Part shown: in pieces, positions 1 to 64,000 of the stretch
Numbering within the stretch: the stretch's first letter is position 1
Layout of the letters: the number at the start of each line of letters is the position of its first letter
Assembly: GCA_965662335.1 (NCBI GenBank)
Contig: CBFIGQ010000047.1
Span: forward strand, 13,131 to 77,130
DNA from: Minisyncoccia bacterium
GTDB lineage: Bacteria > Patescibacteriota > Minisyncoccia > Phycocordibacterales > UBA9973
Reading direction: 5' to 3'
Length of the DNA: 64,000 bases
Notes under the pieces: model-generated
What the model was told of the DNA's origin: nothing
Database searches by the model: none
What the model saw: the letters and a program-made list of their open reading frames with translations, nothing else
Position numbers and translations under genes: made by a program

Positions 1-58
1 TTCGTTATATTCAAGCATGCTCATAGGTCTAGATCATAGCCGAAAAGGGAAGGAAAGT

Positions 59-1105
59 CTATTCTCCCGAACTGTCAGCCACAACCTCTTTCATGCGGGC
101 GCGAACATCTTTCATGATCTGGTCACGCACCTTGGTGTTATCTCGCATAAAGACGCGTGAGGCATCATACCCGCGGCCAAGTTTCACTTCCTCTTTGCCA
201 ATTGGGGCATAGGTGTATGAGGTGCCACTTTTTGTAATCACTCCGAGCTTTTCACCGAGCGCGAGGAGCTCGCCTTCAAGGCTGATACCTTCACCATAGA
301 TGATGTCGAACTCAGTTTGCTTAAACGGCGCAGCAACTTTGTTTTTGACAACTTTGACACGAGTACGAGAGCCGACAACTTCATCTCCTTTTTTGATCTG
401 TGCGATACGACGGATATCAAGACGTACCGACGTATAGAACTTGAGTGCCTTTCCGCCCGGAGTAGTCTCTGGGTTTCCAAACATGACCCCTATCTGCATA
501 CGGATCTGGTTGATAAAGATAACAATAGTCTTTGATTTATGAACAATGGCAGTGAGCTTACGCAGTGCCTGAGACATAAGGCGGGCTTGGCGACCAACGT
601 GTTGCTGATCCATATCGCCTTCGATCTCAGCTTTTGGCGTCAGTGCTGCTACTGAGTCGATCACAACTACATCAATCTTGCCAGACCGAATAAGACTCTC
701 TGCGATGTCGAGTGCTTGCTCACCTGTGTCAGGTTGGGAGATGAGGAGTTCGTTGGTCTTGACCCCGATATTGTGCGCATAGTCAGGATCCATTGCGTGT
801 TCTGCATCAATATAGGCACAAATACCGCCTGTCTTTTGCGCCTCTGCTACGACATGGAGGGCAAGGGTAGTCTTACCACTTGATTCTGGTCCAAATATTT
901 CGATGATGCGGCCGCGAGGAAGGCCTCCGATACCGAGCGCGATATCGAGGCCAATAGAACCAGTTGAAACAGTCCCAATGTCTACTTTTGGGGTTTCTCC
1001 AAGTTTCATAATGGCGCCCTCACCAAACTTGGTTTGGATAGAACGAATAGTTTCTTCGACTGATGACGCGTCAGAGTGTGCAGCTTTTGATACTTTTTTT
1101 GGCAT
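59..1105 (-). CDS. recA: Recombinase RecA
   Basis: 348-aa ORF with canonical RecA core: Walker [10 protein letters not shown], conserved L1/L2 regions, acidic C-terminal tail. Confidence 0.95.
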
Positions 1106-1131
1106 AAAAATTATAAAAAAATTAGTAAGAC

Positions 1132-1518
1132 TTACTGAAAGGCAGAACCGATAGTAGTAGCGACAGCAGCAGGAGGGTTGACCACGACATGGTATGTCTT
1201 GACCTTTTTCTTCCCAAACTGGTCTTGGAGAGCAACTTCAACAATATTATATCCCGGCGAGAGCAATATCTCATCACTAAACTTTCCAGCGCGATCTACA
1301 GCTACTTGGCGCCCATTGATCTCAAGTGTGCGTGCATGGCGAGCAGTTCCGCTTATCGGAAGGATAGGGCTCGAAAGAGTAGCACCGTCACTAGTAGCAC
1401 TTACTTCAATAGGTGCACCAATGAGGAGGTCTCGCATGTTAAAGCAAATGAGACCCAAAACACCAATGCCTAGCAGTATGTATAGCCCAAATCTGGGCCC
1501 AGGGAGTGATTTCTTCAT
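1132..1518 (-). CDS. Small membrane-anchored hypothetical protein
   Basis: N-terminal anchor [23 protein letters not shown]; start placed at internal Met to avoid overlap with ftsK; no recognisable domain. Confidence 0.4.
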
Positions 1519-1549
1519 TCTTCGTAAATACCTCGAGGGATTGTTCATA

Positions 1550-3673
1550 TTATATACCCATTTCATCTGCAATGGAATCGCTCACTGCGCCACCAGGAAT
1601 CTTTCCTTCGAGTATTTCTCGAGGTTTGGATCCATTTGCAGGGCCAATGACTCCTCGCTGCTCGAGTAGGTCAATGATACGCGCTGCACGACCATACCCA
1701 AGACTGAGCTTACGCTGTAACAGGGATGTAGATGCTTTATTGTTTTCTAGTATACACTGCCTTGCTTCTTCGTAGAGAGGATCATCATCTCCATTATCCT
1801 CAATAGAGTCGCTAAACATTGCCTTATCGCCACTTACACTACCCGAGAGCTCGATTGTATCGCGCACGTCATCTTTGAAGGCATTTTTGAGGTATCCGAC
1901 CACACTTTTTACTTCATCCTCTGAGATAAATGCTGACTGGAGGCGCTCTGGCTGATTACTTTCCACAAGGGCAAGCATATCTCCGTAGCCGAGAAGCTTT
2001 TCCGCACCAGTAGTGTCGAGAATGGTGCGAGAGTCGATACCGGTCGGGACACGGAGCGCGATACGAGACGGCACGTTTGCCTTGATCAGACCAGTGATGA
2101 CGTTTACTTCAGGGCGCTGGGTCGAGAGGATGAGATGGATACCCACTGCTCGAGACATTTGCGCAAGGCGCACGATAGCTGACTCAAGTTCTCGAGGGTA
2201 GGCCTGCATGATGTCGGCGAGCTCGTCGATGATGATGACGATATACGGCATACGATCGACTCCTTCGGTATTTTTGACGAAGTCTTGTGCATGCTTTTTA
2301 TGATAGCTTTCGATGTCACGCACTGACTCGCTTTCGAGGAGGTCATACCGTCTATTCATTTCAGTTGCAGCCCATTTGAGCGCCAGGATTGATTTCTTTG
2401 AATCAGTGATCACTGGAGAGAGGAGGTGTGGGATGCCGTTGTAGAGAGTGAGTTCGACGCGTTTTGGGTCGACAAAGATAAAGCGAAGGTCATCTGGTCC
2501 GTGACGATACAACAGGGAGGTAATAATGGCGTGAATAGTTACTGACTTACCAGAACCAGTCGTACCTGCAATGAGGAGGTGCGGCATCTTTGCAATGCTT
2601 CGGAGGACACTTTTGCCAGCAATGTTGCGTCCAAGTGCCACAGTAAGTGGGCGAGCCTGTGTAAAGGCTGGGTCACCGAGAAGACTCGCAAGTCCGACCG
2701 TTGCCTTAGTCTTATTTGGGATCTCGACTCCAACCAGACTTTTGCCAGGGATAGGAGCTTCGATACGGAGCGGGTGCGCAGCAAGGGTGAGGGCAAGGTC
2801 ATTTTGGAGCGCAACAATACGTGAGAGTTTGACACCTTGGGCAGGTTTTAGAGCATAGCGCGTGACTGTTGGACCTATAGTGATCTCATCCATTTCTACT
2901 TCAATACCAAAGTTGCCAAGTGTGCGACGAATATTGTTTGCGTTTTGCTTCACATCACCAACATTTGCCTTTCCTTTATCGCCTTCAAGGAGAGAAAGTG
3001 GTGGAGGGGTGTAGGAGCCGATAGGGCTCGTGCGTCTCTTGGTATCAAGGGTGAATTCTTGTGCTGAGGCGTCATTTACTTTGAGCTCAACTGGGCGCGG
3101 TGGTGAGAGAGGGCGAGAAGTTTCCTCATCTTCAGTATCAATTGCGCTTGGCTGCGGTTCTTCTTCATCAATCTCTACAGTATCACGTCTAAAGAGAGCG
3201 CGAAGGCGGTCCCAGAGGCTGCTAAAAAATGGCAAGAGTTCCGGTGTTCTATCAAAGAAGAGTGCAAAGGAAGATACGATAACGACGAGCAGTATGATAC
3301 TTGCAAATATCACATCAAACCCAGCAATGAGCGGAGTAGCAACAAGTGTTCCCACAAAGCCTCCGTAGCGAGTATTCTGCACTGAGAGAAAGGTGAGAAG
3401 CGCGATGAGTCCAAGCGATCCGGTAAGTACCTGTCGGGTAGTAACTTCAAGTCTTTTATTTCGTATAAGGAGTATTCCTGCAGTGAGAAGGGCAAGGGGG
3501 AGTAAAAGAGCACCAGCACCAAAGAGATAGTACCCAGCCTGGGCTATGACGTAGCCACCTGCACCTGCGCTTCCCATCATGCCGCCCAGCGCAATACATG
3601 CGATAAGGAGAAGGGCAAGGCCCAGGACAACAGTATTGGTACGGGATGATTGCTTTTGTTTTTTCTTAGCCAT
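1550..3673 (-). CDS. ftsK: DNA translocase FtsK/SpoIIIE
   Basis: N-terminal TM helices, acidic linker, motor domain with Walker A GTTGSGKS, C-terminal gamma winged-helix (LLQRKLSLGYGRAARIIDLLE). Confidence 0.9.
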   Translation of the reverse strand: MAKKKQKQSSRTNTVVLGLALLLIACIALGGMMGSAGAGGYVIAQAGYYLFGAGALLLPLALLTAGILLIRNKRLEVTTRQVLTGSLGLIALLTFLSVQNTRYGGFVGTLVATPLIAGFDVIFASIILLVVIVSSFALFFDRTPELLPFFSSLWDRLRALFRRDTVEIDEEEPQPSAIDTEDEETSRPLSPPRPVELKVNDASAQEFTLDTKRRTSPIGSYTPPPLSLLEGDKGKANVGDVKQNANNIRRTLGNFGIEVEMDEITIGPTVTRYALKPAQGVKLSRIVALQNDLALTLAAHPLRIEAPIPGKSLVGVEIPNKTKATVGLASLLGDPAFTQARPLTVALGRNIAGKSVLRSIAKMPHLLIAGTTGSGKSVTIHAIITSLLYRHGPDDLRFIFVDPKRVELTLYNGIPHLLSPVITDSKKSILALKWAATEMNRRYDLLESESVRDIESYHKKHAQDFVKNTEGVDRMPYIVIIIDELADIMQAYPRELESAIVRLAQMSRAVGIHLILSTQRPEVNVITGLIKANVPSRIALRVPTGIDSRTILDTTGAEKLLGYGDMLALVESNQPERLQSAFISEDEVKSVVGYLKNAFKDDVRDTIELSGSVSGDKAMFSDSIEDNGDDDPLYEEARQCILENNKASTSLLQRKLSLGYGRAARIIDLLEQRGVIGPANGSKPREILEGKIPGGAVSDSIADEMGI

Positions 3674-3834
3674 GAACTACAAGAGTATATCACCGCTCTA
3701 AAGAGAAAACCATTGATTTATAAGGATTATTTGGACACGTCTCATAGATTGTGTAATCAGTCTATGTCCGTTATAATCGTTTTATATAGTTTTTGTATAA
3801 GACATATCTAGGACAGATATATAAGACAATATAT

Positions 3835-4449
3835 ATGGATAAATCACTCGCAATTCAAGCACAAAATGATCGTGCTAAAGGACAGAAACTCGTTGGAGCG
3901 CTGTACCTCGTGACAGAGCACCTTGCCGAATCTGATCCTTTGAGACAGAGAGTTCGCGCGCTCGCGCTTGCGCTTCTGCAGACATCTGAGCGGGTGAAGG
4001 CAGGAGAAGAGCTACTCACTCTGTTGGGTGCGGCAGTACTCGCGCGCACAATAAGTGAAAGAAATGTCTCACTTATTACGTACGAGCTACAGCTATATCT
4101 CCATACCCCTGATCAAGACTCGCAGACTCTGAGCAGTCTCTTTGAAAGACATCACGATGTCAAATCGGCAAGGTCACAGCCAAATAAAAGTCACACTTCT
4201 ATACATCAAGAACTTACTAGTAACACTGTCCAATACAAAACCAATACAAATAGTGACACTAAAAATAAAAGACAAGACCAGATACTGTCCTTTATCAATG
4301 ACCGTAAATCCGCAGCCATAAAAGACATTGCAACCCTCTTTCCTGAGGTGTCCGAAAAGACAATTCAGCGCGAACTCGGTACCCTTGTTGCGCTTGGAAA
4401 GATCAATAAACGGGGTAGTAAGCGCTGGAGTCTGTACATGGCAATTTAG
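3835..4449 (+). CDS. Putative transcriptional regulator with C-terminal winged-helix HTH
   Basis: C-terminal ~55 aa resemble DeoR-type HTH (SAAIKDIATLFPEVSEKTIQRELGTLVALGKI); start at MDKSLAIQ; remainder unknown. Confidence 0.4.
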   Translation: MDKSLAIQAQNDRAKGQKLVGALYLVTEHLAESDPLRQRVRALALALLQTSERVKAGEELLTLLGAAVLARTISERNVSLITYELQLYLHTPDQDSQTLSSLFERHHDVKSARSQPNKSHTSIHQELTSNTVQYKTNTNSDTKNKRQDQILSFINDRKSAAIKDIATLFPEVSEKTIQRELGTLVALGKINKRGSKRWSLYMAI

Positions 4450-4894
4450 GCTTTTGCTGTAAGGTTTTCAGTATGCACGCGTCACTACTAGTAGGTGGCA
4501 CCTGCCATTTCTTTTGCATCAAAAGAGACCCTTCGTAGCTACTAGGCGCTTTGTGCGCTTTGTGGTACTATTGAGGCTATCTTTTGCACCTCCACAAGAG
4601 GAGCAAAAGTATGGTGGTAGTTCCACCAGGACTGCTCGTTAAAAATCCTATAGCGACTTATACATTTATAAGATCGGTATGCTTTTTTGGCGGCAGTTCG
4701 GTTCGTTCACCTTCTGTAAAAAGAAGGCGTTCGATATCGGCCTTGTCGACACGGCAGATACTGCAGCTCGTTACTGCAGTCTGCAATTAGCTAACCCGTG
4801 GTATGTCCGGAGGTGATAAAGACTTCTTGGCACACTACAAACGCTTCATCTCATATATATAGTGAGCAAGCGATTACAAAGAATTAATTAAACT

Positions 4895-6889
4895 ATGAAA
4901 AAGACTTTTAAATTTCTCGTAGCTACCGTTGCACTCGTTGCTGTTATGGCAATCGGATCTGCAAAGGCAGCGTACGTTCACACTGGTCTTCTCAAAATGG
5001 GAATGACTAGTTCACAGGTTATGAGTCTTCAACAGACTCTTAACTCAAACGGCTTCTTGGTTTCTACTACCGGTGCTGGTTCTCCAGGAATGGAATCTAT
5101 GTACTTCGGTTCAAAGACCAAGTCAGCTGTAATGGCATTCCAGTCAGCAAAGGGACTCAAGGCTGACGGTATCGTTGGTGTTCAGACTGGTACAGCTCTC
5201 GCAGCTCTTACTGGTGGTTCAGTTGCGCTTCCAGCAGGTTGTACTTCAACTTCTGGCTACTCAACTACTACAGGTCAGCCATGTACATCAACAGCTAACT
5301 ACCCTGCAGGTTGTACTTCATCTGTTGGATACTCTCCAACAACTGGTCAGCCATGTAACGGTTCTACTAACGGTGGAACAAACGGTCCTCTTAGTGGTAC
5401 TGCTGGTGACATCACTGTTTCTTCATATAACTCAGGTCTTGAGACTCAAGTTGGTGAAGGAATGACTAACGCAAAGGTTGTCGGATTCGAAGTTGAGGCA
5501 GACGCTGGTTCAGATGTTTCTCTTAACTCTGTAAAGGTTACTCTCCAAAAGAGTAGTGGTCCAGGTTCAACTCGTCTTACACGATACGCTGACACTGTTT
5601 CTATTTGGGATGAAAACGGCAACAAAGTTGGTTCAGCTAGTGCATCTGACTTCTCTGAGTCATCAAACGTATACACTCGCTCAATCCCTCTTTCAAACGT
5701 TGTGATCCGAGCAGATCAAAAGATGCGTTTCTACGTAGCAGTATCTGCTGTTGATAACATTGACTCAAATGATCAGAGTACTTACTGGTCAGTAAAGGAA
5801 TCAGCTATCCGCTTTACAGATGCTTCAGGTGCTATCCTTACAACAGACTCATCTAATGACGTTAGTAAGACTTTCCAGTTCACTTCTCTTGCAACAGCTA
5901 GTGATGTAGAACTCAAGGTTAACCTTTCAAGTTCAAACCTCAAGGCTCAGACTGTAAAGGTGTCTACTACTGCTCAGACCAACAATGTTGAACTTCTTAA
6001 GTTCACTATGAAGGCACAAGGATCAAGTATGCACATCGATCAGATCCCAGTACTCCTCACTTCAGGAACTACTGGTGTATCTTCTGTAACTGGAAACGTT
6101 ACTCTTAAGATCGACGGACAGTCATACAGTGAATCAGTTTCTGGTTCTGGTACTGGTATTACCGTTCTCTTCAACGATCTCGGCCTCGACATCGCTGCAG
6201 ACGACACTATCACTGGTACTGTTACTGCTGACATCAACGCTCTTACAGGAAACTACGCTCAGGGAGAAACTCTCTACGCGTCTATCCCTTCATCATATGT
6301 AACCGCTACAAGTGGTAACTACATTGATGTTGAAGACAAGAACGGTGATCAGCTCGTAACTGGTGACCGATCAGGTTCAGCTATCGGTGAGGCTATGACC
6401 TTCCGATCAACTGGTGTAAACGTAGTAATGGGTTCTGCATCTATTGCATACACACCAAACAGTGGAAATACTGGTTCATATGACTCAGCTACTTACACAA
6501 TTCCTGTGTCTGTAACGTCATTCGGTAATACACTTTACCTTAGTCAGACTGTAGAGTTGGGATCAACTGTTACTGGATCAAACGCATTCGCAGTTGCATT
6601 CCAGAAGTCTTCAGCTCCATCTACAGACGTAGTATCAGGTGTTACAGCTACTTACACGCTTGCAACATCAGATGCTACTCTTGAGAGTGGTGCATACCGT
6701 CTTGACGATGGTCAAACCAAGCACTTCACAGTTACTGTTAACCTCTTCGGTGGAAACACTGCAGCGGCATACCGTGTAGCGCTCAAGCAGATCCAGACAT
6801 TTGCAACTTCTGCACTTGTAACTGGTACTAAGCAGACACTACTTCCTGTTGAACAGTTCCAGACTAACTACCAGAACATCATTAAATAA
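4895..6889 (+). CDS. Large secreted surface protein with N-terminal peptidoglycan-binding domain
   Basis: Signal peptide; PG_binding_1-like motif (AVMAFQSAKGLKADGIVGVQTGTAL); tandem Cys-containing repeats AGCTS..GYS.TTGQPC; long Ser/Thr/Val-rich beta-type region. Confidence 0.6.
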   Translation: MKKTFKFLVATVALVAVMAIGSAKAAYVHTGLLKMGMTSSQVMSLQQTLNSNGFLVSTTGAGSPGMESMYFGSKTKSAVMAFQSAKGLKADGIVGVQTGTALAALTGGSVALPAGCTSTSGYSTTTGQPCTSTANYPAGCTSSVGYSPTTGQPCNGSTNGGTNGPLSGTAGDITVSSYNSGLETQVGEGMTNAKVVGFEVEADAGSDVSLNSVKVTLQKSSGPGSTRLTRYADTVSIWDENGNKVGSASASDFSESSNVYTRSIPLSNVVIRADQKMRFYVAVSAVDNIDSNDQSTYWSVKESAIRFTDASGAILTTDSSNDVSKTFQFTSLATASDVELKVNLSSSNLKAQTVKVSTTAQTNNVELLKFTMKAQGSSMHIDQIPVLLTSGTTGVSSVTGNVTLKIDGQSYSESVSGSGTGITVLFNDLGLDIAADDTITGTVTADINALTGNYAQGETLYASIPSSYVTATSGNYIDVEDKNGDQLVTGDRSGSAIGEAMTFRSTGVNVVMGSASIAYTPNSGNTGSYDSATYTIPVSVTSFGNTLYLSQTVELGSTVTGSNAFAVAFQKSSAPSTDVVSGVTATYTLATSDATLESGAYRLDDGQTKHFTVTVNLFGGNTAAAYRVALKQIQTFATSALVTGTKQTLLPVEQFQTNYQNIIK

Positions 6890-6924
6890 GTAATTATTTA
6901 AGTTGTATCTAGTATCTAGATCAC

Positions 6925-6953
6925 AAAAAACCACCCTCCGGGGTGGTTTTTTG
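6925..6953 (+). terminator. Intrinsic terminator
   Basis: ccaccctccggggtgg hairpin followed by T6. Confidence 0.8.
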
Positions 6954-6975
6954 TATTTCTGCTATACTCAGCAAT

Positions 6976-8976
6976 ATGTTAAAAAATTCCTTTTTGAAGC
7001 GGACGGTCTTGATCACTGTGTTAGTGATACCGATAGTATGTTTCAAAGCGCTCGTCTTCCCTCATGTAACGAGTAAGGCGTATCTGTTTTATGGGCTCGT
7101 AGAAATCATCACAGCAGTATGGGTGTATGTCGTGTTGGTTGATCCGACTTGCCGGATAAGCCGAAGAGCGTTACTTTGGCTTATTCCATTTGGAGCATAT
7201 ATGGTGTGGCTTACTATTGCGGGCATGCTTTCTTTTAATCCACATCTTTCTGTATGGTCATCTCTCATGCGAGGAACGGGTCTTTTGACACTGTGGCATG
7301 GTTTTCTATTTATTCTCGTCCTTATGTCGCTTGTACAAAAATATGGAAAAGTATTTATATATACGGTGATGCAGTACACAGTCGCTGCGGGTGCCGTAGT
7401 GGGTGCGAGTATCTGGTTTGGAGATGAAGGACTTCGAGTACCTATTTCAGTACTACAAAAGGGAAGCGGGGGAGGGGTCGTAGGTAACTCATCACTTGCA
7501 GCAGCGTATCTGCTCTTTGTTGTTGCGTTTGCGTTGATACTTGTGTGTGCAAAAGAACTCAAACAAAAATGGTGGATATATCTATCACTTTTCATCATTA
7601 TTGGATCTCCGATTTTTATAAACATCATCGGACTGTGTAGGGGGATAGGGCTACTTGGAAGTGCTCGAGCTGCAACTGCTGCTATAGGGATAGGTGCAGT
7701 AGTGTCGGCGCTTGTACTACTCGTACTTTCACCTTCAAAAACTCGCAAAGTAATAGGTTGGTCAGGTATTGCTGCCGGTGTTGTTGTGTTTGTAGTGGTA
7801 TGGAGCCAGCTCATGACCTCAGGCACTGCAATTCATACCAAATTTATTTCTGAAACTTCTGATGCTCGGTTTATATTTTGGAATATTGCTCAAAATGCAA
7901 TGGATGAGCGACCACTACTTGGATACGGGCCAGAAAATTTCTCTATAGCAGTGCAGCGTCATTTTGATCCACAGCTCCTGTCAAAGGATTCTGGATTTGA
8001 GGTATGGAGCGATCGAGCTCATAACATATACTACGATACCGGTGTCTCGGGAGGGTATCCGGCAATTGTGTTATATGCACTCCTGATTGCAAGTATGATA
8101 GCTGCAGCATACAAAGCGTATACCAAAGGATTTTATACACGAACAGAAGTTGCGGTTTTTACGGGGCTTGTTGTTGCCTATGTCGTGCAAAACCTTACGG
8201 TATTTGATGGATTTATGTCACTCTTTGTGCTCTATATAACACTTGCAGTACTCTACGGAGCATTTAGAACTACGGACACTTCAACATATATAGTAAGTGA
8301 TAGGTATAAACCTTTACTTCCTGTTTTTCTAGTTGCGGCACTAGTCGGAGCTTGGTATTTGAGCATTAGACCGATAGAAAAGGCGCATGCCTTTGGAGAT
8401 GTGCTCGGCGATGCAGTCAACAAAAGACCAGACAGATATAAGTCACTTTTGAACGGCGCGTCTGTTGGTAATGACTGGGATGTAAGCGGATTTGCCCATG
8501 ATGAATACAAACTCTATGCCAGAGATCCCCTTGCAGTAAAAAGCGATCAGAGGCTGCTCCCGTATGGCAAGAAAGATATTGATGCATTTATCGCCTATAT
8601 AGAAACCATAGCTAACACCAACAAGACGGACTATCGTCTCTACCTCAGTATTGTGCACTTGTATAGCACAAAGATATATCTCGGAGATATGCCGTATGAT
8701 AATGCACTTGCAGAAAAGATACAGAGCTATATCGATACTGGGCGCATGCTCGCGCCGCGCGATCCACAGCTCTACTGGGCAGATGCACAGCTAGCTGCTT
8801 GGAAAGGAGATATACAGGGTGTAGTTACTGCGTACCAAAAAGGTATTGAGCTAGATCCGACACTTGCACCGTCACATAGACTATTGGTTGGTTTTTTGAA
8901 GGATACCGGTAACCAAAAACTATATGAACAAGCGCTCAAGCAGGCTCGGCAGGACATACCTGGATTTACCTTATAA
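6976..8976 (+). CDS. O-antigen ligase/polymerase-like membrane protein (Wzy_C family) with C-terminal soluble TPR-like domain
   Basis: About 12 predicted TM helices; Wzy_C-like motif RAHNIYYDTGVSGGYPAIVLY; start moved to MLKNSFLKR downstream of terminator. Confidence 0.6.
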   Translation: MLKNSFLKRTVLITVLVIPIVCFKALVFPHVTSKAYLFYGLVEIITAVWVYVVLVDPTCRISRRALLWLIPFGAYMVWLTIAGMLSFNPHLSVWSSLMRGTGLLTLWHGFLFILVLMSLVQKYGKVFIYTVMQYTVAAGAVVGASIWFGDEGLRVPISVLQKGSGGGVVGNSSLAAAYLLFVVAFALILVCAKELKQKWWIYLSLFIIIGSPIFINIIGLCRGIGLLGSARAATAAIGIGAVVSALVLLVLSPSKTRKVIGWSGIAAGVVVFVVVWSQLMTSGTAIHTKFISETSDARFIFWNIAQNAMDERPLLGYGPENFSIAVQRHFDPQLLSKDSGFEVWSDRAHNIYYDTGVSGGYPAIVLYALLIASMIAAAYKAYTKGFYTRTEVAVFTGLVVAYVVQNLTVFDGFMSLFVLYITLAVLYGAFRTTDTSTYIVSDRYKPLLPVFLVAALVGAWYLSIRPIEKAHAFGDVLGDAVNKRPDRYKSLLNGASVGNDWDVSGFAHDEYKLYARDPLAVKSDQRLLPYGKKDIDAFIAYIETIANTNKTDYRLYLSIVHLYSTKIYLGDMPYDNALAEKIQSYIDTGRMLAPRDPQLYWADAQLAAWKGDIQGVVTAYQKGIELDPTLAPSHRLLVGFLKDTGNQKLYEQALKQARQDIPGFTL

Positions 8977-8980
8977 CTAA

Positions 8981-9010
8981 TAAAACGCTCGGATTTCCGA
9001 GCGTTTTCAT
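8981..9010. terminator. Bidirectional intrinsic terminator between convergent genes
   Basis: aaaacgctcgga-tttc-cgagcgtttt hairpin flanked by A/T runs. Confidence 0.7.
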
Positions 9011-9861
9011 TAAAAGAATTCTGTAATAATTAGGATACCACTGCTCCCATCTCCTCCATTTTTATTTACAGATGAATATCCATTTCCTCCACTGCCGCCA
9101 GAACCAAAACCTGTTGCGCTATATCCGTCTCGACTAGAATTACTTGCAACAGATACTGCACCTGCACCAAAAAATGAAGAAGCGCCACAATATAGTGGTT
9201 GGCCAGACCCTGTAGCACCTCCACTATTATTCCCGTGGAGATTAATATCTCCATTAACACCTACTCCGCCAGATGATCCATCGGTTGCAGAAATTATTGA
9301 TGTTTGCGCATTACCGCCTTCACCTCCTGAAGCAGAACAATGTATACCAAAAGAGCTTGTCTCTCCATTTTCACCTCTGGATTGAGGGGTACCTCCGTGT
9401 CCACCAATTCCAATAGTTATAATTTCCGTTGCTCCAAGTTCTGTTTCATTAATAATTTTTTTACAATATCCTCCAGCTGCTCCTGCACCACCGCCATAGT
9501 TATAACATCCTCCACCCCCTCCTCCACCTCCAACCATCTCAACAACGATGTATTTGAGTCCGGGTGGTTTGGTCCATACTGCATCTGTGGTGTAGACATG
9601 GACTTTTGGAATCGGTGAATTGAGCTGAATGTACGAGATGAAGTCATAGAATGAAACCTTGTGAATGATGGAATCATGCTGATCAAGGACGAGGATGTGC
9701 GTCGGAATACTTGCGTCTGGTATGGTATCTATACGAGCAGTACCGTGCACTTGAAATGCGGCGAGTGGGTCAATAGGTTGGCCTGGTGGCAAGTTTACTG
9801 CAACCTGAGCATGCGCGTACAGACAAAGGTACGTCAAAAAACCAAAAAGAATGTGTTTCAT
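9010..9861 (-). CDS. Secreted glycine-rich protein
   Basis: Signal peptide MKHILFGFLTYLCLYAHA; Gly-rich segments (GGGGGGGGCYNYGGGAGAAGG, GSGGSGGNGYS); start set at the signal-peptide Met. Confidence 0.55.
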   Translation of the reverse strand: MKHILFGFLTYLCLYAHAQVAVNLPPGQPIDPLAAFQVHGTARIDTIPDASIPTHILVLDQHDSIIHKVSFYDFISYIQLNSPIPKVHVYTTDAVWTKPPGLKYIVVEMVGGGGGGGGCYNYGGGAGAAGGYCKKIINETELGATEIITIGIGGHGGTPQSRGENGETSSFGIHCSASGGEGGNAQTSIISATDGSSGGVGVNGDINLHGNNSGGATGSGQPLYCGASSFFGAGAVSVASNSSRDGYSATGFGSGGSGGNGYSSVNKNGGDGSSGILIITEFF

Positions 9862-9966
9862 AATTGTATTGTTTTTAAAATGAGCAAAAATTTGACTACA
9901 GTGTATCGGGGAGTGATAAAGATTTAATAAACTTTTATTTTCTGGAGGGTGTAGTACTATAAGGCA

Positions 9967-10863
9967 ATGATTATTGTGCGAACTGCGGGTGGGATGGGAA
10001 ACCAAATGTTTCAGTATGCTACTGGTCGAGCACTTTCTCTAAAGTATGGCCAGGAACTGAAAATTGATAACTATATGCAGCAGTATTTAGCGGAGAATGG
10101 TTTTTTTGGATATGTTTCTGTTTTTCGGTCATACGCACTTGACGTATTTACCATCCAAGCATCGATTGCTTCACCCTCTGAAATACCGTGGTGGCTCAGA
10201 GTCTTTAGGTTCGGTAAAGTGATGGCCGCAATCGATGGCGTTCGGCGTAGAGTGATTAGATATAAGGGAAGAGAATCATGGGGCGCCCAAGTATTTAATC
10301 CCCAGGTGCTCTCATATGGGCCCGATGTGTATCTTGACGGAGATTGGCAAAGCTATAAGTATTTTGAAGCATATTCTGACATCATCAAGAAAGATTTTAC
10401 CCTCAAACAACTTCCTACAGAATCCATACAAGAACTAGGAAAAGAAATAGGGTCGTGCGAGTCAGTATGTGTACATATACGGCGTGGAGACTATGTCGGG
10501 AATACATTTCATGGACAGATGAGCGGTGCATACTATACTCAAGCGCTTATGCATATAAATGCAAGTAAAACTATCGAGCATGTCTATGTATTTTCTGATG
10601 ATGTGGTGTGGTGTAGAGACCATATACAGTTTGATTACCCGGTAACATTTGTAGACGCGATGTATGCAGGTGAAGACCAAATGGGACATTTTTGGCTTAT
10701 GCAGCAGTGCCGTAACTTTGTGATTGCAAATAGCTCTTTCTCATGGTGGGCTGCTTGGCTTGCAGAAAATCCCAACAAGATGGTTGTCGCGCCAAAAAAA
10801 TGGTTTGCTGATGAATCAATTGATACGACCGACCTTATTCCTCCAGCATGGATACGTATGTAA
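9967..10863 (+). CDS. Glycosyltransferase family 11 (alpha-1,2-fucosyltransferase-like)
   Basis: N-terminal GGMGNQMFQYA motif characteristic of GT11 fucosyltransferases. Confidence 0.8.
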   Translation: MIIVRTAGGMGNQMFQYATGRALSLKYGQELKIDNYMQQYLAENGFFGYVSVFRSYALDVFTIQASIASPSEIPWWLRVFRFGKVMAAIDGVRRRVIRYKGRESWGAQVFNPQVLSYGPDVYLDGDWQSYKYFEAYSDIIKKDFTLKQLPTESIQELGKEIGSCESVCVHIRRGDYVGNTFHGQMSGAYYTQALMHINASKTIEHVYVFSDDVVWCRDHIQFDYPVTFVDAMYAGEDQMGHFWLMQQCRNFVIANSSFSWWAAWLAENPNKMVVAPKKWFADESIDTTDLIPPAWIRM

Positions 10864-11624
10864 CTCATATGAATATATTTCAGCTTTTAAAAAAAATACG
10901 GTTCAGAATATGGATGTGGTTAAAACTTCTTTGTATTTTGCCTGACTATATTGCTTTTATACGTAAAGATAGTAAGAGGCATGCGCCGGTGAGTTTAATG
11001 ACGGTCTATCCACGTATTAGTGATAAAAGCGCAAAAACACCGTTTGAGAAGCAGTATATATACCATATCGGATGGGCAGCTCGGTGTATACAACAGATCG
11101 CTCCTAAAAAACATACCGACTTTGGTTCTTTGCTCCATTTTTCTGTCATCGTTTCCGCATTTGTTCCAGTTAATTTTTATGATTATCGACCTGCAGAAAT
11201 TTCACTTCCAAATCTTTCCTCAGAGTTTGGTAATTTAGTAGATATAAAAATTGCTGATAATTCACTCGAATCTGTATCGTGTATGCATACGATTGAGCAT
11301 ATTGGGTTAGGAAGATATGGAGATCCCATTGAGCCAGAAGGCGATCTACGCGCGCTCGGTGAGCTTAAGCGTATTGTTGCTCCAAACGGATCACTTCTGG
11401 TTGTAGTGCCAATGGGCAAGCAGCAGCATACTGAATTTAATGGACACCGGGTCTATGAATACAATACATTTGTTTCATACTTTGAAGGGTTTACACTTGA
11501 GGACTTTAGTTATATTCCACAAACTGATGATAGGGGTGGTATTATACTTCACACTGATGGAAGTATAGTAGGCAACGATACACTTGGCTGTGGATGTTTT
11601 TGGTTTAAGAAGCATGTTGCATAA
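10848..11624 (+). CDS. Methyltransferase-fold protein (DUF268-like)
   Basis: Motif CMHTIEHIGLGRYGDPIEPEGD resembles the DUF268 methyltransferase-like family; start uncertain (alternative Met at 10869). Confidence 0.45.
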   Translation: MDTYVTHMNIFQLLKKIRFRIWMWLKLLCILPDYIAFIRKDSKRHAPVSLMTVYPRISDKSAKTPFEKQYIYHIGWAARCIQQIAPKKHTDFGSLLHFSVIVSAFVPVNFYDYRPAEISLPNLSSEFGNLVDIKIADNSLESVSCMHTIEHIGLGRYGDPIEPEGDLRALGELKRIVAPNGSLLVVVPMGKQQHTEFNGHRVYEYNTFVSYFEGFTLEDFSYIPQTDDRGGIILHTDGSIVGNDTLGCGCFWFKKHVA

Positions 11625-11626
11625 CG

Positions 11627-12553
11627 ATGAATTCTCTTGTTTCAATAATTATTCCTGCATACAATGTTGCTCCCTATATAGCGCAGTGTCTTGAATCAGT
11701 CATTGCGCAGACATATCCGCACATTGAAATTATTGTTGTAGATGATGGGTCTACCGATGAAACCCACGCTATTGCACAAACGTATGCACAAAAAGATAGG
11801 CGCATCCGTATTGTGCAAAAACAAAATGGAGGACTTTCTTCAGCCCGCAATGCAGGACTTAAGGCTGCCACAGGGGATTACTTGGTGCTATTTGATTCAG
11901 ATGATTTGATGATACCTACAAAAATTGCACACCACATACAATGGCTTGAGGCGCATACGGAATACAGTTGTGTGTATTCTGACCTGATTCACTTTTATGA
12001 TAAAACCACAAAGATGTATAAGCTTTCGATTCCAACACTTGGTCAAGATCAGTATTTAACTCTTTTGCGTGGTAACTGTATTAATCCAAATACATTTTGT
12101 ATGAAGCGGGAAGTATACGAGGCAGTTGGTGGATTTGATGAGTCAATTCGAAGTGCAGAAGATTGGGAGTATTGGCTGCGAGTCACCCGAGAAGGAATGC
12201 AAATCGGCTATCAAGCAGACTATTTGACGCTCTATCGTATGCGCGCAGATAGTCTTTCAGCAGATCGAGTAACGATGTGTATGACGGCACTACAGGTATT
12301 ACAAAAACAGGAACAGGATATAGTGCCCAAGTATAGCGATGCATTGCACTCAGAAATTGTATTATGGAAACATAAACTCACACTTGCACACATGAAGAAA
12401 GAAGTTGAAAATTCTCGGGGGTTGCAGAGATTGTGGTATATGATGCTTGCCTATATCATACAGTTGGGACGTACGATGAAATTATGGTGGCGTTTGAAGC
12501 CATATACAAACGAATCATTCAAACATCTTCTCATTTCCTATGGAACTAAATAA
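11627..12553 (+). CDS. Glycosyltransferase family 2
   Basis: IIIPAYNVAPYIAQCLESVIAQTY...VVDDGSTDET N-terminal GT-A signature. Confidence 0.8.
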   Translation: MNSLVSIIIPAYNVAPYIAQCLESVIAQTYPHIEIIVVDDGSTDETHAIAQTYAQKDRRIRIVQKQNGGLSSARNAGLKAATGDYLVLFDSDDLMIPTKIAHHIQWLEAHTEYSCVYSDLIHFYDKTTKMYKLSIPTLGQDQYLTLLRGNCINPNTFCMKREVYEAVGGFDESIRSAEDWEYWLRVTREGMQIGYQADYLTLYRMRADSLSADRVTMCMTALQVLQKQEQDIVPKYSDALHSEIVLWKHKLTLAHMKKEVENSRGLQRLWYMMLAYIIQLGRTMKLWWRLKPYTNESFKHLLISYGTK

Positions 12554-13379
12554 ATCTATTATTAGTATCATTCTTCCTGTCTACAACGGTGCGCATACGC
12601 TTAAGTGGTGTATAGAAAGTGTACTCGCGCAGACCCACCAGGAGTGGGAACTTATTGTAGTAGATGATGGTTCTACTGATAATACTAAATCAATCGTCGC
12701 TCAGTATGTAGCTCATGATTCGAGAATCATATATATCAAAAATGAGCATAATCTCGGTATACAAAAAACACTCAATCGAGGTCTCAAAGAGGTAAAAGGT
12801 AAGTACATTGCACGTATAGATGCAGATGATGTATGGAGTGATCCCGATAAACTTAGTACACAGGTCTCATTTCTTGAGGCTAATACAGAATATGTACTTG
12901 TTGGTACAGGCGCGCGGCTTGTCTCGACTGAACATACAGAATTGAATCACTATCTTTTACCACAAGATGATGTAGTGATACGCGCAAGAATGCTTGCTAA
13001 AAATTGTTTTGTACATTCATCAGTGCTTATGAGGAGTGTAATTGTGCAAGATGTGGGAGGATATAGCGAGTCTGTTATTTCACGACATGTTGAGGATCAT
13101 GAGCTCTGGTTACGGCTTGGAGAAAAGGGTAAACTCAAAAATCTCCCGTTATATGGAGTTGATCTCATGGTTTCTGATACGAGCATTACTGCAAAGTATC
13201 GCGTCCTTCAAGCAAAGCGAATGCTCAAACTTGGATGGCAGTATAGAAAAAAATACCCAAATGCATTTCTTGGAATAGTTATTGGTATAATAAGACTTGT
13301 ATTCTTTGCTGTTGTATCGATGATGCCACTATCTAAAAAGGGTATTTATTTCATCCAAAGTATTGTACGCAGATCTTAG
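12540..13379 (+). CDS. Glycosyltransferase family 2
   Basis: ISIILPVYNGAHTLKWCIESVLAQTH...VVDDGSTDNT GT-A signature; C-terminal TM helix. Confidence 0.8.
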   Translation: MELNKSIISIILPVYNGAHTLKWCIESVLAQTHQEWELIVVDDGSTDNTKSIVAQYVAHDSRIIYIKNEHNLGIQKTLNRGLKEVKGKYIARIDADDVWSDPDKLSTQVSFLEANTEYVLVGTGARLVSTEHTELNHYLLPQDDVVIRARMLAKNCFVHSSVLMRSVIVQDVGGYSESVISRHVEDHELWLRLGEKGKLKNLPLYGVDLMVSDTSITAKYRVLQAKRMLKLGWQYRKKYPNAFLGIVIGIIRLVFFAVVSMMPLSKKGIYFIQSIVRRS

Positions 13380-14695
13380 TGTCTGATGATCGAAAGGATG
13401 TCCTCCTTTAGATGTCTGATACTGAGTGTAAACCGAAGTGCGGGGATTGTACGGCAGACGATTACCATATATACATTTGAAATGAGTTGCGAAAGTGTGT
13501 ATGAAAGTGCGGCACCATACATATGATAGTGAGGTATAAGTATGAGTGAGAGAATGACATTTGATACTGCGCCGATAGCAATAAATCGAAGCGTCAGTTT
13601 TTGTTTCCCATACGCAAGGAGTGCATTTGAAAGAAAAATGCTTGGAATAGTAACAAGGGTGCCAATAGAAATAATTTGAAGAAGTGGAATCGCCTGTATA
13701 TATCCATTTCCAAACAAGACAGTGATAATGTATTTTGCACCAACGATAGTGACAAAGATAACAGGAACCATCAGTGCAAGTGTTGCAGTAACTGTTCTTC
13801 CAAGGGCTTTTACAAATGTCTCGTCATGAGTGTGTGCATTTCGAGACAAAAGAGGAAGCAGTGCTGTTGCTAATAGTCCTGGAATAAGCCAAACCAACTG
13901 AACTGGCTTTTGTGCCGCCGCGTACAATCCAACTTGCCCGCTATCGGTAAACCATCCTAAAAGAAGAGTATCGATACTCGAAAGAATAGTACCAAACATT
14001 GCAACAATACCGATTGGCCATGCTTCACGCATAATAGTGCGCAATAGCACGTGATCGTTTTGTAGGCGCAGTGCTTTGATATACGGACGCATCGTGAAGT
14101 AGAGAAAGATAAGTCCAACTATACCTGCGTAAATATATGCCTGAAGAAGTGCGGAAGCATTGGGAGTATGTCTAATAAGGAGAAATGCAATACCTGCGAT
14201 AAGTGCATTGGTGCAGAGTTTAATAAGAGCTTCGGTTTCCATTTGTTCATGTGCGCGATTTACCGCGTAGCCAAACTCTCGAATACTATCAATAAATAGA
14301 AGTACAGAAATGAGCGGAATAATAATGGCAATTGCATTTGAATGCACGAAAAAGCTTACAGTATAAAGTACAAGCGCGCTTATGAGTGAAAGTGTTGCTT
14401 TGAGGAAAAACGCCGCAGAAAGATAGCTATCAACTACTCCTGTCTTTCTAGCAACTTCACGCTGGAGCACTGCGTTTATTCCAATATCAGAAAAAATAGA
14501 AAATACCCCAATGAGTGCAAGTCCATATGAAAAAACGCCCCACTCATTTGTCCCGAGCATGCGCGCACCATAGCCAAATATTCCGAGTTTCAGAAGTTTT
14601 GAACCCAATTCTCCCACAAAAAGCCAAAACGTGTTTTTTGCAACTGTTTGTTTTGCAGATCTATTTGTAAAAAGAAATTGTTTAAAGCGCTGCAT
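13376..14695 (-). CDS. Wzx-type polysaccharide flippase (MOP superfamily)
   Basis: 439 aa, about 12 TM helices, N-terminal region typical of polysaccharide biosynthesis/Wzx proteins. Confidence 0.7.
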   Translation of the reverse strand: MQRFKQFLFTNRSAKQTVAKNTFWLFVGELGSKLLKLGIFGYGARMLGTNEWGVFSYGLALIGVFSIFSDIGINAVLQREVARKTGVVDSYLSAAFFLKATLSLISALVLYTVSFFVHSNAIAIIIPLISVLLFIDSIREFGYAVNRAHEQMETEALIKLCTNALIAGIAFLLIRHTPNASALLQAYIYAGIVGLIFLYFTMRPYIKALRLQNDHVLLRTIMREAWPIGIVAMFGTILSSIDTLLLGWFTDSGQVGLYAAAQKPVQLVWLIPGLLATALLPLLSRNAHTHDETFVKALGRTVTATLALMVPVIFVTIVGAKYIITVLFGNGYIQAIPLLQIISIGTLVTIPSIFLSNALLAYGKQKLTLRFIAIGAVSNVILSLILIPHYHMYGAALSYTLSQLISNVYMVIVCRTIPALRFTLSIRHLKEDILSIIRH

Positions 14696-14697
14696 AG

Positions 14698-16026
14698 CTA
14701 ATGCGTAAAAATAATCTGGAGTGTCTTAAGTATAATCCCGATATCGAGAAGGGGGGAGCGGTTTTTGAGGTAGTAGAGATCGTATTCAAATTTCTCACGC
14801 GAATCCTCAACTGAACGAGCATACCGGTACTTGATCTGTGCCCAGCCGGTAAAGCCGGGTTTGATGGTGTGGCGGAGGTAGTAGTAGGGGATCTGTTGTT
14901 CGAGCTGCGCAACAAACTCCGGGCGTTCGGCGCGGGGTCCGATGATTGCGAGATCTCCCTTGATGATATTAAGCATCTGAGGCACTTCGTCGAGGTGGGT
15001 TTTACGAAGAATATTGCCAACGGGAGTGACGCGCGGATCCCGTGCATCAGCCCAGAGTGCGCCCGCGGTTTCAGCATTTCTGCGCATAGAGCGAAGTTTG
15101 TACATGCGAAACACCTTTCCATTTTTTCCAACACGCTCTTGAGAATACACTACTGGCCCGCCATCTTCTACCCATTTCGCCACACTGGCGATGAGCAAAA
15201 AAGGCGAACAGGCGATAAGGACAAGTGAGGCGGCAAGTATTTCAAAGAGACGGCCGAGTCCAGAAAGCGCAGAAGTGGTATGCTCGGTGAGATAGGAGAG
15301 TGCTCGCTCGTCTGTCATGAGCTCTACGGGGATTTTGGTGAGAATACTTTCGTACGCCTCAAAGAGTGAGAGTGGTTGTGCGCCGCATGCTCGCGCATAC
15401 GCAATGAGGCTCTGCGGGTCAACCCCCTCAGAAATAACCACATCTGCCCGTACGGTTGTACTCGCGATAGTCGGAAGATGCGCAACTATGGTGCCAATGT
15501 TGGGATTGTGGGAGAGTTCGTTACTAAGCTCGGTGAGGTGTTTGCTCTGCCCGATGAGTAATACACTGCGTACAAAACGTTTCGTAAAGAGTAGATAGGC
15601 AAGACGACGCCAGAGTACTATGAGAAGCGTAGAGCATCCAGCGACGATGAGCAGGTTGGTCTTGGGACTGATACCTGCACTCGATGAGAGATAAAAGAAG
15701 ACAACACCAAGGAGAGTGTTGGTCGCCATAGCAGCTATGATGAGTCCAATATTTCGAGGGTTGGGATTGATGCGACGTGCAGTGTATAGATCAAAGATAA
15801 AAAAGACTATACACCACAGGGCAAAGAGCCAAACAAAGAGCACAAACTGATGAGAAGTCTTGGAGAGAAAGGTTGAAAACCGAATAGCGCTCATGAGGTA
15901 AAAGGCGCCGATACATGCTGCCATATCTCCGATGATGAGCACGAGTTTTTGGTTCGAAAACATGACCGTACTATATAATATATTTTTATTTTGTACAGTA
16001 CTCACGGGGGCGTGTTTTGAGTACAC
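14698..16026 (-). CDS. Polyprenyl-phosphate hexose-1-phosphate transferase (bacterial sugar transferase family, WbaP/CpsE-like)
   Basis: C-terminal catalytic motifs IIGPRAERPEF and KPGFTGWAQI with N-terminal TM block. Confidence 0.8.
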   Translation of the reverse strand: MYSKHAPVSTVQNKNILYSTVMFSNQKLVLIIGDMAACIGAFYLMSAIRFSTFLSKTSHQFVLFVWLFALWCIVFFIFDLYTARRINPNPRNIGLIIAAMATNTLLGVVFFYLSSSAGISPKTNLLIVAGCSTLLIVLWRRLAYLLFTKRFVRSVLLIGQSKHLTELSNELSHNPNIGTIVAHLPTIASTTVRADVVISEGVDPQSLIAYARACGAQPLSLFEAYESILTKIPVELMTDERALSYLTEHTTSALSGLGRLFEILAASLVLIACSPFLLIASVAKWVEDGGPVVYSQERVGKNGKVFRMYKLRSMRRNAETAGALWADARDPRVTPVGNILRKTHLDEVPQMLNIIKGDLAIIGPRAERPEFVAQLEQQIPYYYLRHTIKPGFTGWAQIKYRYARSVEDSREKFEYDLYYLKNRSPLLDIGIILKTLQIIFTH

Positions 16027-16054
16027 TAGAGGGGTACAAACGAGAGTTAATACT

Positions 16055-16579
16055 ATGAATCAAGACACAAACACAGAACACAAGAACGGAAAGACTGGCC
16101 GAATTATTGCCGTAGTGGTAGCAGTGCTCGTTATTGGAGCGCTCGTCGTAGGGAGTGCGCAGCGTAAAAAGAATGCCGCTCCAACACCTGAGGCAGCAGA
16201 AGGCTGTAAGCCAGGCTATCTCTTTAGTGAGGTTACCGGCAAGCCATGTCCAGCTACCACTGAGCCGCTCAGTGTAGAAGGCGAGAAAGCAACTACAGAG
16301 GCAAGTGGATATGAGGCAGCAGTCGCCCAGTATGCAGGCAAACTCATCGTCGTAGATAGCGCCTGTGTCGCAACACCAAACGCTCTCACTGTAGGAGCAA
16401 ATACGCGCATTCTCATTGGTAACAATAGTAGCCAAGCGCAGACCCTCGCACTCGGTGACCGGTCAGAGACACTCGACGGGTATCACTACTTCACCTACTC
16501 ACTCAAGTCAGGGGGCGAGATGAAGCTCTCTTGTAATGGAGCCGACGTGGCAACGATCACAGTTACTGAAGCAAAATAG
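16055..16579 (+). CDS. Membrane-anchored hypothetical protein
   Basis: Start at MNQDTNTEHK; single N-terminal TM helix; no recognisable domain. Confidence 0.4.
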   Translation: MNQDTNTEHKNGKTGRIIAVVVAVLVIGALVVGSAQRKKNAAPTPEAAEGCKPGYLFSEVTGKPCPATTEPLSVEGEKATTEASGYEAAVAQYAGKLIVVDSACVATPNALTVGANTRILIGNNSSQAQTLALGDRSETLDGYHYFTYSLKSGGEMKLSCNGADVATITVTEAK

Positions 16580-16584
16580 TACAC

Positions 16585-16612
16585 AAAACTCCCCAATAGC
16601 GGGGAGTTTTTG
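16585..16612 (+). terminator. Intrinsic terminator
   Basis: aaaactcccc-aatagc-ggggagttttt. Confidence 0.8.
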
Positions 16613-16882
16613 TATACTATAGGTATGGAAAATAAAACACTTTGGTTTCGTGCAAAGCGCTATGGGTATGGCTGGTACCCGGTGACCTGGCAGGGATGGG
16701 CGATTATAGCGCTCTACGTTGTGGGGCTACTTGGCTCTGTGTATACATTCAACCCTTCATTTGAGCATCAAGATACGGTACCGGTGGGGTTTTTAGTACA
16801 AGTAGTCGTGCTCACTATATTTCTCATCAGTATCTGTGCCGCAAAAGGCGAGAAGGCAAAGTGGAGATGGGGAGGGAAGTAA
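16610..16882 (+). CDS. Small membrane protein (hypothetical)
   Basis: Two predicted TM helices, no domain. Confidence 0.3.
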   Translation: MYTIGMENKTLWFRAKRYGYGWYPVTWQGWAIIALYVVGLLGSVYTFNPSFEHQDTVPVGFLVQVVVLTIFLISICAAKGEKAKWRWGGK

Positions 16883-16899
16883 AAATCCCGCATGTATAT

Positions 16900-17421
16900 T
16901 TATACAAAACGGGATTTGAATGCCTTAGATTCATTTAATAACTTTACCCAGCCACCTAATTCCCAGGCGAGTGATTGAATGCTTGGAAGCGTAAATGATC
17001 GTACCTTTTTTATCTGGTACTCTGGTGCAACGAGTTTCCATATCTGAGAGACCCGAAGCATATGTAACCATGAGGTGATAACGGTAACCTGAGTTGCGCC
17101 AAAGTTTCGCAGCTCTTCTACTATGGCCATGGTTTCAAACAGTGTGCGCCATGCATCTCTTTTCGCAAGTACAATTTGAACATTCAAAATACCATGACGA
17201 CGAAACTCAAACTCGAGATGTGCTCTCATGACATGTTTAAGCATTGGGTTTGCTGGTATATCAGTTCGAATACCTGCCCCTAGTAAAAGAATAATTTCTT
17301 TATCAGGGTGCTTGAGTGCGTACTTAATGAATCGAGCACAGCGCCGTTTTGTCTCAGGTCCGCATTCTGTACCATTTTTTTCTGAGTCGCCCGCATATAG
17401 GGCTATGTATTCTTTTTCCAA
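16900..17421 (-). CDS. DUF218/YdcF-like protein
   Basis: Rossmann-like DUF218 pattern (ILLLGAGI ... VTVITSWLHMLR). Confidence 0.55.
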   Translation of the reverse strand: MEKEYIALYAGDSEKNGTECGPETKRRCARFIKYALKHPDKEIILLLGAGIRTDIPANPMLKHVMRAHLEFEFRRHGILNVQIVLAKRDAWRTLFETMAIVEELRNFGATQVTVITSWLHMLRVSQIWKLVAPEYQIKKVRSFTLPSIQSLAWELGGWVKLLNESKAFKSRFV

Positions 17422-17482
17422 ATGACAAAGTTTTAGTTAAAAGGAAATTACAATATTTATTATATATTGTCAATATACTTAG

Positions 17483-17510
17483 TTGACCATACACAAAAAC
17501 CTGCTATAGT
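17483..17510 (+). promoter_or_regulatory. Sigma70-type promoter for rplJ-rplL
   Basis: TTGACC, 16-nt spacer, TATAGT with AT-rich upstream region. Confidence 0.6.
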
Positions 17511-17632
17511 ATCCCTTGTGTAGATCAAAGACAGTGGGTGGCTCGAAAGAGTCTTAATATCCTGCCGAGGTCGAAGACTCCGAGACTACACCCGCTTTTG
17601 AGCGGTATTTATATTGTTCACTTACAAATCGT
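17511..17632 (+). promoter_or_regulatory. Putative L10 (rplJ) leader / autoregulatory RNA element
   Basis: About 120-nt structured 5' UTR between promoter and rplJ start, in the position of the L10 leader; not checked against a model. Confidence 0.4.
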
Positions 17633-18118
17633 ATGGCAATTACAAAAGACAAAAAGCAATCAATTGTTGCTGCGTTTACTGACATGCTCAAAGACGCGCA
17701 GTCTGTTGCCTTTGTACAATTCAAGGGACTTACGGTAAAAGAAGCTATCGAGCTCCGCCGCAAACTCCGCGCTGAAGGTGTCTCCTATAAAGTAGGAAAA
17801 AAGACCCTCATCAAGCGCGTGCTTGCAGATATGGGCATCGAAGGCGAACTTCCAGCTCTTGAAGGAGAAATTGCAGTAGCAGCAAGTACCGACGCACTCG
17901 CGCCGGCACGAGGTGTGTACGAATTTCAAAAGACTCACAAAGATCAAGTGTCGCTCGTCGGCGGTATCTTTGAGGGTGTATACAAGGACCAGGCTATGAT
18001 GCTCTCTCTTGCAACGATTCCTCCTCGCGAAGTGCTCCTTGCACAGATTGCATTCCTCCTCAAGAGTCCAATGCAGCGCTTGGCAATCGCCGTAAACGAA
18101 GTAGCAAAGCAGAAATAA
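17633..18118 (+). CDS. rplJ: 50S ribosomal protein L10
   Basis: Clear homology to uL10 (MAITKDKKQSIVAAFTDMLKDAQSVAFVQFKGLTVKEAIELRRKLR). Confidence 0.9.
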   Translation: MAITKDKKQSIVAAFTDMLKDAQSVAFVQFKGLTVKEAIELRRKLRAEGVSYKVGKKTLIKRVLADMGIEGELPALEGEIAVAASTDALAPARGVYEFQKTHKDQVSLVGGIFEGVYKDQAMMLSLATIPPREVLLAQIAFLLKSPMQRLAIAVNEVAKQK

Positions 18119-18155
18119 TAGAACGCATAATTATTAACGTAGATAGATTACATAT

Positions 18156-18527
18156 ATGGCAAAATTTGATTCATTTCTCACCGAGCTCGAAGGAGCATCA
18201 GTGATTGAACTCAACGATCTCGTAAAGGCGATCGAAGAAAAGTTTGGCGTATCTGCAGCAGCAGTCGCAGCAGCTCCAGCAGCTGGTGTGGGAGCAGCAG
18301 GTGGTGCCGAAGAAAAGGACGCATTTTCTGTAGTACTTGCAGATGCAGGAGAGCAGAAGATTGCAGTGATGAAGGTAGTAAAGGAAGCACTTGGACTTGG
18401 TCTTAAGGAAGCAAAGGACCTCGTAGACGGTGCTCCAGCAACCCTCAAGGACGGCATGAAGAAAGAAGAAGCAGAAGCCCTCAAGAAGCAAATTGAGGAA
18501 GCAGGCGGAAAGGTAGAACTCAAATAA
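18156..18527 (+). CDS. rplL: 50S ribosomal protein L7/L12
   Basis: N-terminal dimerisation domain, Ala/Gly-rich hinge, C-terminal domain [11 protein letters not shown]...KVELK. Confidence 0.95.
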
Positions 18528-18540
18528 GCTTTACCACCAA

Positions 18541-18568
18541 AAAACACCCTGAAATACGGGTGTTTTTT
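18541..18568 (+). terminator. Intrinsic terminator after rplL
   Basis: acaccctgaaatacgggtgttttttgg. Confidence 0.85.
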
Positions 18569-18661
18569 GGTTTTCCACAGGCACATTGACAAAAACAGTA
18601 TTTTGGTATATAATACAATCAGAATTCTAACAAATCCTTCTTTAATAAAAACTTCATTAAC

Positions 18662-19441
18662 ATGAAAAAATTGCTCGCGTTACTGACGCTCCTCGTAAGT
18701 ATTGTATTGTATTCCTGTACACAGGAACATCCCTGTGCAGACAATCCGACTATTATCGCCATCGATAGTACGACGATGTTTGCATCAAATGACATATCAA
18801 ACCCTAACAATGATCCCTGGCAAAACAACCTTAGTATCACCTACAAAAATCCAAATGCGCCCAATGCGCAGTTCCGGATCTATGAGGTAGTAAAGATTGG
18901 GAATGATATTACAGAAGTATTCCTTGGTTCGGTTGCAGCACCAACAACAGGTAGCGGTACTGGCCAGATAGTATTACCCTTTAGTACAGCCAATCAATAT
19001 TATGTACTAAAGATTTACGGGTATGGACAATACGGTAACACTACCTGTGGCGGACCTACTGTTTTTCAGATTTGCCCGCCAAATCCTACCGTAGTGGGTG
19101 GTGTGGTTGCGTTTCTTGTACAGATTCCAACCGGCGAGTATGTGTATGATTTTCAGTTCACCTACAAAAATCCGACACGTTACAACAGTAACGATACGAC
19201 ACGTAGACCAAAACTGAAACTCTACGAAATAGTAAATGGTATAGAAGAGTTTCGTGGTGAAGCACTCGTGCCGTATACAGGTGATGGAGATGAAACGAGT
19301 TATGTTCAGTTGAGTGCAATACACATGAAGAATTCAACTTTTTCTGCCCGTATTGATTGTGCTACCGTTTCTTTTACCTGCGAGCCATCCCATTTGTTAT
19401 TTGAAGGAAGTCCGGCTGGTACCCGTGTGGAAAAGCCATAG
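18662..19441 (+). CDS. Secreted lipoprotein-like hypothetical protein with internal duplication
   Basis: Signal peptide ending LYSC; two related modules each containing TYKNP(N/T) ... (R/K)(I/L)YE(V/I)V. Confidence 0.5.
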   Translation: MKKLLALLTLLVSIVLYSCTQEHPCADNPTIIAIDSTTMFASNDISNPNNDPWQNNLSITYKNPNAPNAQFRIYEVVKIGNDITEVFLGSVAAPTTGSGTGQIVLPFSTANQYYVLKIYGYGQYGNTTCGGPTVFQICPPNPTVVGGVVAFLVQIPTGEYVYDFQFTYKNPTRYNSNDTTRRPKLKLYEIVNGIEEFRGEALVPYTGDGDETSYVQLSAIHMKNSTFSARIDCATVSFTCEPSHLLFEGSPAGTRVEKP

Positions 19442-19464
19442 GGCTAATACAAATTCTTTTTTAT

Positions 19465-19493
19465 GAGCCTCCCATTTTTGGGAGGCTTTTTTA
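19465..19493 (+). terminator. Intrinsic terminator
   Basis: gagcctccca-tttt-tgggaggc followed by T6. Confidence 0.85.
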
Positions 19494-19570
19494 TTGTTCC
19501 AACCCAAAAGTAGCTTGTACGCAAGGGGAAAGAAGCCGTATACTTTGCATACGTTCTCAGTGGAAAAGAT

Positions 19571-20212
19571 ATGGAAATTTTAGCAAAACTGCTCGGAGGT
19601 ATTCCGCGCGTTAAAATCATGCGTCTCTTTTTGCTCAATCCGAGCGAAGGATTCGAATCATCCGACGTGGTCGATCGGTGCCGTATTTCGTCAGGGCATG
19701 CACGTCGCGCACTCACACAGCTTGCTGGCATGGACTTTATCCACAAAAAGGCCTTTACTAAAGAAATCACCAATGGTCGCACGGGGAAAGTGACTAAAAA
19801 GCGCATCCAAGGGTGGTTTCTCGTCGAATCTTTTCCGTACATCAATGAACTCCGCCAACTGCTTGTAGAAGGAGAGTTTGTAAAGCATGAAGAGCTCGCA
19901 AAGCGCTTTCGTCCAGCAGGGCGCATCCAACTACTTGTCGTGTCAGGGATATTTATTCAAAACAGCGAAAGTCGTCTCGATCTGCTGCTTGTAGGGGACA
20001 ATCTCAAGAAAAATGTTATCCAAAAGACTATTTCAGTCCTTGAAAGTGAGCTTGGCAAGGAGTTATCCTACGCTGTCTTTGAGACTGCCGATTTTAAGTA
20101 CCGCGTGTCTATGTATGACAAGCTTTTGCGGGATGTCTTTGACTACCCGCACGAGCCGCTCATTGCCTCAAAGGAGTTTGCGATGTTCACACTCCCTTCT
20201 AAGGAGCGCTAG
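19571..20212 (+). CDS. Hypothetical protein with N-terminal winged-helix-like region
   Basis: No confident family; N-terminus HTH-like; C-terminal half has a weak nucleotidyltransferase-fold flavour (SGIFIQNSESRLDLLLVGD). Confidence 0.35.
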   Translation: MEILAKLLGGIPRVKIMRLFLLNPSEGFESSDVVDRCRISSGHARRALTQLAGMDFIHKKAFTKEITNGRTGKVTKKRIQGWFLVESFPYINELRQLLVEGEFVKHEELAKRFRPAGRIQLLVVSGIFIQNSESRLDLLLVGDNLKKNVIQKTISVLESELGKELSYAVFETADFKYRVSMYDKLLRDVFDYPHEPLIASKEFAMFTLPSKER

Positions 20213-20298
20213 TGCTATACTATAGGCATACTGTGCTGTGGGTACGTGCAGTTGCGATTACAAGGAAACCCTAACGCTATCGCGTTACATTCAATATT

Positions 20299-20991
20299 AT
20301 GCTTATACAATCATGGAGCCAGGTATTTTTGCTCTCGCTTCAGGGCTTGTGGTACGGCTTTATCGAGCTGTTCCCTCGAATACTTTTGGCAATCGTTATT
20401 TTCATTATCGGATGGATTGTCGCGGCAACCCTTGGCAAGCTTGTCATGATGGGAATCGACGCACTCAAGCTTGACCGTGCATTTCGTAACACTGGTGTGG
20501 ATGAAGCACTTGCTCGTGCAGGATGGAAAATCCATATCGGTGGAGTTATAGGCTGGCTTGTAAAGTGGTTTATCATTATTGTGTTCTTGGTTGCATCACT
20601 CAACATCTTGCACCTAGATCAAGTAACCGTATTCCTTCAGCAAGTACTCGCGTACATCCCGCAGGTTATCATTGCAGCGCTCGTACTTGTTGCAGGTACT
20701 GTGCTTGCAGACTTTGTTCGCAAGCTCATCACAGGAAGCGCTGCTGTAGCAAACGTTCGCTCAGCGAAAATGCTTGGATCTATCGCGTACTACGCTATCT
20801 GGATCCTTGCAGTAGTGACTGCACTCGACAAGCTCGGCATCTTTGGCTACTTTGGCCAGATCCTCTTTACTGGACTTGTAGTGATGATTTCGCTCGCATT
20901 CGGACTTGCATTTGGTCTTGGTGGAAAGGATGTTGCGGGACGATGGCTCGCTCGTCTCTCAGACGATATGTCTAGTCGTCGTCACGAATAG
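20299..20991 (+). CDS. Conserved TM-helix repeat membrane protein (MscS-related TM_helix family)
   Basis: Two repeated TM modules with (I/V)GWLVK.. / ..I..L..KLGIFG pattern. Confidence 0.45.
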   Translation: MLIQSWSQVFLLSLQGLWYGFIELFPRILLAIVIFIIGWIVAATLGKLVMMGIDALKLDRAFRNTGVDEALARAGWKIHIGGVIGWLVKWFIIIVFLVASLNILHLDQVTVFLQQVLAYIPQVIIAALVLVAGTVLADFVRKLITGSAAVANVRSAKMLGSIAYYAIWILAVVTALDKLGIFGYFGQILFTGLVVMISLAFGLAFGLGGKDVAGRWLARLSDDMSSRRHE

Positions 20992-21002
20992 ATATTGTTT
21001 TA

Positions 21003-21030
21003 AAAAATCCCGCTCCGGCGGGGTTTTTTA
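21003..21030 (+). terminator. Intrinsic terminator
   Basis: aaaaaatcccgc-tccg-gcggggtttttta. Confidence 0.85.
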
Positions 21031-21090
21031 TTGCGAACTGGGGATGTGCGTGGGATACTAGTAGTACCAATTACTAATAATTAATTTTTT

Positions 21091-21941
21091 ATGAAAAAAG
21101 CATTACTCGGAACACTTGCGGGTTTGTTGTCGGACTCACTATCGTACACACCCTTGCAATCAGTAGCACTCAAAAGCAGCTCGCATCGCTTCAGGCAAAT
21201 GTATCTGCTGTCCAGGGTGAAGCAAAATTAGACACTACTTCTTCTAGTAAAGGTGCAGAACAATATATCAGAGTAAGAATTGTAGGTGATCAGTGTGAAG
21301 TTACTCGAGGAACTTCAGCTTTTAATACCACTGTAACGTACTATCCTCTTAGTGGACCAAATCTCTGTACTACTATTGCTCAATTAGTTATGACTGTTAT
21401 AAATCATTCTACAGTAACAGGTCTAAAACTTAGTATCCCTGACTCAGCAACAATTATAAGTCAGAACGACAATTCATGTACATATTACACTCCGACAAAA
21501 GATGGATGGGCGAAAACTAACAAGACGATACTTCCTACAGGACAAAAGCTATGTCCTGCTCTTGATGTAGGAAATGCTACGTCTACAGCCGTTGCGGTGG
21601 ATTCATTTCTTAAAAGTATCGAAACGCAAAATGCTGCTGCAAAGGCCGTGATAGCAGATCCATATGCTTTTGCTAAAAAACTCTCGCAAACGATTGCTGG
21701 GTATCAGGCTATACAAAAAGATCCATCCGCATTCACTCGAGCAATGAGTGGGCCAGGTTTTGGGACACATGAAAACCCAGTGGCGGGGGACCTCATGTGT
21801 ATAGAAATTTCAGGTGTTGCCAATATGTTCTATTGGGATGCAGATAAAAAAGGGTGGATGTGGCTATCCTTTAACGCAAGTGGAAAATGTCCACCAGAAG
21901 AGCCAGAAATAAAAAATTACTACCTATTTGCACCATTCTAA
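21091..21941 (+). pseudogene. Secreted hypothetical protein gene with apparent frameshift near codon 11 (intact distal ORF 21390..21941)
   Basis: ATG at 21091 encodes MKKALLGTLAG... then stops after 46 codons. The adjacent frame continues, without a start codon, as FVVGLTIVHTLAISSTQKQ... into the 183-aa ORF. Joining the frames by a 1-nt shift around 21118-21130 gives a typical signal-anchor protein of about 283 aa. Confidence 0.4.
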
Positions 21942-21950
21942 TGCATGACA

Positions 21951-21976
21951 AAGCCCCGATAAACGGGGCTTTTTGC
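21951..21976 (+). terminator. Intrinsic terminator
   Basis: agccccg-ataaa-cggggcttttt. Confidence 0.85.
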
Positions 21977-22003
21977 TAGGGGTCGGGATATACACATATA
22001 TGC

Positions 22004-22032
22004 TTGACACTCTGTAGGTCATCGTCTATACT
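22004..22032 (+). promoter_or_regulatory. Consensus sigma70 promoter upstream of 23S rRNA
   Basis: TTGACA (22004-22009), 17-nt spacer, TATACT (22027-22032). Confidence 0.7.
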
Positions 22033-22097
22033 CTTTCCACTTATGAAGTTTTCTACGAAAAACCAATCGTAACGGCGGCTGCCCTTGCTTTTGGACG

Positions 22098-22120
22098 GCC
22101 GCCCGAGAGGCGGTTTTTTC
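22098..22120 (+). promoter_or_regulatory. Terminator-like hairpin plus T6 inside the 23S leader (possible attenuator or sRNA 3' end)
   Basis: ccgcc-cgagag-gcgg followed by tttttt about 65 nt downstream of the -10; preceded by a GC-rich hairpin ggcggc...gccgcc. Confidence 0.4.
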
Positions 22121-22145
22121 GTCAAAAAACCAATCATATGTTCGT

Positions 22146-22160
22146 TGTTTAACAACACAA
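22146..22160 (+). promoter_or_regulatory. boxA-like antitermination element in 23S leader
   Basis: tgtttaacaacac resembles rrn boxA consensus (gCTCTTTAACAA). Confidence 0.4.
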
Positions 22161-22840
22161 TCCTGTCCCTCTGGTTATCTTCAAATAACTGCAGGAGAGG
22201 AGACAGTAGTACTGGATCAGCTCGAGCGGTCGAGCGAAGTCTGGTACGAACCCGCCTGATTCTCGGAGAGAGCTCTGGCGGGCATGATTTCTAGATTTCC
22301 TAATAGGAAATCAAGAGCATATGGTGGATGCCTAGGTTCTACATGGCGATGAAAGACGCGGGAGGCGGCGATACGCTTCGGGGAGGTGCCTACAAACCTT
22401 TGATCCGGAGATTTCTGAATGGGGAAACCCAATAGAGTAAACCTCTATTATCCCGACACATAAGTGGTCGGGGAGCGCACCCAGGGAAGTGAAACATCTC
22501 AGTACCTGGAGGAAAAGAAAAAAATGTTATGTATATAACGACATTCCCTAAGTAGCGGCGAGCGAAAAGGGACAAGCCCAAACCGGTGCATCATGGAGAC
22601 AATAAATTTATTTGTTGTCTCCATGATGCACCGGGGTTGTAAGGCAAAAGCGTCAATTTATTGAGAAGAGTTACAAAATGTATGTATAGAAGAAGTTGTT
22701 GGAAACCAACGCCATAGTGGGTGATAGCCCCGTAGTCGAAATGCATATATCTCTTTTGCTTTTGTTCTTGAGTACTTCCGGACACGAATAGCCGGGAGGA
22801 ATCCGCCAGAACTAACTGGTAAGGCTAAATACATTGTAGA

Positions 22841-22883
<43 letters not shown>

Positions 22884-24371
22884 TCCGAAAGGAGGGTGAA
22901 ATAGTACTGAAACCATATGCTTACAAGGAGTCGGAGCGGGTATTTATATCCGTCACGGCGTGCCTATTGAAGAATGAGCCAACGAGTTAATCTGTGCGGC
23001 TTGGCTAAGGTGTAAAGCACCGGAGCCGTAGGGAAACCAAGTGTGAATAGCGCGCAATTGGTCGTACAGATTAGACCCGAAGCCAGGTGAGCTATCCATG
23101 AGCAGGGTGAAGTTTGTCGAAAGACAGATGGAGGCCCGAACCGGTAAATCGTACAACGTTTTCGGATGACTTGTGGATTGGAGTGAAAAGCTAATCGAAC
23201 CTGGTAATAGCTGGTTCTCTCCGAAATAGCTTTAGGGTTAGCGTCACGTGTTCCCTTTGGGGGTAGAGCACTGGAAAGTTTCGACAGGGAGCAATCTCGC
23301 GACACTTATCAAACTCCGAATACCAAAGGTTAAGAACGTGGCAGTTAGTCTACGGGGGCTAAGCTCCGTCAGACAAAAGGGAAACAGCCCAGATCTCTAA
23401 ATAAGGTCCCTAAATCTGCACTCAGTACATCATAAGGATGTGAGATTTCTCTGACAATGAGGAAGTTGGCTTAGAAGCAGCCATCTTTTAAAGAAAGCGT
23501 AACAGCTCACTCATCGAGAGATCTTGCGCCGCAGATAATCGGGGTTAAGTGCAGTACCGAATTTGAGGGCTTGTAGATTTCATAAAGGAAAGAAAATTTT
23601 GGCGTGAGAAAGATTGGATACCAGATTGGCTCCACTTCTTTCTCTGCCAATCTAATTCCTTTTTTTATGAAATCTATAAGCGGTAGGAGAGTATTCCACT
23701 CTTGCTGTGAAGGCAAAGGCGTGAGCCATGCTGGAGCGTGTGGAAGTAAGAATGTTGGCACAAGTAACCGCAAGTCGGGTGAGAAACCCGGCCGCCGAAA
23801 GACTAAGGTTTCCTGGGTAACGGTTATCGTCCCAGGGTTAGTCGGGGCCTAAGGTGATGGCGAGAGCCGCAACCGATGGACAGTGGGTTAATATTCCCAC
23901 ACTTCTATTGTATTCGATGGAGGGACGAAGGGTAGTAACATATGCCTCTTATTGGATTGAGGTAGACATAGAGCGCAGGTAGGATAGGTAAATCCGTCTT
24001 ACAATACTGTCAACTATGGCTCGTGCGAAGCTACGGCTTAGCGAAGATATGTGAGCACGCTTCCGAGAAAAGCTTCTAAGATTAGTACAGTAGAACCCGT
24101 ACCGTAAACCGACACAGGTAGTCAGGTCGAGTAGACCAAGGCGAACGAGTGAGGGATCCCCAAGGAACTCGGCAAAAAAGCAGCCGTAACTTCGGGATAA
24201 GGCTTGCCGGCAGCAATGTCGGCCGCAGCGAAAGTATTCCTGGCAACTGTTTATCAAAAACACAGCTCCCTGCGAACTCGTAAGAGGATGTATAGGGGGT
24301 GACACCTGACCAATGCCAGAAGGTTAACCAACGGTGGTGCGATTATATCAAGCTGGCTGTTGTAAGCCCTG

Positions 24372-24406
<35 letters not shown>

Positions 24407-24615
24407 TTTGCATTTCAACCTCGTTGGAATGCAAAACGGACTAGGACTGTCTATAGAAAACGATAAACAATTTAAAAGAATAATCATTACATTTCAAGCT
24501 ACCTTTCATAGCGTAATCTATGAATAGTCCATTGTGATTAACGAGAGACCAACGTCACAGTTCCGACCCTTGTAAAAGGAGGAATAAGAGAGAGTCCAAC
24601 TGAGAGGAATAGTTG
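24407..24615 (+). other. About 209-nt ORF-less insertion in 23S between CCTAAGGT and AGCGAAATTCC (E. coli ~1917 region); group I intron-like
   Basis: Flanking exon sequence is contiguous in other 23S rRNAs; upstream exon ends in T and insert ends in G, as for group I introns; no ORF. Confidence 0.5.
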
Positions 24616-25274
24616 AGCGAAATTCCTTGTCGGGTAAGTTCCGACGCGCACGAATGGTGTAATGACTGGGAAACTGTCTCGGGGATTTGCTCGGTGAAAA
24701 TACAGTACCGGTGAAGATGCCGGTTACCTGCAGTTAGACGAAAAGACCCTAGAAGCTTTACTACAACTTGGTATTGGGCATGTTCTAGTACTACGTAGCA
24801 TAGGAAGGAGACTTTGAAGCGCCGCTTTCGGGCCGCGTGGAGTCGTCAGTGAAATACTTCTTTGTACGTGGGCATGTCCTAACCAGCGCGGCAAAAACGA
24901 GCTGGAACAGTGCCTGGTGGGTAGTTTTACTGGGGCGGTATCCTCCCAAAAAGTAACGGAGGAGTTCAAAGGTAGGCTAGGCGCGAATGGAAACCGTGCC
25001 GATAGTGCAATGGCATAAGCCTGCTTGACTGTAAGGGGGACATCCCGAGCAGGTGCGAAAGCAGAACATAGTGAACCGACAATTCGCATTAGATGCGGTT
25101 GAAGATTAACGGATAGAAGCTACTCTAGGGATAACAGGCTAGTTCCGCCTAAGCGTCCATAGCGACGGCGGAGTTCGGCACCTCGATGTCGGCTCACCTT
25201 ATCCTGGGGCTGGAGAAGGTCCCAAAGGTTTGGCTGTTCGCCAATTAAAAAGGTACGCGAGCTGGGTTCAGACC

Positions 25275-25715
25275 GTGAGGAAGTGAAAAGTACTACCATG
25301 AAGTGTACGGAACGAAGGGATACGACTCTTGTTTGCGTGATACTCATGAGTTCAAGTCTCTTTTGACTGACTCACCGTCTGAATCCTTGAGGAAATTTTT
25401 TGAAATGTTTTTTATAAAAACATTCACATATAAAATATGTTTTAGTCTTTTCGTCTAATAAGGTTAAAGCTCGTGTTCTCTTCTGCAAAGAGTACATGAG
25501 AGAAAGATAGTAATAAAAGAAACCAATCAGTTACGGCGGCTTCATATGGAGACATATGAAGTATGCTCAACTAATATCGGTGAAGGCCTTATGGGTTAAC
25601 ACCGAGGGAACCGTAAGGGCCCGTAGAGACTACAACTACGTTGAGGCACTCATGAAGTGCAAGATATAGTCCATTCCATACAGTAATGTGTGAATAAGAA
25701 GCGTAAGACAGGTTG
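25275..25715 (+). other. About 440-nt ORF-less insertion in 23S between GGGTTcAGAcC and CGTaAGACAGgTtGG (E. coli ~2585-2593 region); group I intron-like
   Basis: Conserved flanks interrupted at a classical rRNA intron site; exact boundaries ambiguous by a few nt; no ORF above 60 aa. Confidence 0.5.
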
Positions 25716-26042
25716 GTCTCCTATCTACTGCAGGCGTTGATACTTGAAGAAATTCGCTCCTAGTACGAGAGGACCGGAGTGAACGAACCTCTGGTGTACG
25801 GGCTCTAGTGCCAACTGGACCGCCCGGTAGCTATGTTCGGAATGGATAACCTCTGAAAGCATCTAAGAGGGAAGCCAGTTCTAAGATGAGGTATCGTCAA
25901 GGGCCGTAAGAGATGATTACGTTGATAGGCACCAAGTGTACGCGTAGTAATGCGCTCAGCTGAGGTGTACTAATTGCCCGACTCCTATTAGGAAATCTGG
26001 AAATCATAAATAAGAAAAGAAAAAATAATTCGAGCGCACTGT

Positions 26043-26151
<109 letters not shown>

Positions 26152-26187
26152 GTGCGCTTGAATACATTTTCAAAAAACATCAAACGA

Positions 26188-26210
26188 TCACCCGAGAGGG
26201 TGGTTTTTTG
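26188..26210 (+). terminator. Intrinsic terminator after 5S
   Basis: caccc-gaga-gggtgg followed by T6. Confidence 0.85.
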
Positions 26211-26244
26211 CTTAGGTTGACCACGCGCATTAAAGGAGATACTA

Positions 26245-26444
26245 TGATTATTTTACTATCAGGAGATGGAGATTATAAATTACTGGTTGATTTTCTAATT
26301 GAGGAAAATAAGTTTGAGAAAATACTGTTTCCTGATAGAAGTAGGGCGTCTTCGCTGTACAAGAAAATAGGCGCAACGTATTTTGATGCCCTAGATGGGA
26401 CTGATGTGCGGAATAAAATTGAGCAAAAGAAAAAGCCTCCTTAG
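26245..26444 (+). pseudogene. NYN-domain (LabA/DUF88-like) nuclease gene remnant, C-terminal half only
   Basis: MIILLSGDGDYKLLVDFLIEENKFEKILFP... matches the C-terminal NYN segment (hhhhSxDsD motif) of the full NYN gene at 62242-62865; the upstream reading frame runs through the 5S/terminator so the N-terminal half is missing. Confidence 0.45.
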
Positions 26445-26552
26445 GTAGCTAGCCGTTCGGAACCTCTTTCGTCGCAATGAGTACATGTTAGCAAATTGAT
26501 GTAAAAAGTTAAGTCGTTGACACGAAGTGTCGGGGGGGGGTACTATTTTGGT

Positions 26553-27020
26553 ATGAAATATATTATATGGGGATTAATCGCAATTGTTATTTTGTGTGGA
26601 GCGGTATTGATACGCAACTATCATCCTGATGGCACTGTACAGACCGCTGCAGCAACTCCTTTGACTAACAAAAGATTTACTCAAGGCACGACGGTCGTAC
26701 CAGTAGTGTCAAATGATACCCTTGCCCTAGATGCATTCATTGCTCAAATTCCAACTATCACTACCAAACTCCAATCAATTTCAAAAGACCCAGCATCTTT
26801 CAAGGCAAATCTTCAAAAGGCTCAAGAAGCAGGAAGAGCTCCCTACATCAATATTGCAGCACTGTATGGCTATTGGGCTATCGTCGGTACGTTTACAACA
26901 TCTGGGGGCGAGACTTGTGGAAATGTCATGGTACCTGCGAATAATCAAATAGTGACCGAGGCTGGTCCGGGAACATGCCTCGTTTGGGGGTGGGTTTTGT
27001 ACCCATGGTGGCTGCCATAA
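26553..27020 (+). CDS. Secreted/membrane-anchored hypothetical protein
   Basis: Start at MKYIIWGLIAIVILCGAVLI (signal anchor); shares a short KDP(S/A)AF block with the 21390 protein; G9 homopolymer just upstream of this start. Confidence 0.4.
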   Translation: MKYIIWGLIAIVILCGAVLIRNYHPDGTVQTAAATPLTNKRFTQGTTVVPVVSNDTLALDAFIAQIPTITTKLQSISKDPASFKANLQKAQEAGRAPYINIAALYGYWAIVGTFTTSGGETCGNVMVPANNQIVTEAGPGTCLVWGWVLYPWWLP

Positions 27021-27107
27021 TTCCCCCAAATCTTACTTCCAAGAAAAGTAGTCAAAGATCTTTTTATCAAGCAATAATATGGAGGGTAATCCTCCGGAGA
27101 TACAAAA

Positions 27108-27132
27108 ATCCATCCGCAAGGGTGGTTTTTTG
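27108..27132 (+). terminator. Intrinsic terminator
   Basis: ccatcc-gcaa-gggtgg followed by T6. Confidence 0.8.
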
Positions 27133-27171
27133 TTTTGCTAAAACAACGCAGAAAATGTATAATCTCGGTAT

Positions 27172-27783
27172 ATGAATATGATGGAAAAAATGAACTCAGG
27201 GGAGAATAGTGGCTTACTAGAAAGTCTAAAACAAAAATTAAAAAAGCTTCAGACTGTCGCAATGCTCGCGGGCTCTGTGTTTCTTGCCCAAGAAACATTT
27301 GCGCAAAGTACAACCGAAGAGATGTCCACCATACTAGGTGATGCAAAAAAAGTTGAGCTTTCTAGTGAGGGTGTCGAAAATGTCAATAAACTCCATCATT
27401 CCATTGATAGTCTTTTGAGTGTATTAGAGAATCAAGTCTTAAAAGATGCTTCAACAAAAGAAGTTGATTTTTCAGTCTACGGATTTAAGCCAGATATGGG
27501 AAATCATCGTGTGTATGACTACAAAGGTGTTTCAATTGGAACTGGTGATGTGAAAACTTTTTCCTTCAAAAGCGGACCCGATCATTTTAATTACGGATCA
27601 AATGGGGAAGATAATTGCTCTCTAATGAAAGATAATGAATCAGATTCAGAAACAGTCATATATAACGAATCAAAAGGCTTATATTCTATTGATCCTATAA
27701 AAGAAAATACTGCTTCAGAATTTGAAAAAAATCTGCAAGAAGTAAAAGATAAAGTTCAAGCGGTAATTGACGAAGTAAGATAA
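27172..27783 (+). CDS. Secreted hypothetical protein
   Basis: N-terminal signal region (LQTVAMLAGSVFLAQETFAQS), no known domain. Confidence 0.45.
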   Translation: MNMMEKMNSGENSGLLESLKQKLKKLQTVAMLAGSVFLAQETFAQSTTEEMSTILGDAKKVELSSEGVENVNKLHHSIDSLLSVLENQVLKDASTKEVDFSVYGFKPDMGNHRVYDYKGVSIGTGDVKTFSFKSGPDHFNYGSNGEDNCSLMKDNESDSETVIYNESKGLYSIDPIKENTASEFEKNLQEVKDKVQAVIDEVR

Positions 27784-27790
27784 ACAATAA

Positions 27791-27814
27791 ATCACCCGCA
27801 AAGGTGGTTTTTTG
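27791..27814 (+). terminator. Intrinsic terminator
   Basis: tcacc-cgcaaa-ggtgg followed by T6. Confidence 0.8.
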
Positions 27815-27827
27815 CTATACTACCTCC

Positions 27828-28607
27828 ATGAATTGGGCGCAGAGGCGGAAATTGGCATATGTGATGGGGGTACTACTCGTGCTTGCAGGGCTTTTGTCGC
27901 TTGTTGTGCGCCAGGCAACCAAGGAAGCGCCGACCTGCTACGACCGCAAGCAAAACCAAGGCGAAGTCGGAGTCGACTGTGGTGGACCATGCACATTTTA
28001 TTGTCAAAACGAACTTGCAGACCCCAAAGTTCGCTGGACGCGCGCATTTACTATCCGTCCCGGCGTTGTGCATGCTGTCGCATACATCGAGCATAGCTAC
28101 CCAGCTGCGGCAGCACGAAGGATGAACTACACGTTTAAAATATATGATGATAACAACACGCTCATTGGTGAGCGCACTGGCTCGACGTATCTCGGTCCGA
28201 TGGGACGCACCGCAGTCATCGAGACACTGATCCAAACAGGAAATGTTGCGCCAGCACTTGTGCGCTTTAGTATCACACCACCACTTCCATGGGAGAAGAT
28301 CCCGGTGGAGTTCTCACAGGTCGTCATTAAGACCGACCAGACACTCCTTGAGCCGCTTGAGAAAAGCACGCGCCTCACTGCGACAATAGAAAACACTTCT
28401 CGCTATTCCTTTAAAGACATGGACGTAGTCGCAATACTCTATGACAAAGACGACAACGCTATCACTGTCTCAAGCTCAAAGCTCGCCTCACTGTCGGGTG
28501 AGAGTTCTGCAACTCTTGTCTTTACGTGGCCATTTGTCATGCCGACTGGTGTTGCGCGTATCGAGATAGTGCCGCGCTTTAATCCCTTTACGGCGACAAA
28601 GCTATGA
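27828..28607 (+). CDS. Membrane-anchored hypothetical protein upstream of the SEDS gene
   Basis: Start at MNWAQRRKLAYVMGVLLVLAGLL; periplasmic Cys cluster CYDRKQNQGEVGVDCGGPCTFYC; stop overlaps start of next gene. Confidence 0.45.
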   Translation: MNWAQRRKLAYVMGVLLVLAGLLSLVVRQATKEAPTCYDRKQNQGEVGVDCGGPCTFYCQNELADPKVRWTRAFTIRPGVVHAVAYIEHSYPAAAARRMNYTFKIYDDNNTLIGERTGSTYLGPMGRTAVIETLIQTGNVAPALVRFSITPPLPWEKIPVEFSQVVIKTDQTLLEPLEKSTRLTATIENTSRYSFKDMDVVAILYDKDDNAITVSSSKLASLSGESSATLVFTWPFVMPTGVARIEIVPRFNPFTATKL

Positions 28608-29737
28608 TGAAGGCATTTCATAATAGTACGCGAGGGATAGACTGGGTGCTTGTTGGTTCTATTATTCCGCTCCTTCTCGGAAGTATTGCGACAATGACGA
28701 GCTTTGGGGGAGATAGATCATTTTTCAACCATCAGCTTTTGTGGGTAGGGGTTGCGCTCGCGCTTATGTTTATAATTGCACGTATTGATATGCGCTTTTT
28801 TCGGGATTCTCGATATATTTCGCTCTTGTATATGGGGGCACTCGGACTGTTAGTCCTTGTACTGATTGTGGGAAAAACAGTGAAGGGGGCGCAAAGCTGG
28901 TTTAGTTTTGGAAGTTTTTCATTTCAACCCACCGATATCGTCAAGCTGGTCGTGATAGCAGTGCTTGCCAAATACTTTGCAAGGCGCCATGTCGAGATAG
29001 CACGCCTGAAGCACCTCTTTGTGTCAGCGCTCTACGCGCTTATTCCGATAGGACTCATCATGCTCCAGCCTGACTTTGGGTCTGCAATGGTCGTCGCGGC
29101 TATCTGGCTCGGTATGGCGCTTGTTGCGGGTATTAAAAAGAGACATATTTTGCTCGTGTTTGGGGCAGCACTTGTTACCTTTTTAGTAGCGTGGTTTGCG
29201 CTGTTTAAGCCGTACCAAAAGGCACGCATTGAAACCTTTATCAACCCGACGTCTGATATACGCGGCAGCGGCTACAATGCCTACCAGTCAGTGATTGCTG
29301 TGGGATCAGGGGGAATACTGGGAAAAGGGTTTGGATACGGCACGCAGAGTCGCCTCAATTATCTGCCTGAGTATCAAACAGACTTTATCTTTGCGGCGTT
29401 TGCCGAAGAGTGGGGACTGTTTGGGGCACTTATTGTCATTGCGAGTTTTTGCGTATTTGTGTGGCGGATACTTTTGCATGCGCGGCGCGGCGCATCCAAC
29501 TTTGAGACACTGTTTTGTGCGGGGTATGCGATCTGTATCTTTAGTCATGTCATTGTAAATATCGGGATGAATATCGGGATCATGCCGGTCACCGGTATTC
29601 CGCTTCCGTTTATGAGTTATGGCGGCTCACATTTGCTCGGAGAGAGTATTGGACTTGGTATCATACTCTCCATGGCTCGGTATGAGCGAGCAAGTCATCC
29701 TGACGACATGAACAATGAATTTTTTGGCTATGCATAA
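28604..29737 (+). CDS. SEDS family peptidoglycan glycosyltransferase (RodA/FtsW)
   Basis: 10-TM protein with conserved FtsW/RodA C-terminal motifs (GIMPVTGIPLPFMSYGGS). Confidence 0.85.
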   Translation: MMKAFHNSTRGIDWVLVGSIIPLLLGSIATMTSFGGDRSFFNHQLLWVGVALALMFIIARIDMRFFRDSRYISLLYMGALGLLVLVLIVGKTVKGAQSWFSFGSFSFQPTDIVKLVVIAVLAKYFARRHVEIARLKHLFVSALYALIPIGLIMLQPDFGSAMVVAAIWLGMALVAGIKKRHILLVFGAALVTFLVAWFALFKPYQKARIETFINPTSDIRGSGYNAYQSVIAVGSGGILGKGFGYGTQSRLNYLPEYQTDFIFAAFAEEWGLFGALIVIASFCVFVWRILLHARRGASNFETLFCAGYAICIFSHVIVNIGMNIGIMPVTGIPLPFMSYGGSHLLGESIGLGIILSMARYERASHPDDMNNEFFGYA

Positions 29738-30317
29738 TCTCAACGTACTCGTATTTTATTTTCTCAACGGCGCAGCCGAGGTGTACGGACCGCTTGATGC
29801 AGTCATGCTTTTTGTAACGACGTACGCGACACTTGTTGTTGGACTTGCGGTAACGCTGTGGATGGTGGTGTGGCTGCCTCTTAAGGCGCGAAGTGTTGGA
29901 GCAGAGCTTCGAGCGATACGGCACGCTCTTGAGTATCTATTTGTTGTTGGAGGGGTATATGTGTTGGTAAGCGCGGTAAAGGTCGTGACTCACATACCTC
30001 GACCATTTCTAGCGCTAGGTGATGTGCGCAGTCTTTCGCCACTCGAAGCTGGGTACTCATTTCCCTCGATGCATGCTGCGCTCATGGTGGGTATTGCGAC
30101 CCTCGTCTACCTGCACCACAAACGGACTGGGAAGCTCCTTGCGATATTTGCGGTCGCTGTCTCTATCTCTCGCGTATTTATCGGAGTGCATTATCCGAAG
30201 GATGTGTTTGTAGGAGGGATGCTCGGCTTTGCTATTTCTGCACTCCTTCATATTGCGTTTTGCAACATGCATAGCGATATAGTCAATGACGTTGCCGGAG
30301 CGGGCAAAACGCGTTAG
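29715..30317 (+). CDS. PAP2-family phosphatase (undecaprenyl-diphosphatase-like)
   Basis: PAP2 motifs KxxxxxxRP-like (HIPRPF), SFPSMH and SRVFIGVHYPKD. Confidence 0.7.
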   Translation: MNFLAMHNLNVLVFYFLNGAAEVYGPLDAVMLFVTTYATLVVGLAVTLWMVVWLPLKARSVGAELRAIRHALEYLFVVGGVYVLVSAVKVVTHIPRPFLALGDVRSLSPLEAGYSFPSMHAALMVGIATLVYLHHKRTGKLLAIFAVAVSISRVFIGVHYPKDVFVGGMLGFAISALLHIAFCNMHSDIVNDVAGAGKTR

Positions 30318-30341
30318 AATGCGCAGACTAACCCTATATTT

Positions 30342-31685
30342 ATGATACAACGAAGAATTATTGCAGGAATTATTATTTTAGTGGGAGCAGGGCTTGGATT
30401 TTTGCTCTTTCGATCTATTACTCCAGGGCACACTGATCCAGTAGCAAGGCATCCATTTCACCTCGGGCTCGATCTCTCAGGTGGAAGTTATCTCCTTTAC
30501 AAGGCAGATGTGAGCAAGGTACCAAGTGCCGAGGTAAATCAATCAATGGATGCGCTTCGCGATGTGATCGAGCGCCGTATCAATGCGTTTGGTGTAGCAG
30601 AGCCGGTTATACAAGTGCAGACGAGCACGCTCGGTGGTGAGAAAGAAGAACGGCTCTCTGTTGAGCTTCCAGGAGTGACTGACATTGAGGCTGCGATACA
30701 GACTATTGGACAGACACCGTTTCTGGAGTTCAAAGTGCAAGGTGACCCAACACTTGGTGCAGGCAATGTTGATGCAAATGGTACTCTCAACCTCAATGAA
30801 TCAGATTCATTCATCCCAACAGGGCTCGATGGAAAATATCTAAAACACGCTCAGGTTACCTTCGCCCCAAATACTGGCACGCCAGAAGTATCACTTCAGT
30901 TTAACGATGAAGGTGCAAAACTCTTTGAGAAAATCACTGGAGAAAATGTTGGCAAAGTCATAGCTATCTATCTCGATGGTTCTATTATTTCAGCTCCTGT
31001 GGTTCGCGAAGCTATCTCTGGTGGCACAGCCCAGATCACAGGTACGTTCACTCCAGAAGAAGCAAAGACCCTCGCAGGGCGTCTCAACTCTGGCGCGCTT
31101 CCTGTACCTATCTCGCTCATCTCGACCCAAACAGTCGGAGCAACGCTCGGGGCTGAAGCAATACACGCGGGTGTGCGTGCTGCCATGATAGGATTTATCA
31201 TCATTGCACTGTTTTTGATGCTCTGGTACCGACTTCCTGGAGTAGTGGCAGTGCTTGCGCTCTCACTGTACGTGATTATTACACTCCTCTTGTATAAATT
31301 CATCCCTGTCACTATCACCGCTGCAGGTATTGCTGGATTTATCATTTCTATTGGTATGGCGGTTGACGCAAATATCCTTATTTTTGAACGGTTTCGTGAG
31401 GAGCGAGCGCGAGGTAAATCAACAACTGATGCACTCACCCTAGGCTTTGAGCGTGCATGGCTCTCTATTCGAGATGCAAATACTGCAAGTATTATCATCT
31501 CTATCATTTTGTTCTGGTTTGGGACTTCACTCATCAAAGGATTTGCGCTTACGTTTGGACTCGGAGTACTTGTATCACTTCTCTCTGCGATATCGATAAC
31601 AAAACTCTTTTTGCAGTCACTGCCAACCCTTTCACACACCAAAGTCGGACGGTTCTTGTTTAGTAGCGGATTTAGCACCAAATAA
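30342..31685 (+). CDS. secD: Protein translocase subunit SecD
   Basis: N-terminal TM, large periplasmic domain, C-terminal 5-TM block typical of SecD. Confidence 0.85.
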   Translation: MIQRRIIAGIIILVGAGLGFLLFRSITPGHTDPVARHPFHLGLDLSGGSYLLYKADVSKVPSAEVNQSMDALRDVIERRINAFGVAEPVIQVQTSTLGGEKEERLSVELPGVTDIEAAIQTIGQTPFLEFKVQGDPTLGAGNVDANGTLNLNESDSFIPTGLDGKYLKHAQVTFAPNTGTPEVSLQFNDEGAKLFEKITGENVGKVIAIYLDGSIISAPVVREAISGGTAQITGTFTPEEAKTLAGRLNSGALPVPISLISTQTVGATLGAEAIHAGVRAAMIGFIIIALFLMLWYRLPGVVAVLALSLYVIITLLLYKFIPVTITAAGIAGFIISIGMAVDANILIFERFREERARGKSTTDALTLGFERAWLSIRDANTASIIISIILFWFGTSLIKGFALTFGLGVLVSLLSAISITKLFLQSLPTLSHTKVGRFLFSSGFSTK

Positions 31686-31686
31686 T

Positions 31687-32577
31687 ATGTTTGTCATCAC
31701 GTATAAAAAATTCTTTATCAGTCTCTCAGCACTTTTTGTGCTCCTTTCTATTGTTTCGGTTGCAGTATTTGGACTTCCACTGGGCATAGATTTTAAAGGA
31801 GGATCACAAATTCAGGTTTCCTATACTGGTGAGCGCCCAATGACTGCATCCATAGTAGAAGAAGTAGGTAGTGCTGGAATAGCTGATGCAGTTGTACAAC
31901 CAACAGGTGATAAGGGTGTGATTATCAAGACCCATACACTCACTGAGGCAGAGAAAAATGAAGTTATTGCAGCGCTTGGTAGCAATACACAGGTAAAAGA
32001 AGAAGGCTTCACCACTATTGGACCATCTGTAGGTGCGGAGCTTAAACACAAGGCTGTTTTATCAGTCATTCTCGTGCTTATTGCAATCATTTTGTTTGTA
32101 GCGTACGCATTTCGCAAGGTTTCTCGTCCAGTATCATCTTGGAAATATGGTTTTGCGGTGATTATTGCGCTTGTTCACGACATCGCGATTCCGCTTGGAG
32201 CATTTGCGCTCCTCGGACACTTTTATGGGGCAGAACTCGACACGCTCTTTGTGGTAGCGCTTCTTACCACACTCGCGCTCTCTATTGCTGATACTATAGT
32301 TGTGTTTGACCGTATTCGTGAACACCTCGGCAGTAGCCGCGGCAGCGTGCCATTTCCACAGCTTGTGGGTGAGTCGCTCAGTGAGACATTTGTCCGCTCT
32401 ATCAACACCTCACTCATGGTGCTCGTCATGGTGGTAACACTTGCCATCGTAGGTCCCAAGAGTACACAACTCTTTGCTATAGTACTTGCAATAGGTATGT
32501 TTTTTGGAACATACTCCTCTATCTTCCTTGCAAGCCCGCTCCTCGTACTTTTTGCCCAGCAACAAAAGAAAAAGTAA
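31687..32577 (+). CDS. secF: Protein translocase subunit SecF
   Basis: Immediately follows secD; SecF-type TM block (FAVIIALVHDIAIPLG). Confidence 0.85.
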   Translation: MFVITYKKFFISLSALFVLLSIVSVAVFGLPLGIDFKGGSQIQVSYTGERPMTASIVEEVGSAGIADAVVQPTGDKGVIIKTHTLTEAEKNEVIAALGSNTQVKEEGFTTIGPSVGAELKHKAVLSVILVLIAIILFVAYAFRKVSRPVSSWKYGFAVIIALVHDIAIPLGAFALLGHFYGAELDTLFVVALLTTLALSIADTIVVFDRIREHLGSSRGSVPFPQLVGESLSETFVRSINTSLMVLVMVVTLAIVGPKSTQLFAIVLAIGMFFGTYSSIFLASPLLVLFAQQQKKK

Positions 32578-32705
32578 TCCTGCGTATTGTTCTTGACAGA
32601 ACAAGGGGTGTAGAGGTAGTGTAAGGGTGTAAATAATAAAGCCAGCTACACGTGAATAGCGGGTTTTGTTGCTTACGCATTTATCATAATAAACGAGAGA
32701 CGCGT

Positions 32706-35213
32706 ATGAAATCATTTATTTTTGGGCGAGCGACCTTCCTCAAGAAGTGTACCGGTATCGCGACTATTGCTGTATTTCTGTTTCAGTTTGCAGCGCCGCT
32801 CGCTACAACTGCCAATGCAGTTGAGCCGACCATTGCGGGAGCGTACACACTGGTCCTTGACTGTACTGGACCAACAGAAGATATAGGAGACTACTGCAAA
32901 AACCTTCACCACTCGATGACCATTACGAGTCACGATGCTACTACTGGTGCTGTTGAGGGTACAGGCAAGTCTGCATCAAATCAGGACTGGACCATTACGG
33001 GCGGTACTATTACTGCGACTGATGTAAGCTTCAGTATCAAATATGATGACACTATTGATGCGGAGCAGGCATACTATACTGTAAAGTTTTACGGAACACG
33101 AAATGAAGACGGTAGTATGCAAGGCACAGCTGAAGCTCGCAAATTTAAAGAGGCAGATGAAAATGGCGAAGGCGGTATGGATTATAGAATGTCTTTTAAT
33201 TGGCATACTGAGGGAAACCCAGACCAACCTGTCGACCATCCGTCACCAGTGCTTACGCAGTGCTCAGTAGTAAGCGATACAAAGGATTTAGTAGAAGAAT
33301 CAGGAACTCTTGCGGTAGAAGTTGCGACTACGCATCCAAATTGGGCATCTGTGCTTGGTGATGCTAAATGGATTTGGTCAAATAAGACAGTTCAACACCC
33401 TACAACTGATGAAACCCAAACTTTCAAAAAAGGATTCACTGTAGATGAAGTTACAACAGCGATGCTTCACATTGCTGCAGATAATGGCTATAAGGTAATA
33501 GTTAACGGAAAGACAGTTGTAGATAATCTTGCCCTTGAGACTGCTTATTTAGCTTCAAATAGCGCATATACAACTGGCATTGATATTTCGAGCTATATCC
33601 ATAATGGATACAATACTCTTCAGATTCTCGTAAAGAATTTTGCAATGGACGGCGGTACAACTGAAACCAATCCGGCAGGACTTATGTATAAGCTTGATCT
33701 TGCTGCAGAAAACTGTGCAAATGTTCCTTCTGGTGGCCCTGTTAACGGATCAATTACTATCTATAGCTATGTTTGTCCTGGATCTACTATCGTAAATCGT
33801 ACTGATAACGGTTATGGGAAGACTATTCCAGCAGGGTGTGTGCCTGAACCGGACGCTCGGTATGGCTATACCCAGGATATTGATGGCTACCGACCTGATA
33901 TCTACAATCCAGAAACCGATAGTTATGAACCAGACCCAGAAGGACTTGGTGGTTCACCAGACCCAGATCTTGATGGTCCATATGTAGGAAGTGCTACTGG
34001 AGATGTACAAACTCCATTCGTACTTACCAATAGTGATGGAGTGTCATACAATGACAGTCTCTCACGTCACTATCGATACACGATCGTGAAGGTTGGGGCA
34101 GATAATAAAAAACTCCCAAACTCTGCAGTGCTTGGACTCTTTTGTCAGGTAGATACCGACCCAGCTATTGATAACATGGATGTAACATATATCGAGGCAC
34201 AGCTCAATAGCGAAGGAGATCTTGTATTTAATTCAAACTGTGTCGTATACAATCGTCAAGAGCGGCCAGTAGAATCTCTAACCCCAGGCCCACAGGTGCA
34301 TGTCTATAAATACGTTCGATCTGTAAGAGATCAGTCTGAAACACTGGTTACCGAATCCCCAGCAATCGCATTTCCAATGTATTCAACATGGGAGGAGCCG
34401 GGCAAGGACGTGAAAGAGGGTTACTATAAGCTTGGCAACCACAATGGTGGTGCGCCAGATCAGTTTGGAAGCATCACCGCAAAAATGCTACCGCATTCCT
34501 GGTATACAACGTATGAGCAAACAAATGATAAGCCAGGGCATGAAGCAGGGGGAGTATTTCCTATTGGTGCAGCATGTCAAGCAGGGCCAGCATACTACCG
34601 TCTCGTTGGATACCGAGTAGGAGATAGTCTTGAAAATGCTGAAACTGCAACCCTTGTTACCAATGCGGCAACTATCAACGATCTTACAAATGACGCATAT
34701 GTTATCGTGGTAAATGAGAAGTGTAGCGATGTACTTGGACAGACAGATACCCAACAAGAGACTGCTACACAACCAGTAGTACAGCCAGAACCAAAGACTT
34801 CAGAACGCGGAGTAAGCGGATCTATCGGAACTGGTGGTCAGCAAGGTGTTGTGCTTGGTGCATCGGCAACTAGCGCTGATAACGAGAAGCTTCCTGCATC
34901 ATGTAGTGAATATCTTCACAGTTATATCAAGTATGGTGGCAATAATGACAATACTGATGTGATTCGTCTCCAGGCCTTTCTCAACAAGTACCTTGGTATT
35001 AAGCTCACAGTAAATGGTGTGTACGACAAAGAAACCTTTGAAGCACTCAAGGCATTCCAAGTAAAAGAGGCAGATCAGGTACTTGCACCATGGAAGGAAA
35101 CGAAGGGAGGTATTAATGAAAACGGTACTGGGTATGTCTATAAAACTACGAAACGATGGATAAATCTACTTAACTGCCCAACCCTTAATATTCCACTTCC
35201 AACACTTATGTAA
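32706..35213 (+). CDS. Large secreted protein with C-terminal peptidoglycan-binding domain
   Basis: Signal peptide (start at MKSFIFG); about 750 aa of beta-rich unknown domains; C-terminal PG_binding_1-like motif (IRLQAFLNKYLGIKLTVNGVYDKETFEALKAFQ). Confidence 0.55.
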   Translation: MKSFIFGRATFLKKCTGIATIAVFLFQFAAPLATTANAVEPTIAGAYTLVLDCTGPTEDIGDYCKNLHHSMTITSHDATTGAVEGTGKSASNQDWTITGGTITATDVSFSIKYDDTIDAEQAYYTVKFYGTRNEDGSMQGTAEARKFKEADENGEGGMDYRMSFNWHTEGNPDQPVDHPSPVLTQCSVVSDTKDLVEESGTLAVEVATTHPNWASVLGDAKWIWSNKTVQHPTTDETQTFKKGFTVDEVTTAMLHIAADNGYKVIVNGKTVVDNLALETAYLASNSAYTTGIDISSYIHNGYNTLQILVKNFAMDGGTTETNPAGLMYKLDLAAENCANVPSGGPVNGSITIYSYVCPGSTIVNRTDNGYGKTIPAGCVPEPDARYGYTQDIDGYRPDIYNPETDSYEPDPEGLGGSPDPDLDGPYVGSATGDVQTPFVLTNSDGVSYNDSLSRHYRYTIVKVGADNKKLPNSAVLGLFCQVDTDPAIDNMDVTYIEAQLNSEGDLVFNSNCVVYNRQERPVESLTPGPQVHVYKYVRSVRDQSETLVTESPAIAFPMYSTWEEPGKDVKEGYYKLGNHNGGAPDQFGSITAKMLPHSWYTTYEQTNDKPGHEAGGVFPIGAACQAGPAYYRLVGYRVGDSLENAETATLVTNAATINDLTNDAYVIVVNEKCSDVLGQTDTQQETATQPVVQPEPKTSERGVSGSIGTGGQQGVVLGASATSADNEKLPASCSEYLHSYIKYGGNNDNTDVIRLQAFLNKYLGIKLTVNGVYDKETFEALKAFQVKEADQVLAPWKETKGGINENGTGYVYKTTKRWINLLNCPTLNIPLPTLM

Positions 35214-35281
35214 TAACACTACAGACCGCCCAATGGCGGTCTGTATATTTACATTCTTTATTGGTGTAGTACAGTATAAGC

Positions 35282-36298
35282 ATGATACACAAGCGTATAG
35301 CACGGCATATTCTCGACAATGTTACGCCAACTGAGAGTAACGGGTATGTTCCACGCATTTTGAAAAGTAATGCACTATGGGCAATACTGGGAGTTGGTAC
35401 TGGGCTCTTCTTATTCTCACAAGTTCTTCATACCACTGGCTATCTCAATACAATGGCAAGTATTTATCCAGCAACACTGATTGAACTTACCAACAAAGAC
35501 CGAGCAGTACAAGAACTCCCTCCACTTGTTGCTAGCAAGGCACTTGAGGCTGCAGCAAACCTAAAGGTACATGATATGGTCAACAACAATTACTTTGCAC
35601 ACACTAGTCCAAGCGGTATATCTCCGTGGCATTGGTTTGCGCAGGCAAACTACAAGTTTCTCTACGCAGGTGAAAACCTTGCAGTAAACTTTAGTGAGTC
35701 AAGTGATGTTGAAGAGGCATGGCTCAACTCTCCACTACACCGTGCAAATGTTCTCAGCCCGAACTTTACCGAAATAGGCATTGCCACCCGCGAAGGATAC
35801 TACAACGGACAAAAAACAACCTATATCGTTGAGCTCTTTGGCGCACCAGCAAAAACAGCACAGCCAGCAATTGTGGAGACCGTTCCTGCAAAAATAAATG
35901 TATCTGATATAAAACCTGAAACAGTGCAACCAACCGTTGCTGGTGAATCAGCAGCTGCGCTTGCAGTTGTGCAATCTACTCCATCATACGAAGAAGTAAA
36001 AAATACTGACCCAACTCTTGTTGCTGTTGAATCTTCAACAACTATTAAGTTGTCTGTTCCATGGTATGAGCGTCTTATTTCTCGAGCAGATGAATATATT
36101 GCATTTATCATAGAGACAAGCCTGATTGCGCTTATTCTCGCACTGACAGGACTCGCAATGCGTGAATATGAAAAACGCCATCTAAAGCATATGGCGGGTG
36201 GAGTTGTAGTGGCAGCTGTACTTGTCGGGCTACTCTTTGTAGGGCGTATCGGGGTGTTTGCTTCAGACCAAGCACCGCTTATTGTGCAGGCAAAATAA
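35282..36298 (+). CDS. CAP/SCP/PR1-like (YkwD-type) domain protein with C-terminal TM
   Basis: CAP motifs HYTQVVW-like (FAHTSPSGISPWHW) and YKFLYAGENLA...SPLHRANVL. Confidence 0.65.
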   Translation: MIHKRIARHILDNVTPTESNGYVPRILKSNALWAILGVGTGLFLFSQVLHTTGYLNTMASIYPATLIELTNKDRAVQELPPLVASKALEAAANLKVHDMVNNNYFAHTSPSGISPWHWFAQANYKFLYAGENLAVNFSESSDVEEAWLNSPLHRANVLSPNFTEIGIATREGYYNGQKTTYIVELFGAPAKTAQPAIVETVPAKINVSDIKPETVQPTVAGESAAALAVVQSTPSYEEVKNTDPTLVAVESSTTIKLSVPWYERLISRADEYIAFIIETSLIALILALTGLAMREYEKRHLKHMAGGVVVAAVLVGLLFVGRIGVFASDQAPLIVQAK

Positions 36299-36301
36299 GA
36301 A

Positions 36302-36380
36302 AAGGCCTCGAGGGCCTTATAAGAGAAGTAGAATAAGGATAACAAATACTATCCCCAGTCCTTGGACTTCTTTTTTCTGT
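36302..36380 (+). terminator. Weak terminator region after CAP gene
   Basis: aaggcctcgagggcctt hairpin, then agtc-cttg-gact hairpin followed by T6. Confidence 0.35.
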
Positions 36381-36427
36381 GCGAAGAGTAGTGAATCCAT
36401 ATATCTATAGATTGTATTTACATTTAT

Positions 36428-36456
36428 AGTACTCCACATTCACTTCTTGTCAAAGT
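36428..36456 (+). promoter_or_regulatory. Sigma70-type promoter for lemA
   Basis: TTGTCA, 17-nt spacer, TATACT. Confidence 0.5.
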
Positions 36457-36480
36457 AGGGCAAAGGGGTATACTGAAATT

Positions 36481-37029
36481 ATGACTATAATATTGATTAT
36501 TCTTGGTGTTATTATTTTGTGGTTTGTGCTTGCGTACAACGGCTTTGTCACAATGCGCAACCGCGCGCAGGAGGCATGGGCAGATATCGAAGTCCAGCTC
36601 AAACGCCGCTATGACCTCATTCCAAATCTTGTAAATACCGTAAAGGGTTACGCGGCTCACGAGTCAGGAACGTTTGAAAAGGTGACTGAGGCGCGGACTA
36701 TGGCAATGAATGCAGGTACTCCAGCAGCTCACGCACAGGCTGAGAATATGCTCTCAGGTGCGCTCAAGAGCCTCTTTGCAGTCTCTGAAGCCTACCCAGA
36801 CCTCAAAGCCAATACCAACTTCCTCGAGCTACAGCGTGAGCTCTCAGATACCGAAAACAAAATCCAAGCTGCACGACGCTTTTACAACGGCAACGTTCGC
36901 GACTACAACACGCGTCTACAAGTGTTTCCTGGAAATATTATTGCAAATGTCTTTGCATTCAAGAAGTCAGACTTCTTTGATATCGACGACAACGGCGTAG
37001 AAAGCCATCCAGTAGAGGTGAAGTTTTAA
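36481..37029 (+). CDS. lemA: LemA family protein
   Basis: N-terminal TM plus conserved LemA core (NGFVTMRN...QLKRRYDLIPNLVNTVKGYAAHE...ENKIQAARRFYNGNVRDYN). Confidence 0.85.
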   Translation: MTIILIILGVIILWFVLAYNGFVTMRNRAQEAWADIEVQLKRRYDLIPNLVNTVKGYAAHESGTFEKVTEARTMAMNAGTPAAHAQAENMLSGALKSLFAVSEAYPDLKANTNFLELQRELSDTENKIQAARRFYNGNVRDYNTRLQVFPGNIIANVFAFKKSDFFDIDDNGVESHPVEVKF

Positions 37030-37031
37030 GA

Positions 37032-37352
37032 ATGGTCACTCAAGAACTCATTACGTATATCAAAGTCAGCCTAGAGCGCGGCAAGACTCGCGCAGATATT
37101 GAAAAGGAGCTCTTTCTTGGAGGCGGATGGAGCGCAAAGGACCTTGATCAGGCATTTGAGGCTGTTGGTGGTCAAAACCCAAATGCAAAAGTCGCAAAAA
37201 TAAAAAAGCCTCATAAAAAAGTGAGACTTGTGTGGGTGGTTGTACTCATGCTGCTTGCAGCAGGGGTTGGCTGGTGGGTGAGAGATAGACAGCAGTTTTT
37301 CAAACTTCAAGCAACACCACTTACTAATACTATTCAATCCTATATACGATAA
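37032..37352 (+). CDS. Small hypothetical protein with C-terminal TM
   Basis: 106 aa between lemA and htpX (a LemA-HtpX gene pair is conserved in many bacteria). Confidence 0.4.
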   Translation: MVTQELITYIKVSLERGKTRADIEKELFLGGGWSAKDLDQAFEAVGGQNPNAKVAKIKKPHKKVRLVWVVVLMLLAAGVGWWVRDRQQFFKLQATPLTNTIQSYIR

Positions 37353-38246
37353 ATGGCAACTATATATACACACAAATCTGAAAATGTGGTGAAGACGTGG
37401 CTCCTGGTCGCAGTATTTCTGGCGGTGGTGATTGGTATCGGCTATTTCTTTGCGTATTACTATCAAAACCCAAGCATCCTTACGTTTGCGATAGTGTTTG
37501 CGGTGGTAATGAATATCATTTCGTACTGGAACTCAGACAAGATAGCGCTCTCTATGGCAAAGGCAGTGCCTGCAAGTGAGACGCAGTATCCAGAGCTCCA
37601 GAACGTTGTCGAAAACCTATCCATCACCGCAGGGCTTCCAAAGCCAAAGGTATATATTATCCCTGACAGCGCGCCAAATGCATTTGCGACAGGACGAAAT
37701 GCAAAGCATGCATCGGTGGCAGTCACACAAGGACTCCTCGCAATGCTCGACCGGACAGAGCTTGAAGGCGTGATCGCACACGAGCTCTCACATATCGGCA
37801 ATCGTGACATACTGCTCCAGAGTATGGTGGCAGTACTCGTTGGTTTCATTTCTATCCTTGCAGACATGTTTACACGCAGTCTCTGGTTGGGAGGACGTTC
37901 GCGAGATGATGATAGCAGGGGGAGTAATGTACTTGCCATTGTGGGCATAGTATTTATTATTCTTTCACCAATCATTGCGACGCTTATTCAGCTCGCCATT
38001 TCGCGCAAGCGTGAATACCTCGCGGACGCTTCTGGGGCACTCCTTACTCGCTATCCGCAAGGTCTCGCAAGCGCTCTTCAAAAGATCGCAAGCTACGGGG
38101 CGCCAATGAAAACCGCATCCAACGCAACGGCCCACATGTATATCTCAAATCCTTTTGGAAGGGCTGCAAAAGGTCTCTCAAGTCTCTTTATGACGCACCC
38201 ACCAGTAGAGGCTCGTATCAAGGCGCTGACAGAAATGGCCGGGTAG
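37353..38246 (+). CDS. htpX: Zn-metalloprotease HtpX (M48)
   Basis: HELSHIGNRD zinc-binding motif, 4 TM segments, M48 architecture. Confidence 0.85.
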   Translation: MATIYTHKSENVVKTWLLVAVFLAVVIGIGYFFAYYYQNPSILTFAIVFAVVMNIISYWNSDKIALSMAKAVPASETQYPELQNVVENLSITAGLPKPKVYIIPDSAPNAFATGRNAKHASVAVTQGLLAMLDRTELEGVIAHELSHIGNRDILLQSMVAVLVGFISILADMFTRSLWLGGRSRDDDSRGSNVLAIVGIVFIILSPIIATLIQLAISRKREYLADASGALLTRYPQGLASALQKIASYGAPMKTASNATAHMYISNPFGRAAKGLSSLFMTHPPVEARIKALTEMAG

Positions 38247-38266
38247 GGTATCCTATAGGCCAATCA

Positions 38267-38353
38267 GGAGGATTCGCATAGCGGTCTAGTGCACCATCTT
38301 GGAAAGGTGGCAACGGGGCAACTCGTTCGAGGGTTCGAATCCCTCATCCTCCG
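38267..38353 (+). tRNA. tRNA-Ser (anticodon GGA)
   Basis: Acceptor stem GGAGGAT/ATCCTCC, anticodon stem ccatc/ggtgg with loop ttGGAaa, long variable arm, T-arm GGTTCGAATCC; CCA not encoded. Confidence 0.8.
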
Positions 38354-38425
38354 CAAATACTTGACATTATTTCGTTTATTGATATAATACGAAAAAATTC
38401 AAAAACCACAAAATTCTTTCAAAAT

Positions 38426-39244
38426 ATGAAAAAAATTAAGGAACTATTTGGTATAAAAACCATTATTTTTTTGATTGTACTGTTACTACTTGTTTTTACG
38501 CCTACTAAGTTTTGGTATAAAAGCCATATAACTCCAACTGTTGTCTACTGGGGTCAAATACTACTGTTGGTAATATTTGGTGCAATCATTTATGCAAAAC
38601 TGATCAAAGGGGCAAAAGCCTATGCGAAGACAAAATCACATAGGATTGAAGAGGAGAAAAAATTTGTAAAAACTTTTTCTATTGTAAGCTTTTTCGGGAT
38701 CTTTGGCATAATACTTGGCTTGTGGTTTCTACTCGATAAGCCTATAATCACCGGTATTACGAGTAGTGCCACTCCTGGATCAAGTACAGCTGATTCTTCA
38801 TTTGTAAAAAATGATAGTACTGTTACAGACAATTCAGGTACTACGGAAGGTAGCACACCTGCCGCCATGGACACGCTGGATCAAACACTACAATCAAAAA
38901 ATGCAGAGCTTGCAGAAAAAACAAAGTATGAAGCAGATCTAAAAGCAAAGCTTGAGTATCTACAAAACTCAAAAGGAAAAAAGCTTCAGATATCTGTAAT
39001 AAATGCAGCACTAAAAAGTAAGGATTCTACCAATGCAATTTTGGAGAAATCTATCATTGCATTAGAAAATCAGCAGTACTGCTGTGTTGTCGTGCAGGCT
39101 CCACCGCCTGCTCCCAGAGCGGGCAGGAATAGGCCCCGCATTACCAAACCCTGTAATAAAAAAACTGGTGATAAACAAATTGCATTTCGCGGGACAACAC
39201 GAGAACAGCAACGTGCTATGAAATCCGGAAAGGGTGGTTATTGA
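38426..39244 (+). CDS. Membrane hypothetical protein with coiled-coil and Pro/Arg-rich tail
   Basis: 3 N-terminal TM helices, Ser/Thr-rich linker, coiled coil, C-terminal basic tail. Confidence 0.4.
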   Translation: MKKIKELFGIKTIIFLIVLLLLVFTPTKFWYKSHITPTVVYWGQILLLVIFGAIIYAKLIKGAKAYAKTKSHRIEEEKKFVKTFSIVSFFGIFGIILGLWFLLDKPIITGITSSATPGSSTADSSFVKNDSTVTDNSGTTEGSTPAAMDTLDQTLQSKNAELAEKTKYEADLKAKLEYLQNSKGKKLQISVINAALKSKDSTNAILEKSIIALENQQYCCVVVQAPPPAPRAGRNRPRITKPCNKKTGDKQIAFRGTTREQQRAMKSGKGGY

Positions 39245-39261
39245 TCTTTTATCGAAACGCA

Positions 39262-39291
39262 AAAAGCGGAACAGATGTTCCGCTTTTTTTA
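39262..39291 (+). terminator. Intrinsic terminator
   Basis: agcggaac-agatg-ttccgc followed by T7. Confidence 0.85.
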
Positions 39292-39338
39292 GTTTTTCTC
39301 TACAAATTTTAAAAACACAGCTATGCTACAATCCTTCC

Positions 39339-42287
39339 ATGGAAGCATTTGAGAAAGCATACCAATCCCTAAATCCTGAGCAAAAAAGGTCAGTAGAGAC
39401 CATAGAAGGACCAGTCATGGTCGTTGCTGGGCCAGGTACAGGCAAGACCCAAGTGCTAGCACTGCGCATCGCGCATATATTGCGCGCAACAGATACACCC
39501 CCTGATGGCGTGCTGTGTCTTACTTTTACCAATGCTGGTGTGCAGGCAATGCGTGAACGTCTCTCTCGATATATTGGGGCGGCAGCTACGAGAGTACGTA
39601 TAGCAACCTTTCATGCATTTGCCATGGAGGTAGTTGAAGAATGGTATGAAGTGTTGGGTACAAAAGTGCCGCCGACGCTTCTTGAGGATGCGGCAACTGT
39701 TGCACTCTTTGATGAGATACTTCAAGCAAATGAATGGAAACAGCTTCGTCCGCGCGCGAACCCTTCGATGTACTACAAAGACATCAAGTCTCTCATTGGT
39801 GTTTTGAAGCGGGAGCGTATCACTCCGGCGGACTTTAGAACGCAGATAGAAGAGGAGAGCGCTAGACTTAGCAATGATCCTACTAGTATCTCATCCCGCG
39901 GAGAAACAAAAGGCAAACTCAAAAAGGAGGTCGAAGCAAAACTTCAGAGCCTGGCGCGCAGTCTTGAGGTTGCGGATTTTTATGAGCAATACGAATCACT
40001 TAAAGGCGAGCGTTCTCTTATTGACTATGCGGATGTGCTTGAACTTTTGGTACGAGTTGTTGAGGAAAGTGAAGATGCGCGAGACACACTTCGCGAGCGG
40101 TTTTTGTATGTACTTGTCGATGAGCATCAGGACTCGACCGGCATTCAAAATGAATTTTTAGAGAAAGTATGGAAAGGAGTAGAGCAGCCAAACCTATTTG
40201 TTGTAGGTGATGATCGACAGCTTATTTATGGATTTGGCGGAGCATCGCTTGCGTACTTTGAAGGGTTTAAACACCTGTTTGGTACGGCCACTCTTATTAC
40301 ACTCACGCGCAACTATCGTTCAACCCAGACGGTGCTTGACGCAGCAGAGGCACTGCTCTCAAGTACGCTTGCGGAGGGCAAGCTTGTTGCTACAAATGAT
40401 GGTGCACACCCACTGCGTCTCATTGCATGTGAGTATCCACGTGATGAAATACTTCGTGCAGGAATAGATATCCAAGAAAAGATACAGAGTGGCGTTGATC
40501 CAAACGAGATGGCTATACTTGTTCCAAAAAATTACCAAGCAAAGGCAGCAATAGAGCTTTTGCGAAGTATGGGTATTCCTGTGGCGGCAGCAACATCGCT
40601 CAAACTTTTTGAGCTTGTGGATACGCAGCGTTTTCTCGCAGTACTTGCAGTTGCTGCCAATCCATACGATATTGTCGCGCTCTCGCGTACTGTTCTCGAT
40701 CCATTGTCAGGTATCCCTAGTGTATCTGGGCATGCATTTCTAGCTCATGCGTATACACGTTCGCTATCTCTCTCTGACCTAGAAGGTGCGCCATATCCAG
40801 AGATCGTTGAGTGGGCCGCGAAACTCAGTGCTTGGGTAGATTTGGCTACGAGAGTAGATGCATATGAACTCATCCAAACAATAGGTACCGAGCTCTTTCT
40901 CACCGACGCAACCGATGATGAAAAGGTGAGGTCACGTGTTGAAATCATTCGCACACTGCTTCATCTGGCACTTTCTCAAGCAGAAAAAGCGGGCCGCGTT
41001 GCAATTAAAGACTATCTATCATTTATACAGCGGCTCAAGGAGTATGGAGAAGATATTCCGCTTGCCGTTTTTGGAGCGCAGCAGGGTGTAAAGGTGCTCA
41101 CACTGCATGGATCAAAAGGGCTCGAGTTTGAAAGTGTATGGATTGCGCATATGGATGAGCGGTCTCTCATGAGTAGTCGCAGGCAGGCATTTGCGCTCCC
41201 TGAGACAATTGGAATGCTTTTGCAAGAGGAGTCTGAGGATGTTGCAAAAAGACAGCTCTATGTGGCAATGACGCGTGCAAAAAAGTATCTCACTATCTCC
41301 TATGCTTCTCTGAGTTACACAGGCAAAGATCAACAACTCGCATCTATTATTTTTGAATTACCCGAGACCTTGTTTACAAAAGAGTCTCAGGAAGAAAGCG
41401 AAAAAGCAATTCTAACGCATAGCCCTACGACATATGTAGCTCGAAAGGCTGCAGAGACTATTGATCAAGAAATAATGGTCAAGGAGCTAGTGAAAAATGA
41501 GTACGACAAAAAGAAGCTGTCAGTCACGATGCTCAACAACTTTTTTGAATGCCCATGGAAATGGTATTTCCGAAATCTTCTTTGTTTGCCGGAAGTATTG
41601 ACCGACTCACTTCATATCGGAAACATTGTCCACGAAACCATAGAGCACGTATTGCGTGGTGGTGAGGAGATAGAAAAGGAGCTCATGCGCGTTGCACTCA
41701 TTGAAACCCGAGGAGATGAACATAAGGCACACCGATATATGCGTGAAGCATTTCCTATAGTTACTCGGTGGCAAGACACTTATCAATCTTCTATTTCTGG
41801 ATCGTATGAAGTAGAGCGCAGTCTTTCATATCGCGATCCAGAATTTGCACACCTCACGATAACAGGAAAAATTGATCTTTTGGAGCATTTGAGCGATGCA
41901 TCGGTGCGGGTCACTGACTGGAAGACAGGAACCCCAAAGACGAATGCAGACATCGATAAAACAGATGAAGAAGGTCGCATGTCGCCCTACCTTCGACAGC
42001 TCGCCATGTATTCGTACCTACTCAGCCGAACCTCTAAGGGAAATACTGTTGTACAAGAAGCGAGACTCGTATTTCTTGAAGCAAAAGACGGAGATAAAAA
42101 TAGCATACAAGCACGCAGCATTGGGCGCTTGCAGCGTGAGTTACTTCACAAAGATATACAGGACTATGATGAACTGCTCAAAAGTGGACAGTGGATGCAC
42201 AGACCATGTCGTGTCAAAACGTATAACGGGGAAGTATGCGAATACTGCGCGCTTGCAGAGCGGTTTGGTGTAGTGAATAAAGACTAG
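39339..42287 (+). CDS. UvrD/PcrA-type helicase fused to C-terminal Cas4/AddB-type PD-(D/E)XK nuclease with 4-Cys cluster
   Basis: SF1 helicase motifs (GPGTGKT, VLVDEHQDS, YRST, HGSKGLEF, VAMTRAK); C-terminal nuclease motifs GKIDLL, VTDWKTG, YLRQLAMY and cysteines C(x)n...CRVKTYNGEVCEYC. Confidence 0.8.
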   Translation: MEAFEKAYQSLNPEQKRSVETIEGPVMVVAGPGTGKTQVLALRIAHILRATDTPPDGVLCLTFTNAGVQAMRERLSRYIGAAATRVRIATFHAFAMEVVEEWYEVLGTKVPPTLLEDAATVALFDEILQANEWKQLRPRANPSMYYKDIKSLIGVLKRERITPADFRTQIEEESARLSNDPTSISSRGETKGKLKKEVEAKLQSLARSLEVADFYEQYESLKGERSLIDYADVLELLVRVVEESEDARDTLRERFLYVLVDEHQDSTGIQNEFLEKVWKGVEQPNLFVVGDDRQLIYGFGGASLAYFEGFKHLFGTATLITLTRNYRSTQTVLDAAEALLSSTLAEGKLVATNDGAHPLRLIACEYPRDEILRAGIDIQEKIQSGVDPNEMAILVPKNYQAKAAIELLRSMGIPVAAATSLKLFELVDTQRFLAVLAVAANPYDIVALSRTVLDPLSGIPSVSGHAFLAHAYTRSLSLSDLEGAPYPEIVEWAAKLSAWVDLATRVDAYELIQTIGTELFLTDATDDEKVRSRVEIIRTLLHLALSQAEKAGRVAIKDYLSFIQRLKEYGEDIPLAVFGAQQGVKVLTLHGSKGLEFESVWIAHMDERSLMSSRRQAFALPETIGMLLQEESEDVAKRQLYVAMTRAKKYLTISYASLSYTGKDQQLASIIFELPETLFTKESQEESEKAILTHSPTTYVARKAAETIDQEIMVKELVKNEYDKKKLSVTMLNNFFECPWKWYFRNLLCLPEVLTDSLHIGNIVHETIEHVLRGGEEIEKELMRVALIETRGDEHKAHRYMREAFPIVTRWQDTYQSSISGSYEVERSLSYRDPEFAHLTITGKIDLLEHLSDASVRVTDWKTGTPKTNADIDKTDEEGRMSPYLRQLAMYSYLLSRTSKGNTVVQEARLVFLEAKDGDKNSIQARSIGRLQRELLHKDIQDYDELLKSGQWMHRPCRVKTYNGEVCEYCALAERFGVVNKD

Positions 42288-42307
42288 TTTGTTGCTATAC
42301 TTGTGCT

Positions 42308-44536
42308 ATGCACGTACGCGCATTTTTCGGCGCTCATAAAAAGACCATACTCGCACTTGCTATTGCAAGCATCTTTTCAGTTGCTACAGCATATGCAACT
42401 CCACCCGGCTCTGCATATACACCAGGAGAAACACTTGATCCAACCTGTGCTCCAGGAGATACGAATTGTACGGTATCTATGTCAGGAAACTCACTCCTTG
42501 GTTCGACTTCAACTCTGGGGGGTGAGTCATGGTTTGGGGTTGATGTTGACGAGATTTCAGGTAGTAATGCATCAGTTGATGGGACTGTATTTATTGGGAG
42601 TCATGCAGGACACAGTACGGTCGGGTCTGGCAAGATTGTTGCGATAGGATACGGCTCAGGCGCTGGCGCATCCAATGCTTCAGAGGCAATTTTTATCGGT
42701 TCTGGAGCCGGAACAGCTGCTACTGATTCAGAAGGTGCAATTTTTATCGGCTCTGGATCCGGGGTAAGTGCTGCTGACTCAGGAGGTGCAGTGGTGATTG
42801 GAGCATCTGCCGGGTTTCTTTCATCAACACTTACTAGCTCAGTAATTTTAGGAGCGTACAGTGCACTTAGTTCTTCTTCACTTCTAAATTCATTTATTGC
42901 AGGTACAAGTACTGCTACGTCTACTGAAAATATTTCAGACAGTATTATAGTAGGACTTAATGCAGGAGATCATAGCTCTTTGTTTACTAATGCAGTGTTG
43001 ATTGGAACCAGTGCAGGACGCTCAGCAAGTACCATAGATAATAGTGTGTTGATTGGAACCAGTGCAGGATATAATACTTTGGCAACTGATGCTGTATATA
43101 TTGGAAATCAAGCTGGGTATGGCGCAACCAACTCCTCTGATGGAGTATTCCTAGGTTTGCAAGCCGGATACGGAGCAACTGATGCCTTTGATTCATTTTT
43201 TGCAGGTACAACTGCGGGGTACGAAGCGACCGATGCAACCGACGCTATTTTTATTGGAACCGAGGCTGGATATCAAGCCATAAATGCCAATTCATCAGTA
43301 TTTTTAGGCATCGGAAGCGGAAAGCAGGCAACTGATGCAGTAAACTCAGTGTTTATTGGTCCAAATAGCGGATTTGAGGCAACGAATGCCAATCAGTCTG
43401 TTTTCTTAGGACAAGATGCAGGAAGGGATGCCACCGCTGCTTCAGCCTCTGTGTTTTTAGGTGAGGCAGCTGGTGCGAATGCAACTAATGCCTATGTTTC
43501 TAGCTTCATTGGACCAGGGGCTGGTGCGAATGCAACTAATGCTCAAATTTCAAATTTCTTTGGGTTTAATGCTGGATACGGTGCGACAAACGCTGAACTT
43601 TCTATATTTATGGGGGTTAATGCTGGTGAGTTCGCAGAAAACGCACGAAACTCTATTTTCCTGGGCAATTCTGCAGGTGAGCAAGATTTGGTAGATAACG
43701 GCGGGGATTTAAATGATTATTCAATTTTAATTGGGAATAATACATCAACAGGTGGATACTCAAACTCTATTGCGCTAGGGGCATATGCAATAAACACAGA
43801 CAACAATCAAGTAATGATCGGAAGTGTTGATAGGTCAATTGAAGAAGTTGTTATAAATGGAAGCTCAGGCCAGTCATGTACTATTAGGCCGGATACTGCC
43901 GGTATCAATTGCTCATCTGATGAACGGCTCAAGACCAACATCCAGGACCTAGAGTCGACACTCGATACGCTCATGAATGTTCGCACAGTAATGTACAACT
44001 GGAAAAATACTCCTGATTCAAATGAGCAGATTGGGTTTATCGCGCAAGACCTCAAGGATATTTTCCCAACCCTTGTTACTACTGCATCCAATGGATACCT
44101 CCAAGTTAACTACGCAGGGATGACACCTATTTTGGTAAAGGCAATCCAAGAGCTTAATGCCAAGATCGATTCTATTGCTGGTATATCAACTGAAAAAGAT
44201 AGCATGTTCGGACACGTAATGGCATGGCTTGCGAACGCATCCAACCACATCACTCGCATATTTACTGGAGAAATCTGTCTTACAGATCCAGATGGCTCGA
44301 GCGAGTGTTTAAACAAGCAAGAACTTAGCCAGCTCAAGCAACTGCTTAGTAGTCCAGCCCAAGAGGTAGAGCAAGATCCGGAGCCGCAAGAACAAACTGA
44401 TGTTCAACAGGAGACAGAACATGAATCAACTACGCCCACAGATGACCTCGCAGAGGAGCCTATCCAGACCATAGAAGAGGTACCACAAGAACCAGTGCAA
44501 GAACCAACACAAGATACTACTGAAATACCAGAATAG
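42308..44536 (+). CDS. Secreted beta-helical repeat fibre protein with C-terminal S74-type intramolecular chaperone (auto-cleaving) domain
   Basis: Signal peptide; more than 20 degenerate repeats of ..(N/S)..F(I/L)G..AG...T.A..; C-terminal SDERLKTNIQDLE...NWK...GFIAQDL...AIQEL matches the endosialidase/tail-fibre chaperone domain; acidic Pro/Glu/Gln tail. Confidence 0.7.
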   Translation: MHVRAFFGAHKKTILALAIASIFSVATAYATPPGSAYTPGETLDPTCAPGDTNCTVSMSGNSLLGSTSTLGGESWFGVDVDEISGSNASVDGTVFIGSHAGHSTVGSGKIVAIGYGSGAGASNASEAIFIGSGAGTAATDSEGAIFIGSGSGVSAADSGGAVVIGASAGFLSSTLTSSVILGAYSALSSSSLLNSFIAGTSTATSTENISDSIIVGLNAGDHSSLFTNAVLIGTSAGRSASTIDNSVLIGTSAGYNTLATDAVYIGNQAGYGATNSSDGVFLGLQAGYGATDAFDSFFAGTTAGYEATDATDAIFIGTEAGYQAINANSSVFLGIGSGKQATDAVNSVFIGPNSGFEATNANQSVFLGQDAGRDATAASASVFLGEAAGANATNAYVSSFIGPGAGANATNAQISNFFGFNAGYGATNAELSIFMGVNAGEFAENARNSIFLGNSAGEQDLVDNGGDLNDYSILIGNNTSTGGYSNSIALGAYAINTDNNQVMIGSVDRSIEEVVINGSSGQSCTIRPDTAGINCSSDERLKTNIQDLESTLDTLMNVRTVMYNWKNTPDSNEQIGFIAQDLKDIFPTLVTTASNGYLQVNYAGMTPILVKAIQELNAKIDSIAGISTEKDSMFGHVMAWLANASNHITRIFTGEICLTDPDGSSECLNKQELSQLKQLLSSPAQEVEQDPEPQEQTDVQQETEHESTTPTDDLAEEPIQTIEEVPQEPVQEPTQDTTEIPE

Positions 44537-44610
44537 CATTGCAATATAAGGATATTTCACCACTATTTGGGTTAGGAGACTAGGCTAAAATATGCTAAAA
44601 TAAACCATCT

Positions 44611-46656
44611 ATGGCAGCAAAGGCATCAAACTACGGCGCAGAACAGATTTCAGTTCTTGAAGGTCTTGAGCCGGTGCGAAAGCGTCCGGGGATGTACATC
44701 GGTACGACCGGTGTTGATGGCCTCCATCACTTGGTATGGGAGATATTTGATAACTCACGCGATGAAGCAATGGGTGGGTATGCTGATCGTATTGAGGTTA
44801 CTATCCTTCCAGGAAACCGTATTAGAGTGGCAGATAATGGACGTGGTATTCCAGTTGATATACACCCCAAGACAAAGGTAAGTGCACTTGAGACCGTAAT
44901 GACAACACTTCATGCCGGAGGAAAGTTCGGAGGTGATGGATCAGGATATAAAGTGTCTGGAGGACTACACGGAGTAGGTGCATCGGTTGTGAATGCGCTC
45001 TCGACCTATACCCGTGCAGAGGTGCACAAGGACGGCGATATATATGCACAGGAGTACGCAATCGGAGTAAAGAAAGGTGCAGTCAAAAAAGTAGGTAAGA
45101 GCAAAAACACTGGAACGATTATTACCTTTGAGCCAGACCCAACTATTTTTAAAGACACTGTTGTGTTTGACCTAAAAACTATTATTGACAGACTTCGTCA
45201 ACAAGCATATCTCGTAAAGAAACTGCGCGTTACTATCATCGATGCGCGTGAGGTTGCACAAAAATTTGACCCGACAAGCGTGTACTGGATAAAGGAGCTC
45301 GGCCTTGAAGCACCGACGACAACGTACTATTTTGAAGGAGGACTCAAGTCACTTGTTGCACACTACAACAGACTCCAAAAGCCGCTGCATGACACTATTT
45401 TTTATACAGAAAAGGATCAGGATGGAGTCGGAGTAGAGATTGCGCTTCAGTATGTAGATGACATCACTGCGCGCATCGTTCCATTTGCAAACAACATCTA
45501 CAACTCAGAAGGAGGTACTCATATTACCGGATTTAAAACCGCGCTCACTCGCGTACTCAACACGTACGGAAAGAAAAACAATCTCGTAAAGGAAGCAGAT
45601 GGCGCACTCTCAGGAGACGATGTGCTCGAAGGTCTCACAGCTGTGGTGTCTGTAAAACTTGCTGAAATTCAGTTTGAGGGACAGACCAAGGCCAAGCTTG
45701 GTAGTACTGAGGCACAAGGAGCAACGGCGACTGTGTTTGGCGAGGCGTTTAGTGCATTTCTCGAAGAGCATCCAGATGAAGCAAAGGCGATGATCTCAAA
45801 AGGACTTCTTGCGCTTCGTGCGCGCAAGGCGGCAAAAGCTGCAAAGGACTCAATCCTTCGAAAGGGAGCACTCGAAGGTATGACGCTTCCAGGCAAGCTT
45901 GCTGACTGTCAGGCAAAGGATGCCGAAGATGGGGAACTCTTTATCGTAGAGGGAGACTCTGCGGGCGGTACTGCAAAAATGGGGCGCGATCGCCGTACCC
46001 AGGCGATCCTCCCGCTTCGTGGAAAGATTCTCAATGTTGAGCGTGCACGTCTTGATCGTATGCTTGGGTCTGAACAGATCAAGAACCTCGTGATCGCAAT
46101 GGGTACGTCGATCGGGGATACATTTGATATAGAGAAAATTCGTTATCACAAAATCATCATAGCAACTGATGCGGATGTCGACGGTGCACACATCACCACA
46201 CTGATCCTTACGCTCTTTTACCGGTACTTCCGTTCAGTTATAGATGCAGGGTATGTCTATATCGCACAGCCGCCACTCTACAAGATCAAGAAGGGAAAGG
46301 AGATTCACTATGCATACAATGATGATGAGAAGGAACAGCTCATTGGTAGTGAGCAGGTAGAGCTCATCGGTGAAGAAGGTGAGACACCTGTCGAGGAGGC
46401 TGAAGAGACAGAAGAAGAAACAAAGGTAAAGAAAGGAAATAAAGTCTCAGTTCAGCGCTACAAGGGACTGGGAGAAATGAACGCAGAAGAACTCTGGGAG
46501 ACTACTATGGACCCAAACAATCGCGTCCTCAAACAAGTTTCTATTGAAGACGCAGAAGAAGCAAATCAGATATTTGATATATTGATGGGTAGTGAAGTTG
46601 CGCCACGCAAGAGCTTTATCCAGTCAAATGCCAAGATGGCAAATCTCGACATCTAA
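44611..46656 (+). CDS. gyrB: DNA gyrase subunit B
   Basis: GHKL ATPase, transducer, TOPRIM (EGDSAGG) and C-terminal tail; 681 aa. Confidence 0.9.
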   Translation: MAAKASNYGAEQISVLEGLEPVRKRPGMYIGTTGVDGLHHLVWEIFDNSRDEAMGGYADRIEVTILPGNRIRVADNGRGIPVDIHPKTKVSALETVMTTLHAGGKFGGDGSGYKVSGGLHGVGASVVNALSTYTRAEVHKDGDIYAQEYAIGVKKGAVKKVGKSKNTGTIITFEPDPTIFKDTVVFDLKTIIDRLRQQAYLVKKLRVTIIDAREVAQKFDPTSVYWIKELGLEAPTTTYYFEGGLKSLVAHYNRLQKPLHDTIFYTEKDQDGVGVEIALQYVDDITARIVPFANNIYNSEGGTHITGFKTALTRVLNTYGKKNNLVKEADGALSGDDVLEGLTAVVSVKLAEIQFEGQTKAKLGSTEAQGATATVFGEAFSAFLEEHPDEAKAMISKGLLALRARKAAKAAKDSILRKGALEGMTLPGKLADCQAKDAEDGELFIVEGDSAGGTAKMGRDRRTQAILPLRGKILNVERARLDRMLGSEQIKNLVIAMGTSIGDTFDIEKIRYHKIIIATDADVDGAHITTLILTLFYRYFRSVIDAGYVYIAQPPLYKIKKGKEIHYAYNDDEKEQLIGSEQVELIGEEGETPVEEAEETEEETKVKKGNKVSVQRYKGLGEMNAEELWETTMDPNNRVLKQVSIEDAEEANQIFDILMGSEVAPRKSFIQSNAKMANLDI

Positions 46657-46690
46657 CAAAAATCCTCCAGGTACCTGGAGGATTTTTGTT
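46656..46690. terminator. Bidirectional intrinsic terminator
   Basis: aaaaatcctccagg-tac-cctggaggatttttg perfect palindrome between convergent genes. Confidence 0.85.
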
Positions 46691-46692
46691 AA

Positions 46693-46881
46693 TTACATAG
46701 CCTTTTTAATGAGTTCTTTGAGTTCGGTAATGTGGGATTCTTTATCAGCTTCAAGTTTGGTCCAAAATGCTTTTTCTTCGTCTGAGAGCGCCTCGTTTTG
46801 ATAATTGTTTTTGATACGCCAGAGACTTTTTGATTCTTGGGTAAGCTGGTGCATCAGGTTGTATACATTGTTTGTTTCCAT
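46693..46881 (-). CDS. Small hypothetical protein
   Basis: 63-aa ORF downstream of thrS (start at METNNVY to avoid overlap); no domain. Confidence 0.3.
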   Translation of the reverse strand: METNNVYNLMHQLTQESKSLWRIKNNYQNEALSDEEKAFWTKLEADKESHITELKELIKKAM

Positions 46882-46897
46882 AGTAAAGAGTATAGCA

Positions 46898-48136
46898 CTA
46901 GAGCGAACGATTTTTGATTTCACTAGTAATTCGTTCAATAAATGCTTCAAGTGTAACGCCTTCGAGTTTTAGATCATTTCTACCTTCTACCGTAATCGCG
47001 TGCGATTCTTGCTCCTTTTCTCCAATAATGATTTGGTATGGTATTTTCTCAGTTTTTGCATTTCGTATACGTTTGCCAAGACTATCACTAGTATCAAGTA
47101 TGGTCCGAACGCCAGCATCTTTAAGTACCGATTCTATACTCTGTGCATAGGCTGTAAACTGCTCGCTCACGGGTAGGATTGCAACCTGTACTGGTGAGAG
47201 CCAAAGCGGAAATGCACCGCGATACTTTTCGATAAGAAAGGCCATGATGCGCTCGATAGCACCAATCGAAGAACGGTGTACGACAAATGCCTGATGCTCT
47301 AGTCCATCTTCACCGGTATAAGTGAGATTAAACCGTGCAGGCATACAGAAGTCATACTGTACGGTAAATGCAGTATCTTCTTTGCCATTTACATTCTTCA
47401 TCTGAATATCTATTTTGGGACCGTAGAACGCAGCCTCATCTGTTGCCTCCTCAAACTTTGACCCGCGGGCTTTCATGAGATCTCGAAGAAGACCTTCACC
47501 TTTCTCCCATGCCTCGTCATTTTTGTAGTACTTTTCAGTATTAGTGCGGTCTCCAAGTGAGAGACGATAGCGATAGTCTACGTCTAGGGTAAGTCCAAAT
47601 ACACTAGTCACATATTCAATCAAGTCGAGTGCTTTGCCTATTTCCTCTACTGCCTGTTCCTCGTTTGCGCAGATAATGTGTGCATCAGCTAGACAAAAGG
47701 TGCGAACACGCTGGAGTCCCATGAGTTCTCCTGATTGTTCATACCGATACAGTTGGGCAAGCTCCGCGATACGCATTGGGAGTTCTCGATAACTGTGCGG
47801 CTTTGAAAGATAGAGCTCAAAGTGGTGCGGACAGGTCATAGGGCGAAGCATGAATTCTTCGTCATCAATCTGTATTGGCGCGTACATTGAGTCTTTGTAG
47901 TGAGGGTAGTGGCCGCTCTTTTTGTAGAGATCGAGTTTTGCGATGTCAGGGGTCGTGACATGGAGGTACCCTCGTCGGATTTCTTCGTCGATAATAAACC
48001 TCTCGAGCTCACGCCTAATTGTTGCGCCTTTCGGGAGCCAGAGAGGAAGACCTTTGCCGACCGTATCAGAGAAAGTGAAGAGCTCAAGTTCTCGACCAAG
48101 TTTTTTGTGATCTGCGTGTTCTATAGATTCAGACAT
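46898..48136 (-). CDS. thrS: Threonine--tRNA ligase, catalytic core plus anticodon-binding domain only
   Basis: DHKKLGRELELF, class II motifs, C-terminal anticodon-binding domain; 412 aa and lacks N-terminal TGS/editing domains. Confidence 0.85.
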   Translation of the reverse strand: MSESIEHADHKKLGRELELFTFSDTVGKGLPLWLPKGATIRRELERFIIDEEIRRGYLHVTTPDIAKLDLYKKSGHYPHYKDSMYAPIQIDDEEFMLRPMTCPHHFELYLSKPHSYRELPMRIAELAQLYRYEQSGELMGLQRVRTFCLADAHIICANEEQAVEEIGKALDLIEYVTSVFGLTLDVDYRYRLSLGDRTNTEKYYKNDEAWEKGEGLLRDLMKARGSKFEEATDEAAFYGPKIDIQMKNVNGKEDTAFTVQYDFCMPARFNLTYTGEDGLEHQAFVVHRSSIGAIERIMAFLIEKYRGAFPLWLSPVQVAILPVSEQFTAYAQSIESVLKDAGVRTILDTSDSLGKRIRNAKTEKIPYQIIIGEKEQESHAITVEGRNDLKLEGVTLEAFIERITSEIKNRSL

Positions 48137-48219
48137 TTCCCAATAGTATCATTACTACAAGCTTTTTTCGAGATATTGACAAAATTCTATTTTTTGTTAT
48201 TTTATCTAAAACCTATGAC

Positions 48220-48756
48220 ATGAATTTATTTCGTATTGAATCCTCAAATCATTTGGACACAGCTCGCCAATTGAGAACGTTCATTGAAAAATTACCTATA
48301 ACAGCACAGTTACGATTCCTTGCTAAATCATCATATTCACGTACTTTTGCTGATACTGTTATTGTATTTAATGATGCAGGAGACTATGTATTACTAAAGG
48401 TGACTCAGCCAACAGAGAGTACTAAAGAAATTCGAGATATTCCTGAATGGCGTGAAGATGTTGCAAAGCGGTGTGTAGAAACAGAAACAAAGGAAAACCT
48501 TAAAGTTATTTCGACCCCCATTACAATTGGTATTAAAAAGAGTAAAAATAGTCACCCTCATCCAGATTTGTATGGAAAAGATTTTTATAAATACACCATG
48601 CTAATTACTGGGTATGCAGGCATTATTCACTCTTTACCAGATTTAATATGGGTAAAGCGCAAATTGCTTCCAAAAATCTTTGTACCAGATGGAAATATTC
48701 CACACCCGCAAGTGTATGCATATAATGATTTTATAAAGTATTGTAGCAATATGTAG
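48220..48756 (+). CDS. Hypothetical protein
   Basis: 178 aa, no recognisable domain. Confidence 0.4.
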   Translation: MNLFRIESSNHLDTARQLRTFIEKLPITAQLRFLAKSSYSRTFADTVIVFNDAGDYVLLKVTQPTESTKEIRDIPEWREDVAKRCVETETKENLKVISTPITIGIKKSKNSHPHPDLYGKDFYKYTMLITGYAGIIHSLPDLIWVKRKLLPKIFVPDGNIPHPQVYAYNDFIKYCSNM

Positions 48757-48760
48757 TCTT

Positions 48761-48795
48761 AGGCCTTTTGAGATTTCAGAAGGCCTTTTTATTTA
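48761..48795 (+). terminator. Intrinsic terminator
   Basis: aggcctt-loop-aaggcct followed by T5. Confidence 0.6.
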
Positions 48796-48829
48796 CAAAA
48801 TTCTGTCTTTGCGCTATAGTGTCAGTACT

Positions 48830-49039
48830 ATGGTAGTACGAATGAGACACACACGGGCGCATACTGCAAATCGACGCAGTCATCACGCGCTCAAATCACC
48901 TGCGCTTTCAACAGACAAGAGCGGTGCTTCACATATTCGCCACAAGGCAACGCTTGATGGTATGTACAAAGGACGATCAGTAGGCACCGACCAGGTCAAA
49001 AAAGTTATTAAGAAGCAAAAGAGAGCAGCTAAGAAATAA
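48830..49039 (+). CDS. rpmF: 50S ribosomal protein L32
   Basis: MVVRMRHTRAHTANRRSHHAL...GASHIRHKATLDGMYKGRSV matches bL32. Confidence 0.8.
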   Translation: MVVRMRHTRAHTANRRSHHALKSPALSTDKSGASHIRHKATLDGMYKGRSVGTDQVKKVIKKQKRAAKK

Positions 49040-49051
49040 CCACTTATACAT

Positions 49052-49972
49052 TTGTTCTTTATGGCAAACCGGCACCTTTCTAGATCTATAGTCCTCCAGG
49101 CCCTCTTTGAGTGGGACTTTGCCGGCATGCCCGAAGATCTCAAAGGTATTATCGACCGTGATATTGCTGAGTTTGCTCCTGGACATAGTGATAATGCTTT
49201 TATTTACACTCTTGCCGAGCTCGTCCAGCGCAAGCAGACAGTTATCGACGATATTCTCTCAAAGGCAGCGCCCGAGTGGCCACTGCCAAAAATTTCAAAT
49301 GTCGATCGTAATATATTGCGCATGGGGCTCGCCGAGCTATTGTTTGGTGACCGTGAGCAGGTGCCGCCAAAGGTTGCTATTAACGAGGCGATAGAGCTTG
49401 CAAAAAACTTTGGAGGAGAAAACTCTGGAAAGTTTGTAAACGGAGTACTGGGCGCGGTGTACAAAGAGATCGGTGAGCCGGGCAAGGATCAGATCTCAAA
49501 ACCACGAGCTCAAAAAGAAAAAGTCCCAGAGGAACCTATCGACATATCAAAGCTTCCTGTTGAAGCAAAAGGAGGTGGTATCGTGCATGCACGCGAGGAC
49601 GGGGTGGACTATGTAGCGCTCGTGCATGATGTCTTTGGATACTGGACACTACCAAAAGGAGGTATGGAAGAAGGTGAGACTATAGATCAGACCGCAAAGC
49701 GAGAGATCGAAGAGAAGCTCGGCATACCAGTTGAGCTTGGTCCAGAAATAGGAGCTATTGAGTATGTTGCGTCTCATCCTGAAAAAGGGAAGCTGCTTAA
49801 AAAAGTCGTCTTTTATCTGGCGGAGGCGAAGTACCAGGCGCTTGATCTCCATACCAACGGAGGGCTCGATAAGGCAGAGTGGTTCCAGCTCCATGAGGTG
49901 GTTGACCTTACGGTATACGATGATATATTACCTCTTATCGCAAAGGCGATTGAAAAAATTACTACTAAATAA
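49052..49972 (+). CDS. nusB: NusB antitermination factor fused to a C-terminal NUDIX hydrolase domain
   Basis: N-terminal ~145 aa NusB fold (RSIVLQALFEWDF...AINEAIELAKNFGGENSGKFVNGVLGAV); C-terminal Nudix box GYWTLPKGGMEEGETIDQTAKREIEEKLG. Confidence 0.8.
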   Translation: MFFMANRHLSRSIVLQALFEWDFAGMPEDLKGIIDRDIAEFAPGHSDNAFIYTLAELVQRKQTVIDDILSKAAPEWPLPKISNVDRNILRMGLAELLFGDREQVPPKVAINEAIELAKNFGGENSGKFVNGVLGAVYKEIGEPGKDQISKPRAQKEKVPEEPIDISKLPVEAKGGGIVHAREDGVDYVALVHDVFGYWTLPKGGMEEGETIDQTAKREIEEKLGIPVELGPEIGAIEYVASHPEKGKLLKKVVFYLAEAKYQALDLHTNGGLDKAEWFQLHEVVDLTVYDDILPLIAKAIEKITTK

Positions 49973-50039
49973 TCTATGGAGTGCATAGATTGCGGACTAC
50001 CATATAGCCTGTAACCTATACGCTCTAGCTACAACAACT

Positions 50040-50732
50040 ATGAAAGACTTTACATCATTTGAGAAGTCACTCGGCATTACCTTTGCCAACAAAGAACTTC
50101 TCACGCACGCATTTATTCACCGCTCATATATCAACGAAAATCCGAAATCAGGCTTTCAGCACAACGAACGACTTGAGTTTCTCGGTGACGCAGTGATAGA
50201 ACTGGTTGTGACGGATTATCTGTACAATCAGTATCCTAATCATCACGAAGGAGATCTTACTGCATACCGCTCTGCACTCGTAAATGCAGTTATTATGGGA
50301 GAGGTTGCACAGTCACTGGGCATGAACGAGTACCTTCTTCTTTCAAAGGGTGAACAAAAGGATACAGGGAGGGCTCGTCAGACCATCCTTGCAAATACCT
50401 ATGAGTCATTTGTTGGGGCACTCTACCTTGATCAGGGATATGCATCGTGTGACACATTTGTAACCAAAACGCTTCTTAGTAAGCTCGAGGATATTATTAA
50501 AAACAAATCATGGAAAGATGCAAAAAGCCTCATTCAAGAAGAAGCTCAGGAGCGAGTAGGGGTAACACCATCGTATAGGGTTGTGTCAGAAACGGGTCCG
50601 GATCATGACAAGCACTTTACTATTGGAGTATTTTTTGGAGACCTGAAAATAGCTGAAGGTAAGGGTAGAAGCAAGCAAGAAGGGGAGCAAAAAGCAGCTC
50701 TAGCAGCTCTCACCAAGAAAGGCTGGCTCTAA
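50040..50732 (+). CDS. rnc: Ribonuclease III
   Basis: ERLEFLGDAV signature plus C-terminal dsRBD. Confidence 0.9.
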   Translation: MKDFTSFEKSLGITFANKELLTHAFIHRSYINENPKSGFQHNERLEFLGDAVIELVVTDYLYNQYPNHHEGDLTAYRSALVNAVIMGEVAQSLGMNEYLLLSKGEQKDTGRARQTILANTYESFVGALYLDQGYASCDTFVTKTLLSKLEDIIKNKSWKDAKSLIQEEAQERVGVTPSYRVVSETGPDHDKHFTIGVFFGDLKIAEGKGRSKQEGEQKAALAALTKKGWL

Positions 50733-50811
50733 CACCGCCCCGTAGATAATACTTGACTTTTCCATATATTTGGTGTATAATATAGCCAAGTAAACATTAT
50801 AAATTATATAT

Positions 50812-51255
50812 ATGAAAAAGTTCTTTGTAATTGCATGTATTGTTTGCATTTCGATAGCGAAAGCTTCTGCACAAACATATGTCATTGACCCCAAATGGGC
50901 TGAGGCAATATTTCCTGAATACACAGGAGAATGGGTTGCCCAGCATACCGATGTGCAAGTGGTAGATGAGGAATTTCAGAAAAAATTCAAAAAACAATTG
51001 AAATCTGAATATTTCTTCTACAACACAAACTCCATGGGTAAAATCAGGCTTGGCGATACAGTGTTTATATTTCAAAACACTATTTACTACTCCATGCATG
51101 ACCAGTCATACGTAGATACAAAAAAGGCGTATGAAGAAAATTTGAGAAAAGCAAATGTGGTCAGAAAGCCCAAAGGCCATAAGGCAGGAGGAGCACTCCT
51201 CGCAATCGGTACCGGTCTTGTGCTCGGAGCAGTTGTCGGTATGTCGCAGCGATGA
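50812..51255 (+). CDS. Secreted hypothetical protein with C-terminal TM anchor
   Basis: Signal peptide MKKFFVIACIVCISIAKASA; C-terminal hydrophobic helix. Confidence 0.45.
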   Translation: MKKFFVIACIVCISIAKASAQTYVIDPKWAEAIFPEYTGEWVAQHTDVQVVDEEFQKKFKKQLKSEYFFYNTNSMGKIRLGDTVFIFQNTIYYSMHDQSYVDTKKAYEENLRKANVVRKPKGHKAGGALLAIGTGLVLGAVVGMSQR

Positions 51256-51271
51256 TACTAAAAAACTATGA

Positions 51272-51300
51272 AAGCATCCCAAAAAGGGATGCTTTTTTAT
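51272..51300 (+). terminator. Intrinsic terminator
   Basis: agcatccc-aaaaa-gggatgc followed by T6. Confidence 0.85.
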
Positions 51301-51328
51301 TTGCTTAAAATGCTATACTTTTTCTATT

Positions 51329-53548
51329 ATGCGTCTCAAGCATATCGAAATCAGCGGCTTCAAATCATTTGCAAAGAAAAGCACGCTCTCCTTTACTGCG
51401 CCCGTCACCGCAGTTGTCGGGCCCAATGGGTCAGGCAAAAGTAACGTCGTCGAGGCATTTCGCTTTGTACTTGGAGAGCAATCTATGAAAAGCATGCGCG
51501 GTAAAAGCGGGGCTGATCTTATATTTAGAGGTTCGAGTGGTACTGCCAAGCTTTCACGTGCTGCGGTGAGTATCACGTTTGATAATAGCGACAAGGTATT
51601 TGCATTTCAAGGTGATTCTTCGAATACTCCTGTGCTCTTTGATACCATAACCTTCACTCGCGAGCTCTATGCCGATGGTACCAGTAAATATCTCTTGAAT
51701 GGCACCGAGATACGACTCAAGCAAATGGTAGAGTTACTCTCATCAGTACACATAGGTGGTTCAAGTCATCACATCATTTCTCAGGGTGAAGCTGACAGTG
51801 TACTGCGTGCGAGCCCTAGAGATAGGCGAGGCATACTCGAAGAAGCGCTTGGACTCAAGGTGTATCACTATCGCATCAAGGAGAGCGAAGCAAAACTTGT
51901 AAAGAGCACAGAAACACTCAAGGAAGTTCAGTCGCTCCGTCGTGAGCTTGCCCCCCATCTTTCTTTCCTCAAGAAACAAGTAGAGAAAATAGAAAAAGGA
52001 CGGAGCTTAAGGACTGAGCTCGAAGGCCTCATGCTCTCGTATCTCTCAAGCGAATCCGCGCACCTTCATGTTGAAGACGAGCACCTGCGAAGCGCTATGA
52101 AGCTCCTTCGCGATAAAAAAAATACTCTTGAGAATGAATTAGCCAATCTTCCCGATACTGCTACTCATACTGACACAACTACACCCGAGCTTCTCAAAGA
52201 GAAACATACGCTCGAAGAAATCCAAAACGAGAGACGAAGTCTTGAGAGTCGTATTGGCCGGCTTGAGGGAATGATTGAGGTAGAACGACGTCTCAGTACG
52301 GTGCAGTCTGGCCCCATTACCTTTTCTGAAGAAGAGTATCACGCGCTCCTTGGGGATATTGAAGAAGTCATACGTACTATTAGAGAGGCGAAGAGTATGG
52401 AAGGTGTGGAGCAGGGGGTGAGACGCCTTGAGCCTATTATTACAAGACTTAAAGATCGTGAACCAAAAAAGAATGTACAGGCACCTGGAGCCCTCCACGA
52501 CATAGCACTTGAGCTAGAAGACCTGCAAAAAAAGCTTACCCTACTCATTGCTCGAGAAGCACAGAGTAAGGAGCGCATCGCCGCGATCGAGATTGCTCGA
52601 GAACAAGAGCGTGCGCAAAAAGAAGAACAACACTCCAAGCGGTATGAACTTCGCGCAGACCTCACCAATACAAATGCAGACCTCAGTATTATCGAAAGTA
52701 AGCATAGCGTATTTCTGGAACGAAAGGCGCTCTATGATAGCGAGCTCAAAGAAGCTGCGTTTCTCTTTGGTTCGCAGTTTTTGCATACTCTGAAAGAGAC
52801 AAAAGGAATGCCTGAGCTCGATCTTGTCGACATCAAGCGAACTATTGATCGCCTCAAAATCAGACTTGACGAACATACAGGTATCGGTCAGGAAGTCGTA
52901 GGAGAGTACGAATCAACGCTTCAGCGCGATGCTTTCCTCTCTCGCGAAGTTGCAGATATCGAAGGCAGTATTCGGAACCTAGAGACTCTCATCATTGACC
53001 TCAAAAAGGTACTTGATGAAAAATTTACGGGCGGCGTAACTGTTATTAATGAGCGATTTAGCGAATTCTTCAAGACTATGTTTGGAGGAGGAAGCGCATT
53101 TCTCGAAGTAACAGTGGAAAAGAAAAAGAAGCGCAAGAGTGACGAGGACTTTGACGAGGAATCCTATCAAGAGGAAGATGAGCGCTTTATGGAGCGGGGT
53201 ATAGAAGTCCATGTAAACCTTCCAGAAAAGAAAGTGAAAGAACTTACCATGCTCTCGGGTGGTGAGCGCTCGCTGGTCTCTATTGCGCTTCTCTTTGCGA
53301 TCTCTCAGGTCAACCCGCCGCCATTTTTAGTGCTTGATGAGACTGATGCGGCGCTCGATGAGGCAAACTCTCGCCGCTATGGAGACATGATTGAGCGACT
53401 TTCAGCATACTCACAGCTCATCGTGGTGACACACAACCGCGAGACTATGAGCCGTGCCCAGGTTCTCTATGGCGTAACGCTCGGTGCTGATGGAGGCTCT
53501 AAACTTCTCTCGATCAAGTTTGATGAGGCAGTAAAGGTAGCGAAGTAG
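51329..53548 (+). CDS. smc: SMC-family chromosome segregation ATPase (short, 739 aa)
   Basis: N-terminal Walker A GPNGSGKSN, coiled coil, C-terminal signature LSGGERSLVSIALLFA and Walker B LVLDETDAALD. Confidence 0.7.
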   Translation: MRLKHIEISGFKSFAKKSTLSFTAPVTAVVGPNGSGKSNVVEAFRFVLGEQSMKSMRGKSGADLIFRGSSGTAKLSRAAVSITFDNSDKVFAFQGDSSNTPVLFDTITFTRELYADGTSKYLLNGTEIRLKQMVELLSSVHIGGSSHHIISQGEADSVLRASPRDRRGILEEALGLKVYHYRIKESEAKLVKSTETLKEVQSLRRELAPHLSFLKKQVEKIEKGRSLRTELEGLMLSYLSSESAHLHVEDEHLRSAMKLLRDKKNTLENELANLPDTATHTDTTTPELLKEKHTLEEIQNERRSLESRIGRLEGMIEVERRLSTVQSGPITFSEEEYHALLGDIEEVIRTIREAKSMEGVEQGVRRLEPIITRLKDREPKKNVQAPGALHDIALELEDLQKKLTLLIAREAQSKERIAAIEIAREQERAQKEEQHSKRYELRADLTNTNADLSIIESKHSVFLERKALYDSELKEAAFLFGSQFLHTLKETKGMPELDLVDIKRTIDRLKIRLDEHTGIGQEVVGEYESTLQRDAFLSREVADIEGSIRNLETLIIDLKKVLDEKFTGGVTVINERFSEFFKTMFGGGSAFLEVTVEKKKKRKSDEDFDEESYQEEDERFMERGIEVHVNLPEKKVKELTMLSGGERSLVSIALLFAISQVNPPPFLVLDETDAALDEANSRRYGDMIERLSAYSQLIVVTHNRETMSRAQVLYGVTLGADGGSKLLSIKFDEAVKVAK

Positions 53549-53575
53549 GTCAAAATCTGATATACCTAAATAAAA

Positions 53576-53779
53576 ATGAACAGTGAACCCTTAGACATTA
53601 CTGCACTAACTGAAGAGGATAAAATATTATTACGTGAAATTAAGGAAGGGAAGCATGAGTGTAAACATTGTAAGGAGCTTGCTGCAGGTTTAAATGCTCT
53701 AAAGCAACCTGTTTGCGACATCCCAACAAATCATTCCTCAGAAGACTGTGCGGTTTACAAACCAGAAGATGTATTATAA
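53576..53779 (+). CDS. Small Cys-rich hypothetical protein
   Basis: 67 aa, CxxC...C...C pattern. Confidence 0.35.
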   Translation: MNSEPLDITALTEEDKILLREIKEGKHECKHCKELAAGLNALKQPVCDIPTNHSSEDCAVYKPEDVL

Positions 53780-53782
53780 TGC

Positions 53783-53812
53783 AGTTCCCCATTAAAGTAG
53801 GGGAACTTTTTC
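53783..53812 (+). terminator. Intrinsic terminator
   Basis: agttcccc-attaaagta-ggggaact followed by T5. Confidence 0.75.
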
Positions 53813-55120
53813 TTTTATAATATCTTCAAGCTTGATACCTCTAGAACCTTTTAGAAAAATATTTCTTTTATTAAGATCAAGGTTTCTAAACACTTCTTTT
53901 GCAGAGGCGCTATCATTAAAGAAGGTGAATGGAAATTCATCTTTGTATTGACTAAAGCGGGGCCCGACACACCATACTGTGTCATGTGTATCAGCCTGCT
54001 TCTGTAGCAGTGTAAGTATTTCTAGATGAAGGACTGATTCACTGTCGCCCATTTCTAGCATATCGCCGACAATATACAGGCGTGTTCCTGCTTGAGTGTC
54101 CTTGGTAAAATCTTGCAGAGCCAGACTCATGCTACTTGGGTTTGCATTATAACAATCAAGAATAAGCGTATACCCGTCTTTTCGTATCACCTGAGAGCGC
54201 TTTAATGAAGGCTCATATTTTAGTATTGAGTCCTGTATATCAAGCATTGGGACGTTGAAATATTCACCTAAAGCTATTGCAGCTAGGATATTTGGTTCAT
54301 TGTATGCACCAAATAGTGATGATTTGAATTCAGTATCACCATATAGTACACCTGCATAGAGAGACGATGTACTACTACTTTGTTTTGTTGGGTATAGAGT
54401 TCGATCAAGATACTGACTGTCTTCAGTTAAATCAGGAATATTTTTGTTCACAAACAAATGGGCGCCGTGTACTCGCGCCCAATCATATATTTCTTTATTT
54501 GCAGCGCGAACACCTGCAATCGAACCAAACCCTTCAAGATGGTCCATGCCATTATTGGTAACGAGAATGTGGGTAGGGTAGAGAATATTCATAAGCTCTG
54601 TGTGTTCATTGGGATGATTTGCGCCAATCTCTATCACTGCAATCTGTGTATCAAGGGGCATGGAAAGAAGAGTTTGCGGTACCCCAATACTATTATTTAG
54701 GTTTCCCTTCGTGGTGTGCACTCGATACTTTGTTGAAAGCACCGCATGTACCAGTTCCTTTGTTGTCGTTTTTCCATTTGAGCCACCAATTGCTAGTATC
54801 GGAATATCGAGTTGGGTTCGATGAAATGTTGCAAGTTCTTGAAGGGTTTTTAATGTGTCAGGCACCATAATATATCTTTCACCTATTTGATAATCGGGGT
54901 TGCTGATGATCGCATATGACGCGCCTTTTTTGATAGCTTCCTCGGCAAAAGCATTTCCATCAAAAGTATCTCCAGAGAGGGCGACAAAAAGGTCTCCTTG
55001 TTTTACGGTTCGCGTGTCAGTTGAAATCTGATAGTCTGCACGTTTGTATAATTCGTACAGCTCTTTTGTTTGCATACCTAAAGTATAGCGTATTGCCTTT
55101 TTCTTTAAAAAAGATAGCAT
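53792..55120 (-). CDS. murF: UDP-N-acetylmuramoyl-tripeptide--D-alanyl-D-alanine ligase-like Mur ligase
   Basis: Mur ligase central domain LAIGGSNGKTTTKELV, DHLEGFGS motif, C-terminal domain. Confidence 0.75.
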   Translation of the reverse strand: MLSFLKKKAIRYTLGMQTKELYELYKRADYQISTDTRTVKQGDLFVALSGDTFDGNAFAEEAIKKGASYAIISNPDYQIGERYIMVPDTLKTLQELATFHRTQLDIPILAIGGSNGKTTTKELVHAVLSTKYRVHTTKGNLNNSIGVPQTLLSMPLDTQIAVIEIGANHPNEHTELMNILYPTHILVTNNGMDHLEGFGSIAGVRAANKEIYDWARVHGAHLFVNKNIPDLTEDSQYLDRTLYPTKQSSSTSSLYAGVLYGDTEFKSSLFGAYNEPNILAAIALGEYFNVPMLDIQDSILKYEPSLKRSQVIRKDGYTLILDCYNANPSSMSLALQDFTKDTQAGTRLYIVGDMLEMGDSESVLHLEILTLLQKQADTHDTVWCVGPRFSQYKDEFPFTFFNDSASAKEVFRNLDLNKRNIFLKGSRGIKLEDIIKEKVPLL

Positions 55121-55139
55121 ATACGCAAATTATGGTTAT

Positions 55140-55595
55140 ATGTACCAGTCAGAACTACTCCGACAGAAATTAAAAAATAAGGAAATAAGGATTTCGCTTT
55201 GGTCATCTACTTTACTGGTACTTGTGATTTTAGAACAAGGAACAGAAATTCATAGAATAAAATCAGACAAAGGAATTAGGCATGTATGTATCGCGGTTGC
55301 GGCGTATTTGCTTGACGATCCACAGCTTGTTCTTTATGAAAAAAGTATCGTGTACCCACTCAGTATTGTTTCTACAAGCCCGCTTGATTATTTTTTTATA
55401 AATAGTCGATATATACGAATATATATTGTAGCGGATAGGTTTCAAATAGATGCTCATCAAGTTTCGCTACCTGAGTTTGATGCGATCCCAGGCTTGTATT
55501 ATAAGCGAGGTATAGGTAAAACATTTGGCGCAGCGCTACGAACACTCCTAAAGTCTCCGTATTACCCTGAAATTCCTGTCACTCAACCTACCTGA
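55140..55595 (+). CDS. Hypothetical protein
   Basis: 151 aa, no domain. Confidence 0.3.
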   Translation: MYQSELLRQKLKNKEIRISLWSSTLLVLVILEQGTEIHRIKSDKGIRHVCIAVAAYLLDDPQLVLYEKSIVYPLSIVSTSPLDYFFINSRYIRIYIVADRFQIDAHQVSLPEFDAIPGLYYKRGIGKTFGAALRTLLKSPYYPEIPVTQPT

Positions 55596-55626
55596 AGACC
55601 TTGTTTTGCAATAAGGTCTTTTTATT
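55594..55626 (+). terminator. Intrinsic terminator
   Basis: aagacctt-loop-aaggtctt followed by T-run. Confidence 0.7.
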
Positions 55627-55695
55627 TGACAAAAATCGAAAGGAGAGTATTATATCTTTCTTAAGTTCTTTCTTCACCCATTAAATAGTCACTGT

Positions 55696-55983
55696 ATGCC
55701 AAGATTGTTACTTGTCGTTGGGCTTATTTATTTTGGTGTAATGATGGTCAAGGGCTTTGCACGATACCATACCGACTCACCTGGAGAGAAAACCCAGTAC
55801 AAAGTCTATGGGATGCTTGTAAATGACCCAAACGAACTTCCTCCTACGCAACGAGCGATAGCTATTCGTCCTCTGTACGCAACTCGCTCAGTAGTAGCAG
55901 GGCCAAAGACTTGTAAAATGCTTCGGACAGCATTTTACCCATCATTGCACTGTCCTGAGTTGGGACTGAGCTGTATTACTTAG
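55696..55983 (+). CDS. Small membrane-anchored hypothetical protein
   Basis: N-terminal TM (LLLVVGLIYFGVMMV). Confidence 0.35.
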   Translation: MPRLLLVVGLIYFGVMMVKGFARYHTDSPGEKTQYKVYGMLVNDPNELPPTQRAIAIRPLYATRSVVAGPKTCKMLRTAFYPSLHCPELGLSCIT

Positions 55984-56009
55984 ACGAAAAGTAATATCGC
56001 TCTCAAACC

Positions 56010-56043
56010 GTCCTGGAAGTCTAAGATTTCCAGGGCTTTTTTG
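56010..56043 (+). terminator. Intrinsic terminator
   Basis: cctggaa-loop-ttccagg followed by T6. Confidence 0.8.
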
Positions 56044-56059
56044 CTGCCTGGGTACCTGC

Positions 56060-56087
56060 TTGACTTCCTACTCCTATCGACTATAAT
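56060..56087 (+). promoter_or_regulatory. Consensus sigma70 promoter for 16S rRNA
   Basis: TTGACT (56060-56065), 16-nt spacer, TATAAT (56082-56087); boxA-like ttctttaacaattgc at about 56133-56147. Confidence 0.7.
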
Positions 56088-56269
56088 AGGGGTCGCTCTC
56101 CAAACTCTCTGGAAACTCTCCGGGGATTTGAGGGCATTCTTTAACAATTGCATACATGCATTAAAAGAATGCGAGTCAACACAATCTATTTATAGAAAAT
56201 GGATAACAATAATCCAGTGACAAGGGAATCATTTTTCTCTTGTCTCGATCTAAGTCACATTTGTGACTT

Positions 56270-57880
<1,611 letters not shown>

Positions 57881-58067
57881 TGAGATAGTCTCGTATACGT
57901 CATGTATACGGATTGAAACGGTTGACTCATCTTTTTGATGAGAAGGTTGTGGTAAGTGACCTATGTACTTACTCGCTGCCCAAGCGTTAGAAAGGCAAAA
58001 ATCCTTTGCGTGAATCTATAGAGCACGGAAAGGTTAGATCGAGACAATAGAAAGATGGTACTATATC

Positions 58068-58511
58068 TTGGTGACTCGCATTCTTACTGCATGTATCGCA
58101 CTTGTCGCAATCGGAGCATTCCTTGGAATGCTCCTTTTGCGTTCTCAAGTAGTCCCGTCTATTCGTACCCGTACGACCAGTATTCCCGTGCAGCTTGCGC
58201 GTACTACGAGCGAGCTCAAGCAAGGTCTCTCTGGTACCTCGTCGCTACCAGTCGGCACCGGCATGCTCTTTATATTTGAGCACCCAGGCGGGTATGGGTT
58301 TTGGATGAAGGATATGCAGTATCCACTCGATATTGTCTGGATGGATGAGAACCTCAGAGTGGTAGAGATAACACAACATCTCACTCCCGAGACTTTTCCT
58401 GAAGTGACTTATCCACAGGTTCCGGTCAAATACGTACTCGAACTCAATGCGGACACCGCAAAACAAGGTGGTTTTGTAATAGGAGAGAAAGTAAAATTGA
58501 GGGGCTACTAG
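58068..58511 (+). CDS. DUF192 (COG1430) family protein, membrane anchored
   Basis: N-terminal TM; conserved MLFIFEHPGGYGFWMKDMQYPLDIVWMDENLRVVEI core. Confidence 0.6.
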   Translation: MVTRILTACIALVAIGAFLGMLLLRSQVVPSIRTRTTSIPVQLARTTSELKQGLSGTSSLPVGTGMLFIFEHPGGYGFWMKDMQYPLDIVWMDENLRVVEITQHLTPETFPEVTYPQVPVKYVLELNADTAKQGGFVIGEKVKLRGY

Positions 58512-58659
58512 ATTTTGTTCGAAAACGATAACAAATGCTCTGTATTTATAATGCTCATCGAACGTGGTGCTTTACAATGTATGCAAACTATTTTCTGTAG
58601 ATGAATTTCGATGCAAAAATTCTGGCGAAGCCTTCGAATTTTGTATACTTGATACATTC

Positions 58660-59931
58660 ATGTCTATCAATCAAGTACGCAAACGAAGTGGAATGGTGGT
58701 TGAGTACGACCGTGCACGCATAGAGTCTGCTATTTCTCGCGCATACCAGGCCTCAAAGGTCTTGCTTGATATTGTGTCACTCTCAGACCTTGTTGATGCA
58801 GTCGAAGTGATGATCAACGACGCTTTCCCACAAGGCCATATCCCAGAAGTTGAAGAAATCCAGAACATCGTCGAAAAGGCAATTGCTGCAAAAGGTGATT
58901 TTGAGGTTGCAAAGGCATATATTTTGTATCGTGAGGAGCGCAATAAGGAACGACGTCGTGATATCTTTAAAAAGCGTGTGTACCTCAAGCCTTATGAATA
59001 CCCCGAACTCTATGAGTACGTAAACGCTATTCGACACTCATACTGGATCCATACTGAGTTCAACTTTGTGGGCGATGTGCAAAATTTCAAGGTCAATGTT
59101 GATGAAGTAGAGCGCAGTGCGATCAAAAACTCCATGCTCGCCATCGCGCAAATCGAAGTTGCGGTTAAAACATTTTGGGGTGATATCTACAAAAAGCTCC
59201 CAAAACCAGAGATTGGAGCAGTGGGAGCGACCTTTGCTGAAAGTGAAGTGCGCCACACCGATGCGTACGCGCACCTCCTTGAAATTCTTGGACTTAATGA
59301 GGCTTTCAAATCAATCGGAGAGATTCCTGCGCTTATGAAGCGTGTGCAGTACCTAGAAAAGTCGCTTTCAAATGCACGCAGCGAAGACAATAGAGACTAC
59401 TCTCAAGCAATACTTCTATTTTCACTCTTTATAGAGCACGTATCACTTTTCTCACAGTTCTTGGTGATGATGTCGTTTAATAAGTACAAAAACCTCTTTA
59501 AAGGCATCAGTAATGCGGTCGAAGCAACGAGCAAAGAAGAGCAAATTCATGGACTCTTTGGTATTGAAGTTATCAATATTATTAAGGAAGAACACCCTGA
59601 GTGGTTTGATGATACCTTTGAGGAAGATGTTATCAAGCTGTGCGAAGAAGCATTTGAATCAGAGCAGCAAGTCGTTGAGTGGATCTTTGAAAAGGGCGAG
59701 CTCGAGTTCCTCCCCAAAGCCGTCGTCATTGAGTTCATCAAACATCGCTTTAACAATTCTCTCCAGAGTATCGGTATCCGCAAGATATTTGAGACAGACG
59801 AGTCGCTACTCAAGGAGTCGGATTGGTTCTATGATGAAGTGATTGCAACGAAACACGGTGACTTCTTCAACAAGAAATCCATCAACTACAACAAAAAGAG
59901 TAAGAGTATTACCAGCGATGATTTATTTTAA
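58660..59931 (+). CDS. nrdB: Ribonucleotide reductase small subunit (NrdB-like, ferritin-like di-metal) with N-terminal ATP-cone
   Basis: ATP-cone VRKRSGMVVEYDRARIESAISRA at N-terminus; R2 motifs FAESEVRHTDAYAHLL, FIEHVSLFSQF, SKEEQIHGLFG. Confidence 0.75.
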   Translation: MSINQVRKRSGMVVEYDRARIESAISRAYQASKVLLDIVSLSDLVDAVEVMINDAFPQGHIPEVEEIQNIVEKAIAAKGDFEVAKAYILYREERNKERRRDIFKKRVYLKPYEYPELYEYVNAIRHSYWIHTEFNFVGDVQNFKVNVDEVERSAIKNSMLAIAQIEVAVKTFWGDIYKKLPKPEIGAVGATFAESEVRHTDAYAHLLEILGLNEAFKSIGEIPALMKRVQYLEKSLSNARSEDNRDYSQAILLFSLFIEHVSLFSQFLVMMSFNKYKNLFKGISNAVEATSKEEQIHGLFGIEVINIIKEEHPEWFDDTFEEDVIKLCEEAFESEQQVVEWIFEKGELEFLPKAVVIEFIKHRFNNSLQSIGIRKIFETDESLLKESDWFYDEVIATKHGDFFNKKSINYNKKSKSITSDDLF

Positions 59932-59937
59932 AATAGT

Positions 59938-61656
59938 ATGTATTGGCTAAACGAAAACAGTAGAAAATTCTTGGCAAAAGGCTATCTCATGAACGGACAG
60001 TCTGCCGAAGACCGTATCCGTGAGATTGCAACCATTGCAGAAAAGCATCTCGGAAAGCCTGGTTTTGCCGATAAGTTTTATGACTATATGTCTCGCGGCT
60101 TTTACTCACTTGCAACTCCTATCTGGGCCAACTATGGGCACACTCGGGGGCTTCCGATCAGTTGTTTCGGATCATACGTTGCAGATGACATGTCTCGTAT
60201 ACTGTACACGCATGCAGAAGTCGGCATGATGACCAAGTACGGAGGTGGTACTTCTGCGTACTTTGGAGACCTCAGACCACGCGGTGCTGAGATCAAGGGT
60301 AACGGACACTCGTCTGGGTCTGTGCACTTCATGGAGCTCTTTGATGGACTCATCAACATTGTCTCGCAGGGCACGGTGCGCCGTGGCCACTGCGCGCCCT
60401 ACCTACCTGTTGAACACGGAGACATTGATGAATTTTTAAATATTGGAAAAGAGGGACATCCGATCCAGGAGTCTACCTATGCGATCACAGTTGGAGACGA
60501 GTGGCTCAAGGCAATGGTTGGAGGCGACCAAGCAAAGCGCGCTATTTGGGCCAAGGTTATCCAGCGCCGCACTGAGATAGGCTACCCATACATTCTCTTT
60601 AGCGATACTGTTAATAACAATACCGTAGATGTCTACAAAGACAAGGGGGTGCGTATCTACGGCAGCAACCTCTGTTCTGAGATCTGTTTACCAACTGCGG
60701 ATGATATATCCTTTGTGTGCTGCCTTTCTTCAATAAACCTTCGCCACTACGAAGAATGGAAAGACACCGATGCAGTCGAAACACTCACCATGTTCCTCGA
60801 CACGGTGATCGGAGAATTCGTCGAACGCCTCGAAGCAATGCGAGACAGCAGCGACTCGCAAAAGCAATCTGCCTTTTACTTCATGCAACGCGCACACAAG
60901 TTCGCCAAAGAGCACCGCGCGCTTGGCCTCGGAGTGCTCGGGTGGCATACACTGCTTCAGGAGCGCAATATTCCATTCGAAAGCGCCGAAGCAGCCGCAC
61001 TTAACGAAGAGATCTTCAAGCTTCTCAAAGAAAAGGCATACGCAGCGTCTACGCAGATGGCCAAAGACTACGGAGAACCAGAAGTCCTCAAAGGCTACGG
61101 CCGCCGCAACACCACACTTCTTGCGGTTGCACCAACCACCTCAAGTGCATTTATTCTTGGGCAAGTTTCGCAAGGCATTGAGCCGCTTATGAGTAACGCC
61201 TTTGTGAAAGACGTCGACAAAATGAAAGTCACTATCAAAAATCCGACACTTGTTGCACTTCTTGAAGAAAAGGGAATGAATACTCCTGAGATCTGGAACA
61301 GTATTCGTGACAACGACGGTTCAGTGCAGCACCTCGACGGACTCACCGATCATGAAAAGAAAGTCTTCCGAACCTTTGCCGAGATAGATCAAAAGGCAAT
61401 CATTGACCAAGCTGCGACACGTCAGCAGTACATCGACCAAGCGCAGTCGCTCAACATCATGATCGATCCAAGTATTCCAGCGAAGGATCTCAACGCGCTC
61501 TATCTCTACGCATGGGAGAAAGGTATCAAGACCCTCTACTACCAGCACTCTATGAATGCAGCGCAGCAGTTTGGTCGCAAGAAGCTCCAAGAGCAAGATG
61601 CCAAGAAGCCCAAAGTCATGGTGATGGGGGAGGTGTGTGTAAACTGCGAGGCGTAA
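59938..61656 (+). CDS. nrdA: Ribonucleotide reductase large subunit (class I alpha) lacking ATP-cone
   Basis: Catalytic motifs PISCF, GGGTSAYFGDLRPRGAEIKG, NLCSEI, C-terminal CVNCEA redox cysteines; 572 aa. Confidence 0.85.
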   Translation: MYWLNENSRKFLAKGYLMNGQSAEDRIREIATIAEKHLGKPGFADKFYDYMSRGFYSLATPIWANYGHTRGLPISCFGSYVADDMSRILYTHAEVGMMTKYGGGTSAYFGDLRPRGAEIKGNGHSSGSVHFMELFDGLINIVSQGTVRRGHCAPYLPVEHGDIDEFLNIGKEGHPIQESTYAITVGDEWLKAMVGGDQAKRAIWAKVIQRRTEIGYPYILFSDTVNNNTVDVYKDKGVRIYGSNLCSEICLPTADDISFVCCLSSINLRHYEEWKDTDAVETLTMFLDTVIGEFVERLEAMRDSSDSQKQSAFYFMQRAHKFAKEHRALGLGVLGWHTLLQERNIPFESAEAAALNEEIFKLLKEKAYAASTQMAKDYGEPEVLKGYGRRNTTLLAVAPTTSSAFILGQVSQGIEPLMSNAFVKDVDKMKVTIKNPTLVALLEEKGMNTPEIWNSIRDNDGSVQHLDGLTDHEKKVFRTFAEIDQKAIIDQAATRQQYIDQAQSLNIMIDPSIPAKDLNALYLYAWEKGIKTLYYQHSMNAAQQFGRKKLQEQDAKKPKVMVMGEVCVNCEA

Positions 61657-61699
61657 AAAGTGATATAATCAGTCTATTACTAAATAAATCAATAAATAT

Positions 61700-62020
61700 A
61701 TGGGAATGGAAGGGTTTCCTTCAATGGAAAACAAGAAAGATATACCAGATAATATTTCTCAAGATAAGAAAGAGCGTTTTGAGAGCGGGGAGTGGAAAAT
61801 GATGAATACAGAGCCGATTCATCTAACGCAAGAAGAGTTAAATTTAGTTGAGAATGGAAAGGTAGATAGTCCTGAGGTTCAAAAACTTCTTGCCGAAAAA
61901 GGTATAGAATTTGGTGACGGTCACTTTTATAGAGTCAATGATGGAGCTATTATGGAGTTTGGATCTGATATGGGTACTTCGTTGATCACCAATAGCGATG
62001 AAATTATAAGTAGTAGTTAG
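61700..62020 (+). CDS. Hypothetical protein
   Basis: 106 aa, acidic, no domain; lies in first copy of the duplicated spacer. Confidence 0.3.
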   Translation: MGMEGFPSMENKKDIPDNISQDKKERFESGEWKMMNTEPIHLTQEELNLVENGKVDSPEVQKLLAEKGIEFGDGHFYRVNDGAIMEFGSDMGTSLITNSDEIISSS

Positions 62021-62053
62021 TATTGTAATTTTCAGGAAAATTTGTATAGTGTC

Positions 62054-62109
62054 TTTGTTGTACCGAACGATCGCGCTTGGCTCGCAAGAGTCAGGTGAGG
62101 AAAGTCCGA
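62054..62109 (+). ncRNA. Truncated, diverged second copy of the RNase P RNA 5' end (P1-P4 5' strand only)
   Basis: tttgttgtaccgaacgatcgcg-[8-bp hairpin, gcaa loop]-tgaggaaagtccga aligns with the RNase P RNA start at 63481-63531 and shows compensatory changes in the P3 hairpin; no P4 3' strand (ACAGAAnnCGGCTTA) follows. Confidence 0.5.
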
Positions 62110-62241
62110 TATGTCTATAGAGCTTGCAAATTGTTCACCAGAAGGGTACACTCAAAGTGTACCCTTCTGTCGCTTCGGTGGCAGGACGCGAAACCGCAAC
62201 ATATGTTGCGGTTTCTGCATTTTGAGCCTATGCTTTAAGGT

Positions 62242-62865
62242 ATGAAAATGAACGTCTATATCGACAGTTTCAACCTTTATTATGGCTGCCTCAAAAAGAA
62301 TTCATCAGTGAAATGGCTTGATATCTCCAAGCTGTGTCAGTTTCTTTTCCCAAAGGATACTGTCCAAAAAATAAAATACTATACAGCTGCGGTTAAACTT
62401 CGCCCAAATGATCCTGATACCGATAAGCCCAATAGACAACAAATCCATTTCAGAGCACTCCGTACTTTACCAACATTGGAATTATTTTATGGAACATTCC
62501 TTTCCCATACTGTTTCTATGAAGCGGGCGGATGGAAAGGGGTATGCTGATGTGATCAAGACGGAAGAGAAAGGAACTGACGTGAGTATAGCGACTCATTT
62601 GGTACATGATGCTCACAATAAAGACTTCGAAATAGCTGTGGTGGTATCAAATGATTCCGATCTTGTCGAACCAATCAGGATTGTTACTCAAGAACTTAAA
62701 CTCCCGGTGATTGTGGTAAGTCCGTTTGAACGAAACTCGATAGAATTGAAAAAGATAGCAAGCTCGGTGCGCCATATTCGTAATGGTGTGCTTCGGGTCA
62801 GTCAGTTTCCATTTGAACTTGAAGATGAAGTGGGGAAGTTTACAAAACCAGATACTTGGAAATAA
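62242..62865 (+). CDS. NYN-domain nuclease (LabA/YacP-like, PF01936)
   Basis: N-terminal VYIDSFNLYY and central/C-terminal GTDVSIATHLVHDA...AVVVSNDSDLVEPI motifs of the NYN/PIN-like fold. Confidence 0.7.
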   Translation: MKMNVYIDSFNLYYGCLKKNSSVKWLDISKLCQFLFPKDTVQKIKYYTAAVKLRPNDPDTDKPNRQQIHFRALRTLPTLELFYGTFLSHTVSMKRADGKGYADVIKTEEKGTDVSIATHLVHDAHNKDFEIAVVVSNDSDLVEPIRIVTQELKLPVIVVSPFERNSIELKKIASSVRHIRNGVLRVSQFPFELEDEVGKFTKPDTWK

Positions 62866-62872
62866 ATCCATG

Positions 62873-62983
62873 CAACAATTCGGCCGCAAGAAGCTTCAAG
62901 AGCAGGATGCCAAGAAGCCAAAGGTGATGGTGATGGGAGAGGTGTGCGTGAACTGTGAAGCGTAATCGCAATCAATAAATAAG
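62873..62983 (+). repeat. Diverged duplicate of the nrdA 3' end (last ~31 codons plus about 17 nt downstream)
   Basis: About 85% nt identity to 61565-61698; encodes the identical peptide QQFGRKKLQEQDAKKPKVMVMGEVCVNCEA with synonymous differences only. Confidence 0.7.
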
Positions 62984-63013
62984 AAAAACCACAGATATTA
63001 TTCTGCGGTTTTT
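62984..63013. terminator. Hairpin with flanking A/T runs (candidate bidirectional terminator)
   Basis: aaaaaccacag-atattatt-ctgcggttttt. Confidence 0.5.
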
Positions 63014-63019
63014 AAATTT

Positions 63020-63277
63020 TCAGGGAATGGCCCTTAATTTTCTGTAAGAAGGGTTGCCATCAAATTGAGATTTATCAATAAAAGCAATTGAAGACTCACC
63101 TTCAGCACTTCCGGTATCAATGATAACTTCTGTATCATCACATACCCATATTGCCTCATCTGCACAAAGATGTTTTTTATCTTTAAGATAAAACTGGAGA
63201 ATAGTGTTTGCTCTGAGGTCATTTAATCCAGAATAGACATCGGTGATTGTATAACAAAGGTCGCTTTCATGCAGCAT
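63020..63277 (-). CDS. Hypothetical protein
   Basis: 85 aa, no domain; in second copy of spacer. Confidence 0.3.
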   Translation of the reverse strand: MLHESDLCYTITDVYSGLNDLRANTILQFYLKDKKHLCADEAIWVCDDTEVIIDTGSAEGESSIAFIDKSQFDGNPSYRKLRAIP

Positions 63278-63448
63278 TTTGTTTTCTACAAAGTGATTAT
63301 CTATCTTTAAGTGAGATTTGTTTTGAAAGCTCCTTAAAATAAAAATGGTAATTGCTTTGATAACTTCAGAATTATGAGGGCCATCTTTTTTGAAAATGTT
63401 TTTGCATAGTTGTATAATTTGAAATTATTATATCATTTAATAATAATA

Positions 63449-63477
63449 TTGTCAATATAATCTAAATATGCTATAAA
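63449..63477 (+). promoter_or_regulatory. Sigma70-type promoter for RNase P RNA
   Basis: TTGTCA, 17-nt spacer, TATAAA immediately upstream of the RNase P RNA 5' end. Confidence 0.55.
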
Positions 63478-63480
63478 TCC

Positions 63481-63806
63481 TTTGTTGCACCGCACGATCG
63501 CGTCCGCCAGCTGGCGGATGAGGAAAGTCCGAACACACAACAGTTCATTCTGTACAGGTAGCGGGTAATGCCCGTCTGGCGCAAGCCAAGGACTGCGAAC
63601 AGTGACGAATCTTTGATGAGTAAGGGGTCTTGACCTGAGCTTGTCGAAGGGTGAAACGGCTAAATGTCTACCCGTGTGCAAGGCCGTGCCAGATATCCAC
63701 GTGGTCTCTGGAGTGCTGCTACAGGTGTTTGGTAACAAACATCGCAGATAAATGATCGAACTATCAATTGATAGCAACAGAATTCGGCTTACGAGTGCAA
63801 CATCAT
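63481..63806 (+). ncRNA. rnpB: RNase P RNA (bacterial type)
   Basis: P4 strands GAGGAAAGTCCGaAC and ACAGAAttCGGCTTAC, AAGGGTGAAAcGG motif, P1 pairing tgttgcac/gtgcaaca; about 325 nt. Confidence 0.8.
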
Positions 63807-63807
63807 G

Positions 63808-63841
63808 AAAAACTTCTGCTTTACGCAGAAGTTTTTCTTTT
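63808..63841 (+). terminator. Intrinsic terminator after rnpB
   Basis: aacttctgc-tttac-gcagaagtt followed by T5. Confidence 0.85.
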
Positions 63842-63923
63842 GAGTGGATTGACTTTTACAAAAAATTTTTCTATACTCTGTAGGTGAGTTAGATTCCACA
63901 AGTTTTTAACACACAAATGCCCG

Positions 63924-63956
63924 ACAAAATCCCCGCAAGGGGATTTTGTCTTTGTG
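63924..63956 (+). terminator. Intrinsic terminator-like hairpin
   Basis: acaaaatcccc-gcaa-ggggattttgt followed by ctttgt. Confidence 0.5.
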
Positions 63957-64000
63957 GTGTTGTGTTTATAATAGATTTTTGTATACTAAAAGAGTTCGTG

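Follow-up and report, generated by a model that had tools for sequence, protein, structure and literature searches.

A truncated NYN nuclease gene beside a 5S rRNA gene and a conserved 3′ element with a predicted antisense small RNA in Patescibacteria

The rRNA locus and the truncated NYN gene

In the 64-kb stretch of DNA that was analysed (hereafter, the window), a 23S rRNA gene (22301-25992, plus strand; Rfam LSU_rRNA_bacteria, 2373 bits) is followed on the same strand by a 5S rRNA gene (26043-26149; Rfam 5S_rRNA, 73.5 bits). This unit is closed by an intrinsic terminator (26186-26210), found both by a terminator scan and in the sequence, where a T-run adjoins the 3′ side of a hairpin (26186-26205). 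Beyond a short junction (26211-26228), a 5′-truncated NYN coding relic occupies positions 26229-26444 of the plus strand, and a conserved non-coding element of ~98 nt (26421-26518) overlaps its end. The right edge of the relic is set by an unrelated gene (26517-27020, plus strand), which has its own promoter (TTGACA-18-TACTAT, 26517-26546) and an ATG at 26553. The 16S gene (56269-57880) is unlinked, lying 30 kb from the 23S gene, and the RNase P RNA is encoded at 63482-63807. The 23S gene, 3692 nt long with insertions, exceeds the bacterial model by about 770 nt. Inside it, a sub-threshold match to a group I intron was found (25515-25693; 32.3 bits, E 1.2e-5), at which no homing-endonuclease ORF was seen.

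The relic holds an open reading frame from an ATG at 26244 to the stop codon at 26444 (66 aa), the product of which begins MIILLSGDGDY (MIILLSGDGDYKLLVDFLIEENKFEKILFPDRSRASSLYKK) and corresponds to the C-terminal ~64 residues of an NYN protein of ~174 aa. A C-terminal NYN fragment behind the 5S gene had been noticed in a preliminary description of this DNA, with the correct stop codon and with a start at 26245 that has to be moved to 26244. Its homology was borne out: against a family HMM of 174 positions, built from 69 intact relatives, the relic scored 97.4 bits (E 4.9e-29) over positions 109-172, and by this C-terminal match it belongs to the NYN-sRNA module described below. With the Pfam NYN model (PF01936), by which the fragment was to be checked according to the preliminary description, the relic alone stayed below the gathering cut-off of 24.2 bits (14.2 bits, E 0.065, profile positions 97-135 of 145), whereas a representative full-length relative reached 58.2 bits (E 1.7e-15). 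On these scores the relic is homologous to the NYN family, yet it is no domain by itself. In particular, SGDGDY is the only acidic active-site motif left and three of four are gone, IDGQN and GNVDSD falling within the missing HMM positions 1-108. A database search with the relic protein returned 388 homologues, the best non-self match having an E-value of 2.4e-27.

The homology breakpoint was placed by DNA alignment with close relatives (L085, L083 and L001) at about position 26229, 19 nt beyond the T-run of the 5S terminator. The window sequence ATTAAAGGAGATACT-ATGATTATT, read as ATT AAA GGA GAT ACT ATG ATT ATT, aligns with the codons Y K G E D F D K I I of the relatives, and no similarity was found farther upstream. 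Because of this alignment, the apparent Shine-Dalgarno sequence AAAGGAG was read as the K-G-E codons of the relic and rejected as a true ribosome-binding motif, the 3′ tail of the 16S rRNA (57860-57880, GGATTAACTCA) being also without the canonical CCUCC anti-Shine-Dalgarno sequence. Given the breakpoint, an intact gene would extend, with its ~108 lost codons and its promoter, back across the terminator and the 5S gene into the 23S 3′ end; the overlap of the lost N-terminal half with the 5S gene and the terminator had been correctly anticipated. The stop-to-stop frame reaches back to 26010 without any NYN similarity in the added part, and no earlier start yields a complete NYN domain, which would have spoken against a truncated gene. 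Moreover, no N-terminal NYN piece was found by the family HMM in any frame of a six-frame translation of the 64-kb window, in which the only other match was a weak one (21.9 bits) to the NYN gene at 62242-62865. An insertion of the rRNA operon into an NYN gene was rejected, as no N-terminal piece lies upstream of the 23S gene or elsewhere in the window.

The junction between the 5S gene and the fragment was 100% identical in an independent Logan assembly (ERR15116721, L212), and the truncation is therefore no assembly artefact. The retained 63 codons score like those of intact genes (116.3 bits with the C-terminal HMM, against a median of 111.7), which fits a recent loss by deletion and not a slow point-mutational decay; all the family-invariant residues of the retained segment are kept and the frame is open. 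The deposited gene call at this place (protein P0001, 26112-26444) is 110 aa long and starts inside the 5S gene, an overlap that is an annotation artefact.

The NYN family and its conserved 3′ element

The relatives of the relic were collected by scanning one genome per species, which gave 80 loci (L001-L080) in Patescibacteria lineages including Wolfe-, Taylor-, Nomura-, Kaiser-, Falkow-, Magasanik-, Andersen-, Uhr- and Kuenenbacteria as well as Saccharimonadales. Intact proteins of 165-180 aa are encoded by 69 of these 80 loci, and it was from them that the family HMM was built. The full-length relatives carry the acidic motifs AFIDGQN, KKKGNVDSD and LVSGDGDY, and their closest solved structure is 2QIP (E 2.4e-6). 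As most genome loci are full length, the idea that the family is a natural mini-protein, which the uniformly short proteins in the list of 388 matches had raised, was discarded; the composition of that list probably reflects how the candidates were picked.

The distribution of the module is patchy, the flanks are unrelated between loci, and the genes downstream are not conserved from one locus to another. Protein identity ranges from 54 to 84% across classes, and at least one nearest neighbour belongs to a different class, a Falkowbacteria copy being nearest to a Wolfebacteria copy. The unrelated flanks and this cross-class neighbour suggest accessory or mobile behaviour, although neither flanking repeats nor conserved upstream DNA that would mark a transposon were found at the NYN-family loci. 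Upstream of the NYN genes no DNA is conserved except a −10 box, which in 40 of 77 loci has its end 5-9 nt ahead of the ATG, while a Shine-Dalgarno-like sequence occurs in only 3 of the 77. The proximity of the −10 box to the ATG and the scarcity of Shine-Dalgarno-like sequences suggest that the NYN-family mRNAs are leaderless, and the 16S tail described above fits the lack of such motifs ahead of these genes.

In tblastx comparisons, the similarity of the window locus to nearly all other loci does not end at the stop codon and continues beyond it in several reading frames. This similarity belongs to a conserved element that overlaps the 3′ end of the ORF and was missed in the preliminary description. 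A covariance model of the element (R1) finds just one full match in the window, overlapping the NYN stop codon on the plus strand (26421-26518; 80.5 bits, E 7.6e-16, model positions 1-99), by which the window copy is also a member of the NYN-sRNA module. In the 85 genome loci, every NYN gene has one copy of the R1 element behind it, with additional tandem copies in a few. Tandem duplications with a spacing of ~100-116 nt were seen in L052 (4283-4493), L049 (4283-4497), L025 (4260-4459), L124, L127, L183 and L186; two NYN modules are adjacent to each other in L186, and the elements number three in L183.

Read along the plus strand, the element consists of an A-run, the hairpin GAAAAGGGCUCC[UUAGGUAGUUAGCCGUUC]GGAUCCCUUUUC, the run GTCTTAATA, ATnATA, 16-17 nt and GTCAA. 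In the window, the hairpin spans 26429-26470 with arms at 26429-26440 and 26459-26470, overlapping the stop codon. RNAalifold applied to the raw MAFFT alignment gave only 6 pairs, owing to register shifts, and the structure was drawn by hand and the copies realigned by the covariance model R1. In the 91 copies realigned, 11 of 14 pairs showed compensatory changes and 90.7% of the cells were paired, a level of covariation that none of 500 shuffles reached. The hairpin is capped by a near-invariant apical loop of 22 nt (CCTTAGGYARTTARCCGTTYGG; 26439-26460), of which the window copy differs by 1 mismatch; the loop motif has a single match in the window, where 0 are expected. In the subclade formed by L062, L065 and L075, the big loop is replaced by a short one. 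Furthermore, among 154 junctions the NYN stop codon lies within the loop in any of three frames (50, 14 and 40 junctions) or before the hairpin (50), and the conservation is therefore at the nucleotide level and not at that of a peptide.

A known RNA family was rejected as the identity of the element, since no family of Rfam 15 matched it at the gathering score and a search of 26150-26600 in E-value mode gave only chance-level matches (E of 0.06 or more). Neither the element nor the module was found described in the literature on NYN proteins with antisense RNA, toxin-antitoxin systems or CPR, and the highly conserved element, with its predicted small antisense RNA gene, appears to be previously undescribed.

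The predicted antisense RNA gene, its orphan copies and the decay of its partner

From the geometry of promoter and terminator, an antisense small RNA of ~54 nt (about 55) is predicted on the minus strand at 26425-26478, laid out as a short 5′ tail, the hairpin and a U-run. Full complementarity is predicted to the final ~20 nt of the NYN reading frame and to the hairpin of the 3′ UTR. The consensus promoter of the family on the minus strand is TTGACA/T-N16-17-TATAAT with a leader of ~10 nt to the hairpin. Of 89 family copies, 79 fit the pattern TTGnnn-N16-19-TAnnnT, and conservation among the promoter columns is highest at TTG, TA and the final T. In the window, the promoter (26485-26512) has a −35 box TTAACT (26512-26507), a 16-nt spacer and a −10 box TAACAT (26490-26485), and with 8 of 12 matches to the consensus it falls below the scan threshold. 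The sole secondary R1 match in the window, a weak one, is a strong consensus promoter on the plus strand (TTGACT...TATAAT, 50747-50804) ahead of an ORF at 50812; as it is an ordinary promoter, it bears out the reading of the model's 3′ half.

The strand of the functional RNA is indicated by the mismatch pattern of helix 1, in which 53 alignment cells are A.C on the plus strand, equivalent to G.U on the minus strand, against 12 cells that are G.U on the plus strand. This bias holds at G-C pairs too, where coding constraint would push in the opposite way. On this asymmetry, of the two possible transcripts the one from the minus strand is the better candidate for a functional RNA. Moreover, the predicted folding energy of the window RNA is −15.7 kcal/mol for the minus strand and −10.7 for the plus strand. 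As in an intrinsic terminator, the minus-strand stem is followed by UUUUUCUUUU, while the U-run of the plus strand is weaker and interrupted; these terminator features are compatible with the sRNA model. For a candidate antisense RNA gene of the kind that overlaps the toxin mRNA in type I systems, the sequence signals of a promoter, a covarying hairpin and a U-run on the opposite strand are strong. In the window, the sRNA gene survives structurally, with a degraded −35 box (from TTGAC to TTAAC) and an extra mismatch in the stem, and it is probably decaying as well.

The loop is not confined to NYN genes. Exact matches to its 22 nt were found in at least 120 metagenome contigs and 4 viral contigs, and it is also borne by other stems, in every case together with a minus-strand promoter, and is found after unrelated genes (Imm5-like and HAD/UMPH-1). 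Orphan elements following a gene for an Imm5-like putative immunity protein (PF21805, E 3.4e-35) were seen in L134, L137, L140, L149, L187 and L204, most of the Imm5-like loci having a degenerate second loop copy just upstream. On the phage contig L089 (IMGVR_UViG_3300008255_000749), the loop lies at 8649-8725 on an unrelated stem, in an intergenic position without an NYN gene, with a minus-strand promoter (TTGTCA-16-TATACT) and a separate terminator farther on; the contig is genuinely of phage origin, encoding a portal protein, a large terminase and a DnaD-like loader (PHROGs). Because a near-invariant loop recurs on other stems and in other contexts, the data hint that it is recognized by a protein or acts in trans. 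An antisense RNA working only in cis does not explain the near-invariance of the loop or its presence without NYN on a phage. Pairing with or mimicry of rRNA or RNase P RNA by the loop was rejected, as the longest shared words were of 9-10 nt, and no complementarity beyond 9-10 nt was found between the element and the 16S, 23S, 5S and rnpB genes of the window. The likenesses that we presumed of GGCUAACUAC to helix 18 of 16S rRNA and of CUCCUUA to the 16S 3′ end were likewise dismissed, neither sequence existing in the rRNAs of this genome.

A sample independent of the protein was obtained by scanning metagenome contigs for the 22-nt loop (124 elements) and classifying the 780 nt upstream of each by the family HMM. 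The NYN gene was intact in 68 cases, disrupted in 9, N-terminally truncated in 9 and absent in 15, while 23 elements lay at a contig edge; the partner was thus broken, truncated or missing for about a third of the sampled elements. The N-truncated copies begin at HMM positions 78-141. Among the relatives with the top protein matches, all three loci inspected had damaged genes. The lesions recorded include a nonsense codon in L083, a deletion with a frameshift in L085 and truncations right after groEL in L081 and L082. Elements without an intact NYN gene had lower R1 scores (medians of 56.6-64.7 bits versus 71.3 bits with intact NYN; p 3.5e-5) and kept the promoter less often (17 of 23 versus 73 of 74 with NYN), the window element scoring 66.9 bits in this comparison. 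By these comparisons, the window copy is one of a recurring class of relics.

Interpretation and comparison with known systems

The segment 26229-26518 of the window is probably the right-hand relic of a compact NYN-sRNA module, the intact form of which is possibly type I-like. This reading is built on features seen in the compared loci themselves: the homology and the truncation of the relic, the covarying element with its promoter, which is strictly linked to the NYN gene, the frequent inactivation of that gene and its patchy occurrence in changing contexts. The intact module would comprise a gene for a ~170-aa NYN (PIN-like) nuclease, with an apparently leaderless mRNA, and a convergent sRNA gene of ~55 nt on the opposite strand, with a sigma-70 promoter, the hairpin and a U-run. 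In the window, a deletion with one end 19 nt past the 5S terminator would have taken the NYN promoter and about 108 codons, the adjacency to the 5S gene being an accident of the deletion endpoint and the relic what remained after loss of the nuclease gene. With three of the four acidic motifs gone, the 66-aa ORF would therefore be a non-functional pseudogene fragment.

In the intact module, pairing of the sRNA with the 3′-terminal part of the NYN mRNA would lower NYN expression. That it represses the nuclease by such antisense pairing, in the way of the 3′-overlapping type I pairs, is offered tentatively, on analogy, as a proposal to which we give somewhat less than an even chance; with about 60% identity across classes, the NYN protein is unusually well conserved for a toxin. 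A more elaborate scheme, which we consider rather unlikely, would be a new kind of RNA-antitoxin system, with a PIN-like RNase held in check by the ~55-nt RNA, the invariant loop being read by the nuclease or making a kissing contact with the mRNA, stand-alone loop copies in Patescibacteria phages acting against it as antitoxin mimics and the relic being an orphan antitoxin.

A different view of the short ORF is that it encodes a functional mini-protein, for instance a regulator or dominant-negative partner of an intact NYN protein elsewhere. Its open frame, its full set of family-invariant residues and its score as high as that of intact genes agree with this, as do a promoter-like sequence at 26217-26245 (TTGACC-17-TACTAT) and the many C-terminal forms of 60-116 aa in databases, and AAAGGAG-N7-ATG ahead of the retained codons makes expression possible. 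However, the short forms begin at differing points and arise from nonsense codons, frameshifts and deletions ending at HMM positions 78 to 141, and therefore represent no conserved short isoform. Furthermore, AAAGGAG consists of relic K-G-E codons and is unlikely to be a ribosome-binding site with a 16S tail devoid of CCUCC, the candidate −10 box overlaps the ATG, and three of four catalytic motifs are missing, all of which makes a mini-protein very improbable. The 3′ element, in turn, could be used as a plain bidirectional terminator, as its hairpin has A- and U-runs on both sides. It might then be no more than such an intrinsic terminator joined to a promoter of nothing particular, with no functional sRNA, a view in keeping with a stem between an A-run and a T-run, with a predicted RNA barely longer than a terminator hairpin and with the exchange of the big loop for a short one in the subclade of L062, L065 and L075. 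Terminators, however, do not hold a 22-nt loop near-invariant across bacterial classes, the key −35 and −10 positions (TTG, TA...T) are the most conserved columns, and a promoter firing straight into a terminator would have no other obvious use. As the same loop also has its own minus-strand promoter elsewhere, including on phage, we regard the terminator-only view as improbable.

The preliminary description had connected the relic with stable RNAs, proposing either repeated insertion and decay of NYN elements next to such loci or a functional link of NYN nucleases to rRNA and RNase P processing, and this was suggested by two cases, at 5S and rnpB, in one 64-kb window. The second NYN gene (62242-62865, plus strand) is intact and of another family (Pfam NYN, E 5.2e-11), matching the PADLOC candidate defence gene HEC-09 over its full length (E 6.6e-44), whereas HEC-09 matches the family of the relic over 47 residues only (17.8 bits, E 4.8e-4), placing the latter outside that group. 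The C-terminal resemblance that had been seen between the fragment and this protein is real as regards the generic NYN fold, with 23% identity over 52 aa (BLASTP, E 0.023) and 21.9 bits with the family HMM against 97.4 bits for the relic. By these comparisons the two share only that fold and are not two copies of one element, and no R1 element follows the gene at 62242-62865. Its position near rnpB has a local explanation. The last 94 nt of the gene for the RNR large subunit (61563-61656) are repeated 1309 nt downstream (62872-62965; 85% DNA identity, identical protein sequence), the two repeats bracketing a 106-aa ORF and the HEC-09-like NYN gene, and the order RNR-ORF106-NYN recurs in the related Logan assemblies L210 and L211. 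On account of this duplication and conserved order, the proximity to rnpB looks like a by-product of an insertion at the nrd 3′ end. Between ORF106 and NYN there is, in addition, a 23-nt repeat of the RNase P RNA 5′ end (62053-62075 versus 63480-63502; 21 of 23 identical), and the interleaved repeats suggest an insertion or duplication at the nrd-rnpB junction.

Beyond the window, rRNA genes were found nearby in only 2 of 85 genome loci, an intact member lying 140 nt after a 5S gene in L039 and another 460 nt before a 16S gene in L078, and tRNA genes within 400 nt in 9 of 85. In the metagenome sample, no rRNA gene lay within ~1 kb of any of the 124 elements and a tRNA gene did so in 8; over the 209 loci of both samples, tRNA genes are thereby close in 6-10%. 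The survey of relatives that had been suggested thus shows adjacency to 5S or other rRNA genes to be rare. An ancestral 5S-NYN arrangement shared with L039 was rejected, since the DNA that separates the 5S gene from NYN in L039 shows no homology to its counterpart in the window. Although the L039, L078 and tRNA cases fit a homing of NYN elements to stable-RNA genes, or an action of NYN nucleases with rRNA or RNase P RNA, both ideas are very unlikely indeed: the two NYN genes of the window are of different families, the independent sample has no rRNA neighbour and only 8 tRNA neighbours among 124 elements, the L039 and window spacers are unrelated, the gene at 62242 is bracketed by the duplicated RNR 3′ end and not by rnpB sequence alone, and complementarity of the element to rRNA or rnpB does not exceed 9-10 nt. 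Neither repeated insertion beside stable-RNA loci nor a link to their processing is supported.

As for its significance, the relic itself is an ordinary pseudogene, the position of which after the 5S gene says nothing on rRNA processing. It exposed an annotation error, in that the deposited 110-aa CDS starts inside the 5S gene, and it led to a compact module widespread in Patescibacteria that consists of a nuclease gene and a predicted antisense sRNA. To our knowledge, Patescibacteria, which are ultra-small and for the most part uncultured, have so far yielded very few regulatory RNAs or toxin-antitoxin-like systems. From its sequence features, the module seems to represent a variant, not described so far, of nuclease systems under antisense-RNA control.

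Several known systems resemble parts of this module. Among proteins, the PF01936 NYN and LabA-like (DUF88) group, with 2QIP (VPA0982), has the motifs IDGxN, DxD and SGDGD that are also present in the full-length relatives, while the relic keeps the last motif only and lies below the Pfam threshold; a LabA-type function in cyanobacterial clock output is not implied for the family. The HEC-09 candidate, as noted above, corresponds to the gene at 62242-62865, a subfamily other than that of the relic. The eukaryotic RNase Regnase-1/MCPIP1, which is of the NYN/PIN-like type, cuts a stem-loop within the 3′ UTR of its own mRNA and shares with the module the combination of an NYN-type RNase gene and a conserved 3′-UTR stem-loop. 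A Regnase-like self-regulation of NYN through its own 3′ hairpin is conceivable by analogy. However, Regnase-1 is eukaryotic and has no antisense promoter, whereas the strand asymmetry and the promoter of the NYN module favour an RNA from the opposite strand.

Classical type I toxins are small hydrophobic peptides, which the ~170-aa soluble NYN protein is not. SymE/SymR and RalR/RalA are type I systems with nuclease toxins and are alike in having a nuclease-type protein under a cis-encoded antisense RNA, the latter being a prediction for the NYN module. They differ in their unrelated folds (AbrB-like and a small DNase) and in being enterobacterial, and SymR overlaps the 5′ end of symE. A similar arrangement is that of type I pairs with 3′-overlapping convergent RNAs, such as txpA/RatA and bsrG/SR4 of Bacillus subtilis (PMC6563280, PMC8594479). 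As in those pairs, the protein gene and the predicted sRNA gene are convergent and overlap at their 3′ ends, the sRNA gene has its own predicted promoter and terminator, the distribution is patchy with a variable context, and the protein genes are often degenerate. In contrast, the toxins of txpA/RatA and bsrG/SR4 are hydrophobic peptides of <60 aa instead of a ~170-aa soluble NYN nuclease, and the NYN module is distinguished from such pairs by an overlap of only ~50 nt and by a loop conserved far beyond what antisense pairing needs.

What the first reader, a model, noticed from the sequence alone, without database searches (positions are those of the whole stretch)
49052..49972. NusB fused to a NUDIX hydrolase
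One 306-aa ORF encodes a complete NusB fold followed by a complete Nudix domain with a canonical Nudix box (GYWTLPKGGMEEGETIDQTAKREIEEKLG). Fusing the rRNA antitermination factor to a nucleotide-diphosphate hydrolase is unusual. Possibilities include RNA 5'-end decapping/pyrophosphohydrolase activity coupled to the antitermination complex, or (p)ppGpp/NDP-sugar hydrolysis near rRNA transcription.
Basis: seen in the sequence. Interest (0 to 1): 0.5.

Follow-up and report, generated by a model that had tools for sequence, protein, structure and literature searches.

The report
NusB fused to eroded Nudix domain
This is a genuine NusB–Nudix fusion gene, widespread but undescribed in ultra-small (CPR/Patescibacteria) bacteria, where the rRNA antitermination factor NusB carries a tethered Ap4A-hydrolase-like domain that in this lineage has lost key catalytic residues yet stays strongly conserved, so it probably binds rather than cleaves.

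Summary
The ORF is real. The likely CDS is 49061-49972 (303 aa from ATG), with a bona fide NusB domain (aa 1-138), a disordered linker of about 25 aa, and a Nudix domain (aa 166-303). It is not a sequencing artefact: hundreds of protein clusters and at least 43 GTDB species carry the same fusion in the conserved order rpmF–nusB::nudix–rnc. In Saccharibacteria the same three genes are adjacent but separate (78/78 loci), so the fusion joined old operon neighbours.

The Nudix domain is closest to Ap4A/Ap6A hydrolases (Aquifex aq_158, Thermus Ndx1). The box is not canonical: position 20 is Lys (K219). The equivalent Glu is the general base of Dcp2 and the residue mutated in the Ndx1 substrate-trap mutant.

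Within the window's subclade the catalytic Glu triad survives in only about 20-35% of members, with at least 11 state changes. The domain is nevertheless under strong purifying selection (dN/dS 0.02-0.06). Canonical and dead versions are swapped by recombination between near-identical genomes.

My best reading is a tethered nucleotide-polyphosphate or RNA 5'-end binding module on the rRNA antitermination factor, derived from an active hydrolase. This is a new variant of known kinds, of moderate interest.

The parts
48761..48786 (+). Terminator-like hairpin ending the upstream gene. It marks the upstream boundary of the putative operon.
   Evidence: 11-bp stem followed by a T-run.
48792..48820 (+). 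Promoter-like site (TTTACA-17-TATAGT) ahead of rpmF.
   Evidence: 10/12 match. This is a consensus match only.
48830..49039 (+). rpmF (ribosomal protein L32). The start codon is uncertain (ATG 48830 or 48842). It is the first gene of the conserved rpmF–nusB::nudix–rnc cluster.
   Evidence: Pfam Ribosomal_L32p, E 9e-8. Synteny holds in 40+ loci and in L158.
49061..49972 (+). nusB::nudix fusion CDS: 303 aa plus stop, starting at ATG 49061, 21 nt after the rpmF stop.
   Evidence: All homologues begin MANRHLSR.
49061..49474 (+). NusB domain (aa 1-138).
   Evidence: PF01029 E 2.9e-33. TIGR01951 scores 116.1 against cutoff 88.35. Foldseek matches T. maritima NusB 1tzv with TMt 0.83 and 37% identity.
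49475..49555 (+). Linker (aa 139-165), disordered in the model. It begins with the fusion-specific invariant motif G138-E-P-G-K142 (49472-49486).
   Evidence: pLDDT is below 50 for aa 140-158. The motif is invariant in A1 and in the loci and is absent from NusB-only relatives.
49556..49969 (+). Nudix domain (aa 166-303), ApnA-hydrolase-like.
   Evidence: PF00293 E 6.5e-15. The best PDB matches by sequence and by fold are Aquifex Ap4A hydrolase 3i7u (TMt 0.86) and Thermus Ndx1 1vc8 (TMt 0.85).
49658..49726 (+). Nudix box (aa 200-222): GGMEEGETIDQTAKREIEEKLGI. It fits GX5EX7REUXE[K]XGU.
49715..49717 (+). Codon AAG = K219, which replaces the box position-20 glutamate.
   Evidence: K219 aligns to Ndx1 E50, the site of the E50Q mutant 1vc9 (alignment). 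It is equivalent to Dcp2 E153, the general base (PMC8984151).
50040..50732 (+). rnc (RNase III), the conserved downstream neighbour.
   Evidence: Pfam Ribonuclease_3 plus dsrm. rnc follows nusB(-nudix) in 76/76 genome loci wherever the contig allows.
56137..56147 (+). BoxA-like element TTCTTTAACAA in the 16S leader, about 43 nt after the predicted TSS of promoter 56060-56087. It is a putative NusB/S10 target.
   Evidence: The pattern occurs only twice in 64 kb, both times in an rRNA leader.
22145..22155 (+). BoxA-like element TTGTTTAACAA in the 23S leader, about 106 nt after the predicted TSS of promoter 22004-22032.

Best explanation
What it is (shown). The gene encodes the organism's NusB, the rRNA antitermination factor that with S10 binds boxA RNA. 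It is extended by a flexible linker of about 25 residues and a C-terminal Nudix domain of the Ap4A/Ap6A-hydrolase type. It sits in a conserved rpmF–nusB::nudix–rnc cluster.

Origin (shown). The fusion arose by joining neighbouring operon genes. Saccharibacteria keep nusB, a 166-aa canonical Nudix gene and rnc as three tightly packed separate genes. Other Parcubacteria-type lineages (named Komeilibacteria and Uhrbacteria in the records) have the fusion with a mostly canonical box.

Derived state in this subclade (shown). The window belongs to a subclade labelled Nomura-, Adler- and Campbellbacteria. There the catalytic, metal-binding glutamates have been lost many times. Here E57 (MutT numbering; box position 20) is Lys 219. 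The rest of the domain, including W195, K199, Y235, W274 and Y286, remains under strong purifying selection.

How it works (inferred). The NusB domain nucleates the antitermination complex on the boxA elements of the 16S and 23S leaders. The tethered Nudix domain no longer needs to hydrolyse. It acts as a nucleotide-polyphosphate binding module, most plausibly holding the 5'-triphosphate or NpnN-capped end of the nascent leader, which lies about 40-110 nt upstream of boxA. A free ApnA-type nucleotide is the alternative ligand. Binding would couple the state of the 5' end to antitermination and to RNase III-dependent leader processing. The Lys residues that replace metal ligands may contact the phosphates directly. 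In the ancestral, unfused and canonical-box forms the same module was probably an active RppH/ApnA-hydrolase-like enzyme acting on that same substrate.
For: Anatomy.

Distribution and synteny:
- More than 120 clusters at >=70% identity all carry PF01029 plus PF00293.
- 42 GTDB species have the fusion between rpmF and rnc, one has the split arrangement, and 33 related species have NusB alone directly followed by rnc.
- A second large fusion group shows the same synteny.

Operon origin:
- L075 has nusB | nudix (canonical box) | rnc.
- All 80 metagenome loci show nusB>nudix>rnc where the contig allows. The ORFs are separate in 78/78, with median gaps of about -4 and +2 nt.
- 120/120 of these stand-alone Nudix proteins have a canonical box.

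Nudix class: Aquifex Ap4A hydrolase, Ndx1, MutT1/Rv2985 and human and C. elegans Ap4A hydrolases are the top matches by sequence and by fold.

Erosion of the box:
- The Glu triad is intact in 8/38 fusion representatives, 14/40 GTDB fusions and 22/120 close homologues, against 44/60 stand-alone relatives.
- In 77 diverse fusions E53 is kept in 49%, while W195, K199, Y235, W274 and Y286 are kept in >=95%.
- There are at least 11 parsimony changes of the E53 state and at least 12 of the triad state. The only replacement seen at position 20 is Lys.

Purifying selection without catalysis:
- dN/dS is 0.03-0.045 in dead-box pairs, comparable with the NusB domain.
- Comparing the window with L001, dN is 0.047 for the Nudix domain against 0.043 for the NusB domain, with synonymous sites saturated.

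Interchangeability: genomes about 90% identical in the flanks carry either a canonical module (L018) or a dead one (L012, L014).

Importance of position 20: Ndx1 E50Q (alignment; 1vc9 title) and Dcp2 E153, whose mutation abolishes activity.

Target sites: boxA-like elements occur only in the two rRNA leaders.

Precedent: non-catalytic Nudix domains are typically found in multidomain proteins, where they bind small molecules or other domains; NUDT21 also has a degenerate box (PMC5389931).
Against: - No biochemical data exist. The ligand and any contact with the RNA 5' end are pure inference.
- The window's own box keeps 6 of 7 signature residues, including E215 (MutT E53). The general base differs among Nudix enzymes, so a residual or altered activity cannot be excluded.
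- Most fusions in the second large group keep a canonical box (101/119), and so do the Saccharibacteria proteins. At family level the function is probably enzymatic.
- The AF2 model gives no defined interdomain geometry (pTM 0.52).
- Conservation of an operon or a fusion does not prove physical cooperation.
- I did not check whole genomes for other Nudix/RppH genes, RNase J/Y or SuhB.
Confidence: 0.5

Rival explanations
1. The window protein is still an active hydrolase, an RppH/ApnA-hydrolase-like enzyme that removes pyrophosphate or an NpnN cap from the 5' end of nascent rRNA leaders or other RNAs. NusB delivers it to boxA-containing transcripts. On this view the E-to-K change at box position 20 is tolerated.
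For: - Six of seven box residues are retained, including R214, E215 and E218.
- The domain is ApnA-hydrolase-like by fold, and ApnA hydrolases such as RppH act on RNA 5' ends (PMC5389931; PMC7044304).
- The unfused Saccharibacteria homologues and the second fusion group have canonical boxes.
- Adjacency to rnc is conserved.
- Some characterised Nudix hydrolases have non-canonical boxes (PMC5389931).
Against: - Position 20 is the general base in Dcp2, and mutating it abolishes activity. It is also the residue mutated to trap substrate in Ndx1, the closest solved homologue.
- Sister modules in near-identical genomes lack E53 and G1 as well, yet are equally constrained.
- RppH equivalog models score 14-23 bits against cutoffs of 116-259.
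Confidence: 0.27
2. The Nudix domain is an allosteric sensor of a free small molecule (an ApnA-type alarmone, ADP-ribose or similar) that modulates NusB-dependent antitermination. The analogy is NrtR, where a degenerate Nudix domain senses ADP-ribose for a DNA-binding domain.
For: - The NrtR Nudix domain (3gz8) is among the top fold matches, and there is a weak NtrR model hit over aa 193-303.
- Non-catalytic Nudix domains in multidomain proteins typically bind small molecules (PMC5389931).
- Non-catalytic residues shared with the stand-alone relatives are conserved while catalytic ones decay.
Against: - The disordered linker and the low pTM give no sign of an interdomain contact through which allostery could act.
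- The NtrR model scores 16 bits against a cutoff of 400.
- The sensor idea does not explain the conserved operon with an evidently catalytic Nudix in Saccharibacteria.
Confidence: 0.13
3. The Nudix domain is a purely structural or protein-interaction module of the CPR antitermination or rRNA-processing complex: a dimerisation or docking surface for RNAP, S10, NusA/G or RNase III. The analogy, from general knowledge, is the IMPase-fold protein SuhB in the E. coli rrnTAC. No nucleotide ligand would be involved.
For: - Catalytic residues are dispensable while the fold is conserved.
- The fusion-specific invariant GEPGK motif in the linker looks like a short docking motif.
- The Nudix review notes interactions of such domains with other protein domains.
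Against: - The residues that stay invariant (W195, K199 of the PKG motif, Y235, W274, Y286) are the ones shared with active stand-alone ApnA-type relatives. That argues for a retained ligand pocket rather than a new interface.
- Replacement of metal ligands specifically by Lys suggests continued phosphate contact.
Confidence: 0.08
4. The fusion is an assembly or sequencing artefact that joins two adjacent genes.
For: In one distant lineage (L075 and the Saccharibacteria loci) the two genes really are separate.
Against: - An identical protein occurs on 6 contigs from three sources.
- More than 120 independent clusters and 42 GTDB species encode the uninterrupted fusion with a conserved linker motif.
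- The linker is under purifying selection.
Confidence: 0.01

Closest known systems
NusB (E. coli, T. maritima, M. tuberculosis), the single-domain rRNA and lambda-N antitermination factor
   Same: The N-terminal 138 aa score above the NusB equivalog cutoff and superpose on T. maritima and M. tuberculosis NusB with TMt 0.82-0.84. BoxA-like elements are present in both rRNA leaders.
   Different: It carries a C-terminal extension of about 165 aa (linker plus Nudix domain). Classical NusB is a stand-alone protein of about 130-150 aa. The gene neighbourhood is rpmF/rnc rather than the ribE/thiL-type contexts of model bacteria (the latter from general knowledge).
Asymmetric Ap4A/Ap6A Nudix hydrolases: Aquifex aq_158 (3i7u), Thermus Ndx1 (1vc8), human NUDT2, C. 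elegans Ap4A hydrolase, Chlamydia CT771, mycobacterial MutT1/Rv2985
   Same: These are the best sequence and fold matches. The W-x-x-P-K-G motif is shared. Y235 aligns with a Tyr downstream of the box in Aquifex and Ndx1, which I take to be the ApnA-specificity Tyr (human Y87; PMC5389931).
   Different: Box position 20 is Lys instead of Glu. Relatives in the subclade also lose E53, E44 and G1. The domain is fused to NusB. No activity is known.
Stand-alone 166-aa Nudix protein of Candidatus Saccharibacteria, encoded between nusB and rnc
   Same: It is homologous (E 1.7e-17 to the window domain) and lies in the same genomic slot between nusB and rnc.
   Different: It is a separate gene with a basic N-terminal tail and a fully canonical box (120/120). 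It is probably an active enzyme.
NusB::Nudix fusions of other Patescibacteria (records named Komeilibacteria, Uhrbacteria, Parcubacteria; e.g. P0463)
   Same: Same architecture and same rpmF–fusion–rnc synteny.
   Different: The linker is shorter, the box is canonical in 101/119, and there is no Tyr at the Y235-equivalent position. Identity to the window's Nudix part is about 30%.
NrtR, and CFIm25/NUDT21 (non-catalytic Nudix domains in nucleic-acid regulators)
   Same: A degenerate Nudix box in a protein that acts on transcription or RNA processing. NrtR is a top fold match. The NUDT21 box GX5EX7RLX2EIXGR is likewise degenerate.
   Different: NrtR has a winged-helix DNA-binding domain and senses ADP-ribose. 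NUDT21 binds UGUA RNA in eukaryotes. Neither is related to NusB, and the family models are not met.
RppH (bacterial RNA 5' pyrophosphohydrolase, an Ap5A hydrolase)
   Same: It is a Nudix enzyme of the ApnA-hydrolase radiation that acts on RNA 5' ends. BdRppH appears among the fold matches.
   Different: RppH equivalog models are far below their cutoffs. RppH is a free-standing enzyme with a canonical box.

Membership tests
NusB (TIGR01951 / PF01029) | Sequence model score above the curated cutoff | tested here: met
   TIGR01951 scores 116.1 bits against 88.35. PF01029 scores 115.5 against 23.1, covering profile positions 3-133 of 133.
NusB (TIGR01951 / PF01029) | All-helical NusB fold | tested here: met
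   The AF2 model has seven helices over aa 4-137, with block-mean pLDDT 82-94. Foldseek matches 1tzv/1tzt with TMt 0.83-0.84 and rmsd 1.9.
NusB (TIGR01951 / PF01029) | Binds S10 (NusE) and boxA RNA of rRNA leaders | not testable with these tools
   The only indirect support is that TTNTTTAACAA occurs exactly twice in the window, both times in an rRNA leader.
NusB (TIGR01951 / PF01029) | Single-domain protein of about 130-150 aa | tested here: not met
   The protein is 303 aa with an extra Nudix domain. Related NusB-only genes encode 140-178 aa.
Nudix superfamily (PF00293) | Sequence model above the gathering score, and the Nudix alpha/beta/alpha fold | tested here: met
   PF00293 scores 55.8 against 21.1. 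Fold matches have TMt up to 0.86.
Nudix hydrolases (catalytically competent) | Complete Nudix box GX5EX7REUXEEXGU | tested here: not met
   The box reads G200-X5-E206-X7-R214-E215-I-E-E218-K219-L-G221-I. Position 20 is Lys.
Nudix hydrolases (catalytically competent) | Pyrophosphohydrolase activity | not testable with these tools
   This needs an enzyme assay.
ApnA (Ap4A/Ap6A) hydrolase subgroup | Closest relatives by sequence and by structure are ApnA hydrolases | tested here: met
   3i7u has E 6.6e-8 by sequence and Foldseek E 3e-10 with TMt 0.86. 1vc8, 1ktg, 3u53 and 4mpo follow.
ApnA (Ap4A/Ap6A) hydrolase subgroup | Conserved Tyr downstream of the box that stacks on adenine (human Y87) | tested here: met
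   Y235 aligns to a Tyr downstream of the box in Aquifex and Ndx1. It is kept in 95% of diverse fusions of this subclade. The motif is defined in PMC5389931. The equivalence to human Y87 itself was not aligned here.
ApnA (Ap4A/Ap6A) hydrolase subgroup | Catalytic Glu at box position 20 (Ndx1 E50) | tested here: not met
   K219 aligns with Ndx1 E50, and with Q50 in the 1vc9 mutant.
RppH (NCBIfam PRK00714 equivalogs) | Equivalog model score above cutoff | tested here: not met
   The best score is 23.4 bits against a cutoff of 118. The other RppH models score 14-21 bits against cutoffs of 116-259.
NrtR-type Nudix-related transcription regulators | Nudix domain plus C-terminal winged-helix DNA-binding domain; family model above cutoff | tested here: not met
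   NF050029 scores 16.1 bits against 400. There is no wHTH; the partner domain is NusB, and it is N-terminal.

The most novel reading that the evidence does not exclude
In a large branch of CPR bacteria the rRNA antitermination factor NusB carries a pseudo-enzymatic Nudix reader. That pattern suggests diversifying or conflict-driven selection, for example by phage or by the host, on a core transcription factor.
Probability: 0.2. Interest if true: 0.75.

Novelty: new variant of a known kind. Interest (0 to 1): 0.55.

Why it matters
NusB-dependent antitermination has been studied almost only in model bacteria, where NusB is a bare RNA-binding adaptor.

Here a whole radiation of ultra-small bacteria has physically or genetically coupled NusB to an Ap4A-hydrolase/RppH-like Nudix module and to RNase III. 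Saccharibacteria do this through an operon and Parcubacteria-type lineages through a fusion.

That coupling is a Rosetta-stone style prediction of a link between RNA 5'-end chemistry (triphosphate or NpnN caps) and rRNA transcription and processing. No such link has been described, and it is directly testable with recombinant proteins.

The window's subclade also offers a natural series of alleles, from canonical through E-to-K to fully dead, under equal purifying selection. Such a series is a clean system for studying how an enzyme becomes a binding module.

Public annotation hides the fusion. The source names shown in the homologue lists call it 'transcription antitermination factor NusB' or 'N utilization substance protein B'.

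Tried and rejected
- **Sequencing-error fusion:** rejected.
- **Literature:** full-text searches for NusB+Nudix, for Nudix+'Candidate Phyla Radiation', and for degenerate-box or RNA-binding Nudix found no description of this fusion. The large Nudix review PMC5389931 does not mention NusB.
- **RppH, MutT, NudC, ADP-ribose and NrtR membership:** all NCBIfam equivalog models are far below their cutoffs.
- **Viral origin or phage association:** the IMG/VR scan found only one unrelated 42-aa Nudix fragment.
- **AFDB fold search:** the library was unavailable.
- **Cluster look-up for organism names:** it returned none. The lineage was inferred from the record titles of related loci.
- **Second NusB or Nudix gene in the window:** none found.
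- **'Fusion itself causes decay of the box':** rejected. A second large fusion group keeps a canonical box in 101/119, so the erosion is specific to the window's subclade.
- **dN/dS for the window against its closest GTDB relative:** it could not be computed properly because synonymous sites are saturated. Only dN is informative.
- **Interdomain packing:** the AF2 model gives no confident arrangement (pTM 0.52), so I made no structural claim about how the domains cooperate.
Full report
**1. Observation**

ORF 49052-49972 (+) exists and has no internal stop. Every homologue begins MANRHLSR, so the real start is ATG 49061. That gives 303 aa, starting 21 nt after the stop of the upstream gene.

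- Pfam finds NusB at aa 7-135 (E 2.9e-33) and NUDIX at aa 192-285 (E 6.5e-15).
- The NCBIfam NusB equivalog TIGR01951 is passed, 116.1 against 88.35 bits.
- An AlphaFold2 model built on 43 homologues has mean pLDDT 83.7. It shows a helical NusB domain (helices between aa 4 and 137), a disordered segment (aa 140-158, pLDDT below 50) and a Nudix alpha/beta domain (aa 167-302). With pTM 0.52 there is no confident packing between the domains.

The box, however, is GX5EX7REUXE-K-XGU: position 20 (K219, codon 49715-49717) is Lys, not Glu. The fusion is therefore confirmed and 'canonical box' is not.

**2. Not an artefact, and not rare**

A search of 5.8 billion proteins returned more than 120 clusters at 70-100% identity. 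All are about 300 aa, and all carry both Pfam domains. They come from Paceibacterota, Minisyncoccia and Patescibacteria MAGs. Where a source name is shown, it is plain NusB.

A scan of one genome per GTDB species gave 76 loci:
- 42 have the uninterrupted fusion. The records are named Nomurabacteria, Adlerbacteria, Campbellbacteria and Paceibacterota. The order is gyrB / thrS(-) / rpmF / nusB::nudix / rnc / smc.
- 33 related species have a 128-178 aa NusB directly followed by rnc (records named Nealsonbacteria, Jorgensenbacteria, Minisyncoccales and others).
- One (L075) has the genes split.

A second, more distant fusion group is equally large. Its records are named Komeilibacteria, Uhrbacteria and Parcubacteria, and it has the same L32–fusion–RNase III order.

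Pfam confirms the window's neighbours as L32, RNase III, SMC and ThrRS. A terminator-like hairpin and a promoter-like site precede rpmF.

**3. Origin**

L075 encodes nusB (164 aa), then 10 nt later a separate 166-aa Nudix gene with a canonical box and a basic N-terminal tail, then rnc.

I used an alignment of such stand-alone proteins to scan metagenome contigs. This gave 80 loci:
- Wherever the contig allowed, the order was nusB > nudix > rnc.
- The two genes were separate ORFs in 78/78 loci.
- Median gaps were about -4 nt and +2 nt (starts inferred by homology).

Where source names are shown, this family is labelled NUDIX domain-containing protein or hydrolase in Candidatus Saccharibacteria records, or 'diadenosine hexaphosphate hydrolase' or ADP-ribose pyrophosphatase YjhB in JGI records. 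All 120 listed members have the full G,E,R,E,E,E,G signature.

The fusion therefore joined two long-standing operon partners. The association of NusB, this Nudix protein and RNase III is older than the fusion.

**4. What kind of Nudix domain**

By sequence, the closest solved structures are Aquifex Ap4A hydrolase (3i7u), Thermus Ndx1 Ap6A hydrolase, mycobacterial MutT1 and human NUDT2.

By fold, the ranking is 3i7u (TMt 0.86), Ndx1 (0.85), MutT1/Rv2985 diadenosine polyphosphatase, the NrtR Nudix domain, C. elegans and human Ap4A hydrolases, and CT771. BdRppH and NudC rank lower.

Y235 aligns with a Tyr downstream of the box in Aquifex and Ndx1. I take it to be the ApnA-specificity Tyr, which is defined as human Y87 (PMC5389931).

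RppH, MutT, NudC and NrtR equivalog models are all far below their cutoffs. The same review argues that ApnA hydrolases may generally act on RNA 5' triphosphates, as RppH does. RppH also removes NpnN caps from bacterial RNA (PMC7044304).

**5. Erosion of the catalytic site in the window's subclade**

Among the 120 closest homologues four discrete box types occur:
- PKGG…REIEEK, the window's type.
- LKGG…REIKEK.
- VKSG…RS[IV]K[EQD]K, which has lost the first Gly, E53 and E57.
- SKGG…REIKEE, which is canonical.

More divergent members show RA, AK, RV, NK, RG and RQ in place of RE, and insertions in the G-X5-E loop.

The three helix glutamates are all intact in the following fractions:

| Set | Triad intact |
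|---|---|
| Fusion representatives at 50% clustering | 8/38 |
| GTDB fusions | 14/40 |
| Close homologues | 22/120 |
| Stand-alone relatives | 44/60 |

Conservation in 77 diverse fusions is as follows:

| Residues | Kept |
|---|---|
| E53 | 49% |
| E44 | 66% |
| E56 | 73% |
| E57 | 77% |
| R52 | 81% |
| G172, D190, W195, T196, K199, Y235, L253, W274, Y286 | >=94% |

The catalytic positions are kept in >=92% of the stand-alone relatives. Most of the strongly conserved non-catalytic residues are shared with those relatives.

On an NJ tree of 119 fusions, parsimony needs at least 11 changes of the E53 state and at least 12 of the triad state. The only substitution ever seen at position 20 is Lys (48 K against 71 E).

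Position 20 matters in two known enzymes. In Dcp2 (E153) it is the general base, and mutating it abolishes decapping (PMC8984151). In Ndx1, the closest solved homologue, it is E50, the residue changed in the E50Q–Mg–ATP complex 1vc9. The window's K219 aligns exactly there.

The erosion is not a consequence of fusion as such. The distant fusion group keeps the canonical signature in 101/119.

**6. The dead domain is still selected**

Nei–Gojobori dN/dS for the Nudix domain in pairs that both lack catalytic residues:

| Pairs | Box state | dN/dS |
|---|---|---|
| L031/L033/L035 | AK..EE | 0.033-0.043 |
| L039/L040 | RV..KE | 0.027 |
| L012/L014 | RS..EK | 0.045 |

These values are similar to the NusB domain, which gives 0.007-0.053 in the same pairs.

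Comparing the window with its nearest GTDB relative, synonymous sites are saturated. dN is 0.043 for the NusB domain and 0.047 for the Nudix domain.

**7. The Nudix part behaves as an exchangeable cassette**

L014 (dead) and L018 (canonical) have identical NusB domain proteins (dN 0.000, dS 0.33). Their Nudix domains differ by dN 0.37 and dS 1.5.

At DNA level the flanks (gyrB, thrS, rpmF, nusB, rnc, smc) are about 85-97% identical. A sharply bounded island covering the linker and the Nudix domain is only 54-62% identical. The same pattern holds for L012/L018 and L007/L017.

Over all pairs, those with 95-100% identical NusB domains have a bimodal Nudix identity. It is either 50-70% or 80-100%, with nothing between 70 and 80%.

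Canonical and dead modules are thus swapped between near-identical genomes. This argues that the function selected in this clade does not depend on catalysis.

**8. Targets in the window**

The pattern TTNTTTAACAA resembles the E. coli boxA consensus (from general knowledge). It occurs exactly twice in 64 kb (0.44 expected by chance), both times on the + strand in an rRNA leader:
- 56137-56147, about 43 nt after the predicted start of an 11/12 promoter ahead of the 16S gene.
- 22145-22155, about 106 nt after an 11/12 promoter ahead of the 23S gene.

The pattern was chosen after I had seen the two sites, so the chance estimate is only indicative.

**9. Interpretation**

Shown:
- The gene is a genuine NusB with a flexibly tethered ApnA-hydrolase-type Nudix domain.
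- It lies in an rpmF–nusB::nudix–rnc cluster.
- It derives from a nusB|nudix|rnc operon.
- In this subclade the catalytic residues are dispensable while the fold and the non-catalytic signature residues are not.

Inferred (confidence about 0.5):
- The module now works as a binder of a nucleotide polyphosphate. The most plausible ligand is the ppp or NpnN 5' end of the boxA-containing leader that NusB is already holding. A free ApnA is the alternative.
- Binding would link the 5'-end state to antitermination and to RNase III processing.
- Lys residues may replace the metal ligands in contacting phosphate.

Rivals:
- The window allele is still an active RppH/ApnA-hydrolase-like enzyme (0.27).
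- It is an NrtR-like small-molecule sensor (0.13).
- It is a purely structural subunit, analogous to SuhB (0.08).
- It is an artefact (0.01).

**10. Novelty**

Both domains belong to well-known families, and the architecture is abundant in public data. It is annotated there only as NusB, and I found no paper describing it. I rate it a new variant of known kinds, of moderate interest (0.55). Its main value is a testable link between RNA 5'-end chemistry, rRNA antitermination and RNase III in CPR bacteria, together with a natural enzyme-to-pseudoenzyme series.

Noticed in passing
L014 6346-7012 vs L018; L012 vs L018; L007 6425-6790 vs L017: Between genomes whose flanks are 85-97% identical at DNA level, the linker plus Nudix segment is only 52-69% identical. 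Nudix identity is bimodal among pairs with near-identical NusB domains. This points to recombinational exchange of discrete Nudix cassette types (canonical, E-to-K, dead).
   Followed up: partly
window 22301-26149 and 56269-57880: The rRNA genes are unlinked: 23S and 5S lie 30 kb upstream of 16S, each with its own promoter-like site and boxA-like element. The 23S match spans 3692 nt against a 2925-nt model, implying about 770 nt of insertions. No intron family was reported at gathering threshold.
   Followed up: no
window 22097-22115: In the 23S leader a terminator-like GC hairpin with a T-run lies between the promoter (22004-22032) and the boxA-like element (22145). That is upstream of the site where a Nus complex would assemble. 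It could be an attenuator or a boxB-like hairpin.
   Followed up: no
window 49472-49486 (aa 138-142): The motif G-E-P-G-K directly after the last NusB helix is invariant in the fusion subclade and lies in the segment modelled as disordered. It is absent from NusB-only relatives and from Saccharibacteria NusB. It may be a short docking motif.
   Followed up: partly
Nudix-box position 20 across 119 fusions (window K219, 49715-49717): The only residue that ever replaces the position-20 Glu is Lys (48 K against 71 E). Lys is also the commonest replacement at E53. This non-random choice suggests a direct phosphate contact in place of the metal.
   Followed up: partly
window 46898-48136 (-) and 51329-53548 (+): ThrRS is only 412 aa: Pfam finds the class II core and the anticodon-binding domain, with no N-terminal domains. 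The SMC-like protein is only 739 aa. Both are unusually short versions of housekeeping proteins.
   Followed up: no
L041 6082-6189: One fusion homologue carries a Lys/Gly-rich insertion of about 42 aa inside the NusB domain, after the first helix.
   Followed up: no
window 48220-48756 (+) and 50812-51255 (+): Two ORFs flanking the cluster (178 aa and 147 aa) have no Pfam match. The 178-aa ORF is found at this position in only 2 of the related loci (L013, L017), and the 147-aa ORF in only one (L001), so both sit in variable slots.
   Followed up: no
L014 2896-3279 and 10439-11520 (vs L018): There are further sharply bounded low-identity islands between otherwise ~90% identical genomes, one between gyrB and thrS and one downstream of smc.
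   Followed up: no
L075 6500-6600 and stand-alone homologues (A2): The stand-alone Nudix proteins of the nusB–nudix–rnc operon carry an Arg/Lys-rich N-terminal extension of about 25-35 aa ahead of the Nudix fold. It is reminiscent of an RNA-binding arm. It occupies the position of the fusion linker but is not similar to it.
   Followed up: no

Follow-up and report, generated by a model that had tools for sequence, protein, structure and literature searches.

A class Id ribonucleotide reductase operon with the ATP-cone on the radical-generating subunit in a member of the Patescibacteria

Which subunit of the ribonucleotide reductase (RNR) encoded at this locus carries its allosteric activity switch, and how would such a switch operate? 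The locus lies in a 64-kb stretch of DNA, called the window here, from a Paceibacteria/Nomurabacteria-like member of the Patescibacteria, and the first-pass annotation had proposed that the ATP-cone of a class I RNR sits on the radical-generating subunit (NrdB, beta) rather than on the catalytic subunit (NrdA, alpha). We consider it highly probable that nrdB-nrdA is a class Id (NrdAi/NrdBi) aerobic RNR operon whose activity is switched by the NrdB ATP-cone through a dATP-driven beta4 tetramer. The domain architecture, the subclass, the conserved catalytic, metal, and cone core residues, and the gene order are read directly from the two genes and their alignments (Table 1).

Table 1. Coordinates in the window of the nrdB-nrdA operon and its parts
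Feature	Position	Strand	Basis
TTTTGTATACT, extended -10-like element, 10 nt before the nrdB start	58639..58649	+	Conserved in relatives
nrdB, radical-generating beta subunit, NrdBi/class Id type, with N-terminal ATP-cone	58660..59931	+	423-aa ORF, Pfam, PDB match
ATP-cone domain, NrdB residues 5-95	58672..58944	+	Pfam PF03477
Ferritin-like R2 core, NrdB residues 106-380	58975..59799	+	Pfam PF00268, mapping to L. blandensis
NrdB C-terminal tail, residues 398-423, with Y410 and terminal SDDLF	59851..59928	+	Conservation
nrdA, short catalytic alpha subunit, NrdAi/class Id type, 572 aa, without ATP-cone	59938..61656	+	Pfam, TIGR02510, PDB match
C-terminal CxxC of NrdA, C567 and C570, redox shuttle tail	61636..61647	+	Conservation

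NrdB begins with an ATP-cone and continues into a ferritin-like R2 core. Both had been recognized in the first pass from short motifs, which we located at residues 6 to 28 (VRKRSGMVVEYDRARIESAISRA), around E196, H199, and Y203 (FAESEVRHTDAYAHLL), and around E294 and H297 (EEQIHGLFG), and the domain search proposed there recovered both families. The match to PF03477 (69.3 bits; cut-off, 25.8; E = 4.4e-19) spans profile positions 2 to 87 of 88, and the R2 core is assigned to Ribonuc_red_sm, PF00268 (194.5 bits; cut-off, 33.6), with the linker and the start of the core at residues ∼96 to 106. The same two domains occur together in all 120 NrdB homologs among the matches listed. Because these homologs are 411 to 429 aa long and match from residue 1, we place the start at ATG 58660; a longer protein from GTG 58564, where the mechanical ORF begins, was ruled out. 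In class I RNRs the C-terminal tail of beta binds alpha and contains the tyrosine used in radical transfer; in the tail of NrdB, residues Y410, D421, L422, and F423 are the same in all 81 sequences.

The catalytic subunit is short and has no cone. As described in the first pass, the order is beta then alpha, with 6 nt between the nrdB stop and the nrdA start, and the NrdA protein contains PISCF (C76), NLCSEI (N244, C246, and E248), and CVNCEA (C567 and C570). Pfam finds Ribonuc_red_lgN (residues 3 to 70) and Ribonuc_red_lgC but no ATP-cone, the protein belongs to NCBIfam TIGR02510, NrdE-prime (777.7 bits; cut-off, 602.25), and its closest structures are class Id alpha chains (6DQX, E = 7.8e-216; 6DQW, E = 7.4e-177). 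An unrecognized N-terminal cone was ruled out, since the nrdA ATG lies so close behind the nrdB stop and no upstream extension of the ORF is possible; lgN begins at residue 3, and the alignment to 6DQX, a chain without a cone, pairs residue 2 of NrdA with residue 31. Residues C76, N244, C246, E248, C261, and Y534/Y535 are conserved in relatives, and the C567/C570 pair is present in 61 to 62 of 73 full-length relatives. An exact look-up found no record of the identical NrdA protein.

The metal site places NrdB in class Id. By residue mapping, its metal ligands are E166, E196, H199, E259, E294, and H297, which make up the R2 pattern of E196-x-x-H199 plus E294-x-x-H297 with the carboxylates E166 and E259; these ligands and the class Id signature residues K170, W173, Y203, and T290 are invariant (81/81 relatives). 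In the alignment to the Leeuwenhoekiella blandensis structure 5OLK, Glu170, Lys174, Trp177, Tyr207, Glu263, Thr294, and His301 correspond to E166, K170, W173, Y203, E259, T290, and H297, respectively, so that the tryptophan on helix B (Trp177) and the lysine three residues upstream (Lys174) are both matched. The published NrdBi signatures (Asp to Glu, Tyr to Trp, and Gly to Lys; PMC6754362) are window residues E166, W173, and K170. From the identical first- and second-sphere residues we infer a superoxide-assembled Mn2(IV,III) cofactor and no tyrosyl radical.

Among solved proteins, the best relative of NrdB is L. blandensis NrdB with its ATP-cone (5OLK; E = 5.8e-167, 559 bits); further matches are the cone-less L. 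blandensis forms 6SF4/6SF5 and the Flavobacterium johnsoniae class Id beta subunit 6CWO. The L. blandensis NrdAi/NrdBi system (Rozman Grinberg et al. 2018, PMC5794259) shares with the window a ∼100-residue N-terminal cone, a short linker, an R2 core followed by a disordered tail, a partner NrdA without a cone, and every residue of the metal site and the class Id signature, and its NrdB is ∼70% identical to the window protein in the core and tail. It differs in its host (Flavobacteriia rather than Patescibacteria), in three named tetramer-interface residues that are replaced in the window, and in its cone, whose second half is ∼37% identical while the first half is unalignable by phmmer, the N-terminal 46 cone residues of the window having no alignment to 5OLK. 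Facklamia ignava NrdB (PMC6187632, PMC6754362) is also a class Id protein with the cone on beta, and itself forms beta4 with dATP and holds a Mn2(IV,III) cofactor, but it has an extra N-terminal glutaredoxin domain (Grx + ATP-cone + R2) where the window NrdB begins with the cone.

Other relatives share either the subclass or the cone. The class Id enzymes of F. johnsoniae and Actinobacillus ureae (6CWO to 6CWQ, 6DQW, and 6DQX) belong to the same NrdAi/NrdBi subclass, and the window NrdA has its best PDB match in the minimal class Id alpha subunit of ∼560 to 580 aa. The F. johnsoniae beta chains (6CWO to 6CWQ), however, match the window NrdB from about residue 100 and so have no cone; F. johnsoniae NrdB is described as free of additional domains (PMC6754362) and presumably has no ATP/dATP master switch. 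The Pseudomonas aeruginosa NrdA cone (5IM3), of the two-dATP type, shares the K-R, EEIQ..VE, and Y..YR..R motifs with window residues 6 to 99 but belongs to the catalytic subunit and leads to alpha4 instead of beta4. Meiothermus NrdF (PMC5794259) carries its cone on the radical-generating subunit, as here, but at the C terminus and in an uncharacterized class Ib enzyme (NrdE/NrdF).

The first-pass annotation had likened the locus to enzymes in which activity is controlled through the radical-generating subunit; that comparison is borne out by the nearest structure, 5OLK, in which such control has been shown, and by analogy the metal cofactor, nucleotide binding, and beta4 mechanism of the window enzyme would be those of its characterized relatives. 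NrdB would serve as the source of oxidant, with a Mn2(IV,III) center on its six ligands and K170 directed toward the metals; T290 would hold Y203 away from the metals, so that no tyrosyl radical is expected. NrdA would reduce ribonucleoside diphosphates at an active site formed by C76, C246, and C261 and would be re-reduced through its C-terminal C567-x-x-C570 tail. With ATP on the cone, the beta dimer would enter an active alpha2beta2 complex. With dATP, the cones of two dimers would pair and lock beta as a beta4 tetramer, which would bind alpha solely in nonproductive alpha2beta4 or alpha4beta4 complexes. The dATP-driven conversion of beta2 to inactive beta4 is experimental for L. blandensis (PMC5794259) and F. 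ignava (PMC6187632).

The residues that form the L. blandensis beta4 interface are partly kept, so the geometry or strength of tetramerization could differ. The cone-cone interface residues of 5OLK (D73, D76, M80, K89, I92, I93, and R95) correspond to window residues N69, E72, A76, K85, I88, L89, and R91: three of the seven are identical, two differ conservatively, and the other two are changed. One alternative is that the cone is a working ATP/dATP sensor but inhibits through a quaternary arrangement other than the L. blandensis beta4, by a different cone-cone or cone-core contact or by directly blocking alpha binding. The replacements of D73 by N69, M80 by A76, and I93 by L89 are in its favor, with the clade about evenly split at two positions (of 81 members, 51 have D and 30 have N at the position of Asp73, and 40 have A and 38 have M at that of Met80), as is the range of inhibited states that ATP-cones produce across enzymes (alpha4, alpha6, alpha4beta4, and beta4; PMC11226230). 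We nonetheless judge it unlikely: Lys89, Ile92, and Arg95 are retained as K85, I88, and R91, and the F. ignava NrdB cone, 28% identical to that of L. blandensis, still gives dATP-induced beta4 by the same mechanism (PMC5794259, PMC6187632).

The cone is diverging faster than the core (mean identity to the query among relatives, 48% versus 80%), and cone-less NrdBi proteins are fully active (F. johnsoniae 6CWO and the LbNrdB truncation without residues 1 to 99), both of which would suit a relic without nucleotide binding, in an enzyme left unregulated like cone-less class Id RNRs. Against this explanation, which we regard as very improbable, stand a Pfam score far over threshold, the invariance across 81 sequences of 11 cone positions including the K-R pair (K8, R9, A24, V64, E65, Q68, E72, Y87, Y90, R91, and R98), and the presence of a full-length cone in 80 of 80 very small genomes, where useless sequence usually disappears. 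NrdB has the N-terminal K-R motif of ATP-cones (V6-R7-K8-R9-S10-G11), and its residues 6 to 99 align with two other cones, 5IM3 from P. aeruginosa NrdA and 9D3X from an anaerobic RNR. The invariants K8-R9, E65/Q68/E72, and Y87/Y90/R91/R98 match identical residues in the P. aeruginosa two-dATP cone, and those of helix 3 and helix 4 also match the L. blandensis NrdB cone where the two align. Residue 16 is tyrosine in the window and phenylalanine in 80 of 81 relatives. Judged from the alignment, the pattern is one of purifying selection on a functional cone.

That the fusion is an artifact, whether of a wrong start, of a frameshift between a cone gene such as nrdR and nrdB, or of chimeric assembly, might be entertained for a window that is probably a metagenome assembly with an odd duplication directly downstream, but the probability is negligible: a single uninterrupted frame runs through cone and core, the identical 423-aa protein is present in an independent public assembly, the fused length is equal in 80 genomes from many studies, and Pfam finds no NrdR-type zinc ribbon.

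The first-pass annotation had called this architecture rare, which holds for a 2018 RefSeq survey of 93 sequences, mostly from Flavobacteriales (PMC5794259), but fails for Patescibacteria. A search of genomes gave at least 557 matching stretches, and 80 related loci were examined; in all 80 of these fetched Patescibacteria genome loci, drawn from many studies, a cone-nrdB of 419 to 439 aa is directly followed by nrdA, itself 541 to 580 aa when contigs that hold the whole gene are counted. The beta-borne ATP-cone is no rarity of Flavobacteriia but the routine, standard RNR layout in a large block of small-genome Patescibacteria. The gene order agrees with the reported finding that beta-cones are almost confined to beta-then-alpha operons (Burnim et al. 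2022, PMC9669993). Our literature searches tying Patescibacteria, CPR, or Parcubacteria to beta-cone RNRs returned nothing relevant. For RNR biology itself little is added, as the layout was described and biochemically resolved in 2018 and the architecture, structure, mechanism, and link to beta-then-alpha order are already published. The Patescibacteria cones are diverse: across the first 100 residues, identity to the window cone falls as low as 28%. This diversity could be mined for the residues that the beta4 switch really needs.

If the cofactor is as homology predicts, these Patescibacteria carry an oxygen- and superoxide-dependent RNR. In the cases known in 2018, a beta-cone RNR was always accompanied by another RNR, of class II or III, and the generalization drawn was that species whose NrdB bears an ATP-cone have a further RNR as well (PMC5794259). 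Searches with tblastn found no second RNR or ATP-cone gene within the 64-kb window, and the source genome may be without one. It is conceivable, though we hold it to be somewhat doubtful, that the beta-cone class Id enzyme serves Paceibacteria-type Patescibacteria as their sole RNR, not as an accessory to a class II or III enzyme. Were this true, sequestration of the radical subunit in response to dATP would control all of the dNTP supply in these reduced genomes, and the need for superoxide to form Mn2(IV,III) would link replication to oxygen exposure in symbionts that are supposedly fermentative.

Upstream of nrdB, the extended -10-like element TTTTGTATACT is likely the promoter of the nrdB-nrdA operon. 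Inspected by eye, many of 46 relatives have TTTTGTATA(A/C)T close upstream of nrdB. This element and a promoter-like CTTTACA were the only ones seen in 47 aligned upstream regions, in which we recognized by eye no NrdR boxes or other regulator site.

The more unusual parts of the locus, which could lead to something new, are a NYN-plus-RNA module and a duplicated nrdA end. Directly downstream of nrdA lies an insertion of ∼1.3 kb flanked by a duplicate of the nrdA 3′ end. The duplicated segment is 94 nt long and includes the CxxC codons, and all 14 differences between the copies fall at third codon positions. A simple in situ tandem duplication and an assembly chimera are both disfavored as origins of this copy by the placement of these differences, by an independent Logan contig that spans both junctions, and by a related lineage with the same layout in four samples. 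For a long 23S gene, a comparison with E. coli did not locate the extra sequence of that gene. The insertion contains a 5′ fragment of rnpB and a gene for a NYN nuclease of the HEC-09 type. In front of this nuclease gene lies a structured RNA with strong covariation; a transcript of ∼70 nt would be expected from positions 62155 to 62230. Rfam gave no match to this RNA, with E ≤ 1 as the limit in the window and the gathering score in 12 further loci; an exact 19-mer of its motif had no match in viral contigs, and we found no literature on structured RNAs associated with NYN genes. Single-protein scans with the NYN gene gave no confirmed loci in metagenome or viral collections; unlike these, a scan with an alignment as the query worked.

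The two genes that the first-pass annotation placed at 58660-61656 are present on the plus strand at exactly these coordinates, and a Pfam search bears out its central claim, an ATP-cone on the radical-generating subunit NrdB and not on the catalytic subunit NrdA. NrdB residues 5 to 95 match the ATP-cone (PF03477; 69.3 bits against a cut-off of 25.8, E = 4.4e-19) and residues 106 to 380 the small-chain RNR domain (PF00268; 194.5 bits). In Pfam, NrdA matches the RNR all-alpha and barrel domains alone, and it passes the NCBIfam equivalog TIGR02510 "NrdE-prime" (777.7 bits; cut-off, 602). Because the genes are separated by 6 nt and nrdA cannot be extended upstream, a hidden cone on the second ORF fails as an objection; the beta-then-alpha order also stands. 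A mechanical ORF list begins nrdB at GTG 58564, but the homologs listed are all ~423 aa long and align from residue 1, which places the start at ATG 58660. A protein from an independent assembly (P0001) is identical to the window NrdB.

Features of the window surrounding the nrdBA genes, with the rRNA and RNase P RNA genes
Feature	Position	Strand	Remarks
23S rRNA gene	22301-25992		3692 nt
5S rRNA gene	26043-26149		paired with 23S
16S rRNA gene	56269-57880		30 kb from 23S-5S
DUF192 gene	58068-58511		upstream of nrdB
Element (G/T)CTTTACA	58569-58577		upstream of nrdB
Element TTTTGTATA(A/C)T	58639-58649		upstream of nrdB
nrdB	58660-59931	+	423 aa; PF03477 + PF00268
nrdA	59938-61656	+	572 aa; RNR all-alpha + barrel domains
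nrdA tail, first copy	61563-61656		94 nt, including stop codon
106-aa ORF	61700-62020	+	between tail copies
Promoter-like site	62023-62050		precedes rnpB 5' fragment
rnpB 5' fragment	62053-62112		60 nt; copy of RNase P RNA 5' end (cf. genuine rnpB, 63480-63540)
Two-hairpin RNA element	62155-62230	+	~70 nt; directly upstream of NYN gene
NYN-domain gene	62242-62865	+	207 aa; PF01936; between tail copies
nrdA tail, second copy	62872-62965
nrdA terminator	62984-63013		after second tail copy
85-aa ORF	63020-63277	-	small ORF
RNase P RNA (genuine rnpB)	63482-63807

Both proteins resemble class Id enzymes most closely. By sequence, the nearest solved structure to NrdB is 5OLK, the ATP-cone-bearing NrdB of L. 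blandensis (E = 5.8e-167), followed by cone-less L. blandensis forms (6SF4/6SF5) and by class Id beta of F. johnsoniae (6CWO-6CWQ), with class Ia, Ib, and Ic proteins far behind; the best matches to NrdA are two class Id alphas, 6DQX (E = 7.8e-216) and 6DQW. Over the core and tail, the window NrdB shares 70% identity with that of L. blandensis, and its residue numbers are the L. blandensis ones minus 4. The metal-site residues defined for class Id (NrdBi) (PMC5794259, PMC6754362), Glu170, Lys174, Trp177, Tyr207, Glu263, Thr294, and His301 in L. blandensis, are all present in the window, as E166, K170, W173, Y203, E259, T290, and H297, and E196, H199, and E294 supply the remaining ligands. NrdB and NrdA were taken from 80 related genome loci for comparison; with the window included, all 81 NrdB sequences have the same residue at every one of these positions, as they do at Y410 and the terminal DDLF. 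Among 73 full-length NrdA sequences, C76, N244/C246/E248, C261, and Y534/Y535 are conserved in 72 to 73 and the C-terminal C567-x-x-C570 in 61 to 62. With the subclass-defining and catalytic residues kept, the pair makes up an intact class Id (NrdAi/NrdBi) holoenzyme.

Sequence divergence is faster in the cone than in the core: over residues 1 to 100, identity to the window NrdB averages 48% and falls as low as 28%, versus an average of 80% for the core. Despite this divergence, K8, R9, A24, V64, E65, Q68, E72, Y87, Y90, R91, and R98 are invariant in the 81 sequences, and position 16 is aromatic. The P. aeruginosa NrdA cone, which binds two dATP, has identical residues at the conserved cone positions of the window, and the L. 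blandensis cone, where it aligns, is identical at the conserved helix-3/helix-4 positions. Such conservation is expected of a functional domain and not of a relic. The residues named at the cone-cone interface of the 5OLK beta4 are partly conserved in the window and its clade: K89, I92, and R95 of L. blandensis (window K85, I88, and R91) are kept, while D73 is N69 (D in 51 and N in 30 of 81 sequences), M80 is A76 (A in 40, M in 38), and I93 is L89 (L in 67, I in 14). The F. ignava cone, at 28% identity to that of L. blandensis, still shows the same dATP-dependent beta4 formation (PMC6187632), and a dATP-driven beta4 mechanism as in L. blandensis is thus the most likely one for the window NrdB by analogy, with a cone-cone interface that may differ in detail. 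By homology with the characterized enzymes (PMC5794259, PMC6187632, PMC6754362), ATP on the cone would favor beta2 and an active alpha2beta2 holoenzyme, and dATP, probably as two Mg2+-bridged molecules, would favor beta4 and inactive alpha2beta4 or alpha4beta4 complexes. The oxidant would be a Mn2(IV,III) center without a tyrosyl radical, probably assembled with superoxide.

The architecture had also been called rare, which is true of a 2018 RefSeq survey (93 sequences, 70 of them from Flavobacteriales; PMC5794259) but not of this lineage, where it is routine. All 80 best genome loci, every one a metagenome-assembled genome, have a cone-bearing nrdB (419 to 439 aa) and then nrdA directly; they are labeled mostly as Paceibacteria, Nomurabacteria, and other Patescibacteria, with several "uncultured bacterium." The genome scan returned at least 557 confirmed relatives. 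PF03477 and PF00268 occur together in 120/120 proteins (the best 120 of 8000 matches), and ~33 of the best 150 matches to query residues 1 to 140 among 1.84 billion cluster representatives span the cone-core junction. A literature search found no papers reporting the beta-cone RNR as routine in this lineage. An earlier study linked beta-cones to the beta-then-alpha order (70 of 104 NrdAi operons; PMC9669993), and the 2018 paper states that every species with cone-NrdB has other RNRs too (PMC5794259); in the small genomes of this lineage, the beta-cone enzyme may instead be the only RNR. The observation is confirmed and its interpretation supported, and neither is a surprise to the specialist.

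Six representatives of 720 to 1020 aa (P0257, P0272, P0282, P0302, P0299, and P0369) match the cone and the R2 start in one stretch (query residues ~5 to 140) and could be further fusion architectures, e.g., with additional domains or with beta joined to alpha. NrdA matched 82 times across the 80 loci, which means that two loci have a split match. The first NrdA match in relative L001 (2174-2929) starts 756 nt past nrdB and spans 340 aa only, and the nrdB-nrdA spacer in relative L078 (7276-7703) is 428 nt; both may reflect insertions in or before nrdA. Upstream of nrdB, (G/T)CTTTACA (~80 to 110 nt before the start) and TTTTGTATA(A/C)T (10 to 60 nt before it) recur in many of the close relatives L001 to L046, and no NrdR-box-like palindrome was seen there in the window or in these relatives. 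DUF192 is a conserved upstream neighbor in 40 of the 80 loci.

Downstream, the end of nrdA is duplicated around an insertion. Its last 94 nt recur 1309 nt further on at 85% identity; both copies encode the same 30 residues (QQFGRKKLQEQDAKKPKVMVMGEVCVNCEA), and all 14 differences fall in third codon positions (chance under random placement, ~(1/3)^14), from which we infer that both copies diverged inside working nrdA genes. Three codons (NAA) are missing directly upstream of the repeat in the second copy, which precedes the sole good nrdA terminator. An independent Logan contig (L081) matches 61581-62935 at 100% identity, which shows both junctions to be real. It also carries the 106-aa ORF, which has no match in Pfam, PHROGs, PADLOC, or NCBIfam. 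The 85-aa ORF, without a match in Pfam, PHROGs, or PADLOC, is unrelated to it, and both sit in copies of the nrdA-rnpB spacer. The rnpB fragment comprises the P1 and P2 strands, the P3 hairpin, and the P4 strand GAGGAAAGTCCGA; its P3 sequence is unlike that of the genuine gene but retains the pairing, and the fragment looks like a piece of a functional rnpB from a relative. In a related lineage from four JGI samples (L082-L085), nrdA is followed by a different small ORF, an NYN gene at the same position (89% identity), a shorter decayed nrdA-tail copy, and rnpB. Among L001 to L046, rnpB lies downstream of nrdA; its P4 motif is 78 to 1082 nt past the nrdA stop where both share a strand and, in the few relatives with rnpB in the opposite orientation, as far as 1662 nt from it. 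This spacer resembles a hot spot of small, variable genes. The topology in the window (nrdA tail, spacer, rnpB 5' fragment, cassette, nrdA tail, spacer, rnpB) would follow, speculatively, if a cassette had inserted with a long duplication of its target segment or, alternatively, if a small circle had integrated by recombination within that segment. A later swap of one copy for a relative's allele might then have produced the synonymous-only divergence.

The NYN protein matches phrog_7929 (230 bits) and PADLOC HEC-09 (148 bits) besides PF01936, and D8, N11, EEKGTDV, and SNDSDL do not vary among 33 homologs. HEC-09 is a candidate RNase defense gene; in the sole published test, it conferred no protection (bioRxiv 10.1101/2024.01.29.577857). 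Homologs number ~6500 in the protein collection, and the gene occurs in 0 of the 80 related RNR loci.

In the RNA element beside it, a C-rich 5' end is followed by hairpin P1 with its UUCG loop, a G-Y-GCGA linker, hairpin P2, and CUGCAUUU. The element also precedes NYN homologs that share 47 to 65% identity with the protein of the window. RNAalifold, run on an unbiased MAFFT alignment of 34 sequences, gave 21 pairs, 16 with changes on both sides; paired cells made up 95.8%, versus 38 to 52% with partners slid, and 0 of 500 shuffles reached the observed covariation. When 88 matches (79 of them distinct in sequence) were aligned to the model, covariation was seen at 19 of the 21 pairs. All 83 NYN loci contain a site that scores 28 bits or more with a covariance model derived from the seed; the same model picks out a single site in the whole 64-kb window and scores nothing above 17 bits across 656 kb of RNR loci that lack NYN. 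The element adjoins the NYN gene in L082 to L169, with two tandem copies in L163. In six loci (L128, L152, L164, L167, L168, and L169) it lies upstream of the gene on the opposite strand and ends in a good terminator, which makes it an independent small RNA gene and not a 5' UTR there, and probably so in general. No Rfam 15 family matches it, and a literature search found no paper describing it. That the RNA and the nuclease form a module, e.g., toxin-antitoxin-like, is a reasonable hypothesis.

The rRNA genes of the window are unlinked. The 23S gene exceeds its 2925-position model by ~770 nt of extra sequence, in which no homing-endonuclease-like ORF or Rfam intron match was seen, and the 16S gene is ~80 nt over model length.

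Follow-up and report, generated by a model that had tools for sequence, protein, structure and literature searches.

A NYN-nuclease cassette between nrdA and rnpB flanked by diverged fragments of both genes

Why should a NYN-nuclease gene in a Minisyncoccia bacterium be enclosed by second, partial copies of its own neighbors, the 3' end of nrdA and the 5' end of rnpB? The window, i.e. the whole 64,000-nt stretch of contig CBFIGQ010000047.1 analyzed here, carries full-length nrdA, ORF106, an rnpB stump, the NYN gene, an nrdA-tail fragment, a terminator, ORF85(-), and full-length rnpB, in this order, which, the terminator aside, is as described in the initial annotation. We consider both fragments to be recombination scars, left by gene-end displacement with DNA from related lineages, and not working parts (probability roughly 0.72), and two separate events, not one circle, probably produced them.

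Anatomy of the nrdA–rnpB interval

The nrdA gene (59938..61656, + strand) encodes a full-length class I ribonucleotide reductase alpha chain of 572 aa (Pfam PF02867 and PF00317), whose nearest homologues are 89% identical and equal in length. Its last 94 nt (61563..61656, + strand), which act as the working 3' end and run on into the ORF106 haplotype, recur without gaps at 62872..62965 (+ strand), beginning 7 nt past the NYN stop codon, with 85% identity and 14 differences. Both copies encode QQFGRKKLQEQDAKKPKVMVMGEVCVNCEA, and all 14 differences are synonymous and none nonsynonymous; random changes in this stretch would be synonymous in 18.5% of cases, giving P ~6e-11 for 14 of 14. The repeat of the same 30-aa peptide with synonymous changes only, as first reported, was confirmed over 94 nt, but its proposed ~17-nt extension into the 3' flank was weak, the two flanks having only the 11-nt ATCAATAAATA in common and at a shifted offset. 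The terminator behind the second copy (62984..63013, a bidirectional hairpin with no strand assigned, detected by terminator scan) is homologous to the one immediately 3' of nrdA in a relative without NYN (L007). The second copy, or ghost tail, is thus a displaced former nrdA 3' end still attached to its native nrdA terminator, which is now predicted to end both the NYN and ORF85(-) transcripts.

The two spacers of the locus each hold an ORFan. ORF106 (61700..62020, + strand) is confined to one nrdA–rnpB spacer allele, has no match in Pfam, NCBIfam, or PADLOC, and has homologues only between nrdA and full rnpB in three relatives (L110-L112). ORF85(-) (63020..63277, - strand) belongs to a second spacer allele and has a perfect sigma-70 promoter at 63455-63427. 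The intact class A RNase P RNA gene, rnpB (63482..63807, + strand; terminator at 63807-63837), scored 117.9 bits against Rfam RF00010 (threshold 100).

The rnpB stump (62023..62109, + strand) consists of a promoter-like site (62023-62050, TTGTAA-16-TATAGT), over which the similarity to rnpB extends, and 57 nt from the 5' end of RNase P RNA, covering P1, P2, and P3 plus the P4 5' strand, and it ends after GAGGAAAGTCCGA. Positions 62053-62075 match 63480-63502 at 21 of 23 sites, and TGAGGAAAGTCCGA at 62096-62109 is identical to 63519-63532. Consistent with the earlier claim that P3 is preserved, the P3 of the stump differs from that of full rnpB yet is well formed, CUUGGCUC-GCAA-GAGUCAGG, and its hairpin is of the kind found in the ORF106 allele. 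The stump was unreported in an Rfam scan of the 2.4-kb region, as expected because it is an internal truncated copy; searched alone, 62055-62112 returned only RF00010 (positions 1-58, 19.6 bits, E 3.7e-5), so the covariance-model test suggested for this segment supported its identity. The stump is a truncated form of the rnpB carried by the ORF106 allele, which is found intact in L110-L112.

The window structure does not result from misassembly. Logan contains two independent contigs, L113 (SRR27197491, 10 kb) and L114 (SRR27197495, 5.8 kb), that are collinear with positions 58000-64000 at 99.9% identity, with 6 mismatches and no gaps, and that cover the arrangement from end to end, both outer junctions included. 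A third contig, L001 (ERR15116721), is identical to 61581-62935 and breaks within both nrdA-tail copies. These breaks would favor an assembly chimera of co-existing strains, and they reveal branching k-mers, the sample of L001 containing several nrdA tails related to one another. However, L113 and L114 come from two further runs, an analogous layout of NYN and ghost tail was assembled in eight contigs of relatives (the L009 family), and the longest exact run within either repeat pair is 14 nt, which is too short to mislead an assembler at k=31 or larger, making a chimera barely credible.

Alleles with and without NYN

To place the fragments in the context of related genomes, we scrutinized the same junction in relatives. 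Ancestral synteny is 16S-DUF192-nrdB-nrdA-(0 or 1 ORFan)-rnpB, and the small ORFs found in nrdA–rnpB spacers are all mutually unrelated; this short spacer is a hot spot, with a different small ORF per lineage of this Nomurabacteria-like (CPR) group. Uninterrupted junctions without NYN, sought on the basis of the initial annotation, were present in L002-L008 and L110-L112. The latter three carry nrdA, ORF106, and full rnpB (120.8 bits) without NYN, and window positions 61107-62109 are collinear with them, the homology stopping exactly at 62109; the linkage of this nrdA tail to ORF106 was also present in L108-L112. In two other lineages, L107 and the L009 family, leader, NYN, ghost nrdA tail, terminator, a minus-strand ORF, and rnpB follow one another, with NYN identities to the window of 87% and 89%, respectively, and no rnpB ghost. 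Each half of the window locus matches a different allele of relatives, in agreement with the proposed origin of the copies in a related lineage.

Ghost nrdA tails were confined to NYN-bearing alleles (0/5 alleles without NYN), and the nrdA position of the join differs among these alleles (-93, -87, and -57). In the window, the ghost peptide equals the resident 30 residues exactly, a tail that all 120 of the closest NrdA proteins lack. Between the window and L107, ghost tails differ by ~13% and NYN genes by 24%. This conservation hints at constraint on the ghosts or their repeated refreshing, neither of which is predicted by a passive-scar model.

These alleles bear directly on two other histories. 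Tandem duplication in situ of the segment from nrdA 3' to rnpB 5', with NYN inserted at the junction and divergence in place, had been offered as an alternative and is compatible with the gene order alone. It was rejected: the spacers (ORF106 versus terminator and ORF85(-)) are unrelated, the halves match different alleles found separately in relatives, and exclusively synonymous differences at near-saturated synonymous sites cannot result from neutral decay of a dead copy, leaving this history with a negligible chance.

The reading first favored was a single Campbell-type integration, in which a circle carrying nrdA tail, ORF106, rnpB 5' end, and NYN entered a resident nrdA-ORF85(-)-rnpB locus by one crossover. 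The order A-S1-P'-NYN-A'-S2-P is exactly that expected from one crossover in the nrdA tail, copy 2 retains the native terminator with copy 1 linked to incoming DNA, and the cassette is flanked by direct repeats at many loci. However, such a circle presupposes NYN already joined to rnpB nucleotide 57 and to an nrdA tail, the very structure that needs explaining, and the NYN/nrdA-tail junction region is common to L107 and the L009 family, which lack the rnpB stump. Since these relatives combine NYN with the nrdA-tail fragment but have no rnpB fragment, two events fit better and are more economical. The 1.2-kb insert carries only ORF106 and NYN, with no recombinase domain or integrase in Pfam, NCBIfam, or PADLOC and no identical att core at the window locus. 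The longest identical run between the arms, 14 nt, is a poor RecA substrate; no circular form was seen, L001 ending in two different copies and not in an overlap; and a circular intermediate is unneeded, because linear DNA with one homologous and one illegitimate junction gives the same structure. We consider a single circular integrant unlikely.

The NYN cassette and its flanks elsewhere

The NYN gene (62242..62865, + strand) encodes a 207-aa protein of the HEC-09 family (full-length PADLOC match, E 6.6e-44; Pfam PF01936, 43.7 bits). Its AlphaFold model (pLDDT 91) has 2qip and the MARF1 NYN domain as best fold matches, and the predicted fold is that of a MARF1-type RNase, not a recombinase. 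The gene lies in a compact ~750-nt unit of promoter, ~60-nt covarying leader RNA, and ORF that always travels whole and is constant from the -35 box through the stop codon. The promoter site (62124..62152, + strand, TTGCAA-17-TACACT) aligns with consensus TTGACA/TATAAT promoters at the equal position in homologous cassettes; it was uncalled by a consensus promoter scan, and we therefore infer its function. The conserved leader RNA (62146..62233, + strand; covariance model R1, 80.1 bits, E 1.4e-22) comprises a UUCG-capped hairpin, a terminator-like hairpin (62190-62215), and a U tract. Compensatory changes support 17 of its 20 pairs in a 71-sequence alignment, its variable parts are 3-6-nt loops, and no Rfam family matched it.

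Diverged direct repeats of at least 30 nt flank the cassette in 12 of 64 non-redundant NYN loci, compared with 0/144 and 1/107 control positions (1/251 in total; Fisher P 2e-8), in line with the pattern that had been proposed for a mobile cassette targeting gene ends; the controls were mostly core genes, and the enrichment may reflect recently acquired DNA generally and not this cassette specifically. Translated searches added three weaker cases. The repeats derive from intergenic DNA or from neighboring genes (the 3' end if the gene lies upstream, the 5' end if downstream), vary in sequence and in length (35 to ~390 nt) by locus, and are 86-100% identical between copies. Pooled over seven loci, 39.5 synonymous versus 10.5 nonsynonymous differences were counted (pS 0.51, pN 0.038, pN/pS 0.07), a divergence that looks like that between orthologues. 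At nine loci, no more than 35 nt separate the NYN stop codon from the start of the downstream repeat, which is tidier than random illegitimate joins suggest.

Active, self-encoded mobility, in which insertion at the boundaries of genes is driven by the NYN protein itself, perhaps aided by the leader RNA, and leaves the repeats as a footprint, would accommodate this enrichment, these nine tidy starts, the compact and constant unit, and ghost tails that appear more conserved than expected of dead DNA. In contrast, the targets are unrelated in sequence and the repeats span a broad range of lengths, no terminal inverted repeats or common end motifs occur at NYN loci, the fold is not that of a recombinase, the leader loops are too short as guides, and constraint alone at ~80% identity can explain sharp homology edges. 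Such mobility is thus quite improbable. An association between NYN and RNase P had also been raised, yet the rnpB P4 motif occurred in 0/80 NYN loci of a metagenome scan and only in the window, the L009 family, and L025; the link is positional, not functional.

Known systems and a proposed history

Homology-facilitated illegitimate recombination is considered the cause of C-terminal gene-end displacement in rhs, CDI, and T6SS effector-immunity loci (PMC5361080; PMC3967940; Jackson et al. 2009, as cited in PMC5361080). As there, incoming DNA would anchor in a conserved gene and bring a replacement 3' end plus cargo, pushing the resident end downstream as an orphan fragment without a recombinase, and the resulting arrays would spread via ordinary homologous recombination. 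Unlike those loci, the displaced piece here belongs to a housekeeping gene (nrdA) or RNA gene (rnpB) and not to a polymorphic toxin, no diversification results because the new end specifies an unchanged peptide, a NYN cassette standing alone serves as cargo, and 5' ends are displaced too.

Genes for tRNA, tmRNA, or proteins can host integrative elements, which enter at the 3' end and supply a substitute for it (attL/attR). The window locus likewise has an intact gene rebuilt from element-borne sequence and a displaced native end as far-side direct repeat, but the insert lacks an integrase and an identical core, and repeats differ between loci. Insertion-duplication, a mutagenesis tool in transformable bacteria in which a non-replicating circle enters by one crossover, also duplicates the homologous segment on both sides of the insert; those repeats, in a laboratory construct, are identical, whereas those at NYN loci are diverged and orthologue-derived. 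Type III toxin-antitoxin systems such as ToxIN are compact and mobile and place a promoter, a short structured RNA, and an intrinsic terminator before an endoribonuclease gene. The NYN cassette has the same layout, with a single RNA unit instead of tandem repeats and a NYN instead of a ToxN/AbiQ fold. HEC-09 itself was described as an Hma-embedded candidate defence gene (PADLOC) without defence against the phages tested, and the passages searched mention neither leader RNA nor flanking duplications (bioRxiv 10.1101/2024.01.29.577857). Like HEC-09 as portrayed there, the window protein is a single NYN-domain protein of MARF1-like fold wedged between genes of other systems, although these are nrdA and rnpB and not a defence system.

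Under gene-end displacement, the cassette would move among related genomes and take pieces of its former surroundings along. In an older step, common to L107 and the L009 family, DNA with an nrdA 3' end and the cassette would have recombined into nrdA, either through a homologous junction paired with an illegitimate one or through one crossover with a circular molecule; the incoming tail would have become the working nrdA end, and the resident tail and terminator would have been pushed 3' of NYN. In a second step, restricted to the window lineage, the region 5' of NYN may have been swapped for an nrdA-ORF106-rnpB allele, with a homologous left junction inside nrdA and an illegitimate right junction of rnpB nucleotide 57 to the NYN promoter, leaving the stump of rnpB promoter and 57 nt. 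All sampled relatives are only 70-90% identical to the window in nucleotides and the nrdA crossovers cannot be placed within them; therefore, we infer the order and number of events, as well as the use of host recombination and of linear or circular DNA. With the NYN gene as its core, the cassette occurs in many unrelated contexts, often amid diverged duplicates of host gene ends, and is most likely a self-regulated or addictive RNase module whose leader RNA may attenuate or neutralise NYN.

Two diverged gene ends around a NYN gene

The window derives from a Nomurabacteria-type Patescibacteria (CPR) genome, whose NrdA is at most 89% identical to any entry in the protein collection, with the named matches belonging to Nomurabacteria. 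Genes at the locus are ordered DUF192, nrdB, nrdA, ORF106 (61700-62020, plus strand), the NYN gene (62242-62865), ORF85 (63020-63277, minus strand), and rnpB. The last 94 nt of nrdA (61563-61656; copy 1, the working gene end) recur ungapped at 62872-62965 (copy 2, hereafter the ghost nrdA tail) with 85% identity, and 14 of 14 differences are synonymous, against 18.5% for random changes at these positions (P ~6e-11). The same 30 residues are thus encoded twice, as the initial annotation had described, while the ~17 nt of 3' flank that it added to the repeat proved marginal. Its second repeat, the 5' end of rnpB, was also recovered. This copy (62023-62109) contains a promoter-like site followed by the P1/P2 strand (21 of 23 nt identical), a P3 hairpin, and GAGGAAAGUCCGA; the hairpin differs from that of the full gene yet is sound, with a GCAA loop, and GAGGAAAGUCCGA is invariant. 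Searched alone, 62055-62112 had RNase P class A (RF00010) as its sole match, at positions 1-58 (E 3.7e-5), which identifies it as a truncated RNase P RNA copy; without a complete catalytic core it scored 19.6 bits relative to a gathering threshold of 100, and the full rnpB (63482-63807) scored 117.9 bits.

Assembly error was considered for both repeats. Two Logan contigs from two other runs (L113, 10 kb; L114, 5.8 kb) were collinear with the window over 58000-64000, with six substitutions and zero gaps, and a third contig (L001) was identical to it over 61581-62935. As the longest exact run shared by the repeat copies is 14 nt, an assembler jump between them is impossible, and together these data rule out a strain chimera or assembly artefact. 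One of the only six differences in these 6 kb, a G to A change at 61627 in the two sister-strain contigs, replaces Gly with Arg in the NrdA C-terminal tail.

The rRNA genes of the window are unlinked and insertion-bearing. At 3692 nt, the 23S gene (22301-25992) exceeds the 2925-nt model, indicating several insertions, and its own strand holds no ORF of at least 90 aa; the 16S gene (56269-57880), 30 kb downstream of 23S-5S (5S, 26043-26149), carries 57 inserted nt close to its 5' end. On the minus strand at 63427-63455 lies a perfect, TG-extended promoter directed at ORF85 (TTGACA-17-TATAAT), arranged back to back with that of rnpB.

Spacer alleles in relatives and the probable order of events

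Among the contigs of relatives and other assemblies compared with the window (L001-L114), nrdA ancestrally precedes rnpB, with a spacer that is either empty (75 nt in L006) or occupied by one lineage-specific small ORF. The uninterrupted junctions sought in related genomes were found in L002-L008 and L110-L112, which carry neither NYN nor ghosts, and ghost nrdA tails were absent from five of five NYN-less alleles. On these alignments the nrdA-rnpB spacer is a recombination hot spot. The small ORFs of the spacer, where there are any, are mutually unrelated ORFans (ORF106, ORF78 and ORF120, ORF156, ORF169, ORF74, and ORF85, the last five on the minus strand; window 61657-63480, L002, L006, L007, L009, L107, L110), and ORF106 has a single homologue cluster.

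The two repeats have separate sources. Contigs L110-L112 carry nrdA, ORF106, and a full rnpB (120.8 bits) without NYN, and alignment of the window to these contigs starts at 61107 and stops precisely at 62109, the final base of the rnpB stump, which makes the stump the cut-off rnpB of an ORF106-type allele. Copy 1 is linked to ORF106, and this linkage exists as an allele elsewhere (L108-L112). Within that set, the ends of the public metagenome contigs L108 (about 640-700) and L109 (3' end) are artefacts, with the Illumina adapter AGATCGGAAGAGCGTCGTGTAGGGAAAGAGTGT just past the rnpB start; they are therefore uninformative on the sequence after ORF106, a point settled by L110-L112. Copy 2 is followed by a terminator (62984-63013) whose homologue lies directly 3' of nrdA in the NYN-less L007, placing copy 2 as the former resident nrdA end in its native context. 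Contig L107 (NYN 87% identical) and the L009 family (89%, eight contigs) share the order leader, NYN, ghost nrdA tail, terminator, another minus-strand ORF, and rnpB; the rnpB stump is absent from both, and the joins lie at slightly different nrdA positions.

The history is most likely one of two events. An older event would have placed the NYN cassette (the ~750-nt unit of promoter, leader RNA, and NYN ORF) at the nrdA tail, displacing the resident tail and terminator downstream, and a later exchange would have brought the ORF106 allele through a homologous junction in nrdA and an illegitimate one between rnpB nt 57 and the NYN promoter. For such displacement, one homologous anchor and one illegitimate join of linear DNA would suffice, which is the mechanism put forward for displaced rhs and T6SS effector ends (PMC5361080; PMC3967940). 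The initial annotation instead invoked a single circle that carried both fragments and integrated by one crossover. Single crossover of a circle yields the same picture as linear displacement and may have occurred in its place; as the ghosts are distributed differently among relatives, one circle with both is less economical than two events. In-place tandem duplication was rejected because the copies differ as orthologues do. With the native downstream context of copy 2, donor-type alleles elsewhere, and ortholog-like divergence, the locus is a real recombination scar of a known general kind, most likely gene-end displacement, and is well explained. Site-by-site comparison of both tail copies with relatives and sliding identity along nrdA were uninformative as to the crossover points, given saturation at synonymous sites and the lack of a sufficiently close relative.

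Like a site-specific integrative element, the insert has direct target repeats at both ends and empty sites in relatives. Unlike one, it encodes no integrase or recombinase between the repeats, only ORF106 (no matches) and NYN, and it lacks an identical attL/attR core (longest run 14 nt, 85% identity overall). It also differs from transposons and insertion sequences, as the window insert has no transposase and repeats around NYN cassettes are not of fixed length (35 to about 390 nt), with ends that share no common motif and carry no terminal inverted repeats.

A functional link between NYN and RNase P, whether as a protein-only RNase P or through rnpB targeting, was rejected because rnpB is nearby only in the window, the L009 family, and L025; the rnpB P4 motif occurred in 0 of 80 NYN loci of a metagenome scan. 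The more distant relative L025 (1-9102) keeps the 16S-RNR-rnpB-...-SecA neighbourhood but has a class II RNR and an inverted rnpB, and its NYN, 80% identical, has the leader and no ghost fragments. In L007 (4022-4575; also L008), rnpB scores 99.2 bits, just below the Rfam threshold, and reaches 554 nt owing to an 80-aa GIY-YIG ORF (4237-4479) lodged in a peripheral helix, with CCACGTGG on either side.

The NYN cassette, its leader RNA, and recurrent flanking repeats

The 207-aa NYN protein matched Pfam PF01936 over residues 3-174 (43.7 bits, cut-off 24.2), and its conserved acidic metal-binding residues D8, D113, D138, and D140, along with E108 and E109, were invariant in 37 homologues. Its AlphaFold model (pLDDT 91) had 2qip (E 5e-9) and the MARF1 NYN domains 5yaa and 6fdl as best PDB matches, and the predicted PIN-like alpha/beta fold resembles the MARF1 NYN RNase domain, not a recombinase; a PDB sequence search with the NYN profile gave zero matches. 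The protein matches PADLOC HEC-09 over its full length (profile positions 3-203 of 203, E 6.6e-44). In the accessible text of the preprint on this family, HEC-09 is proposed as a defence gene on account of its embedding in Hma loci, and gave zero protection against the phages tried (bioRxiv 10.1101/2024.01.29.577857). In contrast to HEC-09 of Hma, BREX, or RM-type loci, the window gene is not embedded and lies between nrdA and rnpB. Homologues exceed 6,500, many on 1-2 kb contigs; a scan of genome contigs with the single NYN protein yielded two loci only.

Of the 100-odd loci examined, nearly all have a sigma-70-type promoter and a ~60-nt leader ahead of the NYN ORF. The leader RNA (62146-62233 in the window; equivalents in L009, L017, and L025-L107) consists of a UUCG-capped hairpin joined by a conserved GCG linker to a terminator-like hairpin and then a U tract, with compensatory changes in 17 of 20 predicted pairs (71-sequence alignment). 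Its covariance model found the motif once per locus, adjoining NYN. Across the 64-kb window and 274 kb of flanks there was no credible second copy: further matches either were weak and mirrored the same sites on the reverse strand or had E values of at least 0.1. The leader had no match in Rfam 15, and no relevant description of a NYN leader RNA or NYN RNA antitoxin came up in literature searches. Two distant homologues (L094, 293-385; L105, 2996-3088) have the motif upstream of NYN but on the opposite strand. The leader could be an attenuator or an RNA antitoxin. The predicted order of promoter, small RNA, terminator, and RNase gene is common to type III toxin-antitoxin systems and the NYN cassette, whereas type III RNA antitoxins are tandem repeats and the NYN leader is a single unit.

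Direct repeats (at least 30 nt, at least 80% identity, within 1.5 kb on each side) flanked 12 of 64 non-redundant NYN loci, compared with 0 of 144 control positions in the window and 1 of 107 at other loci (Fisher P 2e-8), controls that do not separate the NYN cassette from accessory DNA in general. Translated search added three weaker pairs. The repeats, 35 to about 390 nt long, are host gene ends or intergenic DNA, representing the upstream gene's 3' end in the window, L009, L074, and L104, and the downstream gene's 5' end in L050, L048, and L098. Pooled over seven loci, coding repeats had 39.5 synonymous and 10.5 nonsynonymous differences (pS 0.51, pN 0.038, pN/pS 0.07). By this measure the copies differ as orthologues do, a signature of purifying selection, which argues that the extra copies arrived from other lineages with the cassette and not by in-place duplication and decay.

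In nine loci the downstream repeat begins at most 35 nt past the NYN stop codon, and the window and L107 resemble each other more in their ghosts than in their NYN genes. The ghost nrdA tail (62872-62965) encodes the exact resident peptide despite near-saturated synonymous divergence, a tail peptide that occurs in this exact form in none of the 120 closest NrdA homologues. The identical peptide, the similarity of the ghosts, and the tidy repeat starts suggest either renewal of the ghosts or constraint on them, the behaviour expected of homology arms in a cycling element. The idea that the ghost tail is translated, as a separate peptide or fused to NYN, was rejected: an ATG precedes it in the window, but L107 has a preceding stop codon, and in L009 the frame differs relative to NYN. 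Cassette ends defined by pairwise homology were likewise discarded, as the edges at about -120 and the stop codon are explicable by constraint alone at ~80% identity. In the distant homologue L098, the cassette lies just upstream of a 959-aa ORF, whose 5' end is the duplicated piece (3765-3832, 5191-5258). The N-terminus of this ORF (KLIEVALPL...AREKSIRHGHP) appears to resemble a DUF1156-type methylase; if it is one, this locus would be an embedded HEC-09 with a visible insertion scar.

Likely consequences of the rearrangement

The working nrdA would have lost its terminator, and transcription probably continues into ORF106. The ghost rnpB promoter would be directed into the cassette, where most transcripts should terminate at the leader hairpin (62190-62215), ahead of NYN, and NYN transcripts would now end at the old nrdA terminator. 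Neither the recurrent scars nor the leader RNA of the HEC-09 cassette was found described in the accessible text of the family's one paper or in literature searches. An unlikely reading, to which we would give about one chance in seven, is that HEC-09-type NYN cassettes are autonomous, recombinase-free selfish modules that spread by gene-end displacement and are held by addiction, with the leader as a type III-like antitoxin or attenuator and the displaced ends kept coding-like as homology arms for the next transfer. If true, it would also explain such genes embedded inside defence operons.

A puzzling double duplication thus becomes a readable record of two hypervariable-spacer alleles spliced around an imported cassette, in CPR bacteria, whose mechanisms of gene exchange are barely known. 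A simple signature of recombinase-free gene acquisition emerges: beside an accessory gene lies a copy of a neighbour's end that has diverged mainly at synonymous sites. One candidate defence gene family bears this signature unusually often. The conserved structured RNA that precedes the HEC-09 family offers a concrete handle for testing its role.
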